In this document: positions 1 through 64,000 of the stretch, in pieces
How positions within the stretch are numbered: position 1 is the stretch's first letter
Layout: each line of letters starts with the position of its first letter
Origin: a virus
Lineage: Duplodnaviria > Caudoviricetes
IMG/VR virus record: IMGVR_UViG_3300028833_003520
Direction: 5' to 3' (one strand)
Length of the DNA: 64,000 nucleotides
The notes under the pieces: model-generated
The model's input: the letters and a program-made list of their open reading frames with translations, nothing else
Database searches by the model: none
Told to the model about the DNA's origin: nothing
Translations under genes and position numbers: made by a program

Positions 1-98
1 CTTCGAGAAAAAATCCGAAGATATTAAAATACCAAAGATTAGTGGCGACAAGATGCTTGAGCAGATTAAAGCCCGACAGGAGAAAGAAGGTAAATCAG

Positions 99-407
99 AT
101 GATAACTGACGCAATAAATCCTGTAGAGACAGGAGTTTGTATGAATTATGCAGTGCAGGACTTTGCATACGGTGTTACCGTTGCTCAAACCGAAACGGAT
201 AATCATACATCAAGACAGTTTGTAGGAGAGGATAATCACAAAATAACCTGTAAGGTTGGTGAGAAAGTGATTATCACTAATAAGGACGCTACTGGAGAGC
301 ATTTATGCGTTGGCGTGATTACTAACTTTGAAGATGATTTCATAGAAGTTGATGGAGCCATTATCGTAAAGTTTGAAGGTATTAGGTATATAGGTAGAAT
401 AGGATAA
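99..407 (+). CDS. hypothetical protein, small beta-rich (SH3/KOW-like), weakly similar to 2048..2344
   Basis: ORF with AGAAGG RBS before ATG 99; KVGEKVIITNK...GVITNF resembles KVGDKVVYANK...GTITGF of 2048..2344. Confidence 0.55.
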   Translation: MITDAINPVETGVCMNYAVQDFAYGVTVAQTETDNHTSRQFVGEDNHKITCKVGEKVIITNKDATGEHLCVGVITNFEDDFIEVDGAIIVKFEGIRYIGRIG

Positions 408-408
408 T

Positions 409-1320
409 ATGAAGAAAACAACTTGTGGTTTTTGTGGTTCGTGGATGGACGCAACCGATGAAAAGTGTCCTTCTTGCGGTGCTACTAATACGAGTTATGT
501 CAGAACGGCTGAAGATACTCCGAAGACTATCGAGGAGTTAAAGAAGTGGTGTTCTGATAATCATTTAGACCTTGCCAATATGCATATTCATATTGGAGAG
601 GACTATAAAGGACCAAAAGCCTTTGGTATCTATAAGGACGGTTCCAATTTTGTTGTTTATAAAAACAAAGATGCAGGCAGTAGGTCTGTTCGCTATGAAG
701 GACCTGACGAGGAGTATGCAGTAAATGAACTTCTTTTGAAGATTAAGAATATGATTCTTACGGCAAAAGAAGCAACATTAAATCCTGATAGCCCAAATCG
801 AAAATATGTCAAAAGTGAAGCAAAAAAGCCAGAGCCTTTGTCTGAGCCAGAGCCTCAGATATATCGTCAAACTAAAAGGTCCGGCTTTGATTGGAACTTT
901 TTAGTTTCGTTAATTCCTGTTGTTCTTCTGATTGCTTTTGTCATCTTTATGGTTGGCAGTTGTAATAGAACAATAGCCATAGGTCTTGAGAATGGTTATT
1001 ATGAGACACAGCCTTCTTATGGTCAGTTTTTCGTTGGTAATTTTAGTTACGAAAATCCAAGCCATTCATATTCGAATGATGACAGTAATACAAATCATAC
1101 TATCCAGTGGAATAACGATGATGATGATAACGATAGTGGTTGGAATTATAGTTATGATGATGATGATGACGATGATTGGGATTATGGTGGTTATGATTAC
1201 GACGACTACGATTACGACGACTACGATTGGGATGGCGGATGGGACTCCGATGATTGGGATGGCGGCTATGATAGTGGCTACGATTACGACAGTGGTTATG
1301 ACTGGGGAAGTGACTGGTAA
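409..1320 (+). CDS. Zn-ribbon membrane protein with Asp/Tyr/Trp/Gly-rich C-terminal tail
   Basis: CGFC...CPSC at N-terminus; one TM helix (FLVSLIPVVLLIAFVIFMVG); tail DYDDYDYDDYDWDGGWDSDDW. Confidence 0.75.
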   Translation: MKKTTCGFCGSWMDATDEKCPSCGATNTSYVRTAEDTPKTIEELKKWCSDNHLDLANMHIHIGEDYKGPKAFGIYKDGSNFVVYKNKDAGSRSVRYEGPDEEYAVNELLLKIKNMILTAKEATLNPDSPNRKYVKSEAKKPEPLSEPEPQIYRQTKRSGFDWNFLVSLIPVVLLIAFVIFMVGSCNRTIAIGLENGYYETQPSYGQFFVGNFSYENPSHSYSNDDSNTNHTIQWNNDDDDNDSGWNYSYDDDDDDDWDYGGYDYDDYDYDDYDWDGGWDSDDWDGGYDSGYDYDSGYDWGSDW

Positions 1321-1354
1321 GGAAGGCAATGTTATTAAGTTAAGGAATTTAGAG

Positions 1355-1795
1355 ATGATAAATTTGAGATTAGACGAAAACAATATAGATGAACTTCTTG
1401 ATTTTTGCGAAGGAAAATATCCGTTAACAAAGGAAATCGCCTGCAATATCTGTGTAGGAACACACCCTGTTAATCCTTGCACGCAGGTATATGGTGCATT
1501 TTGTAATGAAGATGGCAAAAGTGAACTTGTAGCGATAATGACTGCAACATACAGTATTGTATTTCCGCATAGAGATGGTACTCGAATGGTCCATATTAGC
1601 GGAGCATATACAAAAGATAATTTCAGGCATCAAGGATATGCATCGACTTTGCTAAAGGCTATTGAAAGAGATGCAAGGGATTGTTTTCAGGCAGATTACA
1701 TCTGTTGCGATTCTACAGCAAATAGCCTGTACAAGAAAAATGGCTTTCGAGAAGCACCAACTGATGAAACACGATTGTGGAAACAATTGTCTTAA
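1355..1795 (+). CDS. GNAT family N-acetyltransferase
   Basis: Motif A YTKDNFRHQGYASTLL and motif B LYKKNGF; start taken as ATG 1355 because the longer ORF overlaps the low-complexity tail of the upstream gene. Confidence 0.8.
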   Translation: MINLRLDENNIDELLDFCEGKYPLTKEIACNICVGTHPVNPCTQVYGAFCNEDGKSELVAIMTATYSIVFPHRDGTRMVHISGAYTKDNFRHQGYASTLLKAIERDARDCFQADYICCDSTANSLYKKNGFREAPTDETRLWKQLS

Positions 1796-1827
1796 CTTAA
1801 AACATTGGTAAGAAAGGAGATTTTTTT

Positions 1828-2034
1828 ATGGGTAAACGCTCGGCAAGAAAGAAAGCAAAGAAACGCTACTCTTATTATGCCAATAGGGGTCGGGAAATGC
1901 CCCAAAAGCCTGTAAGGTATCATTATACGGAGCATACAAGTAGCAGTTCTTATACAGGTGGTAGTGATGATTTCAATCGCAGACAACAGCAAATTAACGA
2001 TGCTGCGGCTTGCATACCGTTTATGATGATGTAA
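1828..2034 (+). CDS. small basic hypothetical protein
   Basis: Strong AAAGGAG RBS; 68 aa. Confidence 0.6.
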   Translation: MGKRSARKKAKKRYSYYANRGREMPQKPVRYHYTEHTSSSSYTGGSDDFNRRQQQINDAAACIPFMMM

Positions 2035-2047
2035 AGAGGAGTAAAAT

Positions 2048-2344
2048 ATGACTATTGATGTAAGAGATTGTGTTTATGGCGATATTCGCATTATTAACAT
2101 AAACGATTCAGATGAGAGGATTTTATCGGATAACCATAACAACAATATCCTTATCAAAGTAGGTGATAAAGTTGTTTATGCGAATAAGAGTATGTTTTAT
2201 AAGATTATTCGCACAGGTACAATCACTGGATTTGATAAGGAAGACCCGTCAAGGGTACACATTGGTGGTATATCCGTAAGTGTGCCTGGAGAGGCATATA
2301 TAGGTGTTCTAAATCCGACAGATGTAACGGTAAATCTTGAGTGA
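2048..2344 (+). CDS. hypothetical protein
   Basis: GAGGAG RBS; in operon. Confidence 0.65.
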   Translation: MTIDVRDCVYGDIRIININDSDERILSDNHNNNILIKVGDKVVYANKSMFYKIIRTGTITGFDKEDPSRVHIGGISVSVPGEAYIGVLNPTDVTVNLE

Positions 2345-2345
2345 T

Positions 2346-2888
2346 ATGAAGTTGCCAAAAGAATACAACAAGTCATTAAGACAATGGGCAAGAAATGTTG
2401 AAGAAGGCGATTACATTTTAGGTATCGCAGGCGTTTTGTTATCATCATTTATTGCACTTCCTTTCACCGTTAAAATCGTTTTAACGATAATGAAGGATTG
2501 TTGGATTTCAATATGGATTGGTGGCATCTGGTTAGCACTTGTGGTATTGGCAACGATTTCGGCAGTATTTGCGTCCGTTGCGAAAAACGGTATGAAAAAT
2601 GCCGAGAAGATTGTTGAAGAATATGATTGCGAAATAGCCACAGTACAAGATGTGTTATATAGTGGTTCGTCAACAAATCACTATCAGTTTATCTTTAATC
2701 TTAAAGATAAAAAGGATGCCAAAGTTCTCGCTGATATAGTTGATTGGGACGATATAACAGTACATCAAAAGGTTGGCAAAGAGGAATTTTATGTAGTTCA
2801 TATAGGACGATATTACTATGCGATTAAGAGGTCGGCAGACCCGTCATCGTATAGGTTGTTGGGCTTAGGTGAAGATATATTTTCTTGA
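2346..2888 (+). CDS. 2-TM membrane protein, tandem paralogue 1
   Basis: Starts MKLPKEYNKSLR; two hydrophobic helices; EYDC; beta-rich C-terminus. Confidence 0.7.
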   Translation: MKLPKEYNKSLRQWARNVEEGDYILGIAGVLLSSFIALPFTVKIVLTIMKDCWISIWIGGIWLALVVLATISAVFASVAKNGMKNAEKIVEEYDCEIATVQDVLYSGSSTNHYQFIFNLKDKKDAKVLADIVDWDDITVHQKVGKEEFYVVHIGRYYYAIKRSADPSSYRLLGLGEDIFS

Positions 2889-2901
2889 GAGGAGAAGTCT
2901 T

Positions 2902-3423
2902 ATGAATTTACCGTCAGAATACAACGAAAGATTGCGTTATGTAATCAAGAATGAAGCAGGAACTTATGCAGTAATCGTAGGAGTAGCGATGCTTTTGGTA
3001 AGTTATCCTTTTGCTAAACTTGTAGAAGACCTTTTCACAGAGTCGTTTACATCAGTACCAGAGTATGTGATTGTAGCAATTTCCATACTTTTCGTAGGAG
3101 CCGTAGTTGCTCTCTTCATAACGCAGTTGGTATCGCTTTCTTTCTTAAAGAAAGAGGAATATGATTGTCAATTGTGTACTATTAAGAATAAATTCTACAT
3201 TAAGAGCAATCCTGAAGGTGAGAAAGTGTCTTCTTATATATTGGTATTTGAAGAACCAAAAGTTCCAAACGCATTGGTTTCAAAAGAAGTATGGAAGTCA
3301 TCTTTTCAAGGAGACAAATGTTATGTAATCCGTTGTGGTATGTGGACATTTGCTTTCGAGACAGTAGAACGGTCTTCTGATGTGCGTAGATATATTGAGA
3401 ACGGTAAAGAGGTATGGGACTAA
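2902..3423 (+). CDS. 2-TM membrane protein, tandem paralogue 2
   Basis: Starts MNLPSEYNERLR; two TM; EYDC; GAGGAG RBS. Confidence 0.7.
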   Translation: MNLPSEYNERLRYVIKNEAGTYAVIVGVAMLLVSYPFAKLVEDLFTESFTSVPEYVIVAISILFVGAVVALFITQLVSLSFLKKEEYDCQLCTIKNKFYIKSNPEGEKVSSYILVFEEPKVPNALVSKEVWKSSFQGDKCYVIRCGMWTFAFETVERSSDVRRYIENGKEVWD

Positions 3424-3435
3424 AGGAGTGATAAA

Positions 3436-3930
3436 GTGATATTACCGAAAGAATATAACGCTCATCTTAAGCGTTGTGTTAAGCATAAAGATACAGCATT
3501 ATTACTGGTTGGTTCTTTAGGGATAATAGTGGCTACAGGCTTGCTTGTGGTCACTATACCAGTTATGCGTGATAAAAATAGCGATGGTATCTTGAAGTTA
3601 TCTGATATTGGTGCGATAGCGATATTTGCGTGTATGTTGCTCATAACGGTTACAATGGTGATTGTGGCAATAATGTCGCTTATTGCGATTCGAAAAAGTA
3701 AAACGGAATATAAATGTCAATGCTTTGCGTTAAAAAGCAAGGAACTACTCCGTAGTGCTGATGATGGAAATATAAGCGGATATATTCTTTACTTTGAGAA
3801 CAATAAAGGTAAAGAAATAAAGGCTGAACCCTATTCAGGTAGTGTTTGGTATTGGGCGAAGCCTAATGACAAGTTTTACATAGTTACAATAGGGTTCATT
3901 AACTATGCATTCGAGGTGAAAGATATATGA
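3436..3930 (+). CDS. 2-TM membrane protein, tandem paralogue 3
   Basis: GTG start after AAGGAG; MILPKEYNAHLK; two TM; EYKC. Confidence 0.7.
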   Translation: MILPKEYNAHLKRCVKHKDTALLLVGSLGIIVATGLLVVTIPVMRDKNSDGILKLSDIGAIAIFACMLLITVTMVIVAIMSLIAIRKSKTEYKCQCFALKSKELLRSADDGNISGYILYFENNKGKEIKAEPYSGSVWYWAKPNDKFYIVTIGFINYAFEVKDI

Positions 3931-4064
3931 ATACAACTGAAGGCATCATTTTCTTGATAATTCTTGTCGTGATATTAGGAATAATAGTGACAAGCATAAT
4001 TCGTGCCATATTTGAACCATCTTCAACCGAGGACTCTCGGTGCAGAGGTGGACACGATTTTTGA
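3927..4064 (+). CDS. small single-TM protein (45 aa, not in ORF track)
   Basis: GAGGTG RBS; ATGA overlap with upstream stop; MNTTEGIIFLIILVVILGIIVTSII. Confidence 0.5.
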   Translation: MNTTEGIIFLIILVVILGIIVTSIIRAIFEPSSTEDSRCRGGHDF

Positions 4065-4065
4065 G

Positions 4066-4106
4066 AAAAAAAAGAGGGGCATTCCTGTTAAGGAATACCC
4101 CTTTTC
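4066..4106. terminator. bidirectional intrinsic terminator
   Basis: A-tract, GGGGCATTCC...GGAATACCCC stem, T-tract; between convergent genes. Confidence 0.75.
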
Positions 4107-4129
4107 ATTAGCAATCAATGATGAATTGT

Positions 4130-4507
4130 TTAGACTACTTTCTTGATGGGAGCAGGGCGTACCTGTGCGTTAGACACAGTGCCGTGCTTTTCCATCTGCT
4201 TGAGTGCTCTACGATGCTCGTAACGACGCTGTGCGATTGCTTTCGCAACCTGTTCCTCATTCTTCATTGTTGCACCTGCTATACCGCCTGAAATGGCGAA
4301 TATAGCACAAGATACCCATACTCCTGTCCAAGTAGCAGATTCTTCTGCCTTGGTCATAGGAGTGTGCGTCTCATCAGCATAGTCGAAGTGTCCGACATAG
4401 CCTATCATAGCGAAAAAGGCGAGTGTAGCGATGAGTGCTGCAGGTATCATAACGATTCTTAACTTTGTTCTTTCCTTACGTAATCTTGCAAGACTTACAC
4501 GTTTCAT
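4130..4507 (-). CDS. 2-TM membrane protein
   Basis: GAAGGAG RBS before ATG 4507; two hydrophobic segments. Confidence 0.65.
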   Translation of the reverse strand: MKRVSLARLRKERTKLRIVMIPAALIATLAFFAMIGYVGHFDYADETHTPMTKAEESATWTGVWVSCAIFAISGGIAGATMKNEEQVAKAIAQRRYEHRRALKQMEKHGTVSNAQVRPAPIKKVV

Positions 4508-4650
4508 AGCGAGTTTCTCCTTCAAAGATAAGAATGAAGTTCAATAAGAACTAAGCCTTTTATGAAAATACGTGCAGTATTTGAATTGATTAAAGGGAGT
4601 AGTTAGATTAGAAATCCCAAACAAAAAGAACGGCTAATCAAAGCCGTTCC

Positions 4651-6387
4651 TTATATTCTGATAAGACCATTTATTGTCTGTCTCTGAAGGGGTACACAGA
4701 CCTTATCTTGGTCAGGTCCGTGATAACCTGGATTCATCCAATCCTTCAGGTCATAAACGAGGATTAAAGGCTCAGGTTTGAGCATTTTATCACCTGTCCT
4801 TATAGCCTTTGTCCTGCCAGGACAAATCCAACCGCAATCGGTTGTCTCAATTACTGCAAGAAGGTCAGTGATAAATGTGTTTTTACCTTGAAGCGAGCCG
4901 TTAGGCGAGTTCTTCTTAAACCACGCCTTATATCCATCGTAAAGGAATGCAAACGGCAGGACATCCCATACACAGCAAGGTAAGAATTCGTCAACGAATT
5001 GCTTGATAGGGTCGTTGAACATTTTGTAATCGTCCAATGCCGTGACGCATACATCAGGTTCAGAAAGTTCGTAATAGTTCATATTGAGAACTTTCCACAA
5101 AACATATTCGAGAACTTCTGTTCTACCAAGATAGTCATCTTTGATGTATCTTCTTTCGTGACCTGTGAAACACTTGTCAAAGGGCACGAATAATTGTCTT
5201 CTGTAGAATGAGTCGGATTTATCTTTAATTCGAGGCATCTCGTTGATACACTGAACCATAAATCCGTAGAACTGATAGGCGATAGGTGTCTTAAATTTTC
5301 TGTTCAACTGAATGACATCATTCGTGATGATGGCTTTCAGATTGGCAGCCTTGTCGATAAATTCACCGACGTTATTCTCGTCAACGATAATAGCGGTAGC
5401 CTGAAGCAGAGGTTCGAGCATAAAGTCTTTGCTGAAATCCGACAGAGGAATTGAAGCATAACTTTCTTTTCCACAAAGTTGTCTCATCAATTCGCAGAGC
5501 GTACCCTTACCGTTGTTACCTTTGTTGGAATAGAACCAAGCACTCTTGTTCCAACTAACGTGCGGTCTGATAATAGCACCTAAGATTTCCCAAAGGAGAT
5601 TTACGACCTGAGGGTTATCAGACAGTTCGTTCATCCAAGACTCGACATCCCAATCCGTATTATCAATAGGATTGTGGATAACAATGTTCGTGGCGTTAGG
5701 ATTGTAGTTGACACGAGATTTAGCGATGAAAACATACTTTGGGTCAAAATCATAGAGTTGTTTATCGGCATAATTAAAGATGCCGTTATTGACCGCAATC
5801 AAGTCTCTATCGGTGCATCTGACTTTTCTCTCTGCAAGGTCTTTCATTGCCATCTTAACTTCACTTATACCTTTAGAAGTGATGTTGTACTTAAATTGCC
5901 GAATGAGTTCGTTGAAGACATTATCTTTAGTTACATAGATACCCTTGTCGTGACCTTTATCTTGATAGATAGCAAGAAGGTCATACTCAACATCAGCGTT
6001 GGCTCCTGCACAAGCGATACGACAAATAGGGTACATAAACAGCAAAATATCCGCTATCTGCGATTCAGACAGGGAAGAGGGAAGTTGCCATTTTTCGCCT
6101 TTTTCAGCGTTAGCGTTATGTGCCTGGAAACAATCTATTGTAAGACGCAGTAAATCCTGTTGGATTTCTGACGGTGTTTTGCTTTTGTTGAAGAGGTTGC
6201 TCTCAAGATAATGTTTAGTGATGAGTTTCATATAGTCGTCTTTGGAACACAGTTCTGCAGAATTGGATAAATCAGCAAGAACTCTTGTATATTCAAGACC
6301 ATATGTAGCATCAGCATCAACGGTAGTGGCAGTATCAGTTTCAGATTCTAAAATTTCATCAGATACGATATTCTCGTCCTTAGGCAT
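4651..6387 (-). CDS. phage/plasmid D5/P4-type primase-associated SF3 helicase
   Basis: D5_N-like DLIAVNNGIFN; Walker A GNNGKGT; Walker B IIVDE; motif C CINEMP; FYRR arginine finger. Confidence 0.88.
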   Translation of the reverse strand: MPKDENIVSDEILESETDTATTVDADATYGLEYTRVLADLSNSAELCSKDDYMKLITKHYLESNLFNKSKTPSEIQQDLLRLTIDCFQAHNANAEKGEKWQLPSSLSESQIADILLFMYPICRIACAGANADVEYDLLAIYQDKGHDKGIYVTKDNVFNELIRQFKYNITSKGISEVKMAMKDLAERKVRCTDRDLIAVNNGIFNYADKQLYDFDPKYVFIAKSRVNYNPNATNIVIHNPIDNTDWDVESWMNELSDNPQVVNLLWEILGAIIRPHVSWNKSAWFYSNKGNNGKGTLCELMRQLCGKESYASIPLSDFSKDFMLEPLLQATAIIVDENNVGEFIDKAANLKAIITNDVIQLNRKFKTPIAYQFYGFMVQCINEMPRIKDKSDSFYRRQLFVPFDKCFTGHERRYIKDDYLGRTEVLEYVLWKVLNMNYYELSEPDVCVTALDDYKMFNDPIKQFVDEFLPCCVWDVLPFAFLYDGYKAWFKKNSPNGSLQGKNTFITDLLAVIETTDCGWICPGRTKAIRTGDKMLKPEPLILVYDLKDWMNPGYHGPDQDKVCVPLQRQTINGLIRI

Positions 6388-6449
6388 TGTCTATTCTCCT
6401 TTCTCAAGATTTACGCTTTTAAGCAGAGTGCGTAAAACTGCGGTGGTCA

Positions 6450-6647
6450 TCAGGTTTCGACGGAATTATTGTTTATAATCGCATCTACCTGCTCAGAAGA
6501 ATAGATTCTTTGACCGCTTGGGAGAATGTGATGAGGCTTGACTTTACCTTCTTTGTCCCAACGCCTAACTGTTTGCGTAGATGCTCCAATCGCATCTGCA
6601 AACTCGCCTACGGTGTACCAGCGTTTCTTAGTTTCGTTCTGGTCCAT
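6450..6647 (-). CDS. MerR-like/excisionase-type HTH DNA-binding protein
   Basis: YTVGEFADAIGASTQTVRRWDKEG...PSGQRIYS; AAAGGAG RBS; directly upstream of the helicase. Confidence 0.8.
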   Translation of the reverse strand: MDQNETKKRWYTVGEFADAIGASTQTVRRWDKEGKVKPHHILPSGQRIYSSEQVDAIINNNSVET

Positions 6648-7410
6648 ACGCTTCTCCTTTCATAGAATTTGGCTCTTATATAGAGCCGAAAAGCACTTGA
6701 AAAGTGTGATGTTTAGTTACTTAAAGGTATATAAAGTATATCAACCTTTATCAAACGTAACCAAACTATATCATACTTACATATATTCGTCAACATAAAA
6801 TCCTTCAATTTTTAATTGATAAATGAGTAAATTTCGCAGATATAAGTTAATAAAAGAACAAAAAAAAAAAGAGCAAGTGCTCGTGTTCATACCGATAGGG
6901 TCCCTGTCCAAAAGATTGCTATCAGAACGGACTCGAATGAGGAAGTCTGATAAGAAAGTGATAAATGGAGTCAGGGTGGTAAGACGTTATCGAGAAATTT
7001 ACCATTAAATCTGTTGTTCAATGATTCTACGATTTTATCGTGTAAAAACTGGAAAATTTATGAAAAGGTTGGAATTTGGAACAAATTGCAAGCCGAAGGG
7101 TACTTTTTATGACATTTTTCAGTTTTAAGAAAAAGACTATGTGTTCTGAAAGAATCCAGAACATAAATGTGACGGATTTCTTTGGCGAAACGTAAGCGAA
7201 GCCTTTTCAAAATAGAAAAGAAAGAAATGTTATTTTCCGTGTTTATGGAGAGTTTTATTTGTTTCAAAGTTTATCTTATGAAACCAAAAGTAAAAGGATT
7301 TTGATAAAAGGAAAGGATTTTTGATTCTATGTTACAATTTGCAGAATTGCTTGATATATGAGCAAATTGGTGGTAAGGTGAGCATACATATATTGAAAGG
7401 AGAACTGAAG

Positions 7411-7860
7411 ATGAAGAAGTTCAAGTTTATCGTAGCCACAGCACTCATTGGAACAATGATGTTTGGTATGTGTGCGTGTGGGGGTGACAAGACCGATTCT
7501 GATAAGTCAGAGAAGGAAACAGAGGTTGAGGTTACTGTCGAAGAGTCCGAAGTATCTGAAGAGACAGAGGAGACGAAGGGTACTGAAGAGACTGAAGTAC
7601 CTGAGGAAACAGAGCACACCAAGATTGATGAGCACGGTATTCCTGATGATACCAAGCCTGATACAAATAAGCCCGATGGTGCACCTGACTCAACTCACCA
7701 CAGTCTTGAGTATGACGAAGACGGTAGAGTTCTTAAGGATGATGAAGATGATGCAACGCATTACGAAGAAGATGGAGCAAAAGATACTGCTACAACAGCA
7801 TCTATTATCTTTCATCTTGTAGATGGCGATTCAAAGCCTATGCCTCCGAGAAAACTTTAA
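7411..7860 (+). CDS. acidic lipoprotein
   Basis: Signal peptide MKKFKFIVATALIGTMMFGMCAC with lipobox Cys, then an E/T-rich linker. Confidence 0.75.
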   Translation: MKKFKFIVATALIGTMMFGMCACGGDKTDSDKSEKETEVEVTVEESEVSEETEETKGTEETEVPEETEHTKIDEHGIPDDTKPDTNKPDGAPDSTHHSLEYDEDGRVLKDDEDDATHYEEDGAKDTATTASIIFHLVDGDSKPMPPRKL

Positions 7861-7888
7861 TCTTGATATGAGGGTGATTAAGGACAAA

Positions 7889-7922
7889 ATAAAAGGTCGT
7901 TACATAATGTAGCGACCTTTTT
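7889..7922. terminator. bidirectional terminator
   Basis: AAAAGGTCGTTACAT-A-ATGTAGCGACCTTTTT between convergent genes. Confidence 0.75.
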
Positions 7923-7928
7923 CAATGA

Positions 7929-8711
7929 TTAAACTTTGATGAATTTCGTTGCATTCTTGTCGAAGTTATAAGCGGAATCTTTGCTCTTATCTTCGATTTT
8001 AGATTGCTGATTTAATATTTCTAACATCTGATGGATGTGACCTGTTTTGAGGTCGGCATCACTAAGTAGTTTGACGAGTTTATTGTTCTTCTTCTTAATT
8101 TCTTTCTGGATGTCTTTGAGCGATTTATCATCAGGTTTCTCGTTAGGTAAAGCAATCTTTATGGTTGCAAGTGAGTTAGTCAAGTCCTGTATCTCTTTAG
8201 CAAGCGAATTAGCCTCTCCAACAATTTTGCCCACTTCTTCAAGTTTATCGCTCATTCGATGTATGGTGGCTTTTCTTTCGGCTTCTTTGCCGAAGTTCCA
8301 AAATACATAAGCAAAGAGACGCTCGAAGAATAAGAAGAAATTCATTTTAGATTCAACCTTATCTTTGCTGAAAGGTATTACATATTCTTTTGCATCTCTG
8401 CCTATTTCTCTCTTTTCAGAGACAATATAGATGGGTACATAAGCAGGAGAGAGACCTTCTTCTTCAGGTTGAAACATTGATGCAAGCATTGTGATTGAAT
8501 GCATAATGTAGTCATATTCGGTATCACTTAACTCGTCAAGTTTTCCACTTTTGGCAGTATCTAAAAACTCTTTCACAGGATTGTCAATTTCGAGTTTTTG
8601 ACCGATAGCCACATACTCTTTGGCATCTTTCAACTCATCTTCTGTGAGTTGAATACTGGGAATGGGATATTTACCTTCGATAGCATTGTCGGAGTCAAAA
8701 CGTATATACAT
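7929..8711 (-). CDS. hypothetical protein with C-terminal coiled coil
   Basis: 260-aa ORF with GAGGT RBS, in operon with the ClpX-like gene. Confidence 0.65.
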   Translation of the reverse strand: MYIRFDSDNAIEGKYPIPSIQLTEDELKDAKEYVAIGQKLEIDNPVKEFLDTAKSGKLDELSDTEYDYIMHSITMLASMFQPEEEGLSPAYVPIYIVSEKREIGRDAKEYVIPFSKDKVESKMNFFLFFERLFAYVFWNFGKEAERKATIHRMSDKLEEVGKIVGEANSLAKEIQDLTNSLATIKIALPNEKPDDKSLKDIQKEIKKKNNKLVKLLSDADLKTGHIHQMLEILNQQSKIEDKSKDSAYNFDKNATKFIKV

Positions 8712-8721
8712 AATCTTTACC

Positions 8722-9762
8722 TCATTTTAGTTTAATCGTTTTGATATTAGGGTTGTCGAATATCTTATTATTCACTTCCCTCATAACAGCCGTAGTAAGT
8801 GACCTGACACCTGTGCCTTCGTCGAAAGCAGCATTAGCGACTTGTTCGATATATGCGTCGGTGGCAGTAATTTTAATGCCGAATTCTGAGCCGATACGGA
8901 TAAGAGGGGAGTAGGTTTGATTACGCATAATATTAGCGAAATCATTTGCATCAAATTCGTCAATGAAGATAATATCTTCGATACGACCTCTGAGTTCAGG
9001 CGGAAGAATTTTGTTAACCTCGTCTAATGTGGGAACTTTAGCATTCTTTCGGTGTGTTATATCACAATTGGAAAATCCAATACCACTTATACTCGATTGT
9101 GCGTATTGGGCAAAAGAACCTGCAAAGATACAAACAACATCAGTACAGTCTATGGTTTCAATAGTACCATTTTTAGTAGGTCGATAAGGAAAACTCATAC
9201 CCTCAATCATTCGATAAAGTTCAGGCAAAGCAGATGCATTATGTGTATCTTGGAAGTTATTAGTAAGATATTTGTCAAACTCGTCTATTACTAATATAGG
9301 AACCATATTAGGATAATCTTGACTCTTATTTTTAAGAATATAGAGGTTGGCTTGAATATTGTTTTCTCCTGTGTAACTGGAGTTGATACAATTTGCACCG
9401 TCAATGATTTGCATACAAGGGTATATCTTCTCAAGAATACGGAGAAGTTCGGTTTTTCCGCAGCCAGATTGACCTACGGTAAGTAAAGCACCTTTAGGAC
9501 GATATCCGTTAAGGATTCGCCATAAAAAGATGCTGATAGTCTTTTTATAAGTTTCGTTACCGTATAATTGAGCATCAAGGACATCATAAATTTGTTTTGG
9601 TGTCCAGGAAGCGGAAATCTGTGGAATGGGTGTAACAGATTTACGTGCCGAAGTTTTCTTCGATGAGGTTCGGTAGAACGAATCGCCGAGAACTTTGTAC
9701 GGCGTTTTATCTTTCAAAATACTGCTCTTATAAAAAGACACCTGAACCGAAGGTTCTGCCAT
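8722..9762 (-). CDS. ClpX/HslU-like AAA+ ATPase (no Zn-binding domain)
   Basis: Walker A GQSGCGKT; Walker B VIDEFDK; IFAGSF; SGIGF (IGF loop); PELRGRI; GTGVRSL sensor 2. Confidence 0.8.
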   Translation of the reverse strand: MAEPSVQVSFYKSSILKDKTPYKVLGDSFYRTSSKKTSARKSVTPIPQISASWTPKQIYDVLDAQLYGNETYKKTISIFLWRILNGYRPKGALLTVGQSGCGKTELLRILEKIYPCMQIIDGANCINSSYTGENNIQANLYILKNKSQDYPNMVPILVIDEFDKYLTNNFQDTHNASALPELYRMIEGMSFPYRPTKNGTIETIDCTDVVCIFAGSFAQYAQSSISGIGFSNCDITHRKNAKVPTLDEVNKILPPELRGRIEDIIFIDEFDANDFANIMRNQTYSPLIRIGSEFGIKITATDAYIEQVANAAFDEGTGVRSLTTAVMREVNNKIFDNPNIKTIKLK

Positions 9763-9989
9763 AATTTATAATTCTCCTTTGTTATGGAAACTGTTCGTTT
9801 ATGAAAGAATTTTACAATATTTTCGGTGATAAATCAAATGTAGAGATATGCAGATTTATAGCACGATATGTAATAATTTATAACGATAATTATTACTTTA
9901 ATTATTACTTTGTCAGAACAAAGAGAAAATAAAATGTGTGGCAAAATTGAGTGAAAGCAATGACAGGTCTGTGTCAAATGTCAGGTGGG

Positions 9990-11063
9990 TGTTATCATCG
10001 TAATGTAACTTATGCAAAAGGCATTTTACTCCTTAAGAAAGAAAAGGGCAGGGATGTGTGTTACCCCGTCCTTTTCTTTTTGTTAGGCGTGTATTCCAAT
10101 TTTTCCATCGAATGATATAATAGGAGAATCAAAGTCCAAGTTACCTCGCAAGACATTGATAAAAGTGGTATGTTTATTCTTACCAAGTTAGGTTATGAGA
10201 TAGAAGAGTCAAGTCAGCCGCTTGGCTCTTTTATTTTATCAAAGACTGTGGTAGATTAGTTGTTATAGTAGTAGTTTAACTGACGGTAAATATGGACTAC
10301 TTACTGGTTTCCTTTCTATGCAAAGAGCAGTCCGAAGAGGGCTGTTCTTTTAAGTTAGAAGGTGATACAATAGCAATGTAATTAGTTATGCTAACTAACT
10401 TTTTACAATTCAGATACAGATGTATTCTTCATCGAGCATTAAGGACAGAAGGCACTCTGTCCTTTTTGTTTGGTGTATGCTATAATCGGTTCAAGGCTTA
10501 TGATATTAACTCATTCGCCACCTTTCAAAAAAGATGCAAAGAGGACGGTTATTTACCGCCCTTTTTGTTTAGAAGATGTCATTTATTTGATAGAATTGAT
10601 GTTATAATGAATGTATAATTAGAGTAGTCAGGAAAGCCATAAGACTATCTCTTTGGGATTTTGCAGTAAGGGTGGGTATATCCCACCTTTATTGTTTATG
10701 ATATAATCAGTCTGTTGCCATTGCCATTGGTGACGAGAATAAACTTGAGGCACACATATGACGCAAGATAGGCAGAGGTTTTCCTCTGCTTATTTCGTTT
10801 TTACAGATTTGTCCAGGATAAGAAGTAACGCAATTGTAATGCACAAGTGTTATAGTTGTGCTATAATACGATTACTGATTATCTATTCACGACCTTAGGT
10901 ATTTCAGTTTTCAAGATTCGAGATAAAGCAGTCATTAGCAGTCCTTGTGGCTGCTTTTTCTTTTTGGTATAATGATTGTAGAAAGGTGATTACATCATCT
11001 TTTTGTTTCTCATTAACGGCAGGGAAGGACAGGAGCAACATCGCCTGTCCTTTTCTTCGTTTT
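9990..11063 (+). ncRNA. tandem array of nine predicted small RNA transcription units
   Basis: Extended -10 TGnTAnnnT (mostly TGnTATAAT) at 9990, 10113, 10261, 10363, 10478, 10600, 10699, 10859 and 10965; each followed by a unique 40-85 nt body and a GC stem plus U-tract terminator; no credible ORFs. Confidence 0.7.
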
Positions 11064-11173
11064 ACAGTATGAGATTTTATTCTAATACTGGTTTCAATCT
11101 CTTTTACAAGAAAAGAACTCGGCTATCAAAACAATAAGCGACGGTTGTTTCGGAGCATTATTAGTTTTGGGTA

Positions 11174-11377
11174 GGGAAGAATCGGGGACAAAGTAGGGAA
11201 TAGGTGGGGACAAATCGGGGACATTTCAGGGACAATGTGAAGATAGGTGGCTTGAATGTGATTGATTAACATCTCAATGTGAATATCAAAGGCTATTATG
11301 TGAAGAAATGTGATTGAAGCAGCAGATTGATGTGAAGATTTGAGCATCAAATGTGATTAAATAGACGACTGATGTGA
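11174..11377. repeat. helically phased short repeats (centromere/iteron-like)
   Basis: GGGA at 11174, 11185, 11196, 11207, 11218, 11229 (11-bp period); ATGTGA at 11235, 11256, 11277, 11298 and 11308, 11330, 11351, 11372 (21-22-bp period). Confidence 0.75.
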
Positions 11378-11930
11378 ATTTCACGCAGTTTTACACAGAA
11401 AAACTGGTTAAAATTTAGTGATAGGTGCTTTTCTGAGAGGTTATCTCTAAAAAAGTCGCCTATTTTTTCGTGATAACGGTTTGCGAATGGAAATATTCCA
11501 AAAGGAATAATATTATTCTTATAGGAATATTTTTATGACTGACAGGAATATCGTTATTCCTAATAGCATATCCGAACGGCATATTTCGAAGCGTAATTTC
11601 GTCCCAATGTTTTACAGGGAAGGGGATGAGAGTGCTCGTATTGGTATCAGGCGGCGGAATTTTGAAAATTCTCGGCGAGTTTTTGAAATCAGAGAGGTTG
11701 TTTTCGAAATTTACCTCAAAATTTGCACCGAAATTTTTCATAATGAGAAGTGGTTCGGACAGCAAATTATGTATAGAAATGTATGGGCAAAATATGTTTT
11801 ATGTAGATTAAACAGAGTTTTGCAGCGTAATTTTACATCAGAAAGAGGAGCCAAAAAGTGTGTCACGCTCTTGAGCGACTCCAAAAATGTTAAGTTTAAT
11901 GTAGATTAAACCCTTGTTTTTGAGAAAATT

Positions 11931-12291
11931 TTCTATACATTCTATACGTTTCTATACCCCTTTTCTATACATTCTATACACAAGAATCCTTAAATTTAGG
12001 GCTTTATAGCCATTTGTATAGATTGTATAGAAAATATTTAAGTCAATTATAGAGCCTTTTTATTTTTTCGTGTAGCACACTTCCCATTTTTCTCAGTGTA
12101 AATCAAAAGACAATTTTTAAGATAATAAATGACTTGTAAAAATTCTATACTTTCTATACAAAGTACCGCAAACCCTTATAAAATAAGGCTTTGAGGCGTA
12201 TAGAAATGAAATAGCGTTTCTATACATTCTATACACGAACCTCTGAAACGCCTATGAAATAAGGGTTTTGGGCGTATAGAATTTTCTATAC
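11931..12291. repeat. TTCTATAC iteron cluster, candidate replication origin
   Basis: TTCTATAC at 11931, 11940, 11950, 11963, 11972, 12143, 12152, 12218, 12227, 12284; inverted GTATAGAA at 12025, 12198, 12274; bracketing CCTT-A/T-rich-AGG palindromes. Confidence 0.7.
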
Positions 12292-12364
12292 ACGCTTTTA
12301 GCAGGTATTTTCCAGTGTAAAATACCGCAGTTTGATAAGATTCAAATTTTTTTGTGTAATACTA

Positions 12365-12393
12365 TTGACATTATCCATATATGGGATTATAGT
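12365..12393 (+). promoter_or_regulatory. sigmaA-type promoter with CCATATATGG operator (copy 1)
   Basis: TTGACA-ttatCCATATATGGgat-TATAGT, 17-bp spacer. Confidence 0.85.
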
Positions 12394-12584
12394 TCGGATT
12401 AGAGATGGTACTAATCTATATTAGTTATATAGTTAATAGTAAGTACAAAAATTACGAAAAAATTTGAACGAAAACTGTTGACAAGGCTAAAATGGCGTGG
12501 TAACATCAAGTTGATGTAATCAATCGTAAGAGAGATTCATCTACGACAAATTTCAATTCTTTATAAGTAAAGGAGAAAACAGTT

Positions 12585-13121
12585 ATGGCAAACGTAAGAA
12601 AAGACGTAATCGGTCCTGACGGCAAGTCTGGTATGAAGGGCAGAGAAATCATCGCAAGAGTAGTTGAGCGTGACGAAAAGAATGGTAAGGGTTATTATAT
12701 GAATGCCCAGTTGAACCAGTCTTTCGGTAAGCCCGTGAACACAACTTCACAGCCTCATCTCGCAAAGGCTCACTCTTTCAAGGGTAATGACGGTACAGAG
12801 AGAAACTCTTATGATATTCGTCTTGGACCTAAGCAGGTAGAGGCACTCAAGGCTAATTCCAAGTCTTGCACACTCGAAGATGGTTCCACAATCTACGGTT
12901 TCACCGCAGACCTTATGAAGACCAAGGACAACGGACTTATGCCCGACTTTGGTACTCTCAAGCCCACTTCCAAGAAGATTGACGACAAGTCTTGGGCAAA
13001 GCAGTCTGCTACAACTCAGAAGGCTTTCAAGGCTGGTGAGGCACAGCGTGCTGCTAAGGCTGCTGAAAAGACTGCAGAGGCTCCTGCAAAGGATGACGCT
13101 CAGGCAGAAATCGGCGGTTAA
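12585..13121 (+). CDS. hypothetical protein, probably highly expressed
   Basis: AAAGGAG RBS; biased codon usage; own terminator; Ala/Lys-rich tail ending QAEIGG. Confidence 0.8.
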   Translation: MANVRKDVIGPDGKSGMKGREIIARVVERDEKNGKGYYMNAQLNQSFGKPVNTTSQPHLAKAHSFKGNDGTERNSYDIRLGPKQVEALKANSKSCTLEDGSTIYGFTADLMKTKDNGLMPDFGTLKPTSKKIDDKSWAKQSATTQKAFKAGEAQRAAKAAEKTAEAPAKDDAQAEIGG

Positions 13122-13145
13122 TTCGATTACCGATAATTCAACCTA

Positions 13146-13181
13146 TAGCACTCTCACTTCGGTGAGGGTGCTATTTTTTTT
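13146..13181 (+). terminator. intrinsic terminator
   Basis: ATAGCACTCTCAC-TTCG-GTGAGGGTGCTAT-TTTTTTT. Confidence 0.85.
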
Positions 13182-13283
13182 GTCCTGTTTTGGATAATTT
13201 TGTCTTGAAAATTTTAGCCCTTATCGTTAATATCAATTTATGAATATTGTTCATTGAAAATGTTGATAAAGGAGAAGAAAGGC

Positions 13284-13550
13284 GTGGAAAATTTCGCACA
13301 GGAAACGCTTTATGACTTGATGATGGAGCATCCAAATAGACTTGTTAGCAAGTCGTTCATCGAGCAAGGCGTAAATGAGTTATTAGGGGAAATCGAGAAG
13401 ATTGAGGGACGATTAGGAATAACAATGACTGAGGAGCGTAATAGAGTGGATGCCGAACAGAGAACTTGGAAGTATATGACACGCTCTAATGTTTATAATT
13501 CCGTTGAATATTTGAAACGGACCTACTACGACAAATATGGTCGTTTTTAA
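13284..13550 (+). CDS. hypothetical protein
   Basis: RBS before GTG 13284. Confidence 0.55.
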   Translation: MENFAQETLYDLMMEHPNRLVSKSFIEQGVNELLGEIEKIEGRLGITMTEERNRVDAEQRTWKYMTRSNVYNSVEYLKRTYYDKYGRF

Positions 13551-13689
13551 TCCTGATAAAAGACATCGAATGGGTATGCAAGGTACGAATTATGGGACAG
13601 AATTCGCTTGCATACAAGTCCATTATGTGTTAAAATATCCTCATAAATGAATCAAAACAGTAGTTTTGAGAATGTGAGGGTAATACATA

Positions 13690-14160
13690 ATGGCGAACCG
13701 ATGTTTCGGAGTAGATGGATTTTGGGATAGAGTTGAGATTGCGTGTCAGCAGTCTGGTTTATCCAAGGCAGAGATAGCAAGAAGAATGGGTTGCGAACGA
13801 AAGTGCCTTTATGAGAAACAGAATGGCTCTTCTGCAAGTTGGCATTCTGGTAGATTGGTTTCTTTTTGTCAGATTACAGGCGTGTCTGCTGATTGGCTTT
13901 TGGGATTATCTCGAAGGAAGAAGTTGAAGGGGAAGACTACTGACCCGATTAACTTCAGAGTGATTGATACCAAGACTGGTAAGGAACCTTTACTTGACCT
14001 AAACCACGTACTCAAAGAGAAGTGGTTTAAGAATAGTAACCTCATTTGGTGCGACCTGGAAGGTTGGATGATAAATGAAGATGGTTATCTGATACTTGCC
14101 GATGAATGTGGAAATTATGTATATCCTCCGCAGGATAGATTCAGAGTGGAATTTGTTTGA
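13690..14160 (+). CDS. XRE-family HTH regulator with C-terminal beta domain
   Basis: GLSKAEIARRMGCERKCLYEK...FCQITGVSADWLLG. Confidence 0.8.
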   Translation: MANRCFGVDGFWDRVEIACQQSGLSKAEIARRMGCERKCLYEKQNGSSASWHSGRLVSFCQITGVSADWLLGLSRRKKLKGKTTDPINFRVIDTKTGKEPLLDLNHVLKEKWFKNSNLIWCDLEGWMINEDGYLILADECGNYVYPPQDRFRVEFV

Positions 14161-14173
14161 TAGAGGAAGAAAG

Positions 14174-14530
14174 ATGAAGAACGATTCGCAGAACGCAGCA
14201 AATAACGAATTACTCAAGGGTATTTCTGTTAAGGATATTCCTAAGTATAGGCGTGATGCTATTATTTTCTTGCTTCTTTGTGCTCTCGATTCTGCTCTTG
14301 CTGTGTATATGGGCTTTTTAAGTTATAGAGCCTTTCTACGAAGCGAGATGATATGGTCAATGGTGGTTGCTTTATTCTTTATTCTTGATGTAGCCTTTGG
14401 TTATGAAAACTTGCGTAAGTTTTTAACCTGTGTGCGTCTCATCAAGTCTATCAAGTTACTGAAGAAGTATAAAGAAGACCACCCTGAGGAGTACGAAGAA
14501 TATAAGGAAAATCACCCTGAAGATTTTTGA
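14174..14530 (+). CDS. 2-TM membrane protein
   Basis: GAGGA RBS; two hydrophobic helices. Confidence 0.65.
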   Translation: MKNDSQNAANNELLKGISVKDIPKYRRDAIIFLLLCALDSALAVYMGFLSYRAFLRSEMIWSMVVALFFILDVAFGYENLRKFLTCVRLIKSIKLLKKYKEDHPEEYEEYKENHPEDF

Positions 14531-14541
14531 GGATTAACCAA

Positions 14542-14718
14542 ATGAGTCTTGATAAAGCAATACAACACGGTAAGGAGCATAGAAAGCCATACAGACGTGC
14601 TAAGTCTGTTGATAGTCAGTGCAGAAATCACGGTTCTTGTCTTTGGTGTAAAGGCAATAGAACTTATAGGTTTAGGAAAGAAGAAGAGAGGTTAAATCAA
14701 AATGTTGAAGAAGAATGA
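14542..14718 (+). CDS. small Cys/His phage-type protein
   Basis: MSLDKAIQHGKEHRKPY...CRNHGSCLWC; GAGGA RBS. Confidence 0.65.
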   Translation: MSLDKAIQHGKEHRKPYRRAKSVDSQCRNHGSCLWCKGNRTYRFRKEEERLNQNVEEE

Positions 14719-16504
14719 TACTTCGTTGTTTGAGTTAGGCAAGGGTTATGACATCTTTCCTGATAGATGTGCAACATCATCAGTAGATGCTACGTCTATC
14801 GTTGGTCACGTTCTTTTTAGCCAGCCTAAAAAGTGCGATAAGATAGACGCAAAATTTGCAAAGACGATTTCGAAGAAAATAGGTTCAAAGAACCTTAATC
14901 CTGTATTTGCACCTGATGCAATTCCGTATAAGTATAGTAAAGACGGCTACAAGACCGTAGGTGATGTAGTTAGAGAAGATTGGCAGGTAAGATATGGAGC
15001 GTTGCCGACAGGTGCTTTTATCGTAGATACAGAACCGTCGCATAATCTTATCATCAATACTTCTGCAGGAATTGCTGACCACTCTATCTTAAAATCTTAT
15101 GTTGATATGTTTGCTCGTAGTAGAAACAATAACAACATAGTTATTTATGACCGTAAAGGTGAGGCACTTCACTTTTATGGTAAGGAGTTAGAAAAGTACG
15201 GATATGATATCCGAATAATAGATACTATCGGTGCAAGGCGTGATGATGGAACAAGAGTATTTGGTACAGATAAGACTTGCATCACATATAATCCTTTGGC
15301 TTTAGCCGTTAAGTATGCTATTAGAGCAAGGAACGATACACGTTCCGATTGGTGGACAAAGGTTGCTATTGTTGTTAATGACGCTGTTGCTGACTTGATG
15401 TGTCGTTACCCAGAGGGTGGCGACCCATTTCATCCGACTGCGGCATACTATTTGGTCTTAGGACTCATATACGCTTTGATATGGAATGCATTGGAAGACC
15501 TGGCGAACGAGCCTATGGTCAGCAATTATGTTAATCCGTTAACGGATAGTAAATGCGTAGAGATTTTTGAGAGAGTTAATCTTGCGAATGTCTATGACAT
15601 TCTTGTCAAGATAAGAGAGGGTGATTTCAATGGTTTGAACAAACTTGGAATCAAGGTAACTGACGAGGACGATATTTATTCTTTGTTTGAGAATACAATA
15701 TCGAGAATATATGAGAGACCTTATATTGACGAGAAGGGCGAGGAGTATGATTTTAATTCCTCTATACGTCAGTTACTTAAGTATTCGTGGGATATTGCCA
15801 GAGTTTCGTTATGTAGTAACGATATATTCTTTGCAATAAATGAGTTAGCACCGATTGCCGAGATGAGGTTTACCTTAACAGGCATTCGTGGTTCTAATGT
15901 CTTCGATACCGAAGAGTTTGTGGCAGATAATGGTGCAAAGAAACAGATTATTTTCTTTGTCTATGGTGGTTATCAGACCAACTATAGTAGGTATTTTAGG
16001 ACATTTATTCATCAGGTGCTTAACAAAGTGTATGCATCTGTAGCAACTCCGAGAGAGCCAATTAAGGTCAAGGGCACACGTTTTGTCATAGACGACCTTT
16101 CTATGATAATAGATGCACAGCAAGAAGGACATTGGGACAATGCGTTGGACCCCTTGCTTGCTGTTGGGCATCAGTATAATCAGTTATTCACAGTAGCCAC
16201 TTCATCAATAGATATGTTCAGAAGCGTATTTGGTCTGACAAAGGACAAGGATTTCGAGGAGTTTGAGAAGACTGCTCATATTGTGTTCATTAAGAGTGCT
16301 GATGATACTCTTATTGATTATTTTCTTGCACGAGAGAAGAAGTGCCATACTGTAATACCTGAAAGGTTTGGCTATAATGACCTTGCATTTATGGATAGAG
16401 GGTGCAGAGTAATACTGTGTCCTGATGGTACAGCCGTTTGGTGTAAGAACTTGTTTCCTTATACGACACGGTTCAATAACGTAATTTTTTTGACAGTCTT
16501 ATGA
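14702..16504 (+). CDS. degenerate soluble paralogue of the VirD4-like coupling protein
   Basis: Collinear motifs with 21203..25579 (GAFIVDT, YDRKGE, YNPL, GGDP, TRFVIDDL, IVFIKSADD, YNDLAF); no Walker A GK; no TM. Confidence 0.75.
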   Translation: MLKKNDTSLFELGKGYDIFPDRCATSSVDATSIVGHVLFSQPKKCDKIDAKFAKTISKKIGSKNLNPVFAPDAIPYKYSKDGYKTVGDVVREDWQVRYGALPTGAFIVDTEPSHNLIINTSAGIADHSILKSYVDMFARSRNNNNIVIYDRKGEALHFYGKELEKYGYDIRIIDTIGARRDDGTRVFGTDKTCITYNPLALAVKYAIRARNDTRSDWWTKVAIVVNDAVADLMCRYPEGGDPFHPTAAYYLVLGLIYALIWNALEDLANEPMVSNYVNPLTDSKCVEIFERVNLANVYDILVKIREGDFNGLNKLGIKVTDEDDIYSLFENTISRIYERPYIDEKGEEYDFNSSIRQLLKYSWDIARVSLCSNDIFFAINELAPIAEMRFTLTGIRGSNVFDTEEFVADNGAKKQIIFFVYGGYQTNYSRYFRTFIHQVLNKVYASVATPREPIKVKGTRFVIDDLSMIIDAQQEGHWDNALDPLLAVGHQYNQLFTVATSSIDMFRSVFGLTKDKDFEEFEKTAHIVFIKSADDTLIDYFLAREKKCHTVIPERFGYNDLAFMDRGCRVILCPDGTAVWCKNLFPYTTRFNNVIFLTVL

Positions 16505-16637
16505 CAAACAGATTTCAATTTGTTTGCATAATTTTTATCAAAATTATTGAAAATTCATTTTCGATGTGATATTATCCACATTGTGAATTACTGAAACGGC
16601 TTATTTATGAGCCAATTTTTCGAAAGGAAAGTAATAA

Positions 16638-16838
16638 ATGGCGAAGGCAAAAAAGGATGCAAAGTTCTTTACTTGCTACTTAAAGAAAGAACTTGCTGAC
16701 AAAATCGACGTGTATTCAACCGAGAATCATTTGTCAAAAACTGCTATAGTTGAGATTGCTCTCGAAAAATTTTTTGACGAGTCACAATCTACTGCTAATA
16801 ACCTTAATCCTCTCATAAATGAGTCAAAAGTGGACTAA
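16638..16838 (+). CDS. ribbon-helix-helix (CopG-like) regulator
   Basis: FTCYLKKELADKIDVYSTENHLSKTAIVEIALEKFF; flanked by CTCATAAATGAG-like sites. Confidence 0.75.
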   Translation: MAKAKKDAKFFTCYLKKELADKIDVYSTENHLSKTAIVEIALEKFFDESQSTANNLNPLINESKVD

Positions 16839-16888
16839 TTTATGTTGCGGATGCTGTCGCTATATGTTATAATTCTTTCATAAATGAG
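16812..16888 (+). promoter_or_regulatory. promoter of the ClpB-VirD4 operon with CTCATAAATGAG operators
   Basis: CTCATAAATGAG at 16812; TGTTATAAT at 16865; TTCATAAATGAG at 16877. Confidence 0.65.
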
Positions 16889-16921
16889 CAGAAACGAAGT
16901 TTTAAGAGGAGATAGAAAGTA

Positions 16922-18742
16922 ATGCTTTTTGCTGAATCTGATAAAAATTATAAGTATGCACAGGAACATTTTCCTTGCTTGAATACTTTTACACAGCAGT
17001 TGAAAGCACCTGGATTTGAAATTCAGAGCCGTGAGAAAGAGATGGACTCCATCGAAGCGGCTCTTAATCGTCCTGAACTTTGTAACGTGTTACTTTTAGG
17101 AGAGCCTGGCTCTGGTAAGACAGCACTTGTGCAGTCTGTAATGATGCACGATACCAAGAGGCTTTATCTTGAAGTTGACCTTTCCAAGATGATTGCAGAT
17201 ACAAATGACGTTAACGAGATGGCTACAAGGCTTAAGTCCTTGTGCGACGAGGTAACGATATTCCGTAAGGAAATGCAGACTGAACTTGTTCTTTTTATGG
17301 ATGAGTTCCATCAGATTATGATGTTGTCTAATGCGGCGGCTGAAGCAATGAAGCCGTTGCTTGCTGATTCAGGCACACGAGGCGTGCGTATCATAGCAGC
17401 CACAACAGAAGCAGAGTTCAGAATGTATATTGCTCCGAACCAGCCGTTGGTGGAGCGTCTGCAGAGAATCAGACTCAAAGAGTTGGATAAGCAGGCAACT
17501 ATCAATGTTCTTAAGAACAGAGCCAAGATATATGGCGTAGAAGACCAAATCACTGAGTATAACAATATATACGGACTTATCTATGAATATACGCAGAGAT
17601 ATATCCCTGCGAACGCTCAGCCTCGTAAATCATTGCTCGTATTCGATGCGATGATTGGTTGGCATAATTCAAAGGCGAGACCTTTGGATAAGGCACTCCT
17701 TGCTGACGTTATTTATGAGTCAGAAGGTGTCAATGTTACTTTTAGAGTAGATGCTACATCAATCAAGAAGGAACTTGACAAGTATGTATTTGCTCAGGAC
17801 TTTGCGACAAGCGTTATTGAGCAAAGGCTTCAGATTTGTGTTGCTGACCTTAATAATAAGTCAAAGCCTATGAGTTCATTCTTATTCACAGGTTCAACTG
17901 GTGTAGGTAAGACTGAGGTTACGAAGCAGTTAGCCCGAATTCTTTTCGGTGATAATGCGAGAACAAGTCTTATCCGTTTTGATATGACAGAATATGCTAC
18001 AGAGGACTCTCTGGAGAGATTCAGAGCAGAACTTACACAGCGTGTTTGGAATAGACCTTATTCTATCGTTCTTTTGGACGAGATTGAGAAGGCGTGTGCT
18101 CCTGTTACACGAGTTCTCTTGCAGGTTTTGGATGATGGCAGACTTATGGATGAGAATAACCGTGAGGTTTCATTCCTTAACTCGTATATTATCCTTACTA
18201 CCAATGCTGGTAATGAGATTTATAAGACCATTGCCCAGTATTCTCCTGATGATACAGGTTCAGGTAAGGAATTCCATAGGTATGAGAAACTCATCAGACA
18301 GTCTATTTCAAGCACGACAGGTGATAATAGATTCCCTCCTGAGTTGCTTGGACGTATCGACTGTATCGTGCCGTTCCAACCTCTTTCAGAGGAAACGAAG
18401 AAGAAGATTGTTAAGCATAAGTTGGAAGAGTTAATCAAGAAGGTTTCTGATATACACAATGTTGCTCTCAATTATGACCAGAGGGTCATACAGTACATTG
18501 TTGAAGATAACCTTGACTCTGACTCTGATGCAGGTGGTGCACGTACTGCAATCGCTAAACTCGAATCTGAGGTTTATACCGAAGTATCAAGAGTTATCAA
18601 CACTTGCCCTGATGCCATCAGATTGAGAATCGTTGTTGACGGTAAGATGATGTGCGAAGACAAGACGCAACTTGAATCGACGGCTTCTATCAGCGTTAAG
18701 GTTGGCAGTGAGACGAGACAAGTTAAGAAGACCTACTATTAA
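16922..18742 (+). CDS. ClpA/ClpB-like double AAA+ ATPase lacking the N-domain
   Basis: NBD1 GEPGSGKT, LFMDEFH, IAATT, LVERLQ; NBD2 FTGSTGVGKT, RFDMTEY, LLDEIEKA, LLQVLDDGRL, PELLGRID, GAR. Confidence 0.92.
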   Translation: MLFAESDKNYKYAQEHFPCLNTFTQQLKAPGFEIQSREKEMDSIEAALNRPELCNVLLLGEPGSGKTALVQSVMMHDTKRLYLEVDLSKMIADTNDVNEMATRLKSLCDEVTIFRKEMQTELVLFMDEFHQIMMLSNAAAEAMKPLLADSGTRGVRIIAATTEAEFRMYIAPNQPLVERLQRIRLKELDKQATINVLKNRAKIYGVEDQITEYNNIYGLIYEYTQRYIPANAQPRKSLLVFDAMIGWHNSKARPLDKALLADVIYESEGVNVTFRVDATSIKKELDKYVFAQDFATSVIEQRLQICVADLNNKSKPMSSFLFTGSTGVGKTEVTKQLARILFGDNARTSLIRFDMTEYATEDSLERFRAELTQRVWNRPYSIVLLDEIEKACAPVTRVLLQVLDDGRLMDENNREVSFLNSYIILTTNAGNEIYKTIAQYSPDDTGSGKEFHRYEKLIRQSISSTTGDNRFPPELLGRIDCIVPFQPLSEETKKKIVKHKLEELIKKVSDIHNVALNYDQRVIQYIVEDNLDSDSDAGGARTAIAKLESEVYTEVSRVINTCPDAIRLRIVVDGKMMCEDKTQLESTASISVKVGSETRQVKKTYY

Positions 18743-18811
18743 GTAGGATGAGTGGTATATTATTTGTCGAGATAATATAAAAATTAAAACACAGAAAGGA
18801 AAGAAGAATTT

Positions 18812-21103
18812 ATGGGTTTCAGAAAGAAAAACGGAAAGCCTTCAAACGGAACACCTGAATCCGCAGACAAGCCTGCTGTTGCAGCAACGCCTGCAGAGTC
18901 TCCCAAGAAGGCGAAGAAAAAGGGTGTCGGTATGGCTTCCCTGTTTACGGAAACCGTACCTGAACAAGTTTTGGATGAACTCAATAGCAACACTCCCTTC
19001 ATCCTCGACATAGATGGAGAGAAGAAGTATATTGCAGTTCAGTTCACAGCCGAGGCTATTGGTGGTCTCGATAAAAAGACTTCAGCGAAGGATGAGGCTA
19101 AAGGACAGTTGGTTCAGCAACTTGATTCGGGTGCTATTTCCGCTTACTTTACGGCTCAGACTTTGGAAGACGAGGAAATTACCTTTATCCCTAATTCTAC
19201 TTCACTGATGAATGTAGAGGAGTTTGGTCTTGTAAGAAATCTTCCTTGGACATTTGTTACCATTGATGGTGACGGTACTATTGAGAAGACTTCGATTAAG
19301 ACAGGCTTTGATGAGGTCAAGGAAATTCTCGAAGGCAAGAAGAGTATTGACGATGTATTCGAAGGTGCTTTTGTAGGAAAGGATATTCCGACAGATGAAG
19401 CACCTGCAGATGAAGTCAAAGAGGAGCCTGAACTCACCGATATCGACTCAATTCCTTCAGAGATTGTTGACGATGTACCCGAAGGTGATTCTCCTGAAGA
19501 TGGTGAGGACGATGAGGTTCCTGCATTTGAAGAGGAACTTCCTGACGTTGGCGGAGATATGCCGTTAGTAGAAGTTCCTGAGTATGACGATGTTCCCGAA
19601 ACATCTGATTATGATGACATAGGTGGTCTTGATGAAGGCGAGGCTCCCGAAGAGGTAGAGGAAACAACTGATATTCCTTATGATGAAGACAGACCTTTCG
19701 ATTATGACGCAAAGTCTGTTAATGAGGAGATTATCAGACGTTTCTATTCAGATGAACTTGGTCTTGAGGTTTCAACAGAGCCGTTTGATGGTCATTATGT
19801 TCACGGTAACAAGTATCTTCCTTTCGAAGAAAATAGACCTGAAGGTTGGCTTAATAACTATCTCAACGAGATGTGTAGAAATGCCAATATTGAGATGAGC
19901 AGAATTCACGCTGAAAATCTTAATAAGATTAGGCAGTATTATCTCCAGACAATGGCGAAGCACTGTGAGGACATTACGAAGGAACTTGATGTTCAGAATA
20001 TGTCCACAACGTATGGTCAGTATAAGCAGAATATCGACCGTGAGAAGGAAGAGGCTATTGCTCATATTGATGATAAGGTTGCACAGAGGAAACTTGAACT
20101 CAATCAGGATTGGGATAGAAAGTTGTCTGAAGTAGCAGAGCAGGGTGCTCAGGATGCTCGTAATCGTTATCGTGAGAGATACGGAAGACAGCACGATGAT
20201 GACCTTACTCATATTGGACCTATCATCAGAGAAGAGATTGAGTCTAATTACACTCTCGATGTACGTCATCTTAATGAAGACCGTAAGGCAGAGGCTCTTA
20301 AGAGACTTGACTATGCGGTAAACGAGACGCTTGCCGAAGTAAATGTTCTTTATGAGAAGTTACTTGCTGAGGAAATCAAGCGTTACAGAGAGTGGGAAGG
20401 CGATATTCGTGACTATCTCGATGACAACCGTAAGAACGATGTTGCCCACGACCAGGCACTTGCCGAGGAACTCGCACAGAAGACTAAGGCAGATAAGTTG
20501 AATGAGGAATGGACAGCCAAGACTGCTGCTATGACAGAGGAGTTCGAGGCAAAGAAGGCATCTCTGCACGCCGACCTTGAGCGTATGGAGAAAGAGCACG
20601 CACTTGCTCTTAAGAAGCAGAACGACGATTGGCAGGAGAAGTTGGATTCTGAGAAGTCTATCGTTGCGTCACAGCGTGAGCAGATTGACGGACTTATTGA
20701 TAAGTATGCGGCTCTTGACGAGACCAAGAAGAAGGAATACGCATCATTTATTAACGAGTTGAAGAACGAGAAGGAAGCATCAGATAGCAAGTACAAGGAT
20801 ATGATGGAGTCTAATAAGAGTTCCAATCGTGTTGCTTTATTCGCTACGATTATCGGTGTTATCTGTGCTCTGGCAATCGGATTCCTTGCAGGTTATTTCG
20901 TATATGCAAAGATGTCTGCAAAGACAGCCGAAGAGCAGGTTATTGCTGAATATCAGGCTCGTATTGACGAGTTGGAGAGAAAGTATAATCTGACCACAGG
21001 TCAGAATGCAACAGATTCAACTGTAACTGTTACACCTGCTCCGACTGGTACTACTGAGACAACTACTGAGACATCAGAAGCAACATCAGAAACAACTAAC
21101 TAA
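18812..21103 (+). CDS. acidic/coiled-coil protein with C-terminal TM anchor (putative transfer apparatus component)
   Basis: D/E/P-rich linker, long heptad region, TM VALFATIIGVICALAIGFLAGYFVY; lies between the ClpB and VirD4 genes. Confidence 0.7.
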   Translation: MGFRKKNGKPSNGTPESADKPAVAATPAESPKKAKKKGVGMASLFTETVPEQVLDELNSNTPFILDIDGEKKYIAVQFTAEAIGGLDKKTSAKDEAKGQLVQQLDSGAISAYFTAQTLEDEEITFIPNSTSLMNVEEFGLVRNLPWTFVTIDGDGTIEKTSIKTGFDEVKEILEGKKSIDDVFEGAFVGKDIPTDEAPADEVKEEPELTDIDSIPSEIVDDVPEGDSPEDGEDDEVPAFEEELPDVGGDMPLVEVPEYDDVPETSDYDDIGGLDEGEAPEEVEETTDIPYDEDRPFDYDAKSVNEEIIRRFYSDELGLEVSTEPFDGHYVHGNKYLPFEENRPEGWLNNYLNEMCRNANIEMSRIHAENLNKIRQYYLQTMAKHCEDITKELDVQNMSTTYGQYKQNIDREKEEAIAHIDDKVAQRKLELNQDWDRKLSEVAEQGAQDARNRYRERYGRQHDDDLTHIGPIIREEIESNYTLDVRHLNEDRKAEALKRLDYAVNETLAEVNVLYEKLLAEEIKRYREWEGDIRDYLDDNRKNDVAHDQALAEELAQKTKADKLNEEWTAKTAAMTEEFEAKKASLHADLERMEKEHALALKKQNDDWQEKLDSEKSIVASQREQIDGLIDKYAALDETKKKEYASFINELKNEKEASDSKYKDMMESNKSSNRVALFATIIGVICALAIGFLAGYFVYAKMSAKTAEEQVIAEYQARIDELERKYNLTTGQNATDSTVTVTPAPTGTTETTTETSEATSETTN

Positions 21104-21202
21104 TAGTTGGAGAACGGTATATGAACCCATAAGGACATTGGGTGTGGGGCTTTGCATTAAAGTCCCTACACCCTGTTCTTATATACGGAAGGAGAGAAAA
21201 TC

Positions 21203-24200
21203 GTGGCAAAGCGAAATTGGGATTTAGTTCGTAAACAGCAGAACGCTGATAAGTTGCAATATCGTGATGTATATGAAGACCAGCAGATGGAACGAAGCAA
21301 GTTGCCTGCAAAGCAGACAGCGACGGCTCGTACCATATTTGCTATCGTAGTTGCTCTTATGGCTGCAGGTGCAGCGTATGCGATTGCGTGTGTCTTCGGT
21401 TCATTGTTTAGCGGTTTAGGGGATATAGGAAGTACAGATACAGGTTCAGGGGGACAGGGTACTGTCATAGAACAGCCTTCGGAAACCGCTTCATCAACAG
21501 GTGTCAGAATCGAGAGTGGCACTGTTATTAAGGATTCCGTTGTTGTTATCAGTACAACGACAGGTGAGACATTAGATACTTGGGTTTATACGAACCTTGA
21601 TAACGGTGACGTAAGGTATATCTGTGATGCTCATCCTGGTTATTCTTTTGCAACAGAGTATGAAATCGCAGATGGTTACAAAAATGGCGTATGGTATTTA
21701 GATGAAGCCGCACAGCAGAGTGCTACATCAGTTTATTGGGATTACCATACGACGTGGATGACACTTTATCGTGGTGACCCGAACGGGGAACACACGGAAA
21801 TAGATACTTGGGAAAATACAGGTGGTGTTTATGGTGAGCAGTACACTTGCTCTAATCATCCGTCTTTCAGTTTTAGCGACCAAGAATCCGTTGAGGCTCA
21901 TTATGATTCCGAAGGTAATTGGTCAGATACAGTAGTTTCACAAGGTAATGCAGGACAGGAAAGTTCTACAGATAGCGGTGATATGCCGTCTATATCCTTT
22001 GGTGTGGACTGGACTCCTTCATTCGGTAAGATTTTATTTGCAATAGCCGTTGGTGGTATTGTTTTTGCTCTTTTACACACGGCTATGATGCGTAACTTGA
22101 AAGCACAGAATATGCTTTCAGATACCTCTGATATTAACCAATATCAGAACGACCAGCATATTGCTCTCCCTGAAGAAATTCAGGAGAAGTTTGACTGGTT
22201 TCCCGATGTTGGTGCGACCTCGGATGTACAATTCTCGTCAATGATTTCGCATATGGCTCTTTCTAACAAGGGTATTAAGAAAGTCAAGTTCTCGAAGCGT
22301 GCAGATAAGGATATCTACGACGCAGACGGAGATATTGAATACTATAAGGGCGAAGTTCTTCTTGATGATAATGGACAGCCGATTCAAACAGAGGTTCCGA
22401 TGTTTGATGAGCAGTTTATGGAAGACCTTTTTACTGCTTCAGGTGCTCCCCCGAAGGATAAAACGATTCGTAAGTATTACGATGCGACGAAGATTAAGTA
22501 TAATCCTGACGGAAGCAATCGAGATAAACTTGGCAAGTATAACACAGTTGCAGACCTTATCAATGCCGATTGGGAATTGCCTTATTATGAACCTCAAAGA
22601 CCTGCAGGTGCATATATCGTAGATACTGCTCCTGTAAATACGATGGTCTTGGCTATTACCCGTGCAGGTAAAGGTCAGACTGTAATCGAGCCTACGCTCG
22701 ATATGTGGATGCGTGAGAGAAGACCTAACAATATGGTTATAAATGACCCGAAGGGTGAGTTGCTCGTTAAGAACTATGTTAGAGCAACTGTTAGAGGTTT
22801 CCAAGTTGTTCAGTTTAACCTTATCAACGCTATGAAAACCGACATTTATAATCCGTTAGGAATGGCAGCAGAAGCCGCACGAGAAGGAGACTTCACCAAA
22901 TGTGCAATGTACGTCGAGAACATCGCAGATGTATTCTTCCCTCTTGACGGTGGTGATGACCCTGTGTGGCCTAATGCTGCGAACAACGCATTTAAGAGAG
23001 CATCTTATGGTCTTATCGACTATTATCTTGAGGAAGAAAAGGAGTTACGCCTTTTCGCCGAAAGAACGAAGATGGACGAAAAGATACTTGAGGCTAAATT
23101 GGACGAGATGTGGGGTAAAGTTACGCTTTACAACACTTATCAGTTGTTCGTTCAGTTGACTTCGAAGAAGTTAAAGAACCCTTCTGTTGAATTCGCAAAG
23201 AAGGCAAAAGAGGGTGAATATGATAATCTTTCTGATGAGGATTATGATATCGAACTTAATAAGGTTGAGAGACAGTCTTTACTTTGGGAAGACAAGCCTG
23301 AGTGTGACCTGTTGACCTTGTACTTCAATGCAACAGATGCGTTGCCGAGAAACTCAATGAGAACTCTCGTTGCAAACGCAAACAATGCGTTGAAGGCGAT
23401 GGCTGGTGCTGAGAAGATGATGGCATCCGTTTACGGTATTGCTATCACGGCTATGTCGTTCTTCACAGACCCGACGATTTCAACACTGACATCAGGCACA
23501 CCTTCGCAGAATGTTGACCTTGCAGGTCTTTCATTCCCTCGAAGATTAGGCGTAAGATTTAACTCAGACTTCGTGCATAACTATCATCTGATTGGTATGC
23601 AGGCAAAATGGATGAGTTACGAGGACGATAAGTTTACGAAGGAACTCGGTAAAGACTTTTATCACGAAGACCTTATTACAAGAGAAGGTTGGGCAAAGTA
23701 TTACTTCAAGGGCAAGTACCCTAATGATGTTGCTTATGTTAAGTTATCTATCGTTAATCCGAAGACGGAATTGACAATCAGAACATTCTACTTCCAGTTT
23801 AAGAAGAACTATCAGACTTCATTGGACGGACGTAAGTACGTGCTTGACCCTGTACTCAATGAGAAGATAGTTAAGAATGGTATTCTGACAGAGTTGAGAC
23901 CGTTCAGACAGGAGACGAAGGATGGTAAGCAGGTATTAGTACCGCTTGCTATGGGTGAAAAGCCTGATGCGAACACAGTTTATAAGAAAGGTAAGACGAC
24001 TTTTGCTCAGGATAAGATTATCAATATCACTGGCGACTCCACGAGGGGACAGGTTCAGACCAATGCTATTATCAGAACGATGGCTCGTTATGCAGAAAAG
24101 CCGAAGATGGTATTCTTGGTTACACCTCCTCACTTGATGAAGTATGCGAAGTTGATTCTTATTCTTATCAAGCAGTTGGTTGACTTGAACTTCGACCAGT

Positions 24201-25579
24201 CTTATATGACGAAATCCAATCAGAAGCCTCTCTATAAGACGAGATTTATGTTGGATGAGTTAGGTAACCTTCAGTCCGAAGGACACGGTATTTCAGGCTT
24301 TGAAACGATGCTTTCTATCGGTCTTGGTCAGGAACAGCAGTTTACTCTTATCTTGCAGACATTACAGCAGTTGAGAGACGTTTATGGAGACTCTGTTGAT
24401 AAAATCGTTCAGGGTAACACATCTAACATTGTGTTCCTTAAATCAACGGATGACTCAATGCTTGATACTCTGCAGAAAATGTCTGGTACAACGCATAAGT
24501 CTTTTACTGATTCAAAGACAGTAACAAGGGATATGCAGGAGATTTTCCAAGGTATGAGTGCTAACGAAGGTAAGGCATCTTATACGATGACTACTAAGGA
24601 AGTGCCTGTTATTTCGTACAACGATATGGCGTTCATTTCTGAGCGTAATAGTATTGTGTTCCGTGCAGGTGATGCACCGATTTGGAACAGAAACGAGACT
24701 ATCCTTCCGATGTCTTGGAGACTTTTCAAGAATACTATTACACAGCCTGGTAAGGAATATACCTTGCAGACGATACCGACACTTTCTTCGGCTATCGACT
24801 TCGATGTACGTAAGAATCAGCCTGACTTCCAGAAGATGCTTGATAAGCGTATGGCTCAAGCAAATAAGGCTCCTGATGCAAAGAGTTTGTATCAGATGTC
24901 TTATGATTTCACTGATTATCAGATGGAACAGCAGGACCCTGATATTCTCGCAGATGAAATTATGGATATCATTAACACATATATCCGTGAGGCAAATACT
25001 GACGAGGAAGAAGAGGAAGTATTTGACTATGATTTCGGCGAAGACGATATGTGGGGTTTTGCAGAAGATGATAGTTCAACACAGGAAATGGTCAGTGCTA
25101 TCGCTAATGGACAGTCAATCCCTGTTAATGGCGTAGATAAGACCTTTGTAGGTGTTGATAAAACTGCTTCAGAGAAGCGTTTCGCAGGCGGTCTCTTATC
25201 ACCTGATATGCTCGTCAATGCGTCAGGTATAAACCATAGTCTTGATAAAGACATCATTAAGGTTTACACAGATATTAAAGGCGACTTATGGCGTGATACA
25301 GCGTACTTTGTTGTACGCAATGGAGACCTTTATGGTATTAACAATGAGCCTTATATCATTAAGGCAGATAACTCCGAAGCCCTTGAGGTATTGAATAATG
25401 CCGCCAAGGATGAAGATAGTAACGTCTATGGTGACGAGGATATTGATATATCTGAAGTCCATTCATTCGGCACTTATACAGTAACGGATGGTTTCTATCG
25501 CTTCCTTGCAGGGCAGAAGAGGTGGTCTTTCGCAAACGGTAAGTTTGAAGAGGCTATGTATCGACAATTAGATTCGTAA
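21203..25579 (+). CDS. virD4: VirD4/TraG-type type IV coupling protein
   Basis: Two N-terminal TMs flanking an extracellular domain; Walker A AITRAGKGQT; VINDPKGEL; YNPL; Walker B FMLDELGNL; LILQTLQQL...YG; NTSNIVFL. Confidence 0.88.
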   Translation: MAKRNWDLVRKQQNADKLQYRDVYEDQQMERSKLPAKQTATARTIFAIVVALMAAGAAYAIACVFGSLFSGLGDIGSTDTGSGGQGTVIEQPSETASSTGVRIESGTVIKDSVVVISTTTGETLDTWVYTNLDNGDVRYICDAHPGYSFATEYEIADGYKNGVWYLDEAAQQSATSVYWDYHTTWMTLYRGDPNGEHTEIDTWENTGGVYGEQYTCSNHPSFSFSDQESVEAHYDSEGNWSDTVVSQGNAGQESSTDSGDMPSISFGVDWTPSFGKILFAIAVGGIVFALLHTAMMRNLKAQNMLSDTSDINQYQNDQHIALPEEIQEKFDWFPDVGATSDVQFSSMISHMALSNKGIKKVKFSKRADKDIYDADGDIEYYKGEVLLDDNGQPIQTEVPMFDEQFMEDLFTASGAPPKDKTIRKYYDATKIKYNPDGSNRDKLGKYNTVADLINADWELPYYEPQRPAGAYIVDTAPVNTMVLAITRAGKGQTVIEPTLDMWMRERRPNNMVINDPKGELLVKNYVRATVRGFQVVQFNLINAMKTDIYNPLGMAAEAAREGDFTKCAMYVENIADVFFPLDGGDDPVWPNAANNAFKRASYGLIDYYLEEEKELRLFAERTKMDEKILEAKLDEMWGKVTLYNTYQLFVQLTSKKLKNPSVEFAKKAKEGEYDNLSDEDYDIELNKVERQSLLWEDKPECDLLTLYFNATDALPRNSMRTLVANANNALKAMAGAEKMMASVYGIAITAMSFFTDPTISTLTSGTPSQNVDLAGLSFPRRLGVRFNSDFVHNYHLIGMQAKWMSYEDDKFTKELGKDFYHEDLITREGWAKYYFKGKYPNDVAYVKLSIVNPKTELTIRTFYFQFKKNYQTSLDGRKYVLDPVLNEKIVKNGILTELRPFRQETKDGKQVLVPLAMGEKPDANTVYKKGKTTFAQDKIINITGDSTRGQVQTNAIIRTMARYAEKPKMVFLVTPPHLMKYAKLILILIKQLVDLNFDQSYMTKSNQKPLYKTRFMLDELGNLQSEGHGISGFETMLSIGLGQEQQFTLILQTLQQLRDVYGDSVDKIVQGNTSNIVFLKSTDDSMLDTLQKMSGTTHKSFTDSKTVTRDMQEIFQGMSANEGKASYTMTTKEVPVISYNDMAFISERNSIVFRAGDAPIWNRNETILPMSWRLFKNTITQPGKEYTLQTIPTLSSAIDFDVRKNQPDFQKMLDKRMAQANKAPDAKSLYQMSYDFTDYQMEQQDPDILADEIMDIINTYIREANTDEEEEEVFDYDFGEDDMWGFAEDDSSTQEMVSAIANGQSIPVNGVDKTFVGVDKTASEKRFAGGLLSPDMLVNASGINHSLDKDIIKVYTDIKGDLWRDTAYFVVRNGDLYGINNEPYIIKADNSEALEVLNNAAKDEDSNVYGDEDIDISEVHSFGTYTVTDGFYRFLAGQKRWSFANGKFEEAMYRQLDS

Positions 25580-25653
25580 GTGTCCATCATAATTCTTCTT
25601 TTCTTGAGACAGGTTCAGTTTCGGCTGAGCCTGTTTCTACTTTTTAGAGCAAG

Positions 25654-25772
25654 AAAAAAAAAAATCGCCCTTTCATAGAAAGGACGACTTTTTAAGAAAA
25701 GGAAATATATGAGAATATTGATTACTTCTATCAATATTTGTCATTGTTTTTAACGCTGTATTTATTTTACCA
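25654..25772 (-). ncRNA. predicted sRNA with the same architecture as the 10-11 kb array
   Basis: Minus-strand TGGTAAAAT (25772-25764); body containing UUCUCAUAUAUUUCCUUUUCU (anti-AUG/anti-SD); terminator GUCGUCCUUUC-UAU-GAAAGGGCGAU plus U-tract. Confidence 0.5.
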
Positions 25773-25812
25773 TTCTTTGCCACATCTATTTCTGTAAAAA
25801 GTGCAAAATAGA

Positions 25813-25878
25813 CTAATATGCAAGATATTGCTTGTTAAGGGTGATTTTATCGTCTAATATGCAAGATATTGCATATTA
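25813..25878. promoter_or_regulatory. duplicated palindromic operator TAATATGCAA-n4-TTGCATATTA
   Basis: CTAATATGCAAGATATTGC at 25813 and 25854; second copy is a full inverted repeat. Confidence 0.6.
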
Positions 25879-26089
25879 ACATTATTGTCAGATGGCTGAA
25901 TCGCATTTTGTAAATCACCATAAAGATTCAGACAGGCTACCGAAACGAGATAAAACCGTTGAGGGAGAAAAGACGCAAATAGAGACGGCATTCGCGTTGC
26001 CGTGATAATTGCAACTGCGAGAGCCAAACGGTTGCGGATAAGTCTGATACTTTATGTATATTCTGACAATGATTCTTAATAAGTATAAC

Positions 26090-26118
26090 TTGACAATCTC
26101 CATATATGGCGTTATACT
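26090..26118 (+). promoter_or_regulatory. CCATATATGG promoter (copy 2), upstream of the RNAP operon
   Basis: TTGACA-atctCCATATATGGcgt-TATACT. Confidence 0.85.
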
Positions 26119-26185
26119 GACTTCAGTGGGCAAGGCTCACAATTCTGTATGTATTCTTATAATTTTCGAAAGGAGAAATAAGACA

Positions 26186-26812
26186 ATGGCTAAGGAACTT
26201 AAAAAGCAGTCTGGTTCTAAAGAACAGTCTGTGAGCCGTGAGACGAAGAAAGCCCTTGAAAAGCAGGCAGCATTAGTCGAGAAGCAGGCAAAAGACCGTG
26301 AAAAGCAGGTTGCTAAAGAGAAGGCAAAGGGTGTTGGTAAGGCAGGTATTGGTGTACTCAAGATTGCCACAGGTAACCCTATTCTTGCTATAGGCGGTGT
26401 TGCAAATCTCGCAAATGGTGCAGGTAAGACTGCGAAGGCTGAGAAGAATGTCGAGAAGAAGAATGATAAGGCTCTTGCAAAGCAGGAGAAGAAACTTCAG
26501 AAGGCACTCGATAAGGACCTTCAGGGTAAGACTGAAGCAGAGAAGGCTGCAATCAAGGCTGATTTTGAGGCAGAATCTCAGAAGGTTAAGGAAACTCATA
26601 ATCTTGAGCAGTCCACAAATCTCCAGACAACAACTGTTGCTGATATTAAGGCTCAGGAGAAGACGGTCAAGGCGAAGGAAAAGGCTAAAGCCGAGGTTGA
26701 TAAAGCAGAGAAGCGTGACACTCGTGTCAAGAAGGCAGAGAATAAACTCAATGTCAAGCAGATTGAAGCCAATGCTCAGGCACAGGCACAGTCTGACGGT
26801 TACGGTTACTAA
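26186..26812 (+). CDS. Lys/Ala-rich protein with Gly-rich hydrophobic hairpin
   Basis: AAAGGAG RBS before ATG 26186; GVGKAGIGVLKIATGNPILAIGGVANL; architecture like 51515..52189. Confidence 0.75.
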   Translation: MAKELKKQSGSKEQSVSRETKKALEKQAALVEKQAKDREKQVAKEKAKGVGKAGIGVLKIATGNPILAIGGVANLANGAGKTAKAEKNVEKKNDKALAKQEKKLQKALDKDLQGKTEAEKAAIKADFEAESQKVKETHNLEQSTNLQTTTVADIKAQEKTVKAKEKAKAEVDKAEKRDTRVKKAENKLNVKQIEANAQAQAQSDGYGY

Positions 26813-26887
26813 TAACATAACGAAGCGAGGAAGGTGGAGGGAACTTCACCTTCTATCGTATTTCGTTAGATAAGGGGAACAAATTTT

Positions 26888-29800
26888 ATGGCTTATAGCG
26901 TTGCTTATAAAGATTGGTTATTTAACTGCGGTAATCGTAGTGAATATATCATCTATCGTGCAATAGAAGAATTCAGTAGGCAGAGAGAAGAACGGGGCGA
27001 TAGACCCGTTTCTCTTAGTGAGGGAGTCGCTTTGCGTCAGCAGATTCTTAAGAATCTTGAAAGCAATCCCGAAATCAATAGTTATGTTTCTGATGCATAC
27101 GATATAGGTTTGAAGTCACTTTCAAACCGTATTCAGATGAATCCTATCTTGATGTCAATTCAAGCAGAGGGTTCATTTGCGAAGATTTTCGGTGGAAAGT
27201 CTTATGAGAATGTATCGAAGGAACAGTTAGATAGCATTATCGTGACACAGGAAAACAAAGCAAAAGATAGACGAGAATCTTTTATTGAGTCTATCAATGA
27301 GGTTTTGCCTGGCATCGAACTTAATGAAGAAAAGTTCAATAACTTAATTACGACTTATACGAATGCGGTAGTAAGTGTTAGGAACAATGGTTCATATTCT
27401 TATGAGCCTGCGGTGCCTTTGTCACCGTATTGTCCTGCATTTACGACTCGTAGTTTTACTTATAAAAATCCTGCGTTGTCTTTGATGAAGAAGTCAGATA
27501 AGCAAACAGCAGATGGCAATTATGCCGATTTTGTACGCATTTATCATCCGACAAGAGATGATATCGAGGACCAGTACGACGATTTCATTCGTTTCTATAA
27601 GGCGGAGTATGCAACTTTTGGTGAGAATACTAAAGGTCGTGGCGATAGTGCCAAGACCAATATTATTAAGACCGATGTTCCTACTTTCTACACGAATGAA
27701 GATGATTTCTATCTGAATGGTTTGAGAAAATACTTGACAGAAGAAGATGCAGCGAAGGTTATTAAGCATTGTAATCGTTTCGTAGATAGAACAGGCACAC
27801 CTTATAAGCGTGCCAATATGAAGAAAAGTATGGAATTGCTCCAGCGTATCGCTGAGGCTGGTTACGACTATACTATAGTACCGAAAGCAGGCGGTCAGGT
27901 TGATTGCCGTGTTTCCGTGTTGGGTTCTAATTACGATATAAGTATGATACCTCAACCAAACCAGTCCTTTGCGTATAACTTCGGTAGAGTATTTTGTCGT
28001 GAGAGTGGTGTTTCCTATAACCTGAATACACAGAATAAGTCTCCTGAAAAGGGTTACAAATACGAACCCTACGAAGCAAGTGTAACAGATGCTATGAATC
28101 TGTTGAAGTTTGCTATGGGAGAACCTGTTACTGTTGATACAAAGAATAATGTACCTTTAGGTAAGCACCGTTTGATTTCGTTCAACACTCCGAAGGGAAC
28201 AGTATATCGTAATAACGCATATTATAATAAGGGTAATGAGCAGATAAAGAACTTTACTGCTTACTATGGTCGTTCTTCTGACGGTGTAAACGTATTCTTG
28301 AAGGCTAATACTTCTGAGGTTACACCGAAGACGGCTCGTTTTGGTAGGAAAGGCGTTTCAAAGGAAGAAGACGCTGAACTTCATCTTAAAGAGTGGATTG
28401 AGTCTGCAAGACAGACATACACTGACGAGATGGATTTGGAGAATCTTATTCGTGAAGCAAGAGACCATCAGAATGACCCTGATTATGAGTTTAGATTCTC
28501 AGGTGTACCTGAAATCTATGCTATGCAGAAGAATTACTGGAATGTTCTCACAGGCAAAGAGCACGCTCTTGCTAAAGTAGGTCAAGATGACGATGAGTTT
28601 GATGAAGTTGGTGTTGAGAGAGCATATTATGAAGGCTCTCCTGAAGACAAAGTGCGTCAGCATTTTGCAGATTCCATTCATCACGATATCGGCACTTTTG
28701 AGCCTGATGCAAATGGTAAGAGGTATAGCATATATGGTCTTACCAATTATGCTGTAACTGACTTTAACTCAACTCGTTTCAGATTATCTGTTGTAGCAGC
28801 AACTAATCTGTTAGGCTTTAAGCCTGATGAGTTACAAGATACAGATGCTCAAGGCGATAGCGTAAAGAATATGCTTATCCGTTATGATGAAAAGACGGCA
28901 CAGCCTATTTTCCATCACGAGAGCAAATTCGTTCGTAATATGGGTTCCGTTATTAAGGACACTCTTCAGCAGAGTGGTATCGTAATTGAGGATGACGATA
29001 TTACGATTGACGATAACGGTATCGTGCAGTACAAGGGTAAAAAGGTCATTAACGGAGAATTCCGTCGTGACCCGAAGGCTAAGCGATATGGCACAGTTAG
29101 TATCGAAGATGGCTTGGATAAGCCTGAAGAAGTTGTAGGTCATATCGGTCAGATTTTTGCTCCTGAAGGCAAGTACAACACAGTTACAACGAAGTTTGCA
29201 GGCACAAAGAACTATATGTTCGTGCCTGGATATACAGCGAAGATATTGCCACAGAAAGATGGCGAGAATTTGCCTTATGAGGCAAGAACTCGTCTGTTGG
29301 GTTATGAGCAGTTGATGAGTCAGCGAATCAGGTCTCAGTTGCGTAGTGACCTCTTTATGACCATAGATAACTATGATGGTGCAGCATTAGGTATGAACAC
29401 ATCTCTGAATAAGGTTTATACGAACCTTTATGATGTGCGTCATCCTGTGGACTATATCGAGCGTTCAAGGGAAGAGGGAATGGATGACAGTTTCCTTGAG
29501 GCTGTTCTTGCTACAGAGGCACGCAGAGTCAGATATGATAGTGTCTATAAAGAACAGGCGACACTTAATGCTTATTATCAGGCATATACTCATAAGAGTA
29601 CGCTTATTGATGATAGAAATGTCAACCCTCTCACTCTGACAGGCTTTAGAAATATGGCTATTATGACAGAGGAAGGCGATGGGTATTTTGACCCTGATGC
29701 TACTTCCACTGGTATGAACCAAGGTGTTACAAGATACCTTGTCGAGAGTGCAGAAGTATTACCTGACGGTAGTATCAAGCGTGGCGACTTGGATGATAAG

Positions 29801-32800
29801 ACACCTCTGTGTAAGCATCCAGTTATGCATTGGGCAGATTACGTTCCGTTTGACCGTCGCCAGATGGTCTTCAACAACGCAATTAAGGCTCAGTGCATTA
29901 CAGGAAAGGTAAAGACTGCACAGATGACCTTTGGTGGTTGGAACTTTGACGATGGTTTCATCGTTACAAAGCAGTTTGCCGAGACATATAAGGTGCGTAA
30001 TAAAGATGACGTTCTTCGAGATATCGTTGTCGGAGATAAGATTCTCGATAAGAACGGTAACAAGGGTGTTATCTCACTTGTTATCGACCCTGATATGTCT
30101 ATGGAAGAAGCCCGTGAGCAGGGACTTGAAAATGTTCTTGCGATGGTAAAGGCAAACCCTGATATTCAGGTTTATGGTGCTCCATATCCTGCAGTATCTC
30201 GTTTTAACGGTGGTACAGCAAGAGAACTTATGGAGAATCCCTCAGATTTGCATATGCCAGACGGTACTATCAAAGAAGGATGTGTCGGCGAAGCCGAATT
30301 CATCGTTACACATATGGCTGTTGACAAGAAGTCACAGATTTATGACGACCAAGCCTTCGAAGAAGGTAAGGGTAGTAGAGCCTCTGCACAACTTGCTTGG
30401 GCATTGAATGCGAGAGGTGCGGAAGCAATGATGAGAGAGTTCTATTCTGATAATGATAGAGCCTTCACGACAATGCGTGAGTATTTCATCACTTGCGGCT
30501 ATGACTTATCCGAGACAGGTCAGATTATGCGTGGTTATACACCACACCCTGGCGAGGTAAGGAATGTCTTTGCTATGGAAGAAATCGAGAATATGCCGAA
30601 AGAGGGTTTAACTCAGTCGGCTATTCGTTCCAAGGTCTTCGATATGACAAGACAGATTCGTCATTCGGGTGGTTTTATGGAACTTCCGTTCCCGTTGACT
30701 TTCCCGAACGGTACTACTATTCCTCAAGTTCAGATTGAACACGATGTGATAACTGAAGCCGACAAGACTGACGTAAATTACACGAAGGATAGTTGGACAG
30801 TTAACCGTAATGGCAAGGAAATCACATATCATCGTAATCGGGAACTTTTGGATAACGGTGGCTCCAAGTTGGTTGATAGGAAGATTTCTGATGCAAAGAA
30901 GCCTATTTATGCATTGCCTGTAATGAGTTCTCATTTGAGAGTTGACCAGCCTTATCAGGATGGTACAACGATGCTTAACGATTGTACTGAATTCTATCAG
31001 TACATTTACAGAGCAGGTTTGACATATCTTGAAGCAGAGCGTAAAGGTGACAAAGCAGCAATGACAAAGGCTCGTAATGATGCTCAGCGTTTCTTTGATA
31101 GAATCACAGGTGATATTGTCGAGAATAGATTTGAAGACAATAAGCATAACTATTTCAAAGAAGGTTTGATGAGCAACAGAATGCCGAAGTCTTCTAACCC
31201 TGTTTGGACTGCTGACCCTCGACTTGATATTGAGGAAGTCGGTGTTTCGCCAGAAATGGCAGAAAGACTCGAACTTGAAGAGGGTGAAACAGTCTTAACA
31301 TTCCGTAACCCTGTTCTGCGTCCTGAAGGTGTTAGTGCAAAGAAAGTCAAAATCCTTAAGGGTATTGTAGGTATTGCAATTAACCCTGTAATGGATAAGG
31401 GTTATGATGGTGACTTCGATGGTGATACAGTACCTTTGAAGAAATTGCTCACACCTGAAGCAAAGGAAGAGGCTGAAAGACTTTACTCTGTAAAGGCAAC
31501 ACTTTTGGACTATGGTTCAAAAGACGAGGATGGCAACTATGGTCTCTTAATGAATCACGGTCTTGATTTGAAGACTGCTGAATATAATCGTCCTGAACTC
31601 AAAGACCAGTACGATGAGATTACGAAGCGTGTTAATGGATTTGAGAAGGATTATGCAAGCGGAAAACTTTCTTATGAGGAAGTTGATAAGATGCGTGAGC
31701 AGGCTGTTAAGGATTTGAACGATTATGTTCATAAGTGCTTTGAAGGCGGTGTTGGTGAAGCCATTATCAGTTACAAGGATATTTCGTCACACGTTGCTTC
31801 GTGTGAGGAGATTGTTAAATCGGGAGCAAAGGGAAGTTACAGTAAACTTGATGACTATTGTAACTATCTTGGAGCGTCCTACGAATATAATGTGGATGAG
31901 AATGGCGAGAAGACCTCTATTAACCTCGATACTGTTGAAGATTTGGAGACACCTTTTGGTGGCGATAAGGAATCTGCAAGACAGGCATCTATGGCTACGC
32001 AGTATGCAACATCTGTTAAGACGATGGTTGGTGTCGCAGGTAAATCTTCACAGCGTGGTATGAAAGCACTCCGTAACGCTTGCCCTCAAGCCGTTTTGGA
32101 GATGACATACCCTGTTACGCAGGGACTTCTGCAGGCAAAACACGACCCTGTTGACGCAAGGCAGAAGTACGCTACGGTTATGGACTCTGTAAGGTCGCTC
32201 TGGAAGGGTTATAAACTGAATTTAGTTCAGGTTGATATGCTTGACGAAAATGGTCATAAACTCTATGACGAAAACGGTGATACCCGTAAGACAGAGATTT
32301 ATGTCAAGGAGTATGACGATAATCATCAGCCTGTAAGAGCAACAAAAGAAGAGTTTATGGAACAGATGAAAGCCATTTATAGCCGTAAGGATATGCTTAA
32401 TGTTGCTATAAACGATGACTACGTTAAAGAGGTTGCTGATAATCTCGTTGGTTCTGATGGACTTATGAGGAGTGTCGAAGACCCCGATGTAGGAAGTCCT
32501 ATGGACAGACTTGCATATAAGAACGCAGATGTTCGTGCTATCGACCTTCTTGACGATATGGCAAAGAAGGGTGAGAGTATCTTTGATGGTAAGTACAATC
32601 TCGGATTTGCTCCGAGAGCAGTAATGCGTAACATCAATAGAGAGTATCACAATATCAATGCTCGACCTGGCGAGCAGATTAGGGAACTTGATATTATTGC
32701 AAAGAAGGACACTCTGGATAAGAAGGGTACTTCGAAGCCTGTTTATAATCAGGAAGATGTAGAGTTCCGTAAGTCAAAAATCGCCGAATTCGTGGCAGCG

Positions 32801-33298
32801 AAGAGGAAGGTCAGAGAGTTGAACCTCGCATCTAACGGTAAGTATGTCATTTCTGTTGTTCCGACAGAGGACGGTATTGAATCTGAAGATGGTATGAGAG
32901 GCTCTGAAGGTGTTAAAACGGTGAAGGATGTCAATTCTTTTATCGGTAAACACGCAAGGGACGGTGCCGTTACTTTCGAAGATGAGGGAACGACTTTCGC
33001 ATTTACACCAACGAATATCCGTTTGGTTGAGAAAGACGAACCTTATGAGACGAGGGATGGCAAACAAGCCGTTACACCTGCTAATTCTGTAGTAGTTACC
33101 TATGGTAACCCCGACTCTGATTACAGTTACGAGTATCGTTTTACTGTAAAAACAAGAGACGGACAGATTGTAAAGCCGAATATGGCACAGGTAAAGATGG
33201 CGATGAATTCGGAAGATACTCCTCCTGTCAACGGTAGGCGAACAATTGAGACTCCTGACGAGACTCCTAATAAGGATGTTGAGGGTAAAATTCCTTGA
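26888..33298 (+). CDS. single-chain two-barrel DNA-dependent RNA polymerase (fused beta/beta'-like; NCgl1702/YonO-like mobile-element type)
   Basis: beta-like GMNQGVTRYL, GGWNFDDGFIV, GDKILDKNGNKGVIS; beta'-like FRNPVL, catalytic DGDFDGD (nt 31406-31426), KSGAKGS. Confidence 0.9.
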   Translation: MAYSVAYKDWLFNCGNRSEYIIYRAIEEFSRQREERGDRPVSLSEGVALRQQILKNLESNPEINSYVSDAYDIGLKSLSNRIQMNPILMSIQAEGSFAKIFGGKSYENVSKEQLDSIIVTQENKAKDRRESFIESINEVLPGIELNEEKFNNLITTYTNAVVSVRNNGSYSYEPAVPLSPYCPAFTTRSFTYKNPALSLMKKSDKQTADGNYADFVRIYHPTRDDIEDQYDDFIRFYKAEYATFGENTKGRGDSAKTNIIKTDVPTFYTNEDDFYLNGLRKYLTEEDAAKVIKHCNRFVDRTGTPYKRANMKKSMELLQRIAEAGYDYTIVPKAGGQVDCRVSVLGSNYDISMIPQPNQSFAYNFGRVFCRESGVSYNLNTQNKSPEKGYKYEPYEASVTDAMNLLKFAMGEPVTVDTKNNVPLGKHRLISFNTPKGTVYRNNAYYNKGNEQIKNFTAYYGRSSDGVNVFLKANTSEVTPKTARFGRKGVSKEEDAELHLKEWIESARQTYTDEMDLENLIREARDHQNDPDYEFRFSGVPEIYAMQKNYWNVLTGKEHALAKVGQDDDEFDEVGVERAYYEGSPEDKVRQHFADSIHHDIGTFEPDANGKRYSIYGLTNYAVTDFNSTRFRLSVVAATNLLGFKPDELQDTDAQGDSVKNMLIRYDEKTAQPIFHHESKFVRNMGSVIKDTLQQSGIVIEDDDITIDDNGIVQYKGKKVINGEFRRDPKAKRYGTVSIEDGLDKPEEVVGHIGQIFAPEGKYNTVTTKFAGTKNYMFVPGYTAKILPQKDGENLPYEARTRLLGYEQLMSQRIRSQLRSDLFMTIDNYDGAALGMNTSLNKVYTNLYDVRHPVDYIERSREEGMDDSFLEAVLATEARRVRYDSVYKEQATLNAYYQAYTHKSTLIDDRNVNPLTLTGFRNMAIMTEEGDGYFDPDATSTGMNQGVTRYLVESAEVLPDGSIKRGDLDDKTPLCKHPVMHWADYVPFDRRQMVFNNAIKAQCITGKVKTAQMTFGGWNFDDGFIVTKQFAETYKVRNKDDVLRDIVVGDKILDKNGNKGVISLVIDPDMSMEEAREQGLENVLAMVKANPDIQVYGAPYPAVSRFNGGTARELMENPSDLHMPDGTIKEGCVGEAEFIVTHMAVDKKSQIYDDQAFEEGKGSRASAQLAWALNARGAEAMMREFYSDNDRAFTTMREYFITCGYDLSETGQIMRGYTPHPGEVRNVFAMEEIENMPKEGLTQSAIRSKVFDMTRQIRHSGGFMELPFPLTFPNGTTIPQVQIEHDVITEADKTDVNYTKDSWTVNRNGKEITYHRNRELLDNGGSKLVDRKISDAKKPIYALPVMSSHLRVDQPYQDGTTMLNDCTEFYQYIYRAGLTYLEAERKGDKAAMTKARNDAQRFFDRITGDIVENRFEDNKHNYFKEGLMSNRMPKSSNPVWTADPRLDIEEVGVSPEMAERLELEEGETVLTFRNPVLRPEGVSAKKVKILKGIVGIAINPVMDKGYDGDFDGDTVPLKKLLTPEAKEEAERLYSVKATLLDYGSKDEDGNYGLLMNHGLDLKTAEYNRPELKDQYDEITKRVNGFEKDYASGKLSYEEVDKMREQAVKDLNDYVHKCFEGGVGEAIISYKDISSHVASCEEIVKSGAKGSYSKLDDYCNYLGASYEYNVDENGEKTSINLDTVEDLETPFGGDKESARQASMATQYATSVKTMVGVAGKSSQRGMKALRNACPQAVLEMTYPVTQGLLQAKHDPVDARQKYATVMDSVRSLWKGYKLNLVQVDMLDENGHKLYDENGDTRKTEIYVKEYDDNHQPVRATKEEFMEQMKAIYSRKDMLNVAINDDYVKEVADNLVGSDGLMRSVEDPDVGSPMDRLAYKNADVRAIDLLDDMAKKGESIFDGKYNLGFAPRAVMRNINREYHNINARPGEQIRELDIIAKKDTLDKKGTSKPVYNQEDVEFRKSKIAEFVAAKRKVRELNLASNGKYVISVVPTEDGIESEDGMRGSEGVKTVKDVNSFIGKHARDGAVTFEDEGTTFAFTPTNIRLVEKDEPYETRDGKQAVTPANSVVVTYGNPDSDYSYEYRFTVKTRDGQIVKPNMAQVKMAMNSEDTPPVNGRRTIETPDETPNKDVEGKIP

Positions 33299-33405
33299 CA
33301 TATGAGGAAATTCGTGATAGTTTTTAACTATCCGAGAATAAGAAAGTCACACTAAATCGGAATCTTTATTCTTCGGAAAAAGGTTCCGATTTTTCTTGTT
33401 ATCTG

Positions 33406-33434
33406 TTGACTTTCTCCATATATGGTGTTATATT
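33406..33434 (+). promoter_or_regulatory. CCATATATGG promoter (copy 3)
   Basis: TTGACT-ttctCCATATATGGtgt-TATATT. Confidence 0.85.
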
Positions 33435-33484
33435 GACTTTAGTTAATATAGAGCAATACTGTTTGCTTGAAAGGAGATACAGTA

Positions 33485-34501
33485 ATGGCAAATTATCCTG
33501 ATGGTATGTCCAGAGAAGAGTATGAGAAGGCTATGGCTGAAATAATGGCAGAACAAGGCGATACTGCTCCTACTCAGGACGAGATAGATGGTATGGCAGA
33601 GCAACATCACGTCGATTCGATAATGCGTGCTCCTGCAGATTTCGATACAACAAACGATAAAGAGAATTTTGAGCGACTCATTTATGATGTCGGTGTTCAT
33701 TATGATAGTATCAAGTTTGGTGAGTTCGAGAGATGGAATTCAAACGAAACTCAAGACTCTGTAAACGAAGTTCTTGCAAATCGTCTTGTTAATTTCTCTA
33801 AATCTTGGGACCTTTATGGTCACAGAGATGCTTATGATACAGACGAAGAAGCATTTGAGGATATGCGTAAATCCGTTGAGGATTTAGACCAGTTAAAGAA
33901 TATTCACGAGAACCTCTGTGAAGATTTCGAGAATGCTTTTGATACTCCGTCGAAGTGGGTAGATATGATTAAGAGGTCAGATGACCTTTATAATAAACAA
34001 TATGGCGAGATGCCGAAGGAGACAACTATGGTGAATAATGATTACCCTTTAGATAAAAACGGTCAGTTTACTTTCGACTTTACGAAGGAAGTAGCAGAGA
34101 AGTCTGCACCCGAACCGCAGAAAAGTCTTGATGGCAAGACTGCACATAAGATTACTGAAGCGGAAGCAAGGGAGCGTATTGCCCAAGGAGAGTTTTCAAC
34201 TGATGTTGAGCCTTTTATGAGCGACGAAGAGAAGAGCAATGCACTTCTCAGGGAGCAGGAAGAGGCAGAAGACCGTGCTTGGGAAAGACAGCAGGAAGAA
34301 CAGATGAAGAAGGGTAATCAGGATGCTACTGTTAAGCCCACGAACGATTTTAAGCCGTTCAAACCGAGGAGACTTCCTAACGGTGTCACTCAGTACAATG
34401 GTTTCCAAGAGAATGAGAAGGGTGAACTTGTTGATGACGGATTCAGTTTCGAAGAGTATGACAAGGAACCCGAAGACGAGAACGGCGGTCTTGGTGAGTA
34501 A
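33485..34501 (+). CDS. acidic hypothetical protein with RRLP...LGE tail
   Basis: AAAGGAG RBS; KPRRLPNGV...ENGGLGE. Confidence 0.75.
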   Translation: MANYPDGMSREEYEKAMAEIMAEQGDTAPTQDEIDGMAEQHHVDSIMRAPADFDTTNDKENFERLIYDVGVHYDSIKFGEFERWNSNETQDSVNEVLANRLVNFSKSWDLYGHRDAYDTDEEAFEDMRKSVEDLDQLKNIHENLCEDFENAFDTPSKWVDMIKRSDDLYNKQYGEMPKETTMVNNDYPLDKNGQFTFDFTKEVAEKSAPEPQKSLDGKTAHKITEAEARERIAQGEFSTDVEPFMSDEEKSNALLREQEEAEDRAWERQQEEQMKKGNQDATVKPTNDFKPFKPRRLPNGVTQYNGFQENEKGELVDDGFSFEEYDKEPEDENGGLGE

Positions 34502-34531
34502 TTAGTAAATAACGGAAGAGGGACAATAGTT

Positions 34532-36790
34532 ATGGCAGAAACTATTTTTCACGATAATCAGAAACAAGGTGCAAGTGTTCTTGGAACTGTTAAGAACGGT
34601 TACAAGCATAAGTTAACTGCTGAACAGCAGCAAGCACTTGCCGAGATGGTTAAGAAGAAGTCTGACTTACAGATGGATTATATTGATTTTCCTGCAAAAC
34701 ACGCTAAATGGGCAAGTTATGCAGATACACAGGCACAGGTTGATAAGCAGAATCGTATGTATTATGTGGCTTTGCTTGGTATCTGTGCAGTTCCTTTAAG
34801 GCACGGTGTAGATGCTCATTCGATTGCTACTTGTCTTGGTATGTATGCAGGTATTTGTATGGTTAGCCCTGGATTCAGAAAGAACATCAAGGGTATCGTT
34901 GGAGAAGTAATGCTTCCGTATTACGACCAGATACACGATATGTTCCCGAATTCTAAGTTTGCAAAACTGGTTGACAAGGTATTACCCGACAAGAATCAGT
35001 TGCTTATCGAAAAGAATTATGGAAGACTTCCGTTAACACCTGAAACTGCGGCTATGCAGAAGTTAGGGTGGATAGAGAAGGCTTACAAAGATATGCGTGA
35101 GCCTGGTGCCGATGAGGAAACTGTTATGCGTCAGTATAACGATGCTTGCAGAGCGTTAGATGACCTCTGTGAGCGTGATGGTGTTTCCAAAGAGGAAATG
35201 TCACAGAAAATGCAAGCATTTATGATGATGCGTATTCAGGAAAACCCTCAGAATGAGAGGTTTTATGCTGAATTAGATAATGGTTCTGTTACTTTGAGTA
35301 CACAGGACGTTGTTGAGGAAAACCCTGATGGTTTTGTTAGTGTTACTCGTCGTGCTATGCCGACAGAAGTTGATGGTAAGCGTGCTTATTGTTTCTATAA
35401 AGGCAAGAATACTTCTTATGATGGTGATTTTTCACCGAGAAGACCTTCTGCGGCAGAATCTCATAGCCAGAAGATGGGTGAGATTTGTCAGGACTATTGC
35501 CGTACAGTTAAGGATTACAGGGACTTGGGATATGAGTTGCAGTTAAACAATATTCAGTTCAGATTTAGAGATAATGTTGAGTTCTCGAAGTTCTGTGATG
35601 ATTTGGAGTCAGGTATTGGCGAGAACGAAGATTTTTATCGGAATAAATTTGGTATGTCCAAAGACGATTACTTGGCTGGATGCTATGACCTTGTATGTAA
35701 TGATATTACAAGTGCATCAATGGCAAGTTGGATTTTGCAGAAAGATAAGCAGTTGTCTGACCTTGTATCAAGCGAGAAATTAGATGCTTACGATAAGATG
35801 AATGTAAGTACAGAAATTCAGAAGAATTATCAGGGTATGGATATGCTTGTTAGCAAAATCAGAGAGCACGAAGCAAATAAGGCACAACTTGGCATATATG
35901 GTGCATATGCTACTCCGCTTATAGCGTCTGATGATGAGAAGAGAATATTCAATTTCGAAGAAGATACTTCTCTTAACGACGAAGAGCGTCTTATGATGCG
36001 TAATAAGGCTAATAGACAGTATCTCAAGGCTTATTCAGACGCAGTTACGAAGAGATGGCAGTACACGGCTGAGGGTGAGTATGGTAATCTTATTCACTTT
36101 GATTTTGCAACATCTGCAACTAAAGAAGAGCCGACGGCTTCTGTTCAGTTTAGTGGCAGAAACTTCTCTGATGAGAATGATGATGTATCGCCTGATTTGA
36201 ATGTTACACCTATAGATACAGCAAGCGGTGAGAAAGTTGTTCCGAAGTTTACTGAAGAAACATCTATCGAGTTTAATGATAGAGTGCTTGGTCATTTCAC
36301 TTATAGTCCGAAGGAATTTGAGTTGAAGAGCGACAAGCAAGGTCAGTATCTTTACTATATTGGTAGAGCAACTGAAGGCAGAAACATCGAGATACCGCAA
36401 GGTATTAAGTCTTGCCGTTGTATGTTTAAGGATAGACAAGATGTTGTTTCTGCACCTGAAATACCGAATGGTGTTGAGGATTGTAGTGAGATGTTTAGCC
36501 GTTCAGGAATTGAGACACCTCCGAAGATTCCTGGTACTGTTCATAATTGTCAGTATATGTTCTCTGAATGTACGAGCCTTACAAAAGTTCCTGCCGTTCC
36601 TTCATCTGTTACACAGACGAACGGTATGTTTAGTGCTTGTAAAACAAGTATTCAGAAACAGGGTGAAGATGTTATTAGGTATAGAAATAAGGAGTATGAT
36701 ATAGTTCTCGATTTGATGACTCATCAGAAGAACAATCAGAACGATATGGCAGACGATTTTGCGTCAATGTACGGTAGTTTTATCAATTAA
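34532..36790 (+). CDS. protein with hydrophobic N-terminal segments and C-terminal BspA/DUF285-like leucine-rich repeats
   Basis: Repeats IPQGIKSCRCMF, IPNGVEDCSEMF, IPGTVHNCQYMFSECTSL, VPSSVTQTNGMF. Confidence 0.7.
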   Translation: MAETIFHDNQKQGASVLGTVKNGYKHKLTAEQQQALAEMVKKKSDLQMDYIDFPAKHAKWASYADTQAQVDKQNRMYYVALLGICAVPLRHGVDAHSIATCLGMYAGICMVSPGFRKNIKGIVGEVMLPYYDQIHDMFPNSKFAKLVDKVLPDKNQLLIEKNYGRLPLTPETAAMQKLGWIEKAYKDMREPGADEETVMRQYNDACRALDDLCERDGVSKEEMSQKMQAFMMMRIQENPQNERFYAELDNGSVTLSTQDVVEENPDGFVSVTRRAMPTEVDGKRAYCFYKGKNTSYDGDFSPRRPSAAESHSQKMGEICQDYCRTVKDYRDLGYELQLNNIQFRFRDNVEFSKFCDDLESGIGENEDFYRNKFGMSKDDYLAGCYDLVCNDITSASMASWILQKDKQLSDLVSSEKLDAYDKMNVSTEIQKNYQGMDMLVSKIREHEANKAQLGIYGAYATPLIASDDEKRIFNFEEDTSLNDEERLMMRNKANRQYLKAYSDAVTKRWQYTAEGEYGNLIHFDFATSATKEEPTASVQFSGRNFSDENDDVSPDLNVTPIDTASGEKVVPKFTEETSIEFNDRVLGHFTYSPKEFELKSDKQGQYLYYIGRATEGRNIEIPQGIKSCRCMFKDRQDVVSAPEIPNGVEDCSEMFSRSGIETPPKIPGTVHNCQYMFSECTSLTKVPAVPSSVTQTNGMFSACKTSIQKQGEDVIRYRNKEYDIVLDLMTHQKNNQNDMADDFASMYGSFIN

Positions 36791-36803
36791 GGATGTGATG
36801 TAA

Positions 36804-37352
36804 ATGTCGAAGAAGGATTTAAGGCGAAAGTTACCACAGACTACGGGGGATGGAACTGACAATTCTAATTGGCAGGACGATTCACACGAGCAGATTTCGC
36901 TTGCAATGGGTAGTGAAGAATATAAGGAGTTCTTACACGATAATCAAATGCAGTCAAAGACTGATTTCGACGAGGTACGTCGTTTTGAGATTGCTAAAAC
37001 TCAAAAAGACAGAGTGCGTGATAAGCACAATAAGGCTACAGACCACGACGAACACGAGCGTGAGCGTACATATAACGAGGCACACGCCAAAGTTATGCGT
37101 GAAGTCGGTACTGATAAGCAGAAGAAGATGAAGACAAAGTTGAATCAGCGTCAAGCGTATGCTCATATCAAGAAGGAAGACCAGGATAGTAAAGCCGTCT
37201 CGACTGCAAGGAAAGAGGCTGAAAAGACGGAAAGTCCTGAAGATGATAAGCAAGTAAGACGCAATATGCCGAAGACTTTGGAAACACTTAAATACAATGA
37301 CGGAGTGACTGAAGATGATTATCTTCCTAAGGCACTCAGGAAATATACATAA
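36804..37352 (+). CDS. charged hypothetical protein
   Basis: In operon; LRRKLP near N-terminus and VRRNMPKTL near C-terminus. Confidence 0.7.
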   Translation: MSKKDLRRKLPQTTGDGTDNSNWQDDSHEQISLAMGSEEYKEFLHDNQMQSKTDFDEVRRFEIAKTQKDRVRDKHNKATDHDEHERERTYNEAHAKVMREVGTDKQKKMKTKLNQRQAYAHIKKEDQDSKAVSTARKEAEKTESPEDDKQVRRNMPKTLETLKYNDGVTEDDYLPKALRKYT

Positions 37353-37366
37353 AGGAGAGTCATATT

Positions 37367-39346
37367 ATGGCGACAAGAGACCAGTTGGGAACCGATGCAA
37401 TTCTTACAGATGCTCAGAAGCAGTATAACAAAGAGCATCGTATGGATAATGCGAAGAAATCGGCAAATGCTGTAAAGGAGAAGATGAACGCTATTGCAGA
37501 AAGGGAATCAGAGCGTTATAACGCTCACCCTGTACTTCATCCTATGAGAAATATGCTCATTATGAAGGGTGTTCAGTATGGTGCTTCTGCAGCGATTTCT
37601 GCGGCGGCAGTTACGGCTCCTGTTGTATATGTGAATCATCGAATGAACAAGAACTTCAAACAGGAGTTCAATGGAATGGGTATGATGAAGTATGCAAAGG
37701 AATATAAGAAAGGCTATAAGAAGGCTGTTAAGGCTGGAAATATGGCTTTTGAAACCGATAAGGACTTTGGACTTACCGAAATGAAATTCGGTGAATATAC
37801 AGGTATTAAGTTACAGAAGGATTCGGAGAACTGGCGTACAACTGTCCTTTCTTGGTTTGACGCAGATGATGAGGCTCAGCGTCTTAATGACCGTGATAAC
37901 GATATAAGACGGCACGAGGCACATATGGCATTCGAGCGTGAAAAAGCCGAAGAAGAGATGCGTAAGCGTAAAGAGGAAATGCGTAAGATGGCAATTCCTA
38001 TGATGGCTTCTGAATTCTTTAGAAATCCTATGATTATTAGGCATTTGGCAGGTCTTAATTCAACTGCGGCACCTAATATGGCAGGATATGAGAATGATTT
38101 CTTCAATAATGCCGCACCGTTTACTAAGGCAGAAGCAATGCCACAGGAAAATACAGCGAAGCCACAGTCTGCTCCTGCAATGAAGGATGTTACTCCTAAT
38201 CAAGCAGATACGGCAGAGCCGATTGTTTATGGTAACGCTCCTGAAGCCAAGCCTCTGCTTGGTGCAGGTAATCAAGTAGTATCTCCGTTACCTGAATTCT
38301 GTGATGATTATCAGGTCGTGCAGATGTCTCCGCAGGTTTTGGAAGCATATACTTCTATGCAAGGCGAGTTTGCTCAAAACTCACCGCTTTATGCTCAGGC
38401 TGCATTGAGACAGCGTACAGACTGGTACGGTCTTCCCGATGGCACATTGGTTGAAGACCTTCAGACATTACAGAGTGCAATGTATTTGCAGTATATGATG
38501 GCAAATATGGCAGACGGTTCTATCACTACTATGAATGATATGGAGTGGTATCAGAACCGTTTCACAGACCATTGGACTGAGTTTGAGCAGACAGCGTTAA
38601 TGCCGAAGTATGGTGATAGGATTAAGGCATTCTATGAATCCAAGAATAAGACACCTTCAAAGGCAGAGCAGATTATGATTGATTCAAACGAGCACAAGTA
38701 TCAGGCTATTGAGCGTGGTACAGAGCCGAAGATTGCTATTGAATCTGCTCGTAAAGAGTCTTCAGTAGGTTTAGGCAGATATGCCGCAAAGACTATAGCA
38801 GATGTATTTGCAGAAGCGGCAGCAAGACATCAGTTCGAAGAGAAGGGAACTATTCCTGTTGCTATCGAACAGAAAGGCGAGGCTATCGCATTGCCTGACA
38901 ATTCTATGAAAGAGAATGATATGCCAGTAGTCGCTGTAAATAGTCTTCCTGAAAAGACGAATGATATGCCAGTAGTCGCTGTAAATAGTCTTCCTGAGAA
39001 GACGAATGAGATGCCTGTAGTGTCTGTGAATGCTCTTCCTGATAAGTCAGGTGGTATGCCTGTAGTTATCAGACCGAACGAAGCGACGGTTGAAGATAAG
39101 GATAAATCGGTAGTGGCTGAAGCAGGTGAGGATGAAGTCAAGGATGATAAGATTGGAACAACGAATGTTGGTTCAGAGAAGAAGAAAGAACATCGTAAAG
39201 TTCCTGCAGGCATAGCGGCTATAGCAAGTGAAGCAAGGAACTTGGATAAGGCATCTAACTATGTTGATGCTGTTCGTAACAGAGATGAAATGAAAGATGT
39301 TCCTGCAGTAAATGAAGCAATAAAAGATAGTGGAATGCAAATGTAA
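37367..39346 (+). CDS. hypothetical protein with internal 15-aa repeats
   Basis: AAAGGAG RBS; NDMPVVAVNSLPEKT repeats; tail HRKVP...SGMQM. Confidence 0.75.
   Translation: MATRDQLGTDAILTDAQKQYNKEHRMDNAKKSANAVKEKMNAIAERESERYNAHPVLHPMRNMLIMKGVQYGASAAISAAAVTAPVVYVNHRMNKNFKQEFNGMGMMKYAKEYKKGYKKAVKAGNMAFETDKDFGLTEMKFGEYTGIKLQKDSENWRTTVLSWFDADDEAQRLNDRDNDIRRHEAHMAFEREKAEEEMRKRKEEMRKMAIPMMASEFFRNPMIIRHLAGLNSTAAPNMAGYENDFFNNAAPFTKAEAMPQENTAKPQSAPAMKDVTPNQADTAEPIVYGNAPEAKPLLGAGNQVVSPLPEFCDDYQVVQMSPQVLEAYTSMQGEFAQNSPLYAQAALRQRTDWYGLPDGTLVEDLQTLQSAMYLQYMMANMADGSITTMNDMEWYQNRFTDHWTEFEQTALMPKYGDRIKAFYESKNKTPSKAEQIMIDSNEHKYQAIERGTEPKIAIESARKESSVGLGRYAAKTIADVFAEAAARHQFEEKGTIPVAIEQKGEAIALPDNSMKENDMPVVAVNSLPEKTNDMPVVAVNSLPEKTNEMPVVSVNALPDKSGGMPVVIRPNEATVEDKDKSVVAEAGEDEVKDDKIGTTNVGSEKKKEHRKVPAGIAAIASEARNLDKASNYVDAVRNRDEMKDVPAVNEAIKDSGMQM
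38914..39066 (+). repeat. 45-bp in-frame tandem repeat (~3.3 copies)
   Basis: gaatgatatgccagtagtcgctgtaaatagtcttcctgaaaagac twice, then degenerate copies. Confidence 0.85.
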
Positions 39347-39545
39347 CCTCGTTGGTCAGTTTTTACAAAATAAAAATCCGTATTCTGTATAGCAGGTACG
39401 GATTTTTATTTGGAGTTTGACTTTCATTTTATATTAGTATATACTTGTTTATGAGCAGATTTTGCATTTATCTAATCATATCCACCACACGATTATCCAG
39501 GGGTTTTACAGGGGAATATGTAGAACAAAGGAGAAGACAAAGGAT

Positions 39546-39875
39546 ATGGCAAACAAGAAGAAGGTTAACCCTAAAAAGCCTTCCACAAAGGTAACGAACG
39601 GGAAAGTAACTCGTAAGATGCTCCTCAAAGAAATGGCTCGTCGAAGTGGAGCAGACAGCGAGACGACAATGGCGGTTTTCACATCAATGATAGATGTCAT
39701 TGTTGAAAATGTACGGGACGGTTCGACTGTAAGTATTACAGGATTAGGAAATTTCTATCTTCAGAAGCACAAGGGACATCCTGTGCAGTTTGAGTCCAGT
39801 ACAAACCACGTTGAGGACTATAATGTACTTAAGTTCTCGGCTTCGGATGCTTTGAATAAGAGATTAAGAGAGTAA
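39546..39875 (+). CDS. HU/IHF-like DNA-binding protein
   Basis: VSITGLGNFYL...VLKFSASDALNKRL; basic N-terminal extension. Confidence 0.8.
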   Translation: MANKKKVNPKKPSTKVTNGKVTRKMLLKEMARRSGADSETTMAVFTSMIDVIVENVRDGSTVSITGLGNFYLQKHKGHPVQFESSTNHVEDYNVLKFSASDALNKRLRE

Positions 39876-40041
39876 GATTTGCTCGGTATTACATAACACA
39901 AAATAGGCATTGTCGGTGTTTGATAATGCCTATTGTTTTGCTTTCATAAAATAGTGAAAATGCTCATAAATGAGTTGATTTACGGTATTTTGTATGTTAT
40001 AATTGCATTCGTAAAGATGTTGTTTTAGAAAGGAAATTTGT

Positions 40042-40785
40042 ATGAAAAAGACAAATCAGCCAATTTCAGAAGATGCTAAGTCATCTTCTATCTCTAAATC
40101 TCTTGTTGCTTTAATTGTAATTGCCGTAGCCGTTGTAGGTGTTGGTGTTGGTTTATTTATTAAGATTCAGAATGACCAGAATAAAGCCATTGCTCTCAAT
40201 GAAGCAGGTTTTCCTGTAAATGGTGAGACAATTCCTTCTGAATATCTTGATGCTGCTCACGGAATCGTTGAGAGTAGAGTAACAACACCGCCTCTTCGTG
40301 ATTATTCACTTACTATCCCCAGTGATGGTGATATGGAATTCGAGTTCAAAGATTCTTATGCTTACGGAACCATTGATTATATCGGTTCAAGCGATGTTTA
40401 TGAGCACGTAATCGGTACAGGTAATACATATATCCACTATAAGATGGTTATGACGTTAAGTGACGTTTATGCTTTGAATATAGGCACTGCATCATTTGTT
40501 TTTAATGATACATCAAGGAGTGGAGATGTTAAAATCAGAGTAAACGACGGGGATTGGGTCAATCCTTCGGAGTGTGCTGATTTACGAAGTGGTGATGTTG
40601 TTGAAGTTCTGATTTATACGGATAAGATTGATGATGTTTTCACTATTTATTGGGCATCTCCTGATGGTACACAGACAGCAACAATCGTACCTGAGACTGT
40701 TGCAGGACCTTCTAATGAAACAGCAGAGCCTAATGAAACTTCAACTACTGAAACCGCCGAATCGACGGAAGGAGATAAAGGTTAA
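40042..40785 (+). CDS. membrane-anchored extracellular protein
   Basis: N-terminal TM; beta-rich domain; E/T-rich tail. Confidence 0.7.
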   Translation: MKKTNQPISEDAKSSSISKSLVALIVIAVAVVGVGVGLFIKIQNDQNKAIALNEAGFPVNGETIPSEYLDAAHGIVESRVTTPPLRDYSLTIPSDGDMEFEFKDSYAYGTIDYIGSSDVYEHVIGTGNTYIHYKMVMTLSDVYALNIGTASFVFNDTSRSGDVKIRVNDGDWVNPSECADLRSGDVVEVLIYTDKIDDVFTIYWASPDGTQTATIVPETVAGPSNETAEPNETSTTETAESTEGDKG

Positions 40786-41378
40786 TGAAGGAGTCAGTTA
40801 TCAAAACCGTATATATTGCTTTTATCACAGTTTTGTTTGCGATAGCCTGTGTTATAGGCGGAATGTGTATAAGATATAATCGCATACCTGAAGCAATGGT
40901 AATTATCGGTTCATCACTGGTTGTCTTTTTGGTTTCAATGTTTCTACTGTTCACTCAAAAGAGTGCCGACAAGAAACTTGAAGAAGCAAAACTGATGGCT
41001 GAAGCAGGCGATTTTCTTATGAAGTCGAATGGTTGGATTACTCAGTTGACAGATGCAACTACTTTTGAACCTCGTCTTGCTTGTGGTAATGGAAGTATTG
41101 TTTTTCATAAGAACGGTTTCTTTATTTACGTTAATGAACAGTATGGTCAGAAAATCAATTACAGAGATTACTTAAGTTATGACGATATAACGGATGTGTA
41201 TGAGGATAACTTTGTTTACGACGGTGAAGAACAGATATATTTATGTATCAAAGTTGATGGTAAGACAATTCGCTTGACGATTGACTCGCAACTTAAACTG
41301 ATGGCAACTGAGGATATCTTAAACAAGCAGACAAACTATAGGTTTGATGAAGGCGAAGAGAAAGAAGACGACTCTTGA
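40785..41378 (+). CDS. 2-TM membrane protein
   Basis: Two N-terminal hydrophobic helices; translationally coupled (TAATG). Confidence 0.7.
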   Translation: MKESVIKTVYIAFITVLFAIACVIGGMCIRYNRIPEAMVIIGSSLVVFLVSMFLLFTQKSADKKLEEAKLMAEAGDFLMKSNGWITQLTDATTFEPRLACGNGSIVFHKNGFFIYVNEQYGQKINYRDYLSYDDITDVYEDNFVYDGEEQIYLCIKVDGKTIRLTIDSQLKLMATEDILNKQTNYRFDEGEEKEDDS

Positions 41379-41414
41379 GTCGAGCGTACTCTGTCGCTAT
41401 AATAATTGTGGTAT

Positions 41415-41432
41415 CAACTCATTTATGAGTTG
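41415..41432. promoter_or_regulatory. palindromic operator CAACTCATTTATGAGTTG upstream of hup
   Basis: Inverted repeat just after TGTCGCTATAAT (-10). Confidence 0.65.
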
Positions 41433-41459
41433 AAATAAATAAACAAAGGAGAAATCAAA

Positions 41460-41744
41460 ATGAACAAAGGTGAACTTTTTGACGCAGTATTTGAGGCGAC
41501 CGCAAAAGATGGTGGCTCCAAGGCGGCAAATGACAGAAAGGTACAGGCTGTACTTGATGTTATCGCAAAGACAGTAGCAAGTGGTGAGGAAGTTGCTATT
41601 GCAAACTTCGGAACATTCAAGCCTGTAAAGAGAGCCGCAAGAAAATCTCGTAATGTTCTGACAGGCGAGACGATTCAGGTTCCTGAGAAGATTGTTCCTA
41701 AATTCACACCTGGTAAGGCTTTCAAAGAGTCTGTGAACAAGTAA
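41460..41744 (+). CDS. hup: HU family DNA-binding protein
   Basis: MNKGEL...GEEVAIANFGTF...RAARKSRNVLTGETIQVPEKIVPKFTPGKAFKESVN. Confidence 0.92.
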   Translation: MNKGELFDAVFEATAKDGGSKAANDRKVQAVLDVIAKTVASGEEVAIANFGTFKPVKRAARKSRNVLTGETIQVPEKIVPKFTPGKAFKESVNK

Positions 41745-41839
41745 TCTTTCTAATAACAAATCTTTATGAGTGCTCGTTTATGTGTTATATTCGATATATC
41801 CATAAATGAGCATTTCATTAGAAAGATAGGAGCGATATT

Positions 41840-42475
41840 ATGAGTGAATTTGATTTTTCTGTGGATATTTTGGACTTCGATAATGATGGTTTTTACAAGC
41901 CTTCAAAAATTGAAGATTGTAAATTCGATGAAGTTATTCCATTTCGTAAAGCACACGGCGAGAGTTTTCTCCCGATGGATGTTGAACGTATCAATGCGTC
42001 AATCGTTAAAGAGTGCGATAAATTAGTAAAAGTGTATGAAACTAAGGTTTCTTATAACGAAGCAACTCGTGACTGGTTAATTGATGTTAAGGATTATATG
42101 AATGGTCGTGATTTCAATGATGATAGTGTCGAAAATAGTTATAAGAGTGACATCATTGAAAGAGGTTTTACTCCCGAAAATATAGACGAGCATATTGATA
42201 AAGCAAAGCAAGATATAGAAGACGGTAAGCAGACTGTTAAGGATGCTGAAAAGGACTTCTATGAAAGAGTATGGAAGACTGAGGGTGAACTATGTGCAGC
42301 ATCAGGACATAATCTTGATAAAGCGACTTTCGAGTATCTTGGTAGTTCATACGAAGAGTTTAGGGTAAAGAAACTGAAAGACCATCAGGCGAAGATGGAA
42401 TCTCGAATGAAAAGAGCAGATAATCTCACTTCTAATATCGTCAAGGAGACTGAAGATGATAAACAGAAGGAGTGA
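41840..42475 (+). CDS. hypothetical protein, tail ESRMKRADNL...DDKQKE
   Basis: AGGAG RBS; 211 aa. Confidence 0.7.
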   Translation: MSEFDFSVDILDFDNDGFYKPSKIEDCKFDEVIPFRKAHGESFLPMDVERINASIVKECDKLVKVYETKVSYNEATRDWLIDVKDYMNGRDFNDDSVENSYKSDIIERGFTPENIDEHIDKAKQDIEDGKQTVKDAEKDFYERVWKTEGELCAASGHNLDKATFEYLGSSYEEFRVKKLKDHQAKMESRMKRADNLTSNIVKETEDDKQKE

Positions 42476-42480
42476 CGATT

Positions 42481-43158
42481 ATGAGTCAAACAAACAGTTT
42501 TTTATCCCAAAACCGCCCTGCTCGTGGTGAAATTTTTTATGTTGTTCCTCAGGGTGAGGAAGTTAAGTTAGGAGAATTTGTCGGTGGCAGACCTGCTATT
42601 ATCGTTTCAAACGATATGAATAACGAGTTCAACGGTGTTGTTGAAGTAGTTTATATGACGAGGGAAGGTCATCATAAGAATGATTTGCCAACAGATGTAA
42701 AAATTCTCTCTACTGGACAGGCTTCGATAGCACTCTGTAATCAGATTTACACGGTTCATAAGAAGCGTATTGGTAAATATGTAGGACAGTGTACTATTTC
42801 TGAAATGAAAGCCATTGACAAAGCACTATCTGTCGGACTTTGTATGGACACAATTTTCAATCAGAAGAATATTGTCGAGACTCTTGATGAGTGGAAGAAA
42901 CGAGTGCGTCTGGAACCTGATGCAGATGAGATTGAAAACATTCCGTATGTTGAGCCGACTGAAGAAGAATTAGCGAAGGCTAAAGAAGCGAAAGAAAGAG
43001 CGAAAGTCCAGACAGTTCAGGCAAAAGAATCGGTTAAAAATAATGAAGCCGAGAATTCTGAAGCCATTATTAAATTGACGACAGAGCGAGATTTGTATAA
43101 GCAAATGTATCAAGAACTGTTAGCCAAGTGCGTTAAGGCTGGCGTGGATATCAGTTAA
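42481..43158 (+). CDS. PemK/MazF-like endoribonuclease domain with coiled-coil extension
   Basis: RGEIFYV...GGRPAIIVSNDMNN...VVEVVYMT...ALCNQIYTVHKKRIGKYVG...EMKAIDKALSVGL. Confidence 0.85.
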   Translation: MSQTNSFLSQNRPARGEIFYVVPQGEEVKLGEFVGGRPAIIVSNDMNNEFNGVVEVVYMTREGHHKNDLPTDVKILSTGQASIALCNQIYTVHKKRIGKYVGQCTISEMKAIDKALSVGLCMDTIFNQKNIVETLDEWKKRVRLEPDADEIENIPYVEPTEEELAKAKEAKERAKVQTVQAKESVKNNEAENSEAIIKLTTERDLYKQMYQELLAKCVKAGVDIS

Positions 43159-43170
43159 GGAGCGTATGTT

Positions 43171-43362
43171 ATGGCGAAAAAGAAGAAGACAAAGCGTACA
43201 ATAACTCCTGAGCATCTTAAGGCTATGCAAGAAGGCAAGGCAAAGGCAGCAAGACATCGTAAGATTGTTGCAGATGCAGAAGGACTTGAAAAGCGTATGC
43301 GAGACGCAGAGCGAGAATCTGCAAAGCCTGTAAAGATAGGCAGAAAAAGGCATAGGTACTAA
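43171..43362 (+). CDS. small basic protein
   Basis: AAGGAG RBS; K/R-rich. Confidence 0.65.
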   Translation: MAKKKKTKRTITPEHLKAMQEGKAKAARHRKIVADAEGLEKRMRDAERESAKPVKIGRKRHRY

Positions 43363-43438
43363 TAAGCAAATGCTTGATATATCAAAAGTATTTGTCTTAT
43401 AATTACAAAGAAATCTTGAAGAAAGGAGATAATAACGA

Positions 43439-43753
43439 ATGTGTTATCTGAGAGTGGTTTGCGAATACAATGGTGAGAAAATCGGCGTTGAACGAACACT
43501 TACAAACACTTTTACAAATAACAATGGTGACGGTGTTATTGAGGAAGTGAAGTTCGTTCTTGGTAATATTCTTTACGGTATCGAAGTTCAGAATCATTGG
43601 TTTGTAACAGATGAAATCTTCAATATTCTTAAGCAGGATATGGAAGAGACTGGTAAGGCTCCTAAAGAGGATGCTGCTACAACACTTTATGAGGGCTATA
43701 TTTACGGCGTTTACTTTAGTATTAAGCACCTTTATAAGTCTTCTATTCTTTAA
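43439..43753 (+). CDS. hypothetical protein
   Basis: AAAGGAG RBS. Confidence 0.65.
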   Translation: MCYLRVVCEYNGEKIGVERTLTNTFTNNNGDGVIEEVKFVLGNILYGIEVQNHWFVTDEIFNILKQDMEETGKAPKEDAATTLYEGYIYGVYFSIKHLYKSSIL

Positions 43754-43807
43754 CGAATTTACAAGAGTAACGGGTTTGTCGGTGTTTGATGAACCCGTTA
43801 TTTTTGG

Positions 43808-43836
43808 TTGACTTTATCCATATATGGTGCTATAGT
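43808..43836 (+). promoter_or_regulatory. CCATATATGG promoter (copy 4)
   Basis: TTGACT-ttatCCATATATGGtgc-TATAGT. Confidence 0.85.
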
Positions 43837-43877
43837 AATTTCGTAGTACAAGTTTCTGTTTAAGGAGGAAAACTTTT

Positions 43878-44423
43878 ATGGCAGATGATAACAGGCAGGA
43901 AATGATTGATTTACGTCAATCTATTAACCTTCTTAATACCACTATCGAAGGACTTCAGAGTGAAGTTAAGAAGATGAACGAGCGTCTCGATAAGATTTCT
44001 GAGAATACTAAGGACACAGTTACGGCTGTTAAAGAGAATACTCAGTACACTGTTAAGTCGGGTAACTCTATTGTTAGTGCTGTTGATAAGAATACTGAGG
44101 CAACGAAGAATGGTGCTGAAAGAGTAGCAGGCGTTGTTCTCGAAGGTTCTGAGGCTCGTAGGGCGTTCTTTGACCAAATTTTAGCGGCTCAGAGACAGCA
44201 GCAGATGGCGAACGGTGGTCCTGGTATTGCAAAGGAAAGCCTCAATGCTGACCAGTTAAAGCATTTTGCTTCACTTGGTAAGACAGCAGACGACCTTCCT
44301 GCAAACATTAAGTTGGCAGATGGCGTTAACGGTAAGAAAGGTGTGAACCTTAATATCCGTCAGAGACGTACTCCTGATGTTCCCACAAGTGGTGAGGGAC
44401 CTGCTTCTCCGCAGATGGAGTAA
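43878..44423 (+). CDS. coiled-coil protein with RRTPDVP...QME tail
   Basis: AAGGAGG RBS; own terminator at 44443-44473. Confidence 0.75.
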   Translation: MADDNRQEMIDLRQSINLLNTTIEGLQSEVKKMNERLDKISENTKDTVTAVKENTQYTVKSGNSIVSAVDKNTEATKNGAERVAGVVLEGSEARRAFFDQILAAQRQQQMANGGPGIAKESLNADQLKHFASLGKTADDLPANIKLADGVNGKKGVNLNIRQRRTPDVPTSGEGPASPQME

Positions 44424-44479
44424 TCAATCTAAAACACTTATAGTAAGGGCTTATCGTAAGGTAAGCCCTTATTTATGGG

Positions 44480-44508
44480 TTGACTTTCTCCATATATGGC
44501 GTTATACT
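44480..44508 (+). promoter_or_regulatory. CCATATATGG promoter (copy 5)
   Basis: TTGACT-ttctCCATATATGGcgt-TATACT. Confidence 0.85.
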
Positions 44509-44547
44509 GATTTTAAGTTAAAAATCTATGTTTGAAGGAGATAGATT

Positions 44548-46140
44548 ATGAAGTATTCTTGCAATAATACGACTTTCAACGGTGTTCGTGTAAACGATAC
44601 TATTGATGAGTTTAGACGAGATAAATATACGAATGAAGATTATAAAGGGTACTTTGCTCGTCTTGTAGCCGTAGGCGAGAGACCGTATGATGTTCAAAAG
44701 ATTGGTGCTTCCAATGAGCGTTGTGATGCGGCGATTGCTATATTCTCAGAGCACGAGCCTTACAGGGCTATTTATGCTGTACCGCTTCCTGAAAAGTATG
44801 GTGAGTATGAGCGTGAAGATGGCACAAAAACTGCAAAGTTTAATAAGCCGTTATCAGAGTTCTGGGAGAAAGCAAGGAACTATAATATCGAAATCAATGA
44901 GAATAATCCGTTCATTGTTGATGCCAAGTTTAAGATAAAAGTTGGTAATACCAATGTCACTTATAATGGTCCTGTTGCTGTTACATCAAGATGGAACATC
45001 AATGATGATTTCAAGGGTTGTGTTGATGAGAAGACAGGCAAGACAAATTTAGATAATGTTAATGATGTTATGTATAAACATCAGAATAGTCTGATTTGCA
45101 CTTGTCTTGAAGACAATGGTATGTTCAAAAAGGGCAATATCATTGTGGCTGAACCTGGTGGCATCTATGATGTCAGTGTTAATAAGGTTTATACAGGCAA
45201 CAACAAAGGCACAAAGGAATATCTTGACTTTGTGGGTGATGTTGAAGCCAATCGTTATGAGTCTATCTCGAAGATGAGAGCCGATGCAAAACAGGCAAGA
45301 CACGAAGCCTATGAAGCAGAGGTATTGAGACTTAAGAGATATCAACGTGAGGCTGGTCTTGAAGGTCGTACAGCGTTTGAGAACAACGATACACCGTATG
45401 CAAAGATTACTTTGCGTGATATGAGAGACGATATGGTATCGCCTTATTACAAAGGTTATGTCGCTCTTGTAGATAAGCCTGGTTATCGTGACGGAGAATA
45501 TGACGAATATTATCGTCTTAAGAACTTAAAGACTGATTTGGCAGACCATAGATTAACTATGGGTGGTCGTGATTATGTCAACGGTGATTGGATGTCAGTT
45601 TACGAAGATAATCTCTTTGTAGATGAAGTCATCACAAAAGACCATCCTGAATATGCAAAATGTCAGGCTTTGGAAAAGCAGTTTGACGATATGCACGCTA
45701 ACGCACCTTATGAAATTACGGGTGTTATTTACGGTATTGATGCAACTTATGCTGATTATGATAAGGATAAGGTATATCCTCATTATGAACAGATTGAGGA
45801 GAAGACTTGGACTCCTAAAGATGTGCATTCTCTTGAGGATGCAGAGAAGTGGATTCTTAAGAATCACCCTGATTATTATATCGGATTTAGTGCATCGCAA
45901 AAGTGCCCAAGCGGTAATTTCCGTTGTGGAGCCGTACCTGGCTTCTATGGAAGAGAGGTAAGCGAAACTTATGAATCTCGAAGGAAATTTGCACAAGCAG
46001 AGGCAGATAAGTTAGGTGTTACTCTTGGACCTGTAGAACACGACAAAGACGGTAAGTTAATCGCACCTTCTTCAAGAAGAAGACTTCCTGATGTTCCGAA
46101 TGCAGGAGTTGATAATGATAAACAATATGGAGAGGAGTAA
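44548..46140 (+). CDS. multidomain hypothetical protein with RRRLPDVP...QYGEE tail
   Basis: GAAGGAG RBS; 530 aa. Confidence 0.75.
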   Translation: MKYSCNNTTFNGVRVNDTIDEFRRDKYTNEDYKGYFARLVAVGERPYDVQKIGASNERCDAAIAIFSEHEPYRAIYAVPLPEKYGEYEREDGTKTAKFNKPLSEFWEKARNYNIEINENNPFIVDAKFKIKVGNTNVTYNGPVAVTSRWNINDDFKGCVDEKTGKTNLDNVNDVMYKHQNSLICTCLEDNGMFKKGNIIVAEPGGIYDVSVNKVYTGNNKGTKEYLDFVGDVEANRYESISKMRADAKQARHEAYEAEVLRLKRYQREAGLEGRTAFENNDTPYAKITLRDMRDDMVSPYYKGYVALVDKPGYRDGEYDEYYRLKNLKTDLADHRLTMGGRDYVNGDWMSVYEDNLFVDEVITKDHPEYAKCQALEKQFDDMHANAPYEITGVIYGIDATYADYDKDKVYPHYEQIEEKTWTPKDVHSLEDAEKWILKNHPDYYIGFSASQKCPSGNFRCGAVPGFYGREVSETYESRRKFAQAEADKLGVTLGPVEHDKDGKLIAPSSRRRLPDVPNAGVDNDKQYGEE

Positions 46141-46145
46141 ATAAA

Positions 46146-46505
46146 ATGGCTAACGAGAATGTTGCATACACCATATTCAAAGATAGTCACGGACGTGAAA
46201 AGTTTCGTGGTCTTTGGGATAACAACGGTGTTCCAACGCCTGTTGAAGTTAGACTTGATTATGGTAAGCATAAATGGACTGATAAAGAGATTATGTCTCT
46301 TCTGAAAGGCGAGGAAGTCCAATTAGACTCGTTTGAAACGAAGGGTGGTAATCAGATGCCTATTTCGGGCAAACTCGGTCCTCAGTCTTATATGGGTCGC
46401 CCATATATAGGCTTTGTAAGGACAGATGCAGAAGCCACAAAACGAAGACTCCCTGAAGTTGGTGGAGTAGAACCTACACAGCCTCAGGCAGAAATGGAGG
46501 GATAA
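46146..46505 (+). CDS. topoisomerase C-terminal-repeat (Toprim_Crpt/DUF3945-like) small protein with KRRLP tail
   Basis: WTDKEIMSLLKGEEVQLDSFETKGGNQMPISGKL resembles the repeat consensus, recalled by eye. Confidence 0.55.
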   Translation: MANENVAYTIFKDSHGREKFRGLWDNNGVPTPVEVRLDYGKHKWTDKEIMSLLKGEEVQLDSFETKGGNQMPISGKLGPQSYMGRPYIGFVRTDAEATKRRLPEVGGVEPTQPQAEMEG

Positions 46506-46509
46506 GCCT

Positions 46510-47124
46510 ATGTCTTCTGAATCTTTACGTCCAGATAATCCACAAAAGTCAATGCCATTTAGATTGGTTGATTTACAGAGACCAAGAAACGGTATTGATT
46601 TAACTCGCAGAAGTGTTATTTACGAAGGTCAGGAATATTTCGTAAGAATTGGTGCATATTCAAAAGGACAGATGGCGTTGCGTTTTGAAGCGAAGAATGC
46701 GGAAGCATTCAAGCCAGGTGTTGTCCAGAGTTCTGTTAAGCCTATCAGGGTTACTTGGAACTTGGGTAACTATATAGGAAGAGAACGTCCTATGCCGAAG
46801 AATAGCAGTTTTTTGAATACGCCCGAATTTCCTGGCATTGAGGATTTTGTTATGAGTACGGGAGTAGCAAAACCTGTACTTCGTAATGGAGAACAAGTTG
46901 TACGCTGTCATAGAGCCAACAATGAGTGGTATCCTGCTTATGAATTTGACGAGAAGAAGTTGAGAATATTAGACCCCGAAGGGTATGAGCGTTATTCTCA
47001 ATCTTATGATAGGCAGGCAGCCGAGGAAGAGAAGATGAAGACAGCAAGGCTGTCAAGACGACACGGTTCTTGTCCTCAGTTGGAAACATATGACGAGGTT
47101 GTCTTGGACGACGCACAGTTCTAA
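46510..47124 (+). CDS. DUF4313-like protein
   Basis: Y..GQMALRF...VTWNL...SFLN..EFPGIEDFV..TGVAKP...YPAYEFDEKKL...PEGYERY, recalled by eye. Confidence 0.55.
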   Translation: MSSESLRPDNPQKSMPFRLVDLQRPRNGIDLTRRSVIYEGQEYFVRIGAYSKGQMALRFEAKNAEAFKPGVVQSSVKPIRVTWNLGNYIGRERPMPKNSSFLNTPEFPGIEDFVMSTGVAKPVLRNGEQVVRCHRANNEWYPAYEFDEKKLRILDPEGYERYSQSYDRQAAEEEKMKTARLSRRHGSCPQLETYDEVVLDDAQF

Positions 47125-47209
47125 AAGCCTTTATTTTATTAGTTGTCAAATACTCATTTATATGGTAAAATCTCCTTATAAATGAGTATTTTTTATTGGA
47201 GTTAGTGAG

Positions 47210-47353
47210 ATGATTGTAGCACTTATATTAACGATTGTTGGATTGTTTTCTGCATCGTATTTCGTGACAGATTGTTTTTGGAAGCGTGATTTCAAAAAGA
47301 TGGAACGAGAAGCAACACCAGAGTGTAAGTGTAAGGTTACTCCAATAAGATAA
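47210..47353 (+). CDS. small single-TM protein (47 aa, not in ORF track)
   Basis: GGAG RBS; MIVALILTIVGLFSASYFV. Confidence 0.5.
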   Translation: MIVALILTIVGLFSASYFVTDCFWKRDFKKMEREATPECKCKVTPIR

Positions 47354-47364
47354 GGAGTTTAGAG

Positions 47365-48465
47365 ATGAATATAAAGTGCCCACATTGTAATAAGCAGTTC
47401 TCGTTGGATTCGTCTGATGCGTCTGAGATTATATCTCAGGTAAGAACGAGCGAATTTGAGAGCGAAGTTAACAGACGAGTAAATAGCGAAGTTAAGGTCG
47501 CTGTTATGGAGAGTAAGCAAGACTCTATGTCGAAGATTTCTGACCTTCAGATTGCCTTAAAGCAGGCTGAAAGTGAGAAAGAATTGGCAGTTATTAAAGC
47601 CGAAACCGCTTTGCGTGCGGATTATGAAGCCAAGTTAAGGGATAAGCAGACCGAACTCGATTACTATAAGGATTTCAAGACGAAGCAGTCAACCAAAATG
47701 GTTGGCGAGTCTTTGGAGCGTTATTGTTCTGACGAGTTCAACAAAGTGCGTATGATGGCGTTCCCGAACGCTTACTTTGAGAAGGATAACGAAGTGTCAA
47801 AAACTGGTTCAAAGGGCGACTTTGTTTACAGAGAATTTGACGAGGAAGGCGTAGAACTTCTGTCTATTATGTTCGAAATGAAGAACGAAATGGACACAAC
47901 TGAGAAGAAGCACAAGAATGAGGATTTTTTCAAAGAACTTGATAAAGATAGAAAGGAGAAGAATTGCGAATACGCAATTTTGGTATCGCTTCTTGAAGCA
48001 GATAGTCCTTTATATAATCAAGGAATTGTGGACGTATCATATAAATATGATAAGATGTACGTAGTTCGCCCTCAATTCTTTATAGCGATTATCAGTGTTT
48101 TGAGAAACGCTGCTTTGGCATCTTTGGAGACAAAGCGAGAACTTCAGAGAGTTCGTAATCAGAATATTGATATAACGAACTTTGAGGCTGAACTGAATAA
48201 ATTCAAAGACGGGTTTGCCTACAATTATACTCAAGCATCGAAGCGTTTTAACGAGGCAATAGACGAGATAGATAAGACGATTGCTCATCTGCAGAAGGTT
48301 AAAGATGCATTGACAAATTGTGATAGACAGTTAAGGCTTGCAAACGACAAGGCTGACGGCATAACAATTAAGAGGCTTTGTAGGAATAATCCGACGATGA
48401 GTGAAAAGTTCAAGGAGTTACGAGAGAATGGAGAAACAAATACACAGGTGCCCGATTTGCCATAA
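47365..48465 (+). CDS. DUF2130 family protein
   Basis: IKCPHC...; STKMVGESLE..C..EFN..R..AFPNAYFEKDN; GSKGDF; SIMFEMKNE; KMYVVRPQFF. Confidence 0.8.
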   Translation: MNIKCPHCNKQFSLDSSDASEIISQVRTSEFESEVNRRVNSEVKVAVMESKQDSMSKISDLQIALKQAESEKELAVIKAETALRADYEAKLRDKQTELDYYKDFKTKQSTKMVGESLERYCSDEFNKVRMMAFPNAYFEKDNEVSKTGSKGDFVYREFDEEGVELLSIMFEMKNEMDTTEKKHKNEDFFKELDKDRKEKNCEYAILVSLLEADSPLYNQGIVDVSYKYDKMYVVRPQFFIAIISVLRNAALASLETKRELQRVRNQNIDITNFEAELNKFKDGFAYNYTQASKRFNEAIDEIDKTIAHLQKVKDALTNCDRQLRLANDKADGITIKRLCRNNPTMSEKFKELRENGETNTQVPDLP

Positions 48466-48628
48466 CGAGAGAATGGAAGTTGGAGTATGTTATCGAAAAT
48501 ATGATGTGTTTGCGTATAACATATATTGCCCGAAATGCAATTTCACAGGTAGGTCGTATAGGATGCGATATAAAGCGATTGATAAGTGGAATGCATTGTG
48601 TAAACAATTTGAATCTGCGGCTGTATAA
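48428..48628 (+). CDS. Lar-like Zn-ribbon (restriction-alleviation family) protein
   Basis: CPIC...IYCPKC...KAIDKWN. Confidence 0.6.
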   Translation: MEKQIHRCPICHNERMEVGVCYRKYDVFAYNIYCPKCNFTGRSYRMRYKAIDKWNALCKQFESAAV

Positions 48629-48664
48629 CGGCGGTGGAAATATATCCTGAGGGGGATTAGGAAA

Positions 48665-48937
48665 ATGAAAAAGAGGAAGATGAAGGAAAGTACGGTGCAG
48701 TTACTTGGTGCATTATTTTTCTTTCTTTGGGGAACAATGCTGTTAATCGGCGGAATACTTGATGTGCCTATTTGTTCATATTACGGATGGGTCAATTGGC
48801 TTGTTGATAAACTGGGAGTGTCAGTGGTCTGTACGGCGTGTGCATTGTTCTGTTATGTTCTGTCAGGCGTTTGTGTTAAACAAGCGTTTGAAGAACAGAA
48901 GAACGAATTAAAAGAAGCATCGGTATCTGATACTTAA
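48665..48937 (+). CDS. 2-TM membrane protein
   Basis: Two hydrophobic helices. Confidence 0.6.
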   Translation: MKKRKMKESTVQLLGALFFFLWGTMLLIGGILDVPICSYYGWVNWLVDKLGVSVVCTACALFCYVLSGVCVKQAFEEQKNELKEASVSDT

Positions 48938-49013
48938 TTACGACTAACCAAACTTTATACTCATCTCACGAAATTAGAACTGTGTCGGTGTTTGATGCAG
49001 TTCTAATTTTTGA

Positions 49014-49042
49014 TTGACAATCTCCATATATGGCGTTATACT
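49014..49042 (+). promoter_or_regulatory. CCATATATGG promoter (copy 6)
   Basis: TTGACA-atctCCATATATGGcgt-TATACT. Confidence 0.85.
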
Positions 49043-49089
49043 AATTTTAAGTTGTAAAACTATGTTTTGACTTAAAAGGAGAATTTAAT

Positions 49090-49407
49090 ATGGCATTTTC
49101 ACAGTCATCATTGAATAGTCATAAAGATTTGGCAACAAGTGGTATTTCTGAAGAAGAATGGATGAAAGACGATTCTTTGGTTAAAACAAGTGATTTAACT
49201 GAGGAACAGAAGGTTCGTCTTGATAAGATAATGCAACCACCTGTATCAAGATTTAATTCACAGATACGTAAGCGTTTGCAAACTTCTCCAAGACAGGAGA
49301 GGTCAGATTTTATCATTATAAATGAGAAGCCGTCTAATAGAAGGCTGCCTAACTTACCTTCACAATTGACGAGTGATAGAGATTTAGGAGACGATTTTGA
49401 TGGATAA
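49090..49407 (+). CDS. small protein with NRRLPNLP tail
   Basis: AAAGGAG RBS. Confidence 0.7.
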   Translation: MAFSQSSLNSHKDLATSGISEEEWMKDDSLVKTSDLTEEQKVRLDKIMQPPVSRFNSQIRKRLQTSPRQERSDFIIINEKPSNRRLPNLPSQLTSDRDLGDDFDG

Positions 49408-49410
49408 GGC

Positions 49411-49435
49411 TATGGCGTTATACTGATTTTAAGTT
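49411..49435 (+). promoter_or_regulatory. 3' half copy of the CCATATATGG promoter
   Basis: TATGGCGTTATACTGATTTTAAGTT, identical to 44495-44519. Confidence 0.7.
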
Positions 49436-49465
49436 GGGAATCTATGAGCAAGAGAGGAAAAGTCT

Positions 49466-50266
49466 ATGACAAGTAATAACCGTCAATTAAAAGCAACACC
49501 TTCTGGTGGTGATATGAACAGCAAAGAACCTAATATGTTTACGTTCTATGTTGATAATTACGGTAGTTATCCTCAAAATAAGCCTGACAGTATCGCTCTG
49601 TATGGTAAAGAGAATATTCCGTTCTTGAAGGATAAGAGCATTGATGAAATCAAGAATGCTCATATGTACTGGGGCAGTGATGAGGCGAGAAGTAGGGAAC
49701 TTTTAGGTATGTATAACGGTGATACGATGGTACTTTTCGGTGATATTGAAAAGTTACCTACAGAGTATAAGCACGATGCCGAATTGATGACACCAAAGTA
49801 TGTTGCAGAGCGTGTACAGAAATCGAAGATGATGAATGTGTATGCTCCTGATGATTTATCGAAAAACTCTTTTTATCTTATTACTTTGGGTAGCAAGGAC
49901 GAAGATGGTGAGGTTTTCCCTGGCATTGAGAGATTTAATCCTGACTATGAGGGAGAGAGTGTTGATGATATTACAAATCATCTTTGTGAGTTCCTTTCAC
50001 AGACAGACAAGGCTTATGTAGATAATCAGAAGTGGGTTCACGAAGTTTACGAAGGAAAAGACCAAGTTTTCGGTAAGTATGTTAACGATATTAGTGATAA
50101 AACGATGAATAAAATCTATGAGGAAATCAAGGGCTATGGTAAGGCATCAGAGATACCTACCATTAAGTCACAGGTAGTAGATTTAAGAAAGAGTCAGAGG
50201 GCAAATCGTAGATTGCCTGATGTACCCGATGTGCAGAATGATAATGAAAAGCAATGTGGAGAGTGA
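49466..50266 (+). CDS. hypothetical protein with NRRLPDVP...QCGE tail
   Basis: GAGG RBS; 266 aa. Confidence 0.75.
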   Translation: MTSNNRQLKATPSGGDMNSKEPNMFTFYVDNYGSYPQNKPDSIALYGKENIPFLKDKSIDEIKNAHMYWGSDEARSRELLGMYNGDTMVLFGDIEKLPTEYKHDAELMTPKYVAERVQKSKMMNVYAPDDLSKNSFYLITLGSKDEDGEVFPGIERFNPDYEGESVDDITNHLCEFLSQTDKAYVDNQKWVHEVYEGKDQVFGKYVNDISDKTMNKIYEEIKGYGKASEIPTIKSQVVDLRKSQRANRRLPDVPDVQNDNEKQCGE

Positions 50267-50280
50267 AAGGAGATTAGCGT

Positions 50281-51510
50281 ATGCCTAATTACAAGAGAGG
50301 TCGTATGGGACCTGATAAGTATTTTGATTACTTAGTAGAGCAAGATGAACAGCGTGTTCGTAATGAGAAGGTCGATTCTATACGAGAGACTATCTTTGGA
50401 CCTGCATCATATCAGTCACAGGCAGACGAGGAAAGAACTCAGAGGCAAACAGAGTTTGCTAAACTTGTCCTTGACGGTAAGATGGACTATAGCAGAGCCA
50501 AAGCCAATTATGTTAATAAAAACACGGCTGTAGATTACGAGTGGTTAGCCACGAGAACTGATTCTCAATTGAACAAAGGATTGTTTCTTCGACAGAGATT
50601 TCAGCAGGATGCAAGCGAAGATGAATCCGCTTTGAAGAAGAATATTGAGAATATTAAGAATGAACCCTGTGTATATTTGAGTACGTGCCGTGAGTTACGT
50701 ATAGAGCCAACATCGAATCGTAGCGAAGTGCTTAAACATAAGAGCGATTATGTAGCGTCCTTTGATACGGATGAGGAAGACTTTTTGCGTAAAAAGGCGG
50801 CTGAGTTGGAGTCAAATCCTAATCAGTTGAAAGATTATCTGAGTGTGGCTGCACAGGAAGAGATAATGGATATGCGTGCCAGTGATGAGTGGGTGAAGGC
50901 AAATGGCGGCATACATTTGGATAATGCTAAAAAGTATGGCGAAGGCATTAGACATTTGGATGAGCCGATTCGTTATATGAGCAAATCGTCACAGCAGATG
51001 TTTTATCAGTCCATTATGGATTATATGAAGGAGTCTGCGTTGGGTCCTGATAAGAATCATCCGCTATTTGATAGACCACATAGTTTCACACCTGACCAAG
51101 AAGCAGAATTGCTTTGTAGGTCTAATAAGTGGTATGCGAAGGATTTTGATGCGGCGTATGATACGGCATTCCATAAAGACGGACCTTTGTTCCCGTATCA
51201 GTTTGTTAATCACAGTGGTATGAAACTTAATGAGCAGATGGTTCGTATTCCTGATGATAAGTTACCGAAGGAGCGTTCTTACTTTACAGGTAAATTTGCG
51301 TCTTTGGGATATATTAAACCGAATCCCGATACTGAGAGTGCAATGAAGAAGCAAGAAGGTAGTGCACGTAGGATGCCTGAAACTCTTGCAGATATTCAGC
51401 CGAACCCTGATAGCGTAACGAATAAGCAAGATGATAGTGCACGCAGGATGCCTAAAACTCTTGCAGATATTAAACCGAATCCGAATAACGGTATGCAGTT
51501 AGGAGAGTAA
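50281..51510 (+). CDS. hypothetical protein with duplicated SARRMP tail ending QLGE
   Basis: AAAGGAG RBS; 75-bp duplication in the 3' end. Confidence 0.75.
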   Translation: MPNYKRGRMGPDKYFDYLVEQDEQRVRNEKVDSIRETIFGPASYQSQADEERTQRQTEFAKLVLDGKMDYSRAKANYVNKNTAVDYEWLATRTDSQLNKGLFLRQRFQQDASEDESALKKNIENIKNEPCVYLSTCRELRIEPTSNRSEVLKHKSDYVASFDTDEEDFLRKKAAELESNPNQLKDYLSVAAQEEIMDMRASDEWVKANGGIHLDNAKKYGEGIRHLDEPIRYMSKSSQQMFYQSIMDYMKESALGPDKNHPLFDRPHSFTPDQEAELLCRSNKWYAKDFDAAYDTAFHKDGPLFPYQFVNHSGMKLNEQMVRIPDDKLPKERSYFTGKFASLGYIKPNPDTESAMKKQEGSARRMPETLADIQPNPDSVTNKQDDSARRMPKTLADIKPNPNNGMQLGE

Positions 51511-51514
51511 TGAT

Positions 51515-52189
51515 ATGGCTAATAAAAAAGCGAAGAAGAGTCTTGCCAAGACGAATACGAAGCCGTCTGTTAAGAAGTCAAATGGTGGTGAATCCAAGAC
51601 TGTAGCGAGTGAGCGAAAGGAAGAGATGAACCTCGATTTAGGTGTCTATGCTGATGGTACTCCGAAGGATGATAAGTTTGCAAAGGCAAAGCAGTTGAAG
51701 GACAAGGGTAATAAGGATGTTACTGATGGCGTTGTAAATCAAGCCAAGAATGCACCTGGACTTGCCATTGGTATTCTCACGACCGCAGGTACTTTAGGCG
51801 GTGGAGCCGTTGTTGGTGTACCGATGATAGTCGGTGCGGCACCTGGTATTATCAAAGGCAAGTATCAGGAAACGAAGGGCAAGATTGAGTTGGCTCAGAG
51901 TGGAATAGAAGCCAATAAGGTTATGAAAGATAATGATATGACGAAGGAAGAAAAGAAGGCGGCTCGTCGTGAGTTAGCCGAGTACAATAAGGATTCAGTC
52001 AAGCGTGCTATTAAGTCCAAGCCTGAGGAAGTTAAGAAGACTCTTGATGATACGAAGGATGCTTTAAGTCAGATTGCAGAGGAAACGAAGAAGTCTGATG
52101 TACACGCAAAGCGTGTAAAACAGGCTAATAGCAGATTGAGTATTCCTGAAACAAGTTCAGTAAACAAGGGTGTTGAACTTGGCGAATAA
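51515..52189 (+). CDS. Lys-rich protein with Gly-rich hydrophobic hairpin, tail KRVKQA...ELGE
   Basis: APGLAIGILTTAGTLGGGAVVGVPMIVGAAPG; architecture like 26186..26812. Confidence 0.75.
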   Translation: MANKKAKKSLAKTNTKPSVKKSNGGESKTVASERKEEMNLDLGVYADGTPKDDKFAKAKQLKDKGNKDVTDGVVNQAKNAPGLAIGILTTAGTLGGGAVVGVPMIVGAAPGIIKGKYQETKGKIELAQSGIEANKVMKDNDMTKEEKKAARRELAEYNKDSVKRAIKSKPEEVKKTLDDTKDALSQIAEETKKSDVHAKRVKQANSRLSIPETSSVNKGVELGE

Positions 52190-52329
52190 GCCGAGAATAT
52201 AAAGTACAGTGTTGGCGTAAATAGTCTGGGTGCATAGTCGCTCAGACTATTTATTTTGAAAAATGTTGACAAAACTATGGTTTTATCTATATAATTGATT
52301 TCAAGAATAGGGAAAGAGAGGTGATAGAA

Positions 52330-52710
52330 ATGGCAAGACCTAAAAAGGACGGACATTCAATCAATGTATATCTTGATGAAATGCAGTATAAGAATTTGGC
52401 TGCATTTGCTACTATGTCAGGTATGACAAAGACCTCTATTCTTGAAGAGGCTTTGAAGCGTTTTCTGGCTCCTTATTGTGAGGACGAGGAAATTAAAGCC
52501 GTACCTGCATTGCTTATCAAGGGCAATTCTGAACTTGATAAGAAGATGGCAGAAAACGAGGGTAGAGAGGTTACGATTACTGAGACTCCTTGTTTTGTAT
52601 TAAGTCAGGAAACGGTCTTTAATCAGCCTTATTATCGAATTTATGAACCGTCAATATCTCAGATGATGAAGGTTCCGATAGAACATATTAGGTTTCCTTC
52701 GAAATCTTGA
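52330..52710 (+). CDS. ribbon-helix-helix regulator with C-terminal domain
   Basis: MARPKKDGHSINVYLDEMQYKNLAAFATMSGMTKTSILEEALKRFL; own TTGACA/TATAAT promoter at 52265. Confidence 0.75.
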   Translation: MARPKKDGHSINVYLDEMQYKNLAAFATMSGMTKTSILEEALKRFLAPYCEDEEIKAVPALLIKGNSELDKKMAENEGREVTITETPCFVLSQETVFNQPYYRIYEPSISQMMKVPIEHIRFPSKS

Positions 52711-52716
52711 TTTACA

Positions 52717-52745
52717 TTGACAATCTCCATATATGGCGTTATACT
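52717..52745 (+). promoter_or_regulatory. CCATATATGG promoter (copy 7)
   Basis: TTGACA-atctCCATATATGGcgt-TATACT. Confidence 0.85.
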
Positions 52746-52787
52746 GTTTTTATAGTATGACGCCATATTTTTATTGAAAGGAAGTCA

Positions 52788-54140
52788 TTGAGTATGGAAG
52801 AAAAAGATATTAAAACTTTATCGTTAGACTATAATTTGTCGCTCGAAGAGCAGACAAAACAGATAAAGGATTATGCTAAAACGGTTAAGGATAGGTCTTT
52901 CCGAGTACAGTATAAAAACAACGAAGAATTCGTTGATTGTGTAAGCATTGTTGATTCGAATAGACGTGTTGATGCTTATGGTAAAGAGCATCCCCTTCCA
53001 CACGTAAAACCGTTTTCAGTTGTTGACGTTTGGTATGAGAATGATGTCAATGGTAGAGGAACAGAGTTACTTGAAGACCAAATGTCAATAGACGGCGTAG
53101 CAGAAGAATATAAGAACCAATCTGATTGGCAGAAGGATGTGTATATGTCAAAAGCAGTAAAGAGTAGCGATTCAGTTTTTGCATATACACAAGAGGATGT
53201 TAAGACTATTGAGCATTTAACTCCTGGTCAGATGAGTGATATGAATAGACGGATTAAACGCACTTTGTTTTTGAATGCTGATTCAAATCTTTCGCAGCAA
53301 TCAATGGCAATAAACAAGTTTGCAAAGAATGGTAATTTTGGCACGTTTTTCGTGGAATATGTTGATAAAGACGGTTTTTGTGTTGATTCAACGATGGCTG
53401 TGGATTTGAGAAAGAATCTGGAAGACGAACCTGATAGGTTTGACTTTTATGGTGATGACCGTCTTGCCAGAAACGTAAGCGTGAGTGAGTTCGTTGAACT
53501 TCGTGAGAAACAGCCGTTTTCACCTAATCACGAACTTACAATGACATCGTATAAAGGTTATGCTGATGAGAAGGCTTTTCAGGAGAATAAGGGTGTTGAT
53601 GTATGCTACCTTTATGATGAGAAAAGGAAGGCTAATAAGCCTGTTCTTTTTATCACTTCTGTAAAGGAACGTGACGGTTTTATTAAACCTCATTCGAACG
53701 GTGGTACAAAATTTGATGGCGAAGCCTATAAATCAAGGCTACCGTATCAGTATAAAGATTGGAAGGTTTTCTTCCACGAGTCTTATGATGATGTGACATC
53801 TGCTATGGCTGCTATGAAAGAGCGTATGGATTCGTTTAGTAAATATAGTCGTACACCTGATTGGAAACAGATGGTGGACTATTATGGTGTAAAATGTACA
53901 AGTGTAGTAGCAGATGTTTATGATAAGAGATTACCTAAGATGTTCAATGAAAATTGCATTGTGAATACAAATGTGGCTTCGAAGAAAGGCGGTATTCCAA
54001 CGACGAATGTTCAGCGTGGTAACGATGAACCAAGGAAGTCAGGAATGCCGACTACAAATGTTAATCCAGAGAAGCCAAAGCGTAGATTACCTTCTATGCC
54101 GACGACAAGTGCAGATAGTGAATGTCAGTTAGGAGAGTAA
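52788..54140 (+). CDS. hypothetical protein with internal duplication and KRRLPSMP...QLGE tail
   Basis: GAAAGGA RBS; LSLDYNLSLEEQ.. / LNADSNLSQQS.. repeat. Confidence 0.75.
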   Translation: MSMEEKDIKTLSLDYNLSLEEQTKQIKDYAKTVKDRSFRVQYKNNEEFVDCVSIVDSNRRVDAYGKEHPLPHVKPFSVVDVWYENDVNGRGTELLEDQMSIDGVAEEYKNQSDWQKDVYMSKAVKSSDSVFAYTQEDVKTIEHLTPGQMSDMNRRIKRTLFLNADSNLSQQSMAINKFAKNGNFGTFFVEYVDKDGFCVDSTMAVDLRKNLEDEPDRFDFYGDDRLARNVSVSEFVELREKQPFSPNHELTMTSYKGYADEKAFQENKGVDVCYLYDEKRKANKPVLFITSVKERDGFIKPHSNGGTKFDGEAYKSRLPYQYKDWKVFFHESYDDVTSAMAAMKERMDSFSKYSRTPDWKQMVDYYGVKCTSVVADVYDKRLPKMFNENCIVNTNVASKKGGIPTTNVQRGNDEPRKSGMPTTNVNPEKPKRRLPSMPTTSADSECQLGE

Positions 54141-54142
54141 GT

Positions 54143-55015
54143 ATGAGTGTTATTACAGTTCACGGTGTTAAAGGTACTGTTGGTGATAAACCGTTATTTG
54201 ATAAGTTAGTTGAAGATGGTGTTATTCACGAAGGAACTTTATGGTCACCGAAGCGTAAACAGGAAGTTCAGTTTAACAGTATTCTTGATTATCAGAAGTG
54301 CACGGATGCAGTCAAGGCTATGATTGCTGAACGCTGTGCGAATGATGTGCTAAAGTTTCGTAAGAATAATGAAGGCAGAGTTACTGAAGCAGATATCGAA
54401 GAGTATGCGAAGCATTCGAGTGTTGAGCAGTTCAATATGCCTGTTAGCAAGGGTAATGATGGTTCTGTGGTATGGTCTTTGAATTATTGTTATGATGACA
54501 CACCTTTAACGGCAATAAGTACACTTTATCCTGATACACGGTTTGAGTATTATGCAAGCACTGAAGGACATTTAGACACATCTTGTTATGTAAAGAACGA
54601 TAAGTTGTGTAATAAAGATGGTAAGTATTTTGACAAGTATATGCTTGTCAATAAGAGTGCTATCCGAAAAGTGCGAGATAGTGATTCTATGCAAGTTAAT
54701 ATATGGGTGGATTCAAAGGACAAACAGTCTGCAAAATTCTATGTTAAGGAAGATGCAGTTGAGGTGTCTGATTTGACTGGAACTCATAGTTGGCAAGCAG
54801 ATAAGCGTAAGATATTTATCGAAGATAAGAGTAAACCGATTACGCTGTATCGAACACTGGAGAATGGTGAGCGTTCTAAGGAAGAGTGGATGCTTGACGA
54901 TTTAGTCAAAGCAGTCGATGACTGTAAGAACGATTATCGGAAGCGTAAAGCAGAAGAGAAGGCAAATCAGATAACTGGTCCACAGACTGATAATCAGCAG
55001 CAGATTGGAGAGTGA
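54143..55015 (+). CDS. hypothetical protein, tail RKRKAEEKA...QIGE
   Basis: RBS supplied by the upstream GGAGAG (Gly-Glu) codons. Confidence 0.75.
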   Translation: MSVITVHGVKGTVGDKPLFDKLVEDGVIHEGTLWSPKRKQEVQFNSILDYQKCTDAVKAMIAERCANDVLKFRKNNEGRVTEADIEEYAKHSSVEQFNMPVSKGNDGSVVWSLNYCYDDTPLTAISTLYPDTRFEYYASTEGHLDTSCYVKNDKLCNKDGKYFDKYMLVNKSAIRKVRDSDSMQVNIWVDSKDKQSAKFYVKEDAVEVSDLTGTHSWQADKRKIFIEDKSKPITLYRTLENGERSKEEWMLDDLVKAVDDCKNDYRKRKAEEKANQITGPQTDNQQQIGE

Positions 55016-55019
55016 CAGT

Positions 55020-55331
55020 ATGAGTGGTTTTATTTTAACAACGAAGTCAGGTAGTATTTACACCTTTGAGAAGAACAAGGATAATCCGTATCACACAATG
55101 TCGAGTGAAAAATTCGGTAAGAAAGAAGTGAGTGTTGATAGTGCAGTTATGTGTGGTGCTCCTTTTCAGTTTACTTGCACCGATAATGAGATGAATGGCG
55201 ATTTGAGAGGTAAGCCGATTAGAACATCTGTTGTTGAAAAGATTAGATGTTTTGATGACCAACCGAGAAGACTTCCTGATGTGCCTATACAGCAGACTGG
55301 ATATTCGGCACAGCAGGGTTATGGTGAGTAA
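55020..55331 (+). CDS. small protein with PRRLPDVP...GYGE tail
   Basis: Last gene of the + strand block. Confidence 0.7.
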   Translation: MSGFILTTKSGSIYTFEKNKDNPYHTMSSEKFGKKEVSVDSAVMCGAPFQFTCTDNEMNGDLRGKPIRTSVVEKIRCFDDQPRRLPDVPIQQTGYSAQQGYGE

Positions 55332-55373
55332 AAAAAAAAAGAGAGGCAACTCGATTGAGTTGTCTCTCTTTTT
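55330..55373. terminator. bidirectional terminator at the convergence of the two transcription blocks
   Basis: A11-GAGAGGCAACTC-gatt-GAGTTGTCTCTC-T5. Confidence 0.85.
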
Positions 55374-55375
55374 GC

Positions 55376-55555
55376 TTAACGTCTTTCCTTTAAGAAAGTC
55401 TTGCTATCCATTCCGTTCATATCGGCGGCACGTTTGATAATCTTTTTCTTATCACCGTGAACGCCAGGAATGGGAGTCTGCTTGGGGTCCGAGGCACTGC
55501 AGATGCCGTATTCTTTTGAACCCTTAATTTTTACGATATCGTAAGTTAATGCCAT
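55376..55555 (-). CDS. small protein (59 aa, not in ORF track)
   Basis: MALTYDIVKIKGSKEYGICSASDPKQTPIPGVHGDKKKIIKRAADMNGMDSKTFLKERR; AGAAAGGA upstream. Confidence 0.55.
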   Translation of the reverse strand: MALTYDIVKIKGSKEYGICSASDPKQTPIPGVHGDKKKIIKRAADMNGMDSKTFLKERR

Positions 55556-55610
55556 TCACATATGTTTTCCTTTCTTTAGATTTGATGAAAGACGTATTCA
55601 TTACATCAAG

Positions 55611-55700
55611 ACTACTGATTTAAGGAAGTTGCCTCTCGCTCTGGACAGCGTTCATAACTCAATATTAGGGCAACCTATCTTCCAGCCTTAAATCAGCACT
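55611..55700 (-). ncRNA. small structured RNA element with possible pseudoknot in the 5' leader
   Basis: CTGATTTAAGG/CCTTAAATCAG outer stem, GTTGCC/GGCAAC inner stem, CGCT/AGCG hairpin whose loop can pair with CTGGA. Confidence 0.45.
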
Positions 55701-55717
55701 ATTCATATAATGAGGCT

Positions 55718-55756
55718 AAAAAAATAGACCATACGGTTTTCCGTATAGTCTATTTT
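55718..55756 (-). terminator. intrinsic terminator of the large ncRNA
   Basis: AAAATAGACTATACGG-AAAA-CCGTATGGTCTATTTTTTT on the minus strand. Confidence 0.8.
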
Positions 55757-55777
55757 AGGGTAGAAGGGTTGGAATCG

Positions 55778-56464
55778 TCAATTAACATTACAGTATATTA
55801 TATCTGGCTTTTTATCACCTACACCATCTGCACTACTGTTTATCACGCTAATAGGAACACAAGTCTGAGCATAGGCAGGCAACTCCTATACTTCTTGCGT
55901 TGAGCCGAGGCTCCATAGCCTATGAGGGATTGATACCCCCAGCCGTCACCCACTTGGACGAATCCAAGCAAAACCATTCAGAAGAAGTAGGGATATTTCA
56001 TATTCCTAAAAAATCGTCATCTTCTTCCGCCTTGGGCTACAGACAAGTGTGGCTTGCGTTATAGTCACCATTACAGTGACATCACGGCGAATCATCTTGG
56101 GGTGCATTCCCAACAGAGCATCCTCATTTGCGGTGAGGTGGGTAGTAATTAGACGAGTCTAATACTACGCTTATTGGGTTATTCTCCCACAGGGAGCGTC
56201 TATTGCGATGACCACAAGCCCACTTACGCTAACATCATACAGGTGTGTGCTATGTCCCGTGAAACGAATATTGTTATACCGCTTGAACGATGGTCACCCA
56301 AGAATCGACAGTTCCAAATGGAAACCCAAATGGAAGAGCGACGTTCAAATTGCCCACAAGAGAAGTATCCTTCTCTATCAGGCTTTTTCGGTGGGACGTA
56401 CCTCAGCAGGGTGGTTAACCCTTCGTGCACTGAGTTACATATAACACACTGTAATGTCAATTCA
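55778..56464 (-). ncRNA. large (~690 nt) structured ncRNA, ROOL-like candidate
   Basis: 5' and 3' ends form a ~24-bp helix whose three mismatches are G-U only on the minus strand; many internal hairpins; raised GC; no credible ORF; own terminator. The family name is a guess from size and context. Confidence 0.7.
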
Positions 56465-56602
56465 CAACAAAAGTTTTATGAAAAACCGAGTAGGTTTTGA
56501 ATTTAAGGGGACAAAAAGAGGGAGATTTCTCTCCCTCTTAATGCTCCGAAGTTTTCACAGAATGTTTGGAACAATATGTATCAACTGTTCTGTGAACTTC
56601 AC

Positions 56603-57607
56603 TTACTGTATTCTTCCGTTAGATGCTTTAACAAGCAGGGGATAAGCAATCTTCATTACTTCGACCATCTGAGGATGAGGCTTGCCTGTAACACCGTGAC
56701 AACGAAGGTTTACGATATGCTGCCACTCACGTTCAGTAGCCGTGATGAAAATCTCGGTCTTGAGTGAGTTAGGCAGTACGCTACGAGCCTCTTGCGGTGT
56801 AGCACCTTTCTCAATGAGTTCGAAGTAAGCCTTTTCACAAGCCTTGCAAGCATTCTTCCAAATCTTGTATTCCTCGCTACTTGTATTCCAGTAGAAAGGT
56901 TCAATGACAGTGATTTCTTCACCGAACTGACCTTTTGTATAGTTGCAGTAGCGTGTGGATTCCTGACCGAAAGATGCAGGTCTGTGTCGCACGAATTCGT
57001 GAGAAACTCCTCTGTCACAAGTGAAAAGAACTGTGTGAACGATGAAATCGGAAGGTTCATCTCCAGAAATTGTGTTAGCAACTTCGTCACGAGGGACAAC
57101 TCTGACAAGAGGACTCTCGTTAAGTTCTTTCTCAATGATAGAGAAGGACATTACGTTATCTTCCTTACAAGTTTCGGTAATTGCAGGGAAGAGTTCAGGG
57201 TAAGCGGCGTGAAGAGCGTGCTGAATGCCGTGTCCGTCACCGACAACAATACCTGTATTAACGAAATCCATCCAAGTGCGGAATGAAGCCATAACGATGC
57301 CTGATACTTCGTCAAATTTCATATAGTTACGCATTGCGTAACGAGGATGCTGGTCAGCGTGTGCAGTCATTGTTGCCCAAATATCTTTCGCAAGATTCTT
57401 TCTGCGGTCGATATAGGCAAGATAGATGTCCTCGTGTTCGAGCATAGCACCGTGCTTGTGTGCAGCGAGACCTTTGACAAATCCGACGGCAGATTCGGGC
57501 GTAATCTTGTCTTCAGACTTGTAACAAGTGCGTCCGACCTTTTCGATAAAGGCATAGGGATGCACATTGTGTTCAATCAGTTGAGCATTAGGTTTGATAA
57601 TGTTCAT
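56603..57607 (-). CDS. thyX: flavin-dependent thymidylate synthase
   Basis: GRTCYKS; HGAMLEH; DRGVSHEFVRHRPASFGQESTRY (RHRx7S); EARSVLPN; HPQM. Confidence 0.93.
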   Translation of the reverse strand: MNIIKPNAQLIEHNVHPYAFIEKVGRTCYKSEDKITPESAVGFVKGLAAHKHGAMLEHEDIYLAYIDRRKNLAKDIWATMTAHADQHPRYAMRNYMKFDEVSGIVMASFRTWMDFVNTGIVVGDGHGIQHALHAAYPELFPAITETCKEDNVMSFSIIEKELNESPLVRVVPRDEVANTISGDEPSDFIVHTVLFTCDRGVSHEFVRHRPASFGQESTRYCNYTKGQFGEEITVIEPFYWNTSSEEYKIWKNACKACEKAYFELIEKGATPQEARSVLPNSLKTEIFITATEREWQHIVNLRCHGVTGKPHPQMVEVMKIAYPLLVKASNGRIQ

Positions 57608-57625
57608 AGTGTATTTTGTCCTTTC

Positions 57626-57892
57626 TTATAAAATGCTACCATCGGGATTGAGAACTGTTTTTCCTATCTTGGTGATTTTGTTGGTATCACCTTCAACAGC
57701 AAGAATCATAGACGAGTTTATCTGATATGAACCGTCGATGTATTCGCCGTCTTTGAGAGGCAGTTTCTCAATGTTTTCGTTTACTGTAGCAATAGCCTCG
57801 TCAAGAGACTTTGCTTTTACAGTAACAGTGGAGTACATACTCCATTCAACAGGAATTGTATAATCCTTGATTTCATTATTCGGATTCGACAT
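57626..57892 (-). CDS. small hypothetical protein (PcfM/DpnD-like TVTVKAKSLDEA)
   Basis: AAGGAGG RBS before ATG 57892. Confidence 0.6.
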   Translation of the reverse strand: MSNPNNEIKDYTIPVEWSMYSTVTVKAKSLDEAIATVNENIEKLPLKDGEYIDGSYQINSSMILAVEGDTNKITKIGKTVLNPDGSIL

Positions 57893-58805
57893 CGGTTTCG
57901 TCCTCCTTGGATTCCTGATTATCTGTTGAATCATCGGAATCTTCTTGTTCTTCATTACCGTCGAGTATGCGTTTTACAGTGATAAACTCGGCAATGCCTG
58001 TTTGTTTATTGGTGTGCTGAAGTCTAAAAATCATATCGTTATCAGTATTCTTCTTGATTTTAGAGAATATCTGATATGGAAGGTAAATGATTTTGACGAA
58101 ATTTCTCTTGGCGTTTCTCTTTTCCATAAGCGAGGAGATGCCTGCGATGATTATGGAAAGAATAATAATGAGTACGATAATGCCTATGAGAGTAACAATA
58201 ACACCGTTTTTAGTATTATCAGCATTGGCTTTCAAATCACCTATGGTCATATAGTTTGTATAGAAGTCTGTGAATAGCGTCAGAGACGGCATTACATAAG
58301 TCACATTATAGACTTCGTTAGTATTCATATCTGTTATGACCAATTCAAATGCAATAGCATTGTTGTCTTTCTCATAGTCATATAATGACTTGAAAGAAAT
58401 GTTTGTATAAACCATTGCATTGCTGACGGTGTACCCGTACACGGATGATATGTTGCCGACATTCTCGAATCGTTGCGTAGCCTGATTCGTTTTATCGACT
58501 CGCATTGTAGCGTTAATTTGATATGAATGGTCCATATCAATCGGAATAATCTCTGCGAGATTTTTCAGAGCAATCGCCAAATGAGAATCGTCGGTATAAA
58601 GATTGTCATAGAAGGTGAAGTATTTGGTATTCGCTTCGAACCAAATAGTATCACCATCTGCAACATATCCATTCGTGGTACTATCCGTCGTAATGACAGT
58701 ATTACCTTCATCACCTTCATCGGCAAGGACTGTCATAGACGGGGCAAAAAGAACAATAGAAGTGAAGAGAAGAATACTGGTCAATTTTGCAAGTGTTTTT
58801 CTCAT
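57876..58805 (-). CDS. secreted, membrane-anchored protein
   Basis: Signal peptide MRKTLAKLTSILLFTSIVLFAPSMTVLA; second TM near residue 200. Confidence 0.7.
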   Translation of the reverse strand: MRKTLAKLTSILLFTSIVLFAPSMTVLADEGDEGNTVITTDSTTNGYVADGDTIWFEANTKYFTFYDNLYTDDSHLAIALKNLAEIIPIDMDHSYQINATMRVDKTNQATQRFENVGNISSVYGYTVSNAMVYTNISFKSLYDYEKDNNAIAFELVITDMNTNEVYNVTYVMPSLTLFTDFYTNYMTIGDLKANADNTKNGVIVTLIGIIVLIIILSIIIAGISSLMEKRNAKRNFVKIIYLPYQIFSKIKKNTDNDMIFRLQHTNKQTGIAEFITVKRILDGNEEQEDSDDSTDNQESKEDETDVESE

Positions 58806-58820
58806 TGTGTGTGTTTCCTT

Positions 58821-58979
58821 TCATTTTTCTTTTTGACGAAAATCAAGTTCTGAACAGAGTGCATCGTAGTAATCTTCGTTTGCGAAGAGTTCCTCAGTAT
58901 TGTTGTTGAGGCGTTGCAACTCTGTAAGAATGTCTCTGTAAGAGAGTTTCTTGATTTTTATGTAGAGTTCTGATTGCAT
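58821..58979 (-). CDS. small protein (52 aa, not in ORF track)
   Basis: AGAAAGGG RBS; MQSELYIKIKKLSYRDILTELQRLNN; fills the gap in the operon. Confidence 0.55.
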   Translation of the reverse strand: MQSELYIKIKKLSYRDILTELQRLNNNTEELFANEDYYDALCSELDFRQKEK

Positions 58980-58994
58980 TGAAATGCCCTTTCT

Positions 58995-59381
58995 TTAATT
59001 GATGTAGGTAGCGATACATATAGCGGCGTATGTGCCGTATATTGTATCATTTTTGTCAATGCCTGGGATAGTAGAATCGGTGCGTTCTACGAAGATTTCT
59101 AAGGATTCGTAATATTCGGCTTGCCAAATCTTAGCATAGGTATCGCAAATGTCTTGAAGAGTTGGATTCTTGAAAGTCCATTCATCAATAGCCTTGTTTG
59201 CGGCATATTCAGCGTTACTCGAATATTCTTCTTTTCTTGCGTCTTCCCAAAGGAATTCATCATCGTTTTCGCCGTTGAAATCAGCGTCGAAATCTGCAAG
59301 GTCTGTAAGGAAGGCAATAAGACCTTCTTTCGAACTGATGTTTCGGACGATTAGATTTGAGTGTTCAACATATCTTGACAT
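58995..59381 (-). CDS. acidic hypothetical protein
   Basis: AAGGAAGGA RBS. Confidence 0.65.
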   Translation of the reverse strand: MSRYVEHSNLIVRNISSKEGLIAFLTDLADFDADFNGENDDEFLWEDARKEEYSSNAEYAANKAIDEWTFKNPTLQDICDTYAKIWQAEYYESLEIFVERTDSTIPGIDKNDTIYGTYAAICIATYIN

Positions 59382-59383
59382 AA

Positions 59384-60268
59384 TTATTCCTTCCTTACGA
59401 GATTGCAAATGGTGACGTAGTTAAGGATGCCTGCATCATTAAAACGAGTCATCATAAATTCATCGTCTTCCATCAAGTTGCAAATCCATTCGACAGTTGT
59501 TTCGTCAACGGAATCGTAGCGGATTTGATGACATAAACATCTGATTGCTTCTTTATTGGCTTCTCGTATTTTTTCGTATGCTTCGTGTAAAGCAGCATAT
59601 TCAGAGTCACCTTTGCGTTTACCTTGAACGACACCCTTAAAATAGCCAATGATATATTTCTTTATATCTTTGGTAGAAAGGTTTAAGGGATTAGTAAAGC
59701 ATTGCTCAATGCCTTCTTTTATCGTGGTGCCCTGTTTAGGTGTTATGTGAATATCTACTGAAGCACAGATTTCGTAAATAGTGTAGAATAACTCATCTTC
59801 GGATAAGACATTTAGTTCTTCTTGCTCATCTTCACAGATGTGCATTTCAGTATCGAAATCTTCTGCTGTTAAGGTGCCACTGTTACGATTTGGTATTTTG
59901 GGTTCTTCAGAATCCCAGTTCTGATTATCGTTACCAAGAGGAGATTCAAGAGAAGTATCTTCATTTACATCTTGGTCAAAGATGGAGACTTGGTACGATT
60001 CAGATTTTTTTTCGTCGGCACCGATTGAGTAAAACGCTTTGGCGAAGGAACTTGATGGAGTTTCTTGTGTTTTTGATTTTGTCTTCTTCGGTGTTTCGTC
60101 ATCAGGTTCAAGCATTGCTTTTCTCTTCTTTTTAGAAGTCTTTGGTTTGCTTGCAACGTGATTGAAAGCATCTGCAAATGACCTGCTGCTATTACCGAGA
60201 ATGTTTCCTGATGACTTACCTTTAGATGAAGAAAGACTGTTAAAAGCATCAGCGAATGATTTACTCAT
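59384..60268 (-). CDS. hypothetical protein with SFADAFN repeats
   Basis: SFADAFN twice and SFAKAFY in a disordered N-terminal half. Confidence 0.7.
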   Translation of the reverse strand: MSKSFADAFNSLSSSKGKSSGNILGNSSRSFADAFNHVASKPKTSKKKRKAMLEPDDETPKKTKSKTQETPSSSFAKAFYSIGADEKKSESYQVSIFDQDVNEDTSLESPLGNDNQNWDSEEPKIPNRNSGTLTAEDFDTEMHICEDEQEELNVLSEDELFYTIYEICASVDIHITPKQGTTIKEGIEQCFTNPLNLSTKDIKKYIIGYFKGVVQGKRKGDSEYAALHEAYEKIREANKEAIRCLCHQIRYDSVDETTVEWICNLMEDDEFMMTRFNDAGILNYVTICNLVRKE

Positions 60269-60286
60269 AAGTCGTTACTCCTTTCT

Positions 60287-60577
60287 TTATAGGTTTTGAG
60301 AGGAAAAAGCAGGAATAGCAGATTGAATTGTTGAAACAATGATGCGTCTGAAGAATTCGTATCGAGGTTGTGTGTCGCAGTTGAATGGACCGCTTACAAC
60401 TTTGATAGCGAGGTTTGCAGTTTCAACACATTCGTCAACGAAGCGAGAGTCTTCTTTCATAGCGTCATTTCTGAAGTGTAGAACACAGGATATACGATTC
60501 ATATCCTTCATTGTCAAGACAATGTTTTTCCTGATTTCTTTTTCTGTGAGAGTAGAGAGATTGACGCACTTGCTCAT
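60287..60577 (-). CDS. hypothetical protein
   Basis: GAAGGAG RBS; overlap with upstream stop. Confidence 0.65.
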   Translation of the reverse strand: MSKCVNLSTLTEKEIRKNIVLTMKDMNRISCVLHFRNDAMKEDSRFVDECVETANLAIKVVSGPFNCDTQPRYEFFRRIIVSTIQSAIPAFSSQNL

Positions 60578-61059
60578 ACGGCATCTTCTCCTTCTGTATC
60601 ATCATCATTAGGAGTGCCGTACTCGTTAAGAAGATTATCAATATTAGCCCAATAATCGAGATTGCAGTCGTATTTGCCGTTAGCGTAAGCACGAGCAGCC
60701 TCTATACATTTTTCAGGCGTGATGATAATATTGTTGTCTTCTGCAGTTCTTTCAATATCTTCTTTGACATACTGTGCTCGTCTTTCACGGAAGCATTCCT
60801 CAATGGTCTCGTCAGAGAGCCATTCAAGAGGAATTGTGAATCGAGCATTTGATTCAAAGTATTCAGAGAAAGAAGAATACCAATTCTCACCAAGGCAAGC
60901 GTTTACGTCTTCATCGGTGCGAATGGTGAAATTCTTGAAATCATTTGTGCCGACAAGGTATGTCTTACCTTCTGTCCAAAATGATTTATTTTCTTCTGAA
61001 TATGACTTGATACACTTTGCTTCAAAAGTGTATCGGTAAGGTGATAAAGAGTTGCCCAT
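60574..61059 (-). CDS. hypothetical protein
   Basis: AAAGGAG RBS; in operon. Confidence 0.65.
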   Translation of the reverse strand: MGNSLSPYRYTFEAKCIKSYSEENKSFWTEGKTYLVGTNDFKNFTIRTDEDVNACLGENWYSSFSEYFESNARFTIPLEWLSDETIEECFRERRAQYVKEDIERTAEDNNIIITPEKCIEAARAYANGKYDCNLDYWANIDNLLNEYGTPNDDDTEGEDAV

Positions 61060-61061
61060 AA

Positions 61062-61820
61062 TTAGTCTCCTTTACCTATGTAGTTTGGATTATTTGACAT
61101 ACATCTTGTCGGGTTCCTTTTTGCCCAAGCATTAAGGTCTGACAAGTCGCTGTCAATACCGTGTCTTGCAAAGACCTCTGCGAACATATTCTTCTGTTCG
61201 GGGTGATTACTCAGATAGTATTCTATGCAGAAGCCTTTAAGTGCGATGAGCGTTTGAGAAAGACTGTTCTGTGATGTTGTAGTGTAACTACTGTAAGTAC
61301 CACCTAAATAACCTCTGACGATATTGTCGAATCCATCAGTTTCATAGCCATTAGCGATATGATGATGGTGGAGTTCGTTAGGGTCATTAGTCTTGTAGAA
61401 GTTAGGTGTGTATGATGTAGGCAAGTCTTTCCATAACTTATCAGAGCGTTTCTTGAGGTCAAGGAACTGCTCATAAGTCCATCCCTGCTTGCAGAAGTAG
61501 CGATAAAGTGCAGCAGGGAGTTCTTCAAAGTTATTTGAAGTAACGGCACGACAGAATTCGTGTTTTACAGGACTGTCAATATCGTTGACGTAATAACTGG
61601 TTGAGTATGGAGCCGATTCGCCGTGTTTTGCACGAAGATTGTCGGTTCCAACGATAAGAGCGTCAAGACAGATATTGATGCATTCTGCTTCGGTTTCTGC
61701 CTTGATTTCCTTTTCAAGAGCAGCGGATTCTGCCTGAAGACAAGCGACTTCTTTGGTTTTCTTGTCGAGTTTTGTCTGCATCTTCTTTAACTGCTTCAGT
61801 TTTTCTTCTGTAGTAGGCAT
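61062..61820 (-). CDS. hypothetical protein, N-terminal coiled coil
   Basis: GAAAGGA RBS. Confidence 0.65.
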   Translation of the reverse strand: MPTTEEKLKQLKKMQTKLDKKTKEVACLQAESAALEKEIKAETEAECINICLDALIVGTDNLRAKHGESAPYSTSYYVNDIDSPVKHEFCRAVTSNNFEELPAALYRYFCKQGWTYEQFLDLKKRSDKLWKDLPTSYTPNFYKTNDPNELHHHHIANGYETDGFDNIVRGYLGGTYSSYTTTSQNSLSQTLIALKGFCIEYYLSNHPEQKNMFAEVFARHGIDSDLSDLNAWAKRNPTRCMSNNPNYIGKGD

Positions 61821-61822
61821 AG

Positions 61823-62248
61823 TTATTTCCTTTCGAGTAGGTGAGAGTAATCTTTGATGAACTGACCTTTGGATAAGACCACAAGGGTAGAGACGGAAGA
61901 AAGTATTTCTTTCGTTTCATTATATTCTTCTTCTGTTGGAACGAAGTTACCTTGTTTTCGCTCATCCAAAGTATCTATGCAATCTTGATAGGTACTTTGA
62001 ATGAAAGCGAGGTCTATAAGGTCAGGGCAGTAATGGTTGATGAAAATGTTACCGAACTTTTTTTCTTTGATTCGTACTTGTTTAGCGTACTCTGTTTCAA
62101 TTTCGGCAAAAGTGACTTCGTGAGCATTTATGCCATAACTTGAAAATCTATATTGGTGCATAAAGTAATGAAAATCAAAGTCGTGGAATTCGGGGTGTGA
62201 AGCACAAATGGTGCTTTTACCTGTTCCATAGAAACCATAAATTATCAT
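61823..62248 (-). CDS. small P-loop kinase-like protein
   Basis: MIIYGFYGTGKST Walker A at the N-terminus. Confidence 0.7.
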   Translation of the reverse strand: MIIYGFYGTGKSTICASHPEFHDFDFHYFMHQYRFSSYGINAHEVTFAEIETEYAKQVRIKEKKFGNIFINHYCPDLIDLAFIQSTYQDCIDTLDERKQGNFVPTEEEYNETKEILSSVSTLVVLSKGQFIKDYSHLLERK

Positions 62249-63168
62249 ATAGTGACCGTCCTGTAGAGTACATATGCTCCAAATCGCTGAACGGCTTTGT
62301 CGATAAATTCGGAACAAATTTCGTAAACAATGCCGAAGCGATTCTTATTTGTCGTAGCCTGTAACAAGTTACAAGAGCCTCCGAACTGGTCAAGACATAT
62401 ATCTCCTTCTTCAGTTAGGTTACCGATGAGATACTCATAGAGGGCAATAGGTTTTTCCGCCTGATGATGTTTCTCTCTTGTCGGCAAAAGAACCTCAATT
62501 TCATATTTGAGGATTTCTTTTGTCTGATAACCTGCAATTCCAGGGCGAGAGAGTTTTCTCGGTTTGCCCTTTGTGAAGATGATTAACTGCTGAACACCTT
62601 TGGTGGTCTTGCCAGTGTTGATTGTACCTTCGGGGGCGTTACGCCAAATGCAGTGGGTGTAATACTTAAGACCACACTGGTCAGCAAATTTCTTTACTTG
62701 GTACAAGTATTCCCAATTTGTTGCACTTTCGACGGGAAGGAACTCAACAAGGTAAGCACCGTCCTTAAGGACTCTGGCTTTTTCCTTGAAGTCTTCAAGG
62801 GAATACTGAAATACATCGTATTCAGCAAAGCCTTTTTGATTACCTGACTTGTGAGCCTTCTTGTCTTCCCAAGGGTGGTCGGTAATGATGCAGTCGATAG
62901 ATGCATCTTCGATTTCGGCGAGTTTTCTTCCGTCACCTTCGATGAGAAGGGAACAGGACTTTTCGCCTTTGAGCATATATACGCCTTTGCATACACGCTG
63001 AAAGTCGTCTTCGTGGCGATATATGACTGCACGAGCCGATTCGTGGACGGTATCGCTATTTGAGACATAATTGCTATTGTCGATAGCATTATAGATTTCT
63101 TTAAGAGTGCTGACACCACCTGTGCAGCCTGACATAAAGTTAATGATAACTTCTCGTAATGTACGCAT
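62245..63168 (-). CDS. amino (N4C/N6A) DNA methyltransferase, beta order, with N-terminal winged-helix
   Basis: IDCIITDHPW (motif IV variant); ARVLKDG; HQAEKP..L; ICLDQFGGS (motif I); N-terminal TLKEIY...VHESARAVIY. Confidence 0.8.
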   Translation of the reverse strand: MRTLREVIINFMSGCTGGVSTLKEIYNAIDNSNYVSNSDTVHESARAVIYRHEDDFQRVCKGVYMLKGEKSCSLLIEGDGRKLAEIEDASIDCIITDHPWEDKKAHKSGNQKGFAEYDVFQYSLEDFKEKARVLKDGAYLVEFLPVESATNWEYLYQVKKFADQCGLKYYTHCIWRNAPEGTINTGKTTKGVQQLIIFTKGKPRKLSRPGIAGYQTKEILKYEIEVLLPTREKHHQAEKPIALYEYLIGNLTEEGDICLDQFGGSCNLLQATTNKNRFGIVYEICSEFIDKAVQRFGAYVLYRTVTI

Positions 63169-63182
63169 TGTTTTCTCCTTGA

Positions 63183-63665
63183 TTAGATGTTGTAAAGGGA
63201 AAAATTCCAAGCATTTCCCAATTCGTAGTACAAACCCCAATAAGAGAAGTAGTTGTTCAGGCGACTTCTTGTACGCCAATCTTCATCCCAACCTTCGTTA
63301 AGAAGGTGGTATAGACGACCTTCGGTGGAAACGGAGAGGTACTCGCCGTTGTAATCGAAGAAGTCGTTGGGGTCAAGTGGACAAATGTACCACGTATAAA
63401 TTTTGCCGTTATGGTTATGTTCTACTTTTTCGAAAGAGATATTTTTGCTTCTGCAATATGAATATTCTCTTGCTTCGTCTTGGCAACAGAACCATTGATT
63501 CTTGTAGTGGTAGTAAACACGAGTGTCAAAGAATAGTTCGTTGTCGATGAGGTATCTCAGAAGACCTTCTGCCATCTTTTTGATGTTGTCAGGTGTTCTT
63601 GAAAGACGCTCGTTGATGTTAGTACATCTTGTGCTAAATTTAGTCGGTATGTAACCTTGACTCAT
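63183..63665 (-). CDS. hypothetical protein
   Basis: AGAAAGGG RBS; 160 aa. Confidence 0.65.
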   Translation of the reverse strand: MSQGYIPTKFSTRCTNINERLSRTPDNIKKMAEGLLRYLIDNELFFDTRVYYHYKNQWFCCQDEAREYSYCRSKNISFEKVEHNHNGKIYTWYICPLDPNDFFDYNGEYLSVSTEGRLYHLLNEGWDEDWRTRSRLNNYFSYWGLYYELGNAWNFSLYNI

Positions 63666-63679
63666 AATGTACCCTTTCT

Positions 63680-63775
63680 ACGCCTCCAGAATGCCCGTAG
63701 AGCGTTTGTAAGCGTTCAGACGTGTCTGGTTATGTCTAAAGCGTTAAAACGCACTACAGGGGCAATTATGGACGT
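63680..63775. other. long imperfect intergenic hairpin (single-strand origin or ssDNA promoter candidate)
   Basis: TCCAGAATGCCCGTAGAGCGTTT ... AAACGCACTACAGGGGCAATTATGGA arms; no U-tract. Confidence 0.45.
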
Positions 63776-63999
63776 TATGAGGCGGTTGTCTTGTCTTTGG
63801 ACTGTTTGACAGGTATATCAGCGATTTGTTTGTTTATCTGCTTACTCATAGTTAAGAGCGAACGATACTTGTTAAGTTCACCCTTAAGAGTGTCAATCTC
63901 GTTCTCAAGAAGATTGATGTAATCATCTTTGGAGATTTCTTGTGAGGGAGCAGAAACAAGCGGATTTGCCTTTGTATCAGTTGTCCAAAGTGTTTGTTT
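63775..63999 (-). CDS. 3' end of a gene truncated by the window edge
   Basis: Open frame KQTLWTTD...DDYINLLENEIDTLKGELNKY...KTTAS-stop. Confidence 0.6.
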   Translation of the reverse strand, partial: KQTLWTTDTKANPLVSAPSQEISKDDYINLLENEIDTLKGELNKYRSLLTMSKQINKQIADIPVKQSKDKTTAS

Positions 64000-64000
64000 C

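Follow-up and report, generated by a model that had tools for sequence, protein, structure and literature searches.

A complete, transcribed and divergent ROOL RNA gene downstream of thyX in rumen DNA

To our knowledge, no biological role has been established for any ROOL RNA. The solved members of the family have a flat monomer fold, and eight copies form a 28-nm hollow cage without protein, with the variable linker disordered inside it (PMC12286853; Ling et al., as summarised in PMC12515178). One of them, env-120, is a 659-nt RNA from cow rumen, which was found by cryo-EM to form an octamer (Kretsch et al. 2025, PMC12286853). A ROOL encoded by a plasmid has been described as the lncRNA of Ligilactobacillus salivarius UCC118 megaplasmid pMP118 (Cousin et al. 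2017, PMC5643018); it is more abundant than 16S rRNA, and its deletion caused no clear phenotype (PMC5643018). The occurrence of ROOLs outside prophages was already noted by Weinberg 2017 (PMC5737381). GOLLD (RF02032) resembles ROOL: both are large, ornate RNAs encoded by mobile elements, both build cages of RNA only, and their genomic habits are similar, but GOLLD has another fold and forms a 14-mer cage (PMC12286853).

The gene described here occupies about 690 nt (55,778-56,464) of a 64-kb stretch of DNA, which we call the window. An earlier note, made from the sequence alone, had marked this segment as a large, end-paired RNA of the ROOL/GOLLD class, the family assignment being offered as a guess. 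Comparison with Rfam 15 using Infernal decided for ROOL: RF03087 matches the minus strand at 55787-56458 (672 nt) with 198.1 bits (gathering threshold 99.1; E 4e-43), the match covers all model positions (1-574 of 574) and is not truncated, and ROOL was the sole family that cmscan placed above gathering anywhere in the window. GOLLD gave no match in the window at its gathering threshold, nor in 55400-56900 at E<=1. A match to NPPA-AS1_3 at 55469-55578 (24 bits, gathering threshold 55) was set aside as chance. The consensus helices of the ROOL model are formed, about 12 of the approximately 150 displayed pairs being non-standard (24 flagged positions in the NC line, counted by hand). The signature blocks GGAUAC, CAAUAGACG, GUAGCCC, UUCUGAAU, GGGUGA, UCAAUCCC and GCUCAGACUU are all present and follow each other in the order of the family, with GUAGCC and CAAUCCC among the conserved blocks that are kept. 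The predicted fold of the 687-nt stretch has -238 kcal/mol (z -6.3 relative to dinucleotide shuffles), and covariation, which the earlier note had asked about, is published for the family (PMC12286853, Supplementary Table 3). We consider it practically certain that the stretch is a ROOL RNA gene, neither GOLLD nor a new class.

The segment is a complete, transcribed ROOL gene and at the same time a divergent copy within a catalogued family. Its bit score is below that of all 12 viral-contig ROOLs compared (257-394 bits), whereas the L. salivarius ROOL scores lower still (130 bits). When the window ROOL was used as blastn query, only the ~30-nt CAAUAGACG block was matched in other ROOLs; no near DNA relatives were found in the phage or plasmid collections, there were no exact 30-mer matches in IMG/VR, and a search of IMG/VR for the locus by means of thyX found nothing. 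The RNA is longer than the model (672 nt vs 574 positions) through three insertions, of 54 nt in P3b, 49 nt in P8 and 22 nt after the linker. With env-120 it shares the Rfam family, the rumen habitat, similar length (659 vs 672 nt), the expanded P3b, a hairpin between the B1 site and GGGUGA, the register of B1, the UUGC loop of B6, the CAAUAGACG/P7 arrangement (B3) and a variable linker. The two differ in that their primary sequences, compared by short motifs only, are very divergent, and env-120 has a simple-hairpin P8 and a 4-bp B4 (GGUA:UACC), whereas the window copy has a three-way junction and at most 3 bp. The metagenome scan for the env-120-like subgroup yielded one locus only, L098, which carries the post-linker hairpin at the insertion site used by env-120 and the window copy, and has a simple P8.

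The two ends of the RNA are joined by the long closing helix P1. Its 5' strand (56439-56462, minus strand like all other parts of the gene) extends 4 nt past the Rfam match, its 3' strand lies at 55780-55803, and the arms pair at 24 of 24 positions, with 21 Watson-Crick and three G-U pairs; the repeat search reported them as an inverted repeat (55777-55803 / 56439-56465), 85% complementary as DNA. Since the three mismatches between the DNA arms become G-U pairs in the minus-sense RNA only, the earlier call of the minus strand, which had been derived from this pairing, is sound. Each of the motifs quoted in the earlier note was found in its place when the minus strand of 55500-56800 was read. 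The hairpin CUUGGA-UUCG-UCCAAG (55953-55968, placed by alignment between the B1 site and GGGUGA) is real and is the 22-nt insertion relative to the ROOL consensus. The hairpin GUAGUAUUAGAC/GUCUAAUUACUAC (56142-56168) is likewise real; it lies within the 49-nt insertion, beside a second hairpin, CCUCA-CCGCAAA-UGAGG. For the proposed helix ACACUUGUCUG/CAGACUUGUGU the complementarity exists, but the helix conflicts with the consensus and does not belong to the family structure; we did not count it because CUUGUGUU pairs with AACGCAAG in the long 3' hairpin of the consensus. The element AAAAAGCC-N-GAUA does occur twice, at 56388 and 55813, but env-120 has a counterpart (AAAAGCCUAUGAU) of the 3' copy alone, and the repetition is therefore probably coincidental. 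The variable linker (55982-56035), which is the loop of the GUAGCCC...GGGUGA stem, aligns to an unstructured A/U-rich loop of the model.

The placement of the RNA between the terminator of thyX and a terminator of its own was borne out, both structures folding strongly. The thyX terminator (56516-56539; -23.6 kcal/mol, z -4.3) belongs to the upstream neighbour, which encodes a flavin-dependent thymidylate synthase (56603-57607, minus; Pfam Thy1, E 8e-34), and isolates ROOL from the upstream operon. The intrinsic terminator of the ROOL unit (55721-55756) consists of a 16-bp stem with a GAAA-type loop and a U7 tail (-20.7 kcal/mol, z -6.4). Between the thyX terminator and ROOL the sequence reads as a spacer of 51 nt (56463-56513), in which we infer the promoter. 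The spacer contains a weak sigma-70-like pair (TTCAAA / 16 nt / CATAAA), and no site in it reached 9/12 in the sigma-70 scan. It also contains a 6-bp hairpin, AAAACC-TACTC-GGTTTT on the minus strand; in the plus-strand reading (56468-56498) this is CAAAAGT, 7 nt, AAAACC-GAGTA-GGTTTT. A 'CAMARRT box plus hairpin' was considered as a promoter element but is not established, as there are six plus-strand and six minus-strand instances in the 64 kb without clear pattern.

Some observations concern the neighbours of the gene. Pfam Thy1 covers only residues 188-304 of the 334-aa thyX product (profile positions 56-167 of 191), and tblastn matches to phage thyX are split in two pieces, a pattern suggesting that the protein is extended N-terminally or carries an insertion. 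In a strain variant, L003 (Logan DRR507844), an additional ORF of 69 aa (L003 1682-1891) separates the thyX stop from the hairpin/terminator preceding ROOL; the insertion point corresponds to ~56597-56602 of the window, and the ROOL side is otherwise nearly identical. The 79.5-kb contig L001 (JGI Ga0255061_10000001) terminates at ROOL's 5' flank, 84 nt beyond the thyX stop; in this sample the assembly broke at the ROOL gene. On the other side, between the ROOL terminator and a 59-aa ORF (55376-55555, minus), there is an inverted repeat of 28 nt (55598-55713; 82% complementary, 60 nt between the arms), which could be a 5'-UTR structure of the ORF. An RNA contig of run X16 spans 55364-55685. The L. 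salivarius ROOL also has a small same-strand gene downstream, but there it encodes an HTH regulator, whereas the 59-aa ORF has no detectable similarity and no Pfam match, and we dropped the idea that it is a ROOL-linked regulator of the L. salivarius type.

Metagenomes of 14 studies, from the rumen or gut of sheep and cattle, contain the stretch; six of the entries are RNA libraries. Four metatranscriptome runs from four studies were compared over 55300-57000, and each contained one contig of the ROOL body with nothing else in it: 55807-56439 in X15, 55819-56401 in X16, 55825-56455 in X19 and 55804-56439 in X20 (583-635 nt, jointly 55804-56455). In none of the four RNA runs was ROOL connected by a contig with thyX or the downstream ORF. 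In X15 the ROOL contig had a k-mer depth of 103.6 and its neighbour one of 6.9; in X16 the values were 4074 for ROOL, and 88 and 24 for its neighbours. The ROOL contigs had 15-46 times the depth of same-run neighbours, a ratio to be read with caution, as the depth of contigs reflects expression poorly. The evidence consists of assembled contigs, from which neither strand nor true ends can be read, and the pattern is what a discrete, abundant and stable RNA would give. It parallels the abundance of the L. salivarius ROOL (PMC5643018), which is a very abundant and stable RNA. The earlier note had named the lack of a transcript as an argument against its proposal; ROOL-sized contigs are present in rumen metatranscriptomes. 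The DNA runs X1-X3 contain all sampled words of the 1.1-kb stretch. Between sheep and cattle samples the ROOL is nearly unchanged. The strain variants X19, X20 and L003 show nine substitutions and a few indels relative to the window copy, the indels and three of the nine substitutions being located at 55969-56018, in the linker region.

To judge whether the RNA could assemble like its solved relatives, we used the list of bridges in the env-120 octamer (PMC12286853, Supplementary Table 2) and the env-120 sequence (Table 4), whose numbering was checked on several listed residues; the two RNAs were compared through short motifs only. In env-120, B1 is formed by A38-C41 (AAUC, L2 loop) and G465-U468 (GAUU directly after UCUGAAU) (PMC12286853). 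The window copy has the L2 loop UUAACCA (56413-56419, by alignment in the env-120 register) and UGGUU directly after CUGAAU, and can thus form AACCA:UGGUU in the register of env-120; the 3' partner, UUCUGAAU followed by GGUU(U) in the 3' flank of the linker, lies at 55969-55981, coordinates which were derived from position 478 of the 672-nt match and hold to +/-2 nt. Variants in the same register are found in L098 (UAACCAU:AUGGUUA), L026 (CGUCAU:AUGACG) and L053 (AUCAU:AUGAU). Across 23 distinct ROOLs the mean complementarity between loop and flank was 3.74 compared with 3.34 in shuffled pairings, a value reached by eight of 2000 shuffles. For the window copy alone, at least 5 bp arise in 13% of composition-preserving flank shuffles, therefore the weight rests on register and covariation rather than on the number of base pairs. 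Judged by these, the B1 kissing loop is kept through compensatory change. The window copy also retains the GC of the UUGC loop (B6), the C bulged out ahead of P7 together with the G of the P7 loop (B3), and the conserved UCUGA/UCAGA element pair.

The exception is B4, the contact between the P8 loop and J8/6, which has been described as highly conserved. In nine other ROOLs we found 4-5 covarying base pairs at this position (among them UGGCA:UGCCA, UGGU:ACCA, UGGA:UCCA, UGUGC:GCACA and UGAGA:UCUCA). In the window copy P8 (approximately 56086-56176, counting J8/6 AAUGCACCCC) forms a three-way junction, with two additional hairpins in the 49-nt insertion, and B4 is down to about 3 bp, the best candidate being GCA in the P8b loop CCGCAAA with UGC in J8/6 (AAUGCACC). 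The P7-P9 core is, at 164 nt, the longest of those compared; it measures 130-148 nt in ~80 ROOLs of viral contigs, a range that leaves out three loci with misplaced anchors. By analogy, we lean towards the view that the window copy would form an octameric cage, and hold this with limited confidence because the conserved B4 bridge is weakened.

Several other explanations have to be weighed against that of a functional ROOL gene. The terminal inverted repeat of 24-27 nt and the presence of ORFs of 78-108 aa on both strands would be compatible with a MITE or other mobile DNA, or with genes for small proteins, in which case the RNA structure would be incidental. This is hardly credible: the covariance-model match (E 4e-43) spans the interior as well as the ends, the mismatches of the arms are G-U on one strand only, and strain variants carry 1-nt indels within the region. 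Moreover, because the ORFs of the region have no Pfam match at E 0.1, the element has no flanking direct repeats, and neither the window nor the phage and plasmid collections contained a second copy, both the MITE, which the earlier note had itself raised, and the coding alternative fall. A closer rival accepts that the RNA derives from ROOL, and holds that it makes no canonical octamer but stays a monomer or assembles with other stoichiometry, owing to the three-way-junction P8 and the eroded B4. The long P7-P9 core, the reduction of B4 to GCA:UGC where nine other ROOLs have 4-5 bp, and a score that is the lowest in the viral-contig comparison set all point in this direction, but the L. salivarius ROOL scores even lower, and the ROOL scaffold tolerates deletions and fusions according to the summary of Ling et al. 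in PMC12515178. As B1, B3, B6 and UCUGA/UCAGA are intact, and the RNA is nearly unchanged between sheep and cattle and strongly represented in RNA libraries, we think that such an altered assembly is unlikely.

A further alternative concerns the ends of the molecule. rRNAs are released from flanking stems by a double-strand-specific nuclease, and P1 might similarly be a processing stem, from which such a nuclease would free a mature RNA corresponding to the 633-636-nt core (55804-56439). Two of the RNA contigs, from two studies and two platforms, end exactly at 56439 (one of them running into adapter) and begin at 55807 and 55804, i.e. at the inner ends of the P1 helix, but the contig of a third study reaches 56455. 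Since the ends of contigs are not reliable, and reverse transcription or priming can just as well be stopped by a stable helix, the ends inside the P1 arms are a weak hint of either processing or such a block. Processing is implied in L. salivarius, where a reporter assay put the promoter 225-450 nt ahead of the mature RNA (PMC5643018). On the other hand, P1 shows covariation and is an ordered part of the env-120 structure (PMC12286853), and the L. salivarius ROOL, which is 543 nt by Rfam and lacks P7, measured 520 nt by cRACE, indicating that most of P1 is retained; the difference of 23 nt is too small to be taken as support for P1 removal in that RNA. Taken together, we regard removal of P1 as quite unlikely in the window ROOL.

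We thus return, with high confidence, to the reading that this is a functional ROOL gene, which forms its own minus-strand unit and yields a discrete, abundant RNA with the ROOL fold and, by analogy and less certainly, the cage. Transcription would proceed from the minus strand as a separate short unit, starting in the 51-nt spacer past the thyX terminator and ending at the terminator at 55756-55721, to give an abundant, discrete RNA of ~650-690 nt, the exact ends of which we infer. In the folded molecule the long P1 would enclose multistem junctions, and the variable linker would form a flexible loop. If the RNA behaves like the three solved ROOLs, eight copies would then associate through loop-loop and A-minor bridges into a protein-free hollow cage of D4 symmetry, the linker facing inward. 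What such a particle would do can be suggested only tentatively: ROOL could be a stable RNA particle of mobile elements that sequesters or scaffolds a factor of the host or of the element, to the benefit of the latter. It is possible that the RNA is transcribed by the element's own polymerase-like enzyme. One may also combine these elements and imagine a ROOL subtype of giant conjugative-plasmid-like elements, in which the P8 three-way junction replaces the B4 ring contact and alters the geometry or stoichiometry of the cage, P1 is a processing stem removed in vivo, and the RNA is possibly made by the giant RNA-polymerase-like protein of the element, but we find the combination as a whole improbable.

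The polymerase-like protein belongs to a carrier that departs from the typical, though not obligatory, ROOL context of a phage or prophage with tRNA genes nearby. The 64 kb of the window contain no tRNA genes; of 20 loci fetched for comparison from IMG/VR by a ROOL-specific pattern, 19 have tRNAs, often with tmRNA. The ROOLs of tRNA islands on phage contigs (IMG/VR L004-L094) and in the metagenome locus L098 are of the same family and give full-length matches; those of L004-L094 differ from the window copy by their scores of 257-394 bits, their position among tRNAs, often with a tmRNA, and their simple P8. On the viral contigs L026, L083, L035, L004, L057 and L024 (114-144 kb) ROOL lies at most 2 kb from a phage tmRNA and tRNA arrays. 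The 5.9-kb contig L098 (Ga0129306_1006614, 1-5916) has on one strand a 671-nt ROOL (218 bits), a GOLLD (191 bits) and more than 20 tRNAs; both cage-forming RNAs are thus found within a single tRNA island. The L. salivarius gene resembles ours in its location on a large plasmid (pMP118; 242 kb, MOBP) and in not being beside tRNAs.

Among the 20 ORFs scanned, PHROGs gave no match to capsid, portal, terminase or tail proteins. The plus strand of the window encodes, between 16922 and 33298 and in this order, an AAA/Lon-like ATPase (606 aa), a 763-aa protein, a VirD4/TraG-like coupling protein (1458 aa), a 252-aa protein and an RNA-polymerase-like protein of 2136 aa, which contains Pfam RNA_pol_Rpb1_2 (Rpb1 domain 2). 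The latter had no match in 50,697 phage records; it matches hypothetical proteins on large plasmids of Streptomyces, Gordonia and Rhodococcus (31-33% identity over 76-77% of the length) and, more weakly, proteins on Staphylococcus and Lactococcus plasmids. In Gordonia pGKT2 (L095) an AAA ATPase, a hypothetical protein, a giant type IV coupling protein and a giant RNAP-like protein follow each other as in the window. Shine-Dalgarno motifs precede 33 of the 43 ORFs of the window, which fits a Firmicute host, and the thyX-ROOL locus also occurs on contigs of the 0.2-1 Mb class. The best reading is that the carrier is a conjugative-plasmid-like element of more than 200 kb from a rumen Firmicute, and not a recognisable phage.

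Conceptually little of this is new, as ROOL is a catalogued family with three solved structures, and a copy on a megaplasmid is known from L. salivarius. The unusual features of the window copy, the P8/B4 region, the tRNA-free 64 kb and the plasmid-like carrier, are of mild interest. The gene provides a naturally abundant rumen ROOL with direct support from metatranscriptomes, and, being a natural variant of B4 and P8, it could be used to find out how many of the bridges in the network are required for the cage. The occurrence of a ROOL outside phages and tRNA islands argues against a function that is strictly tied to tRNAs or to phage lysis.
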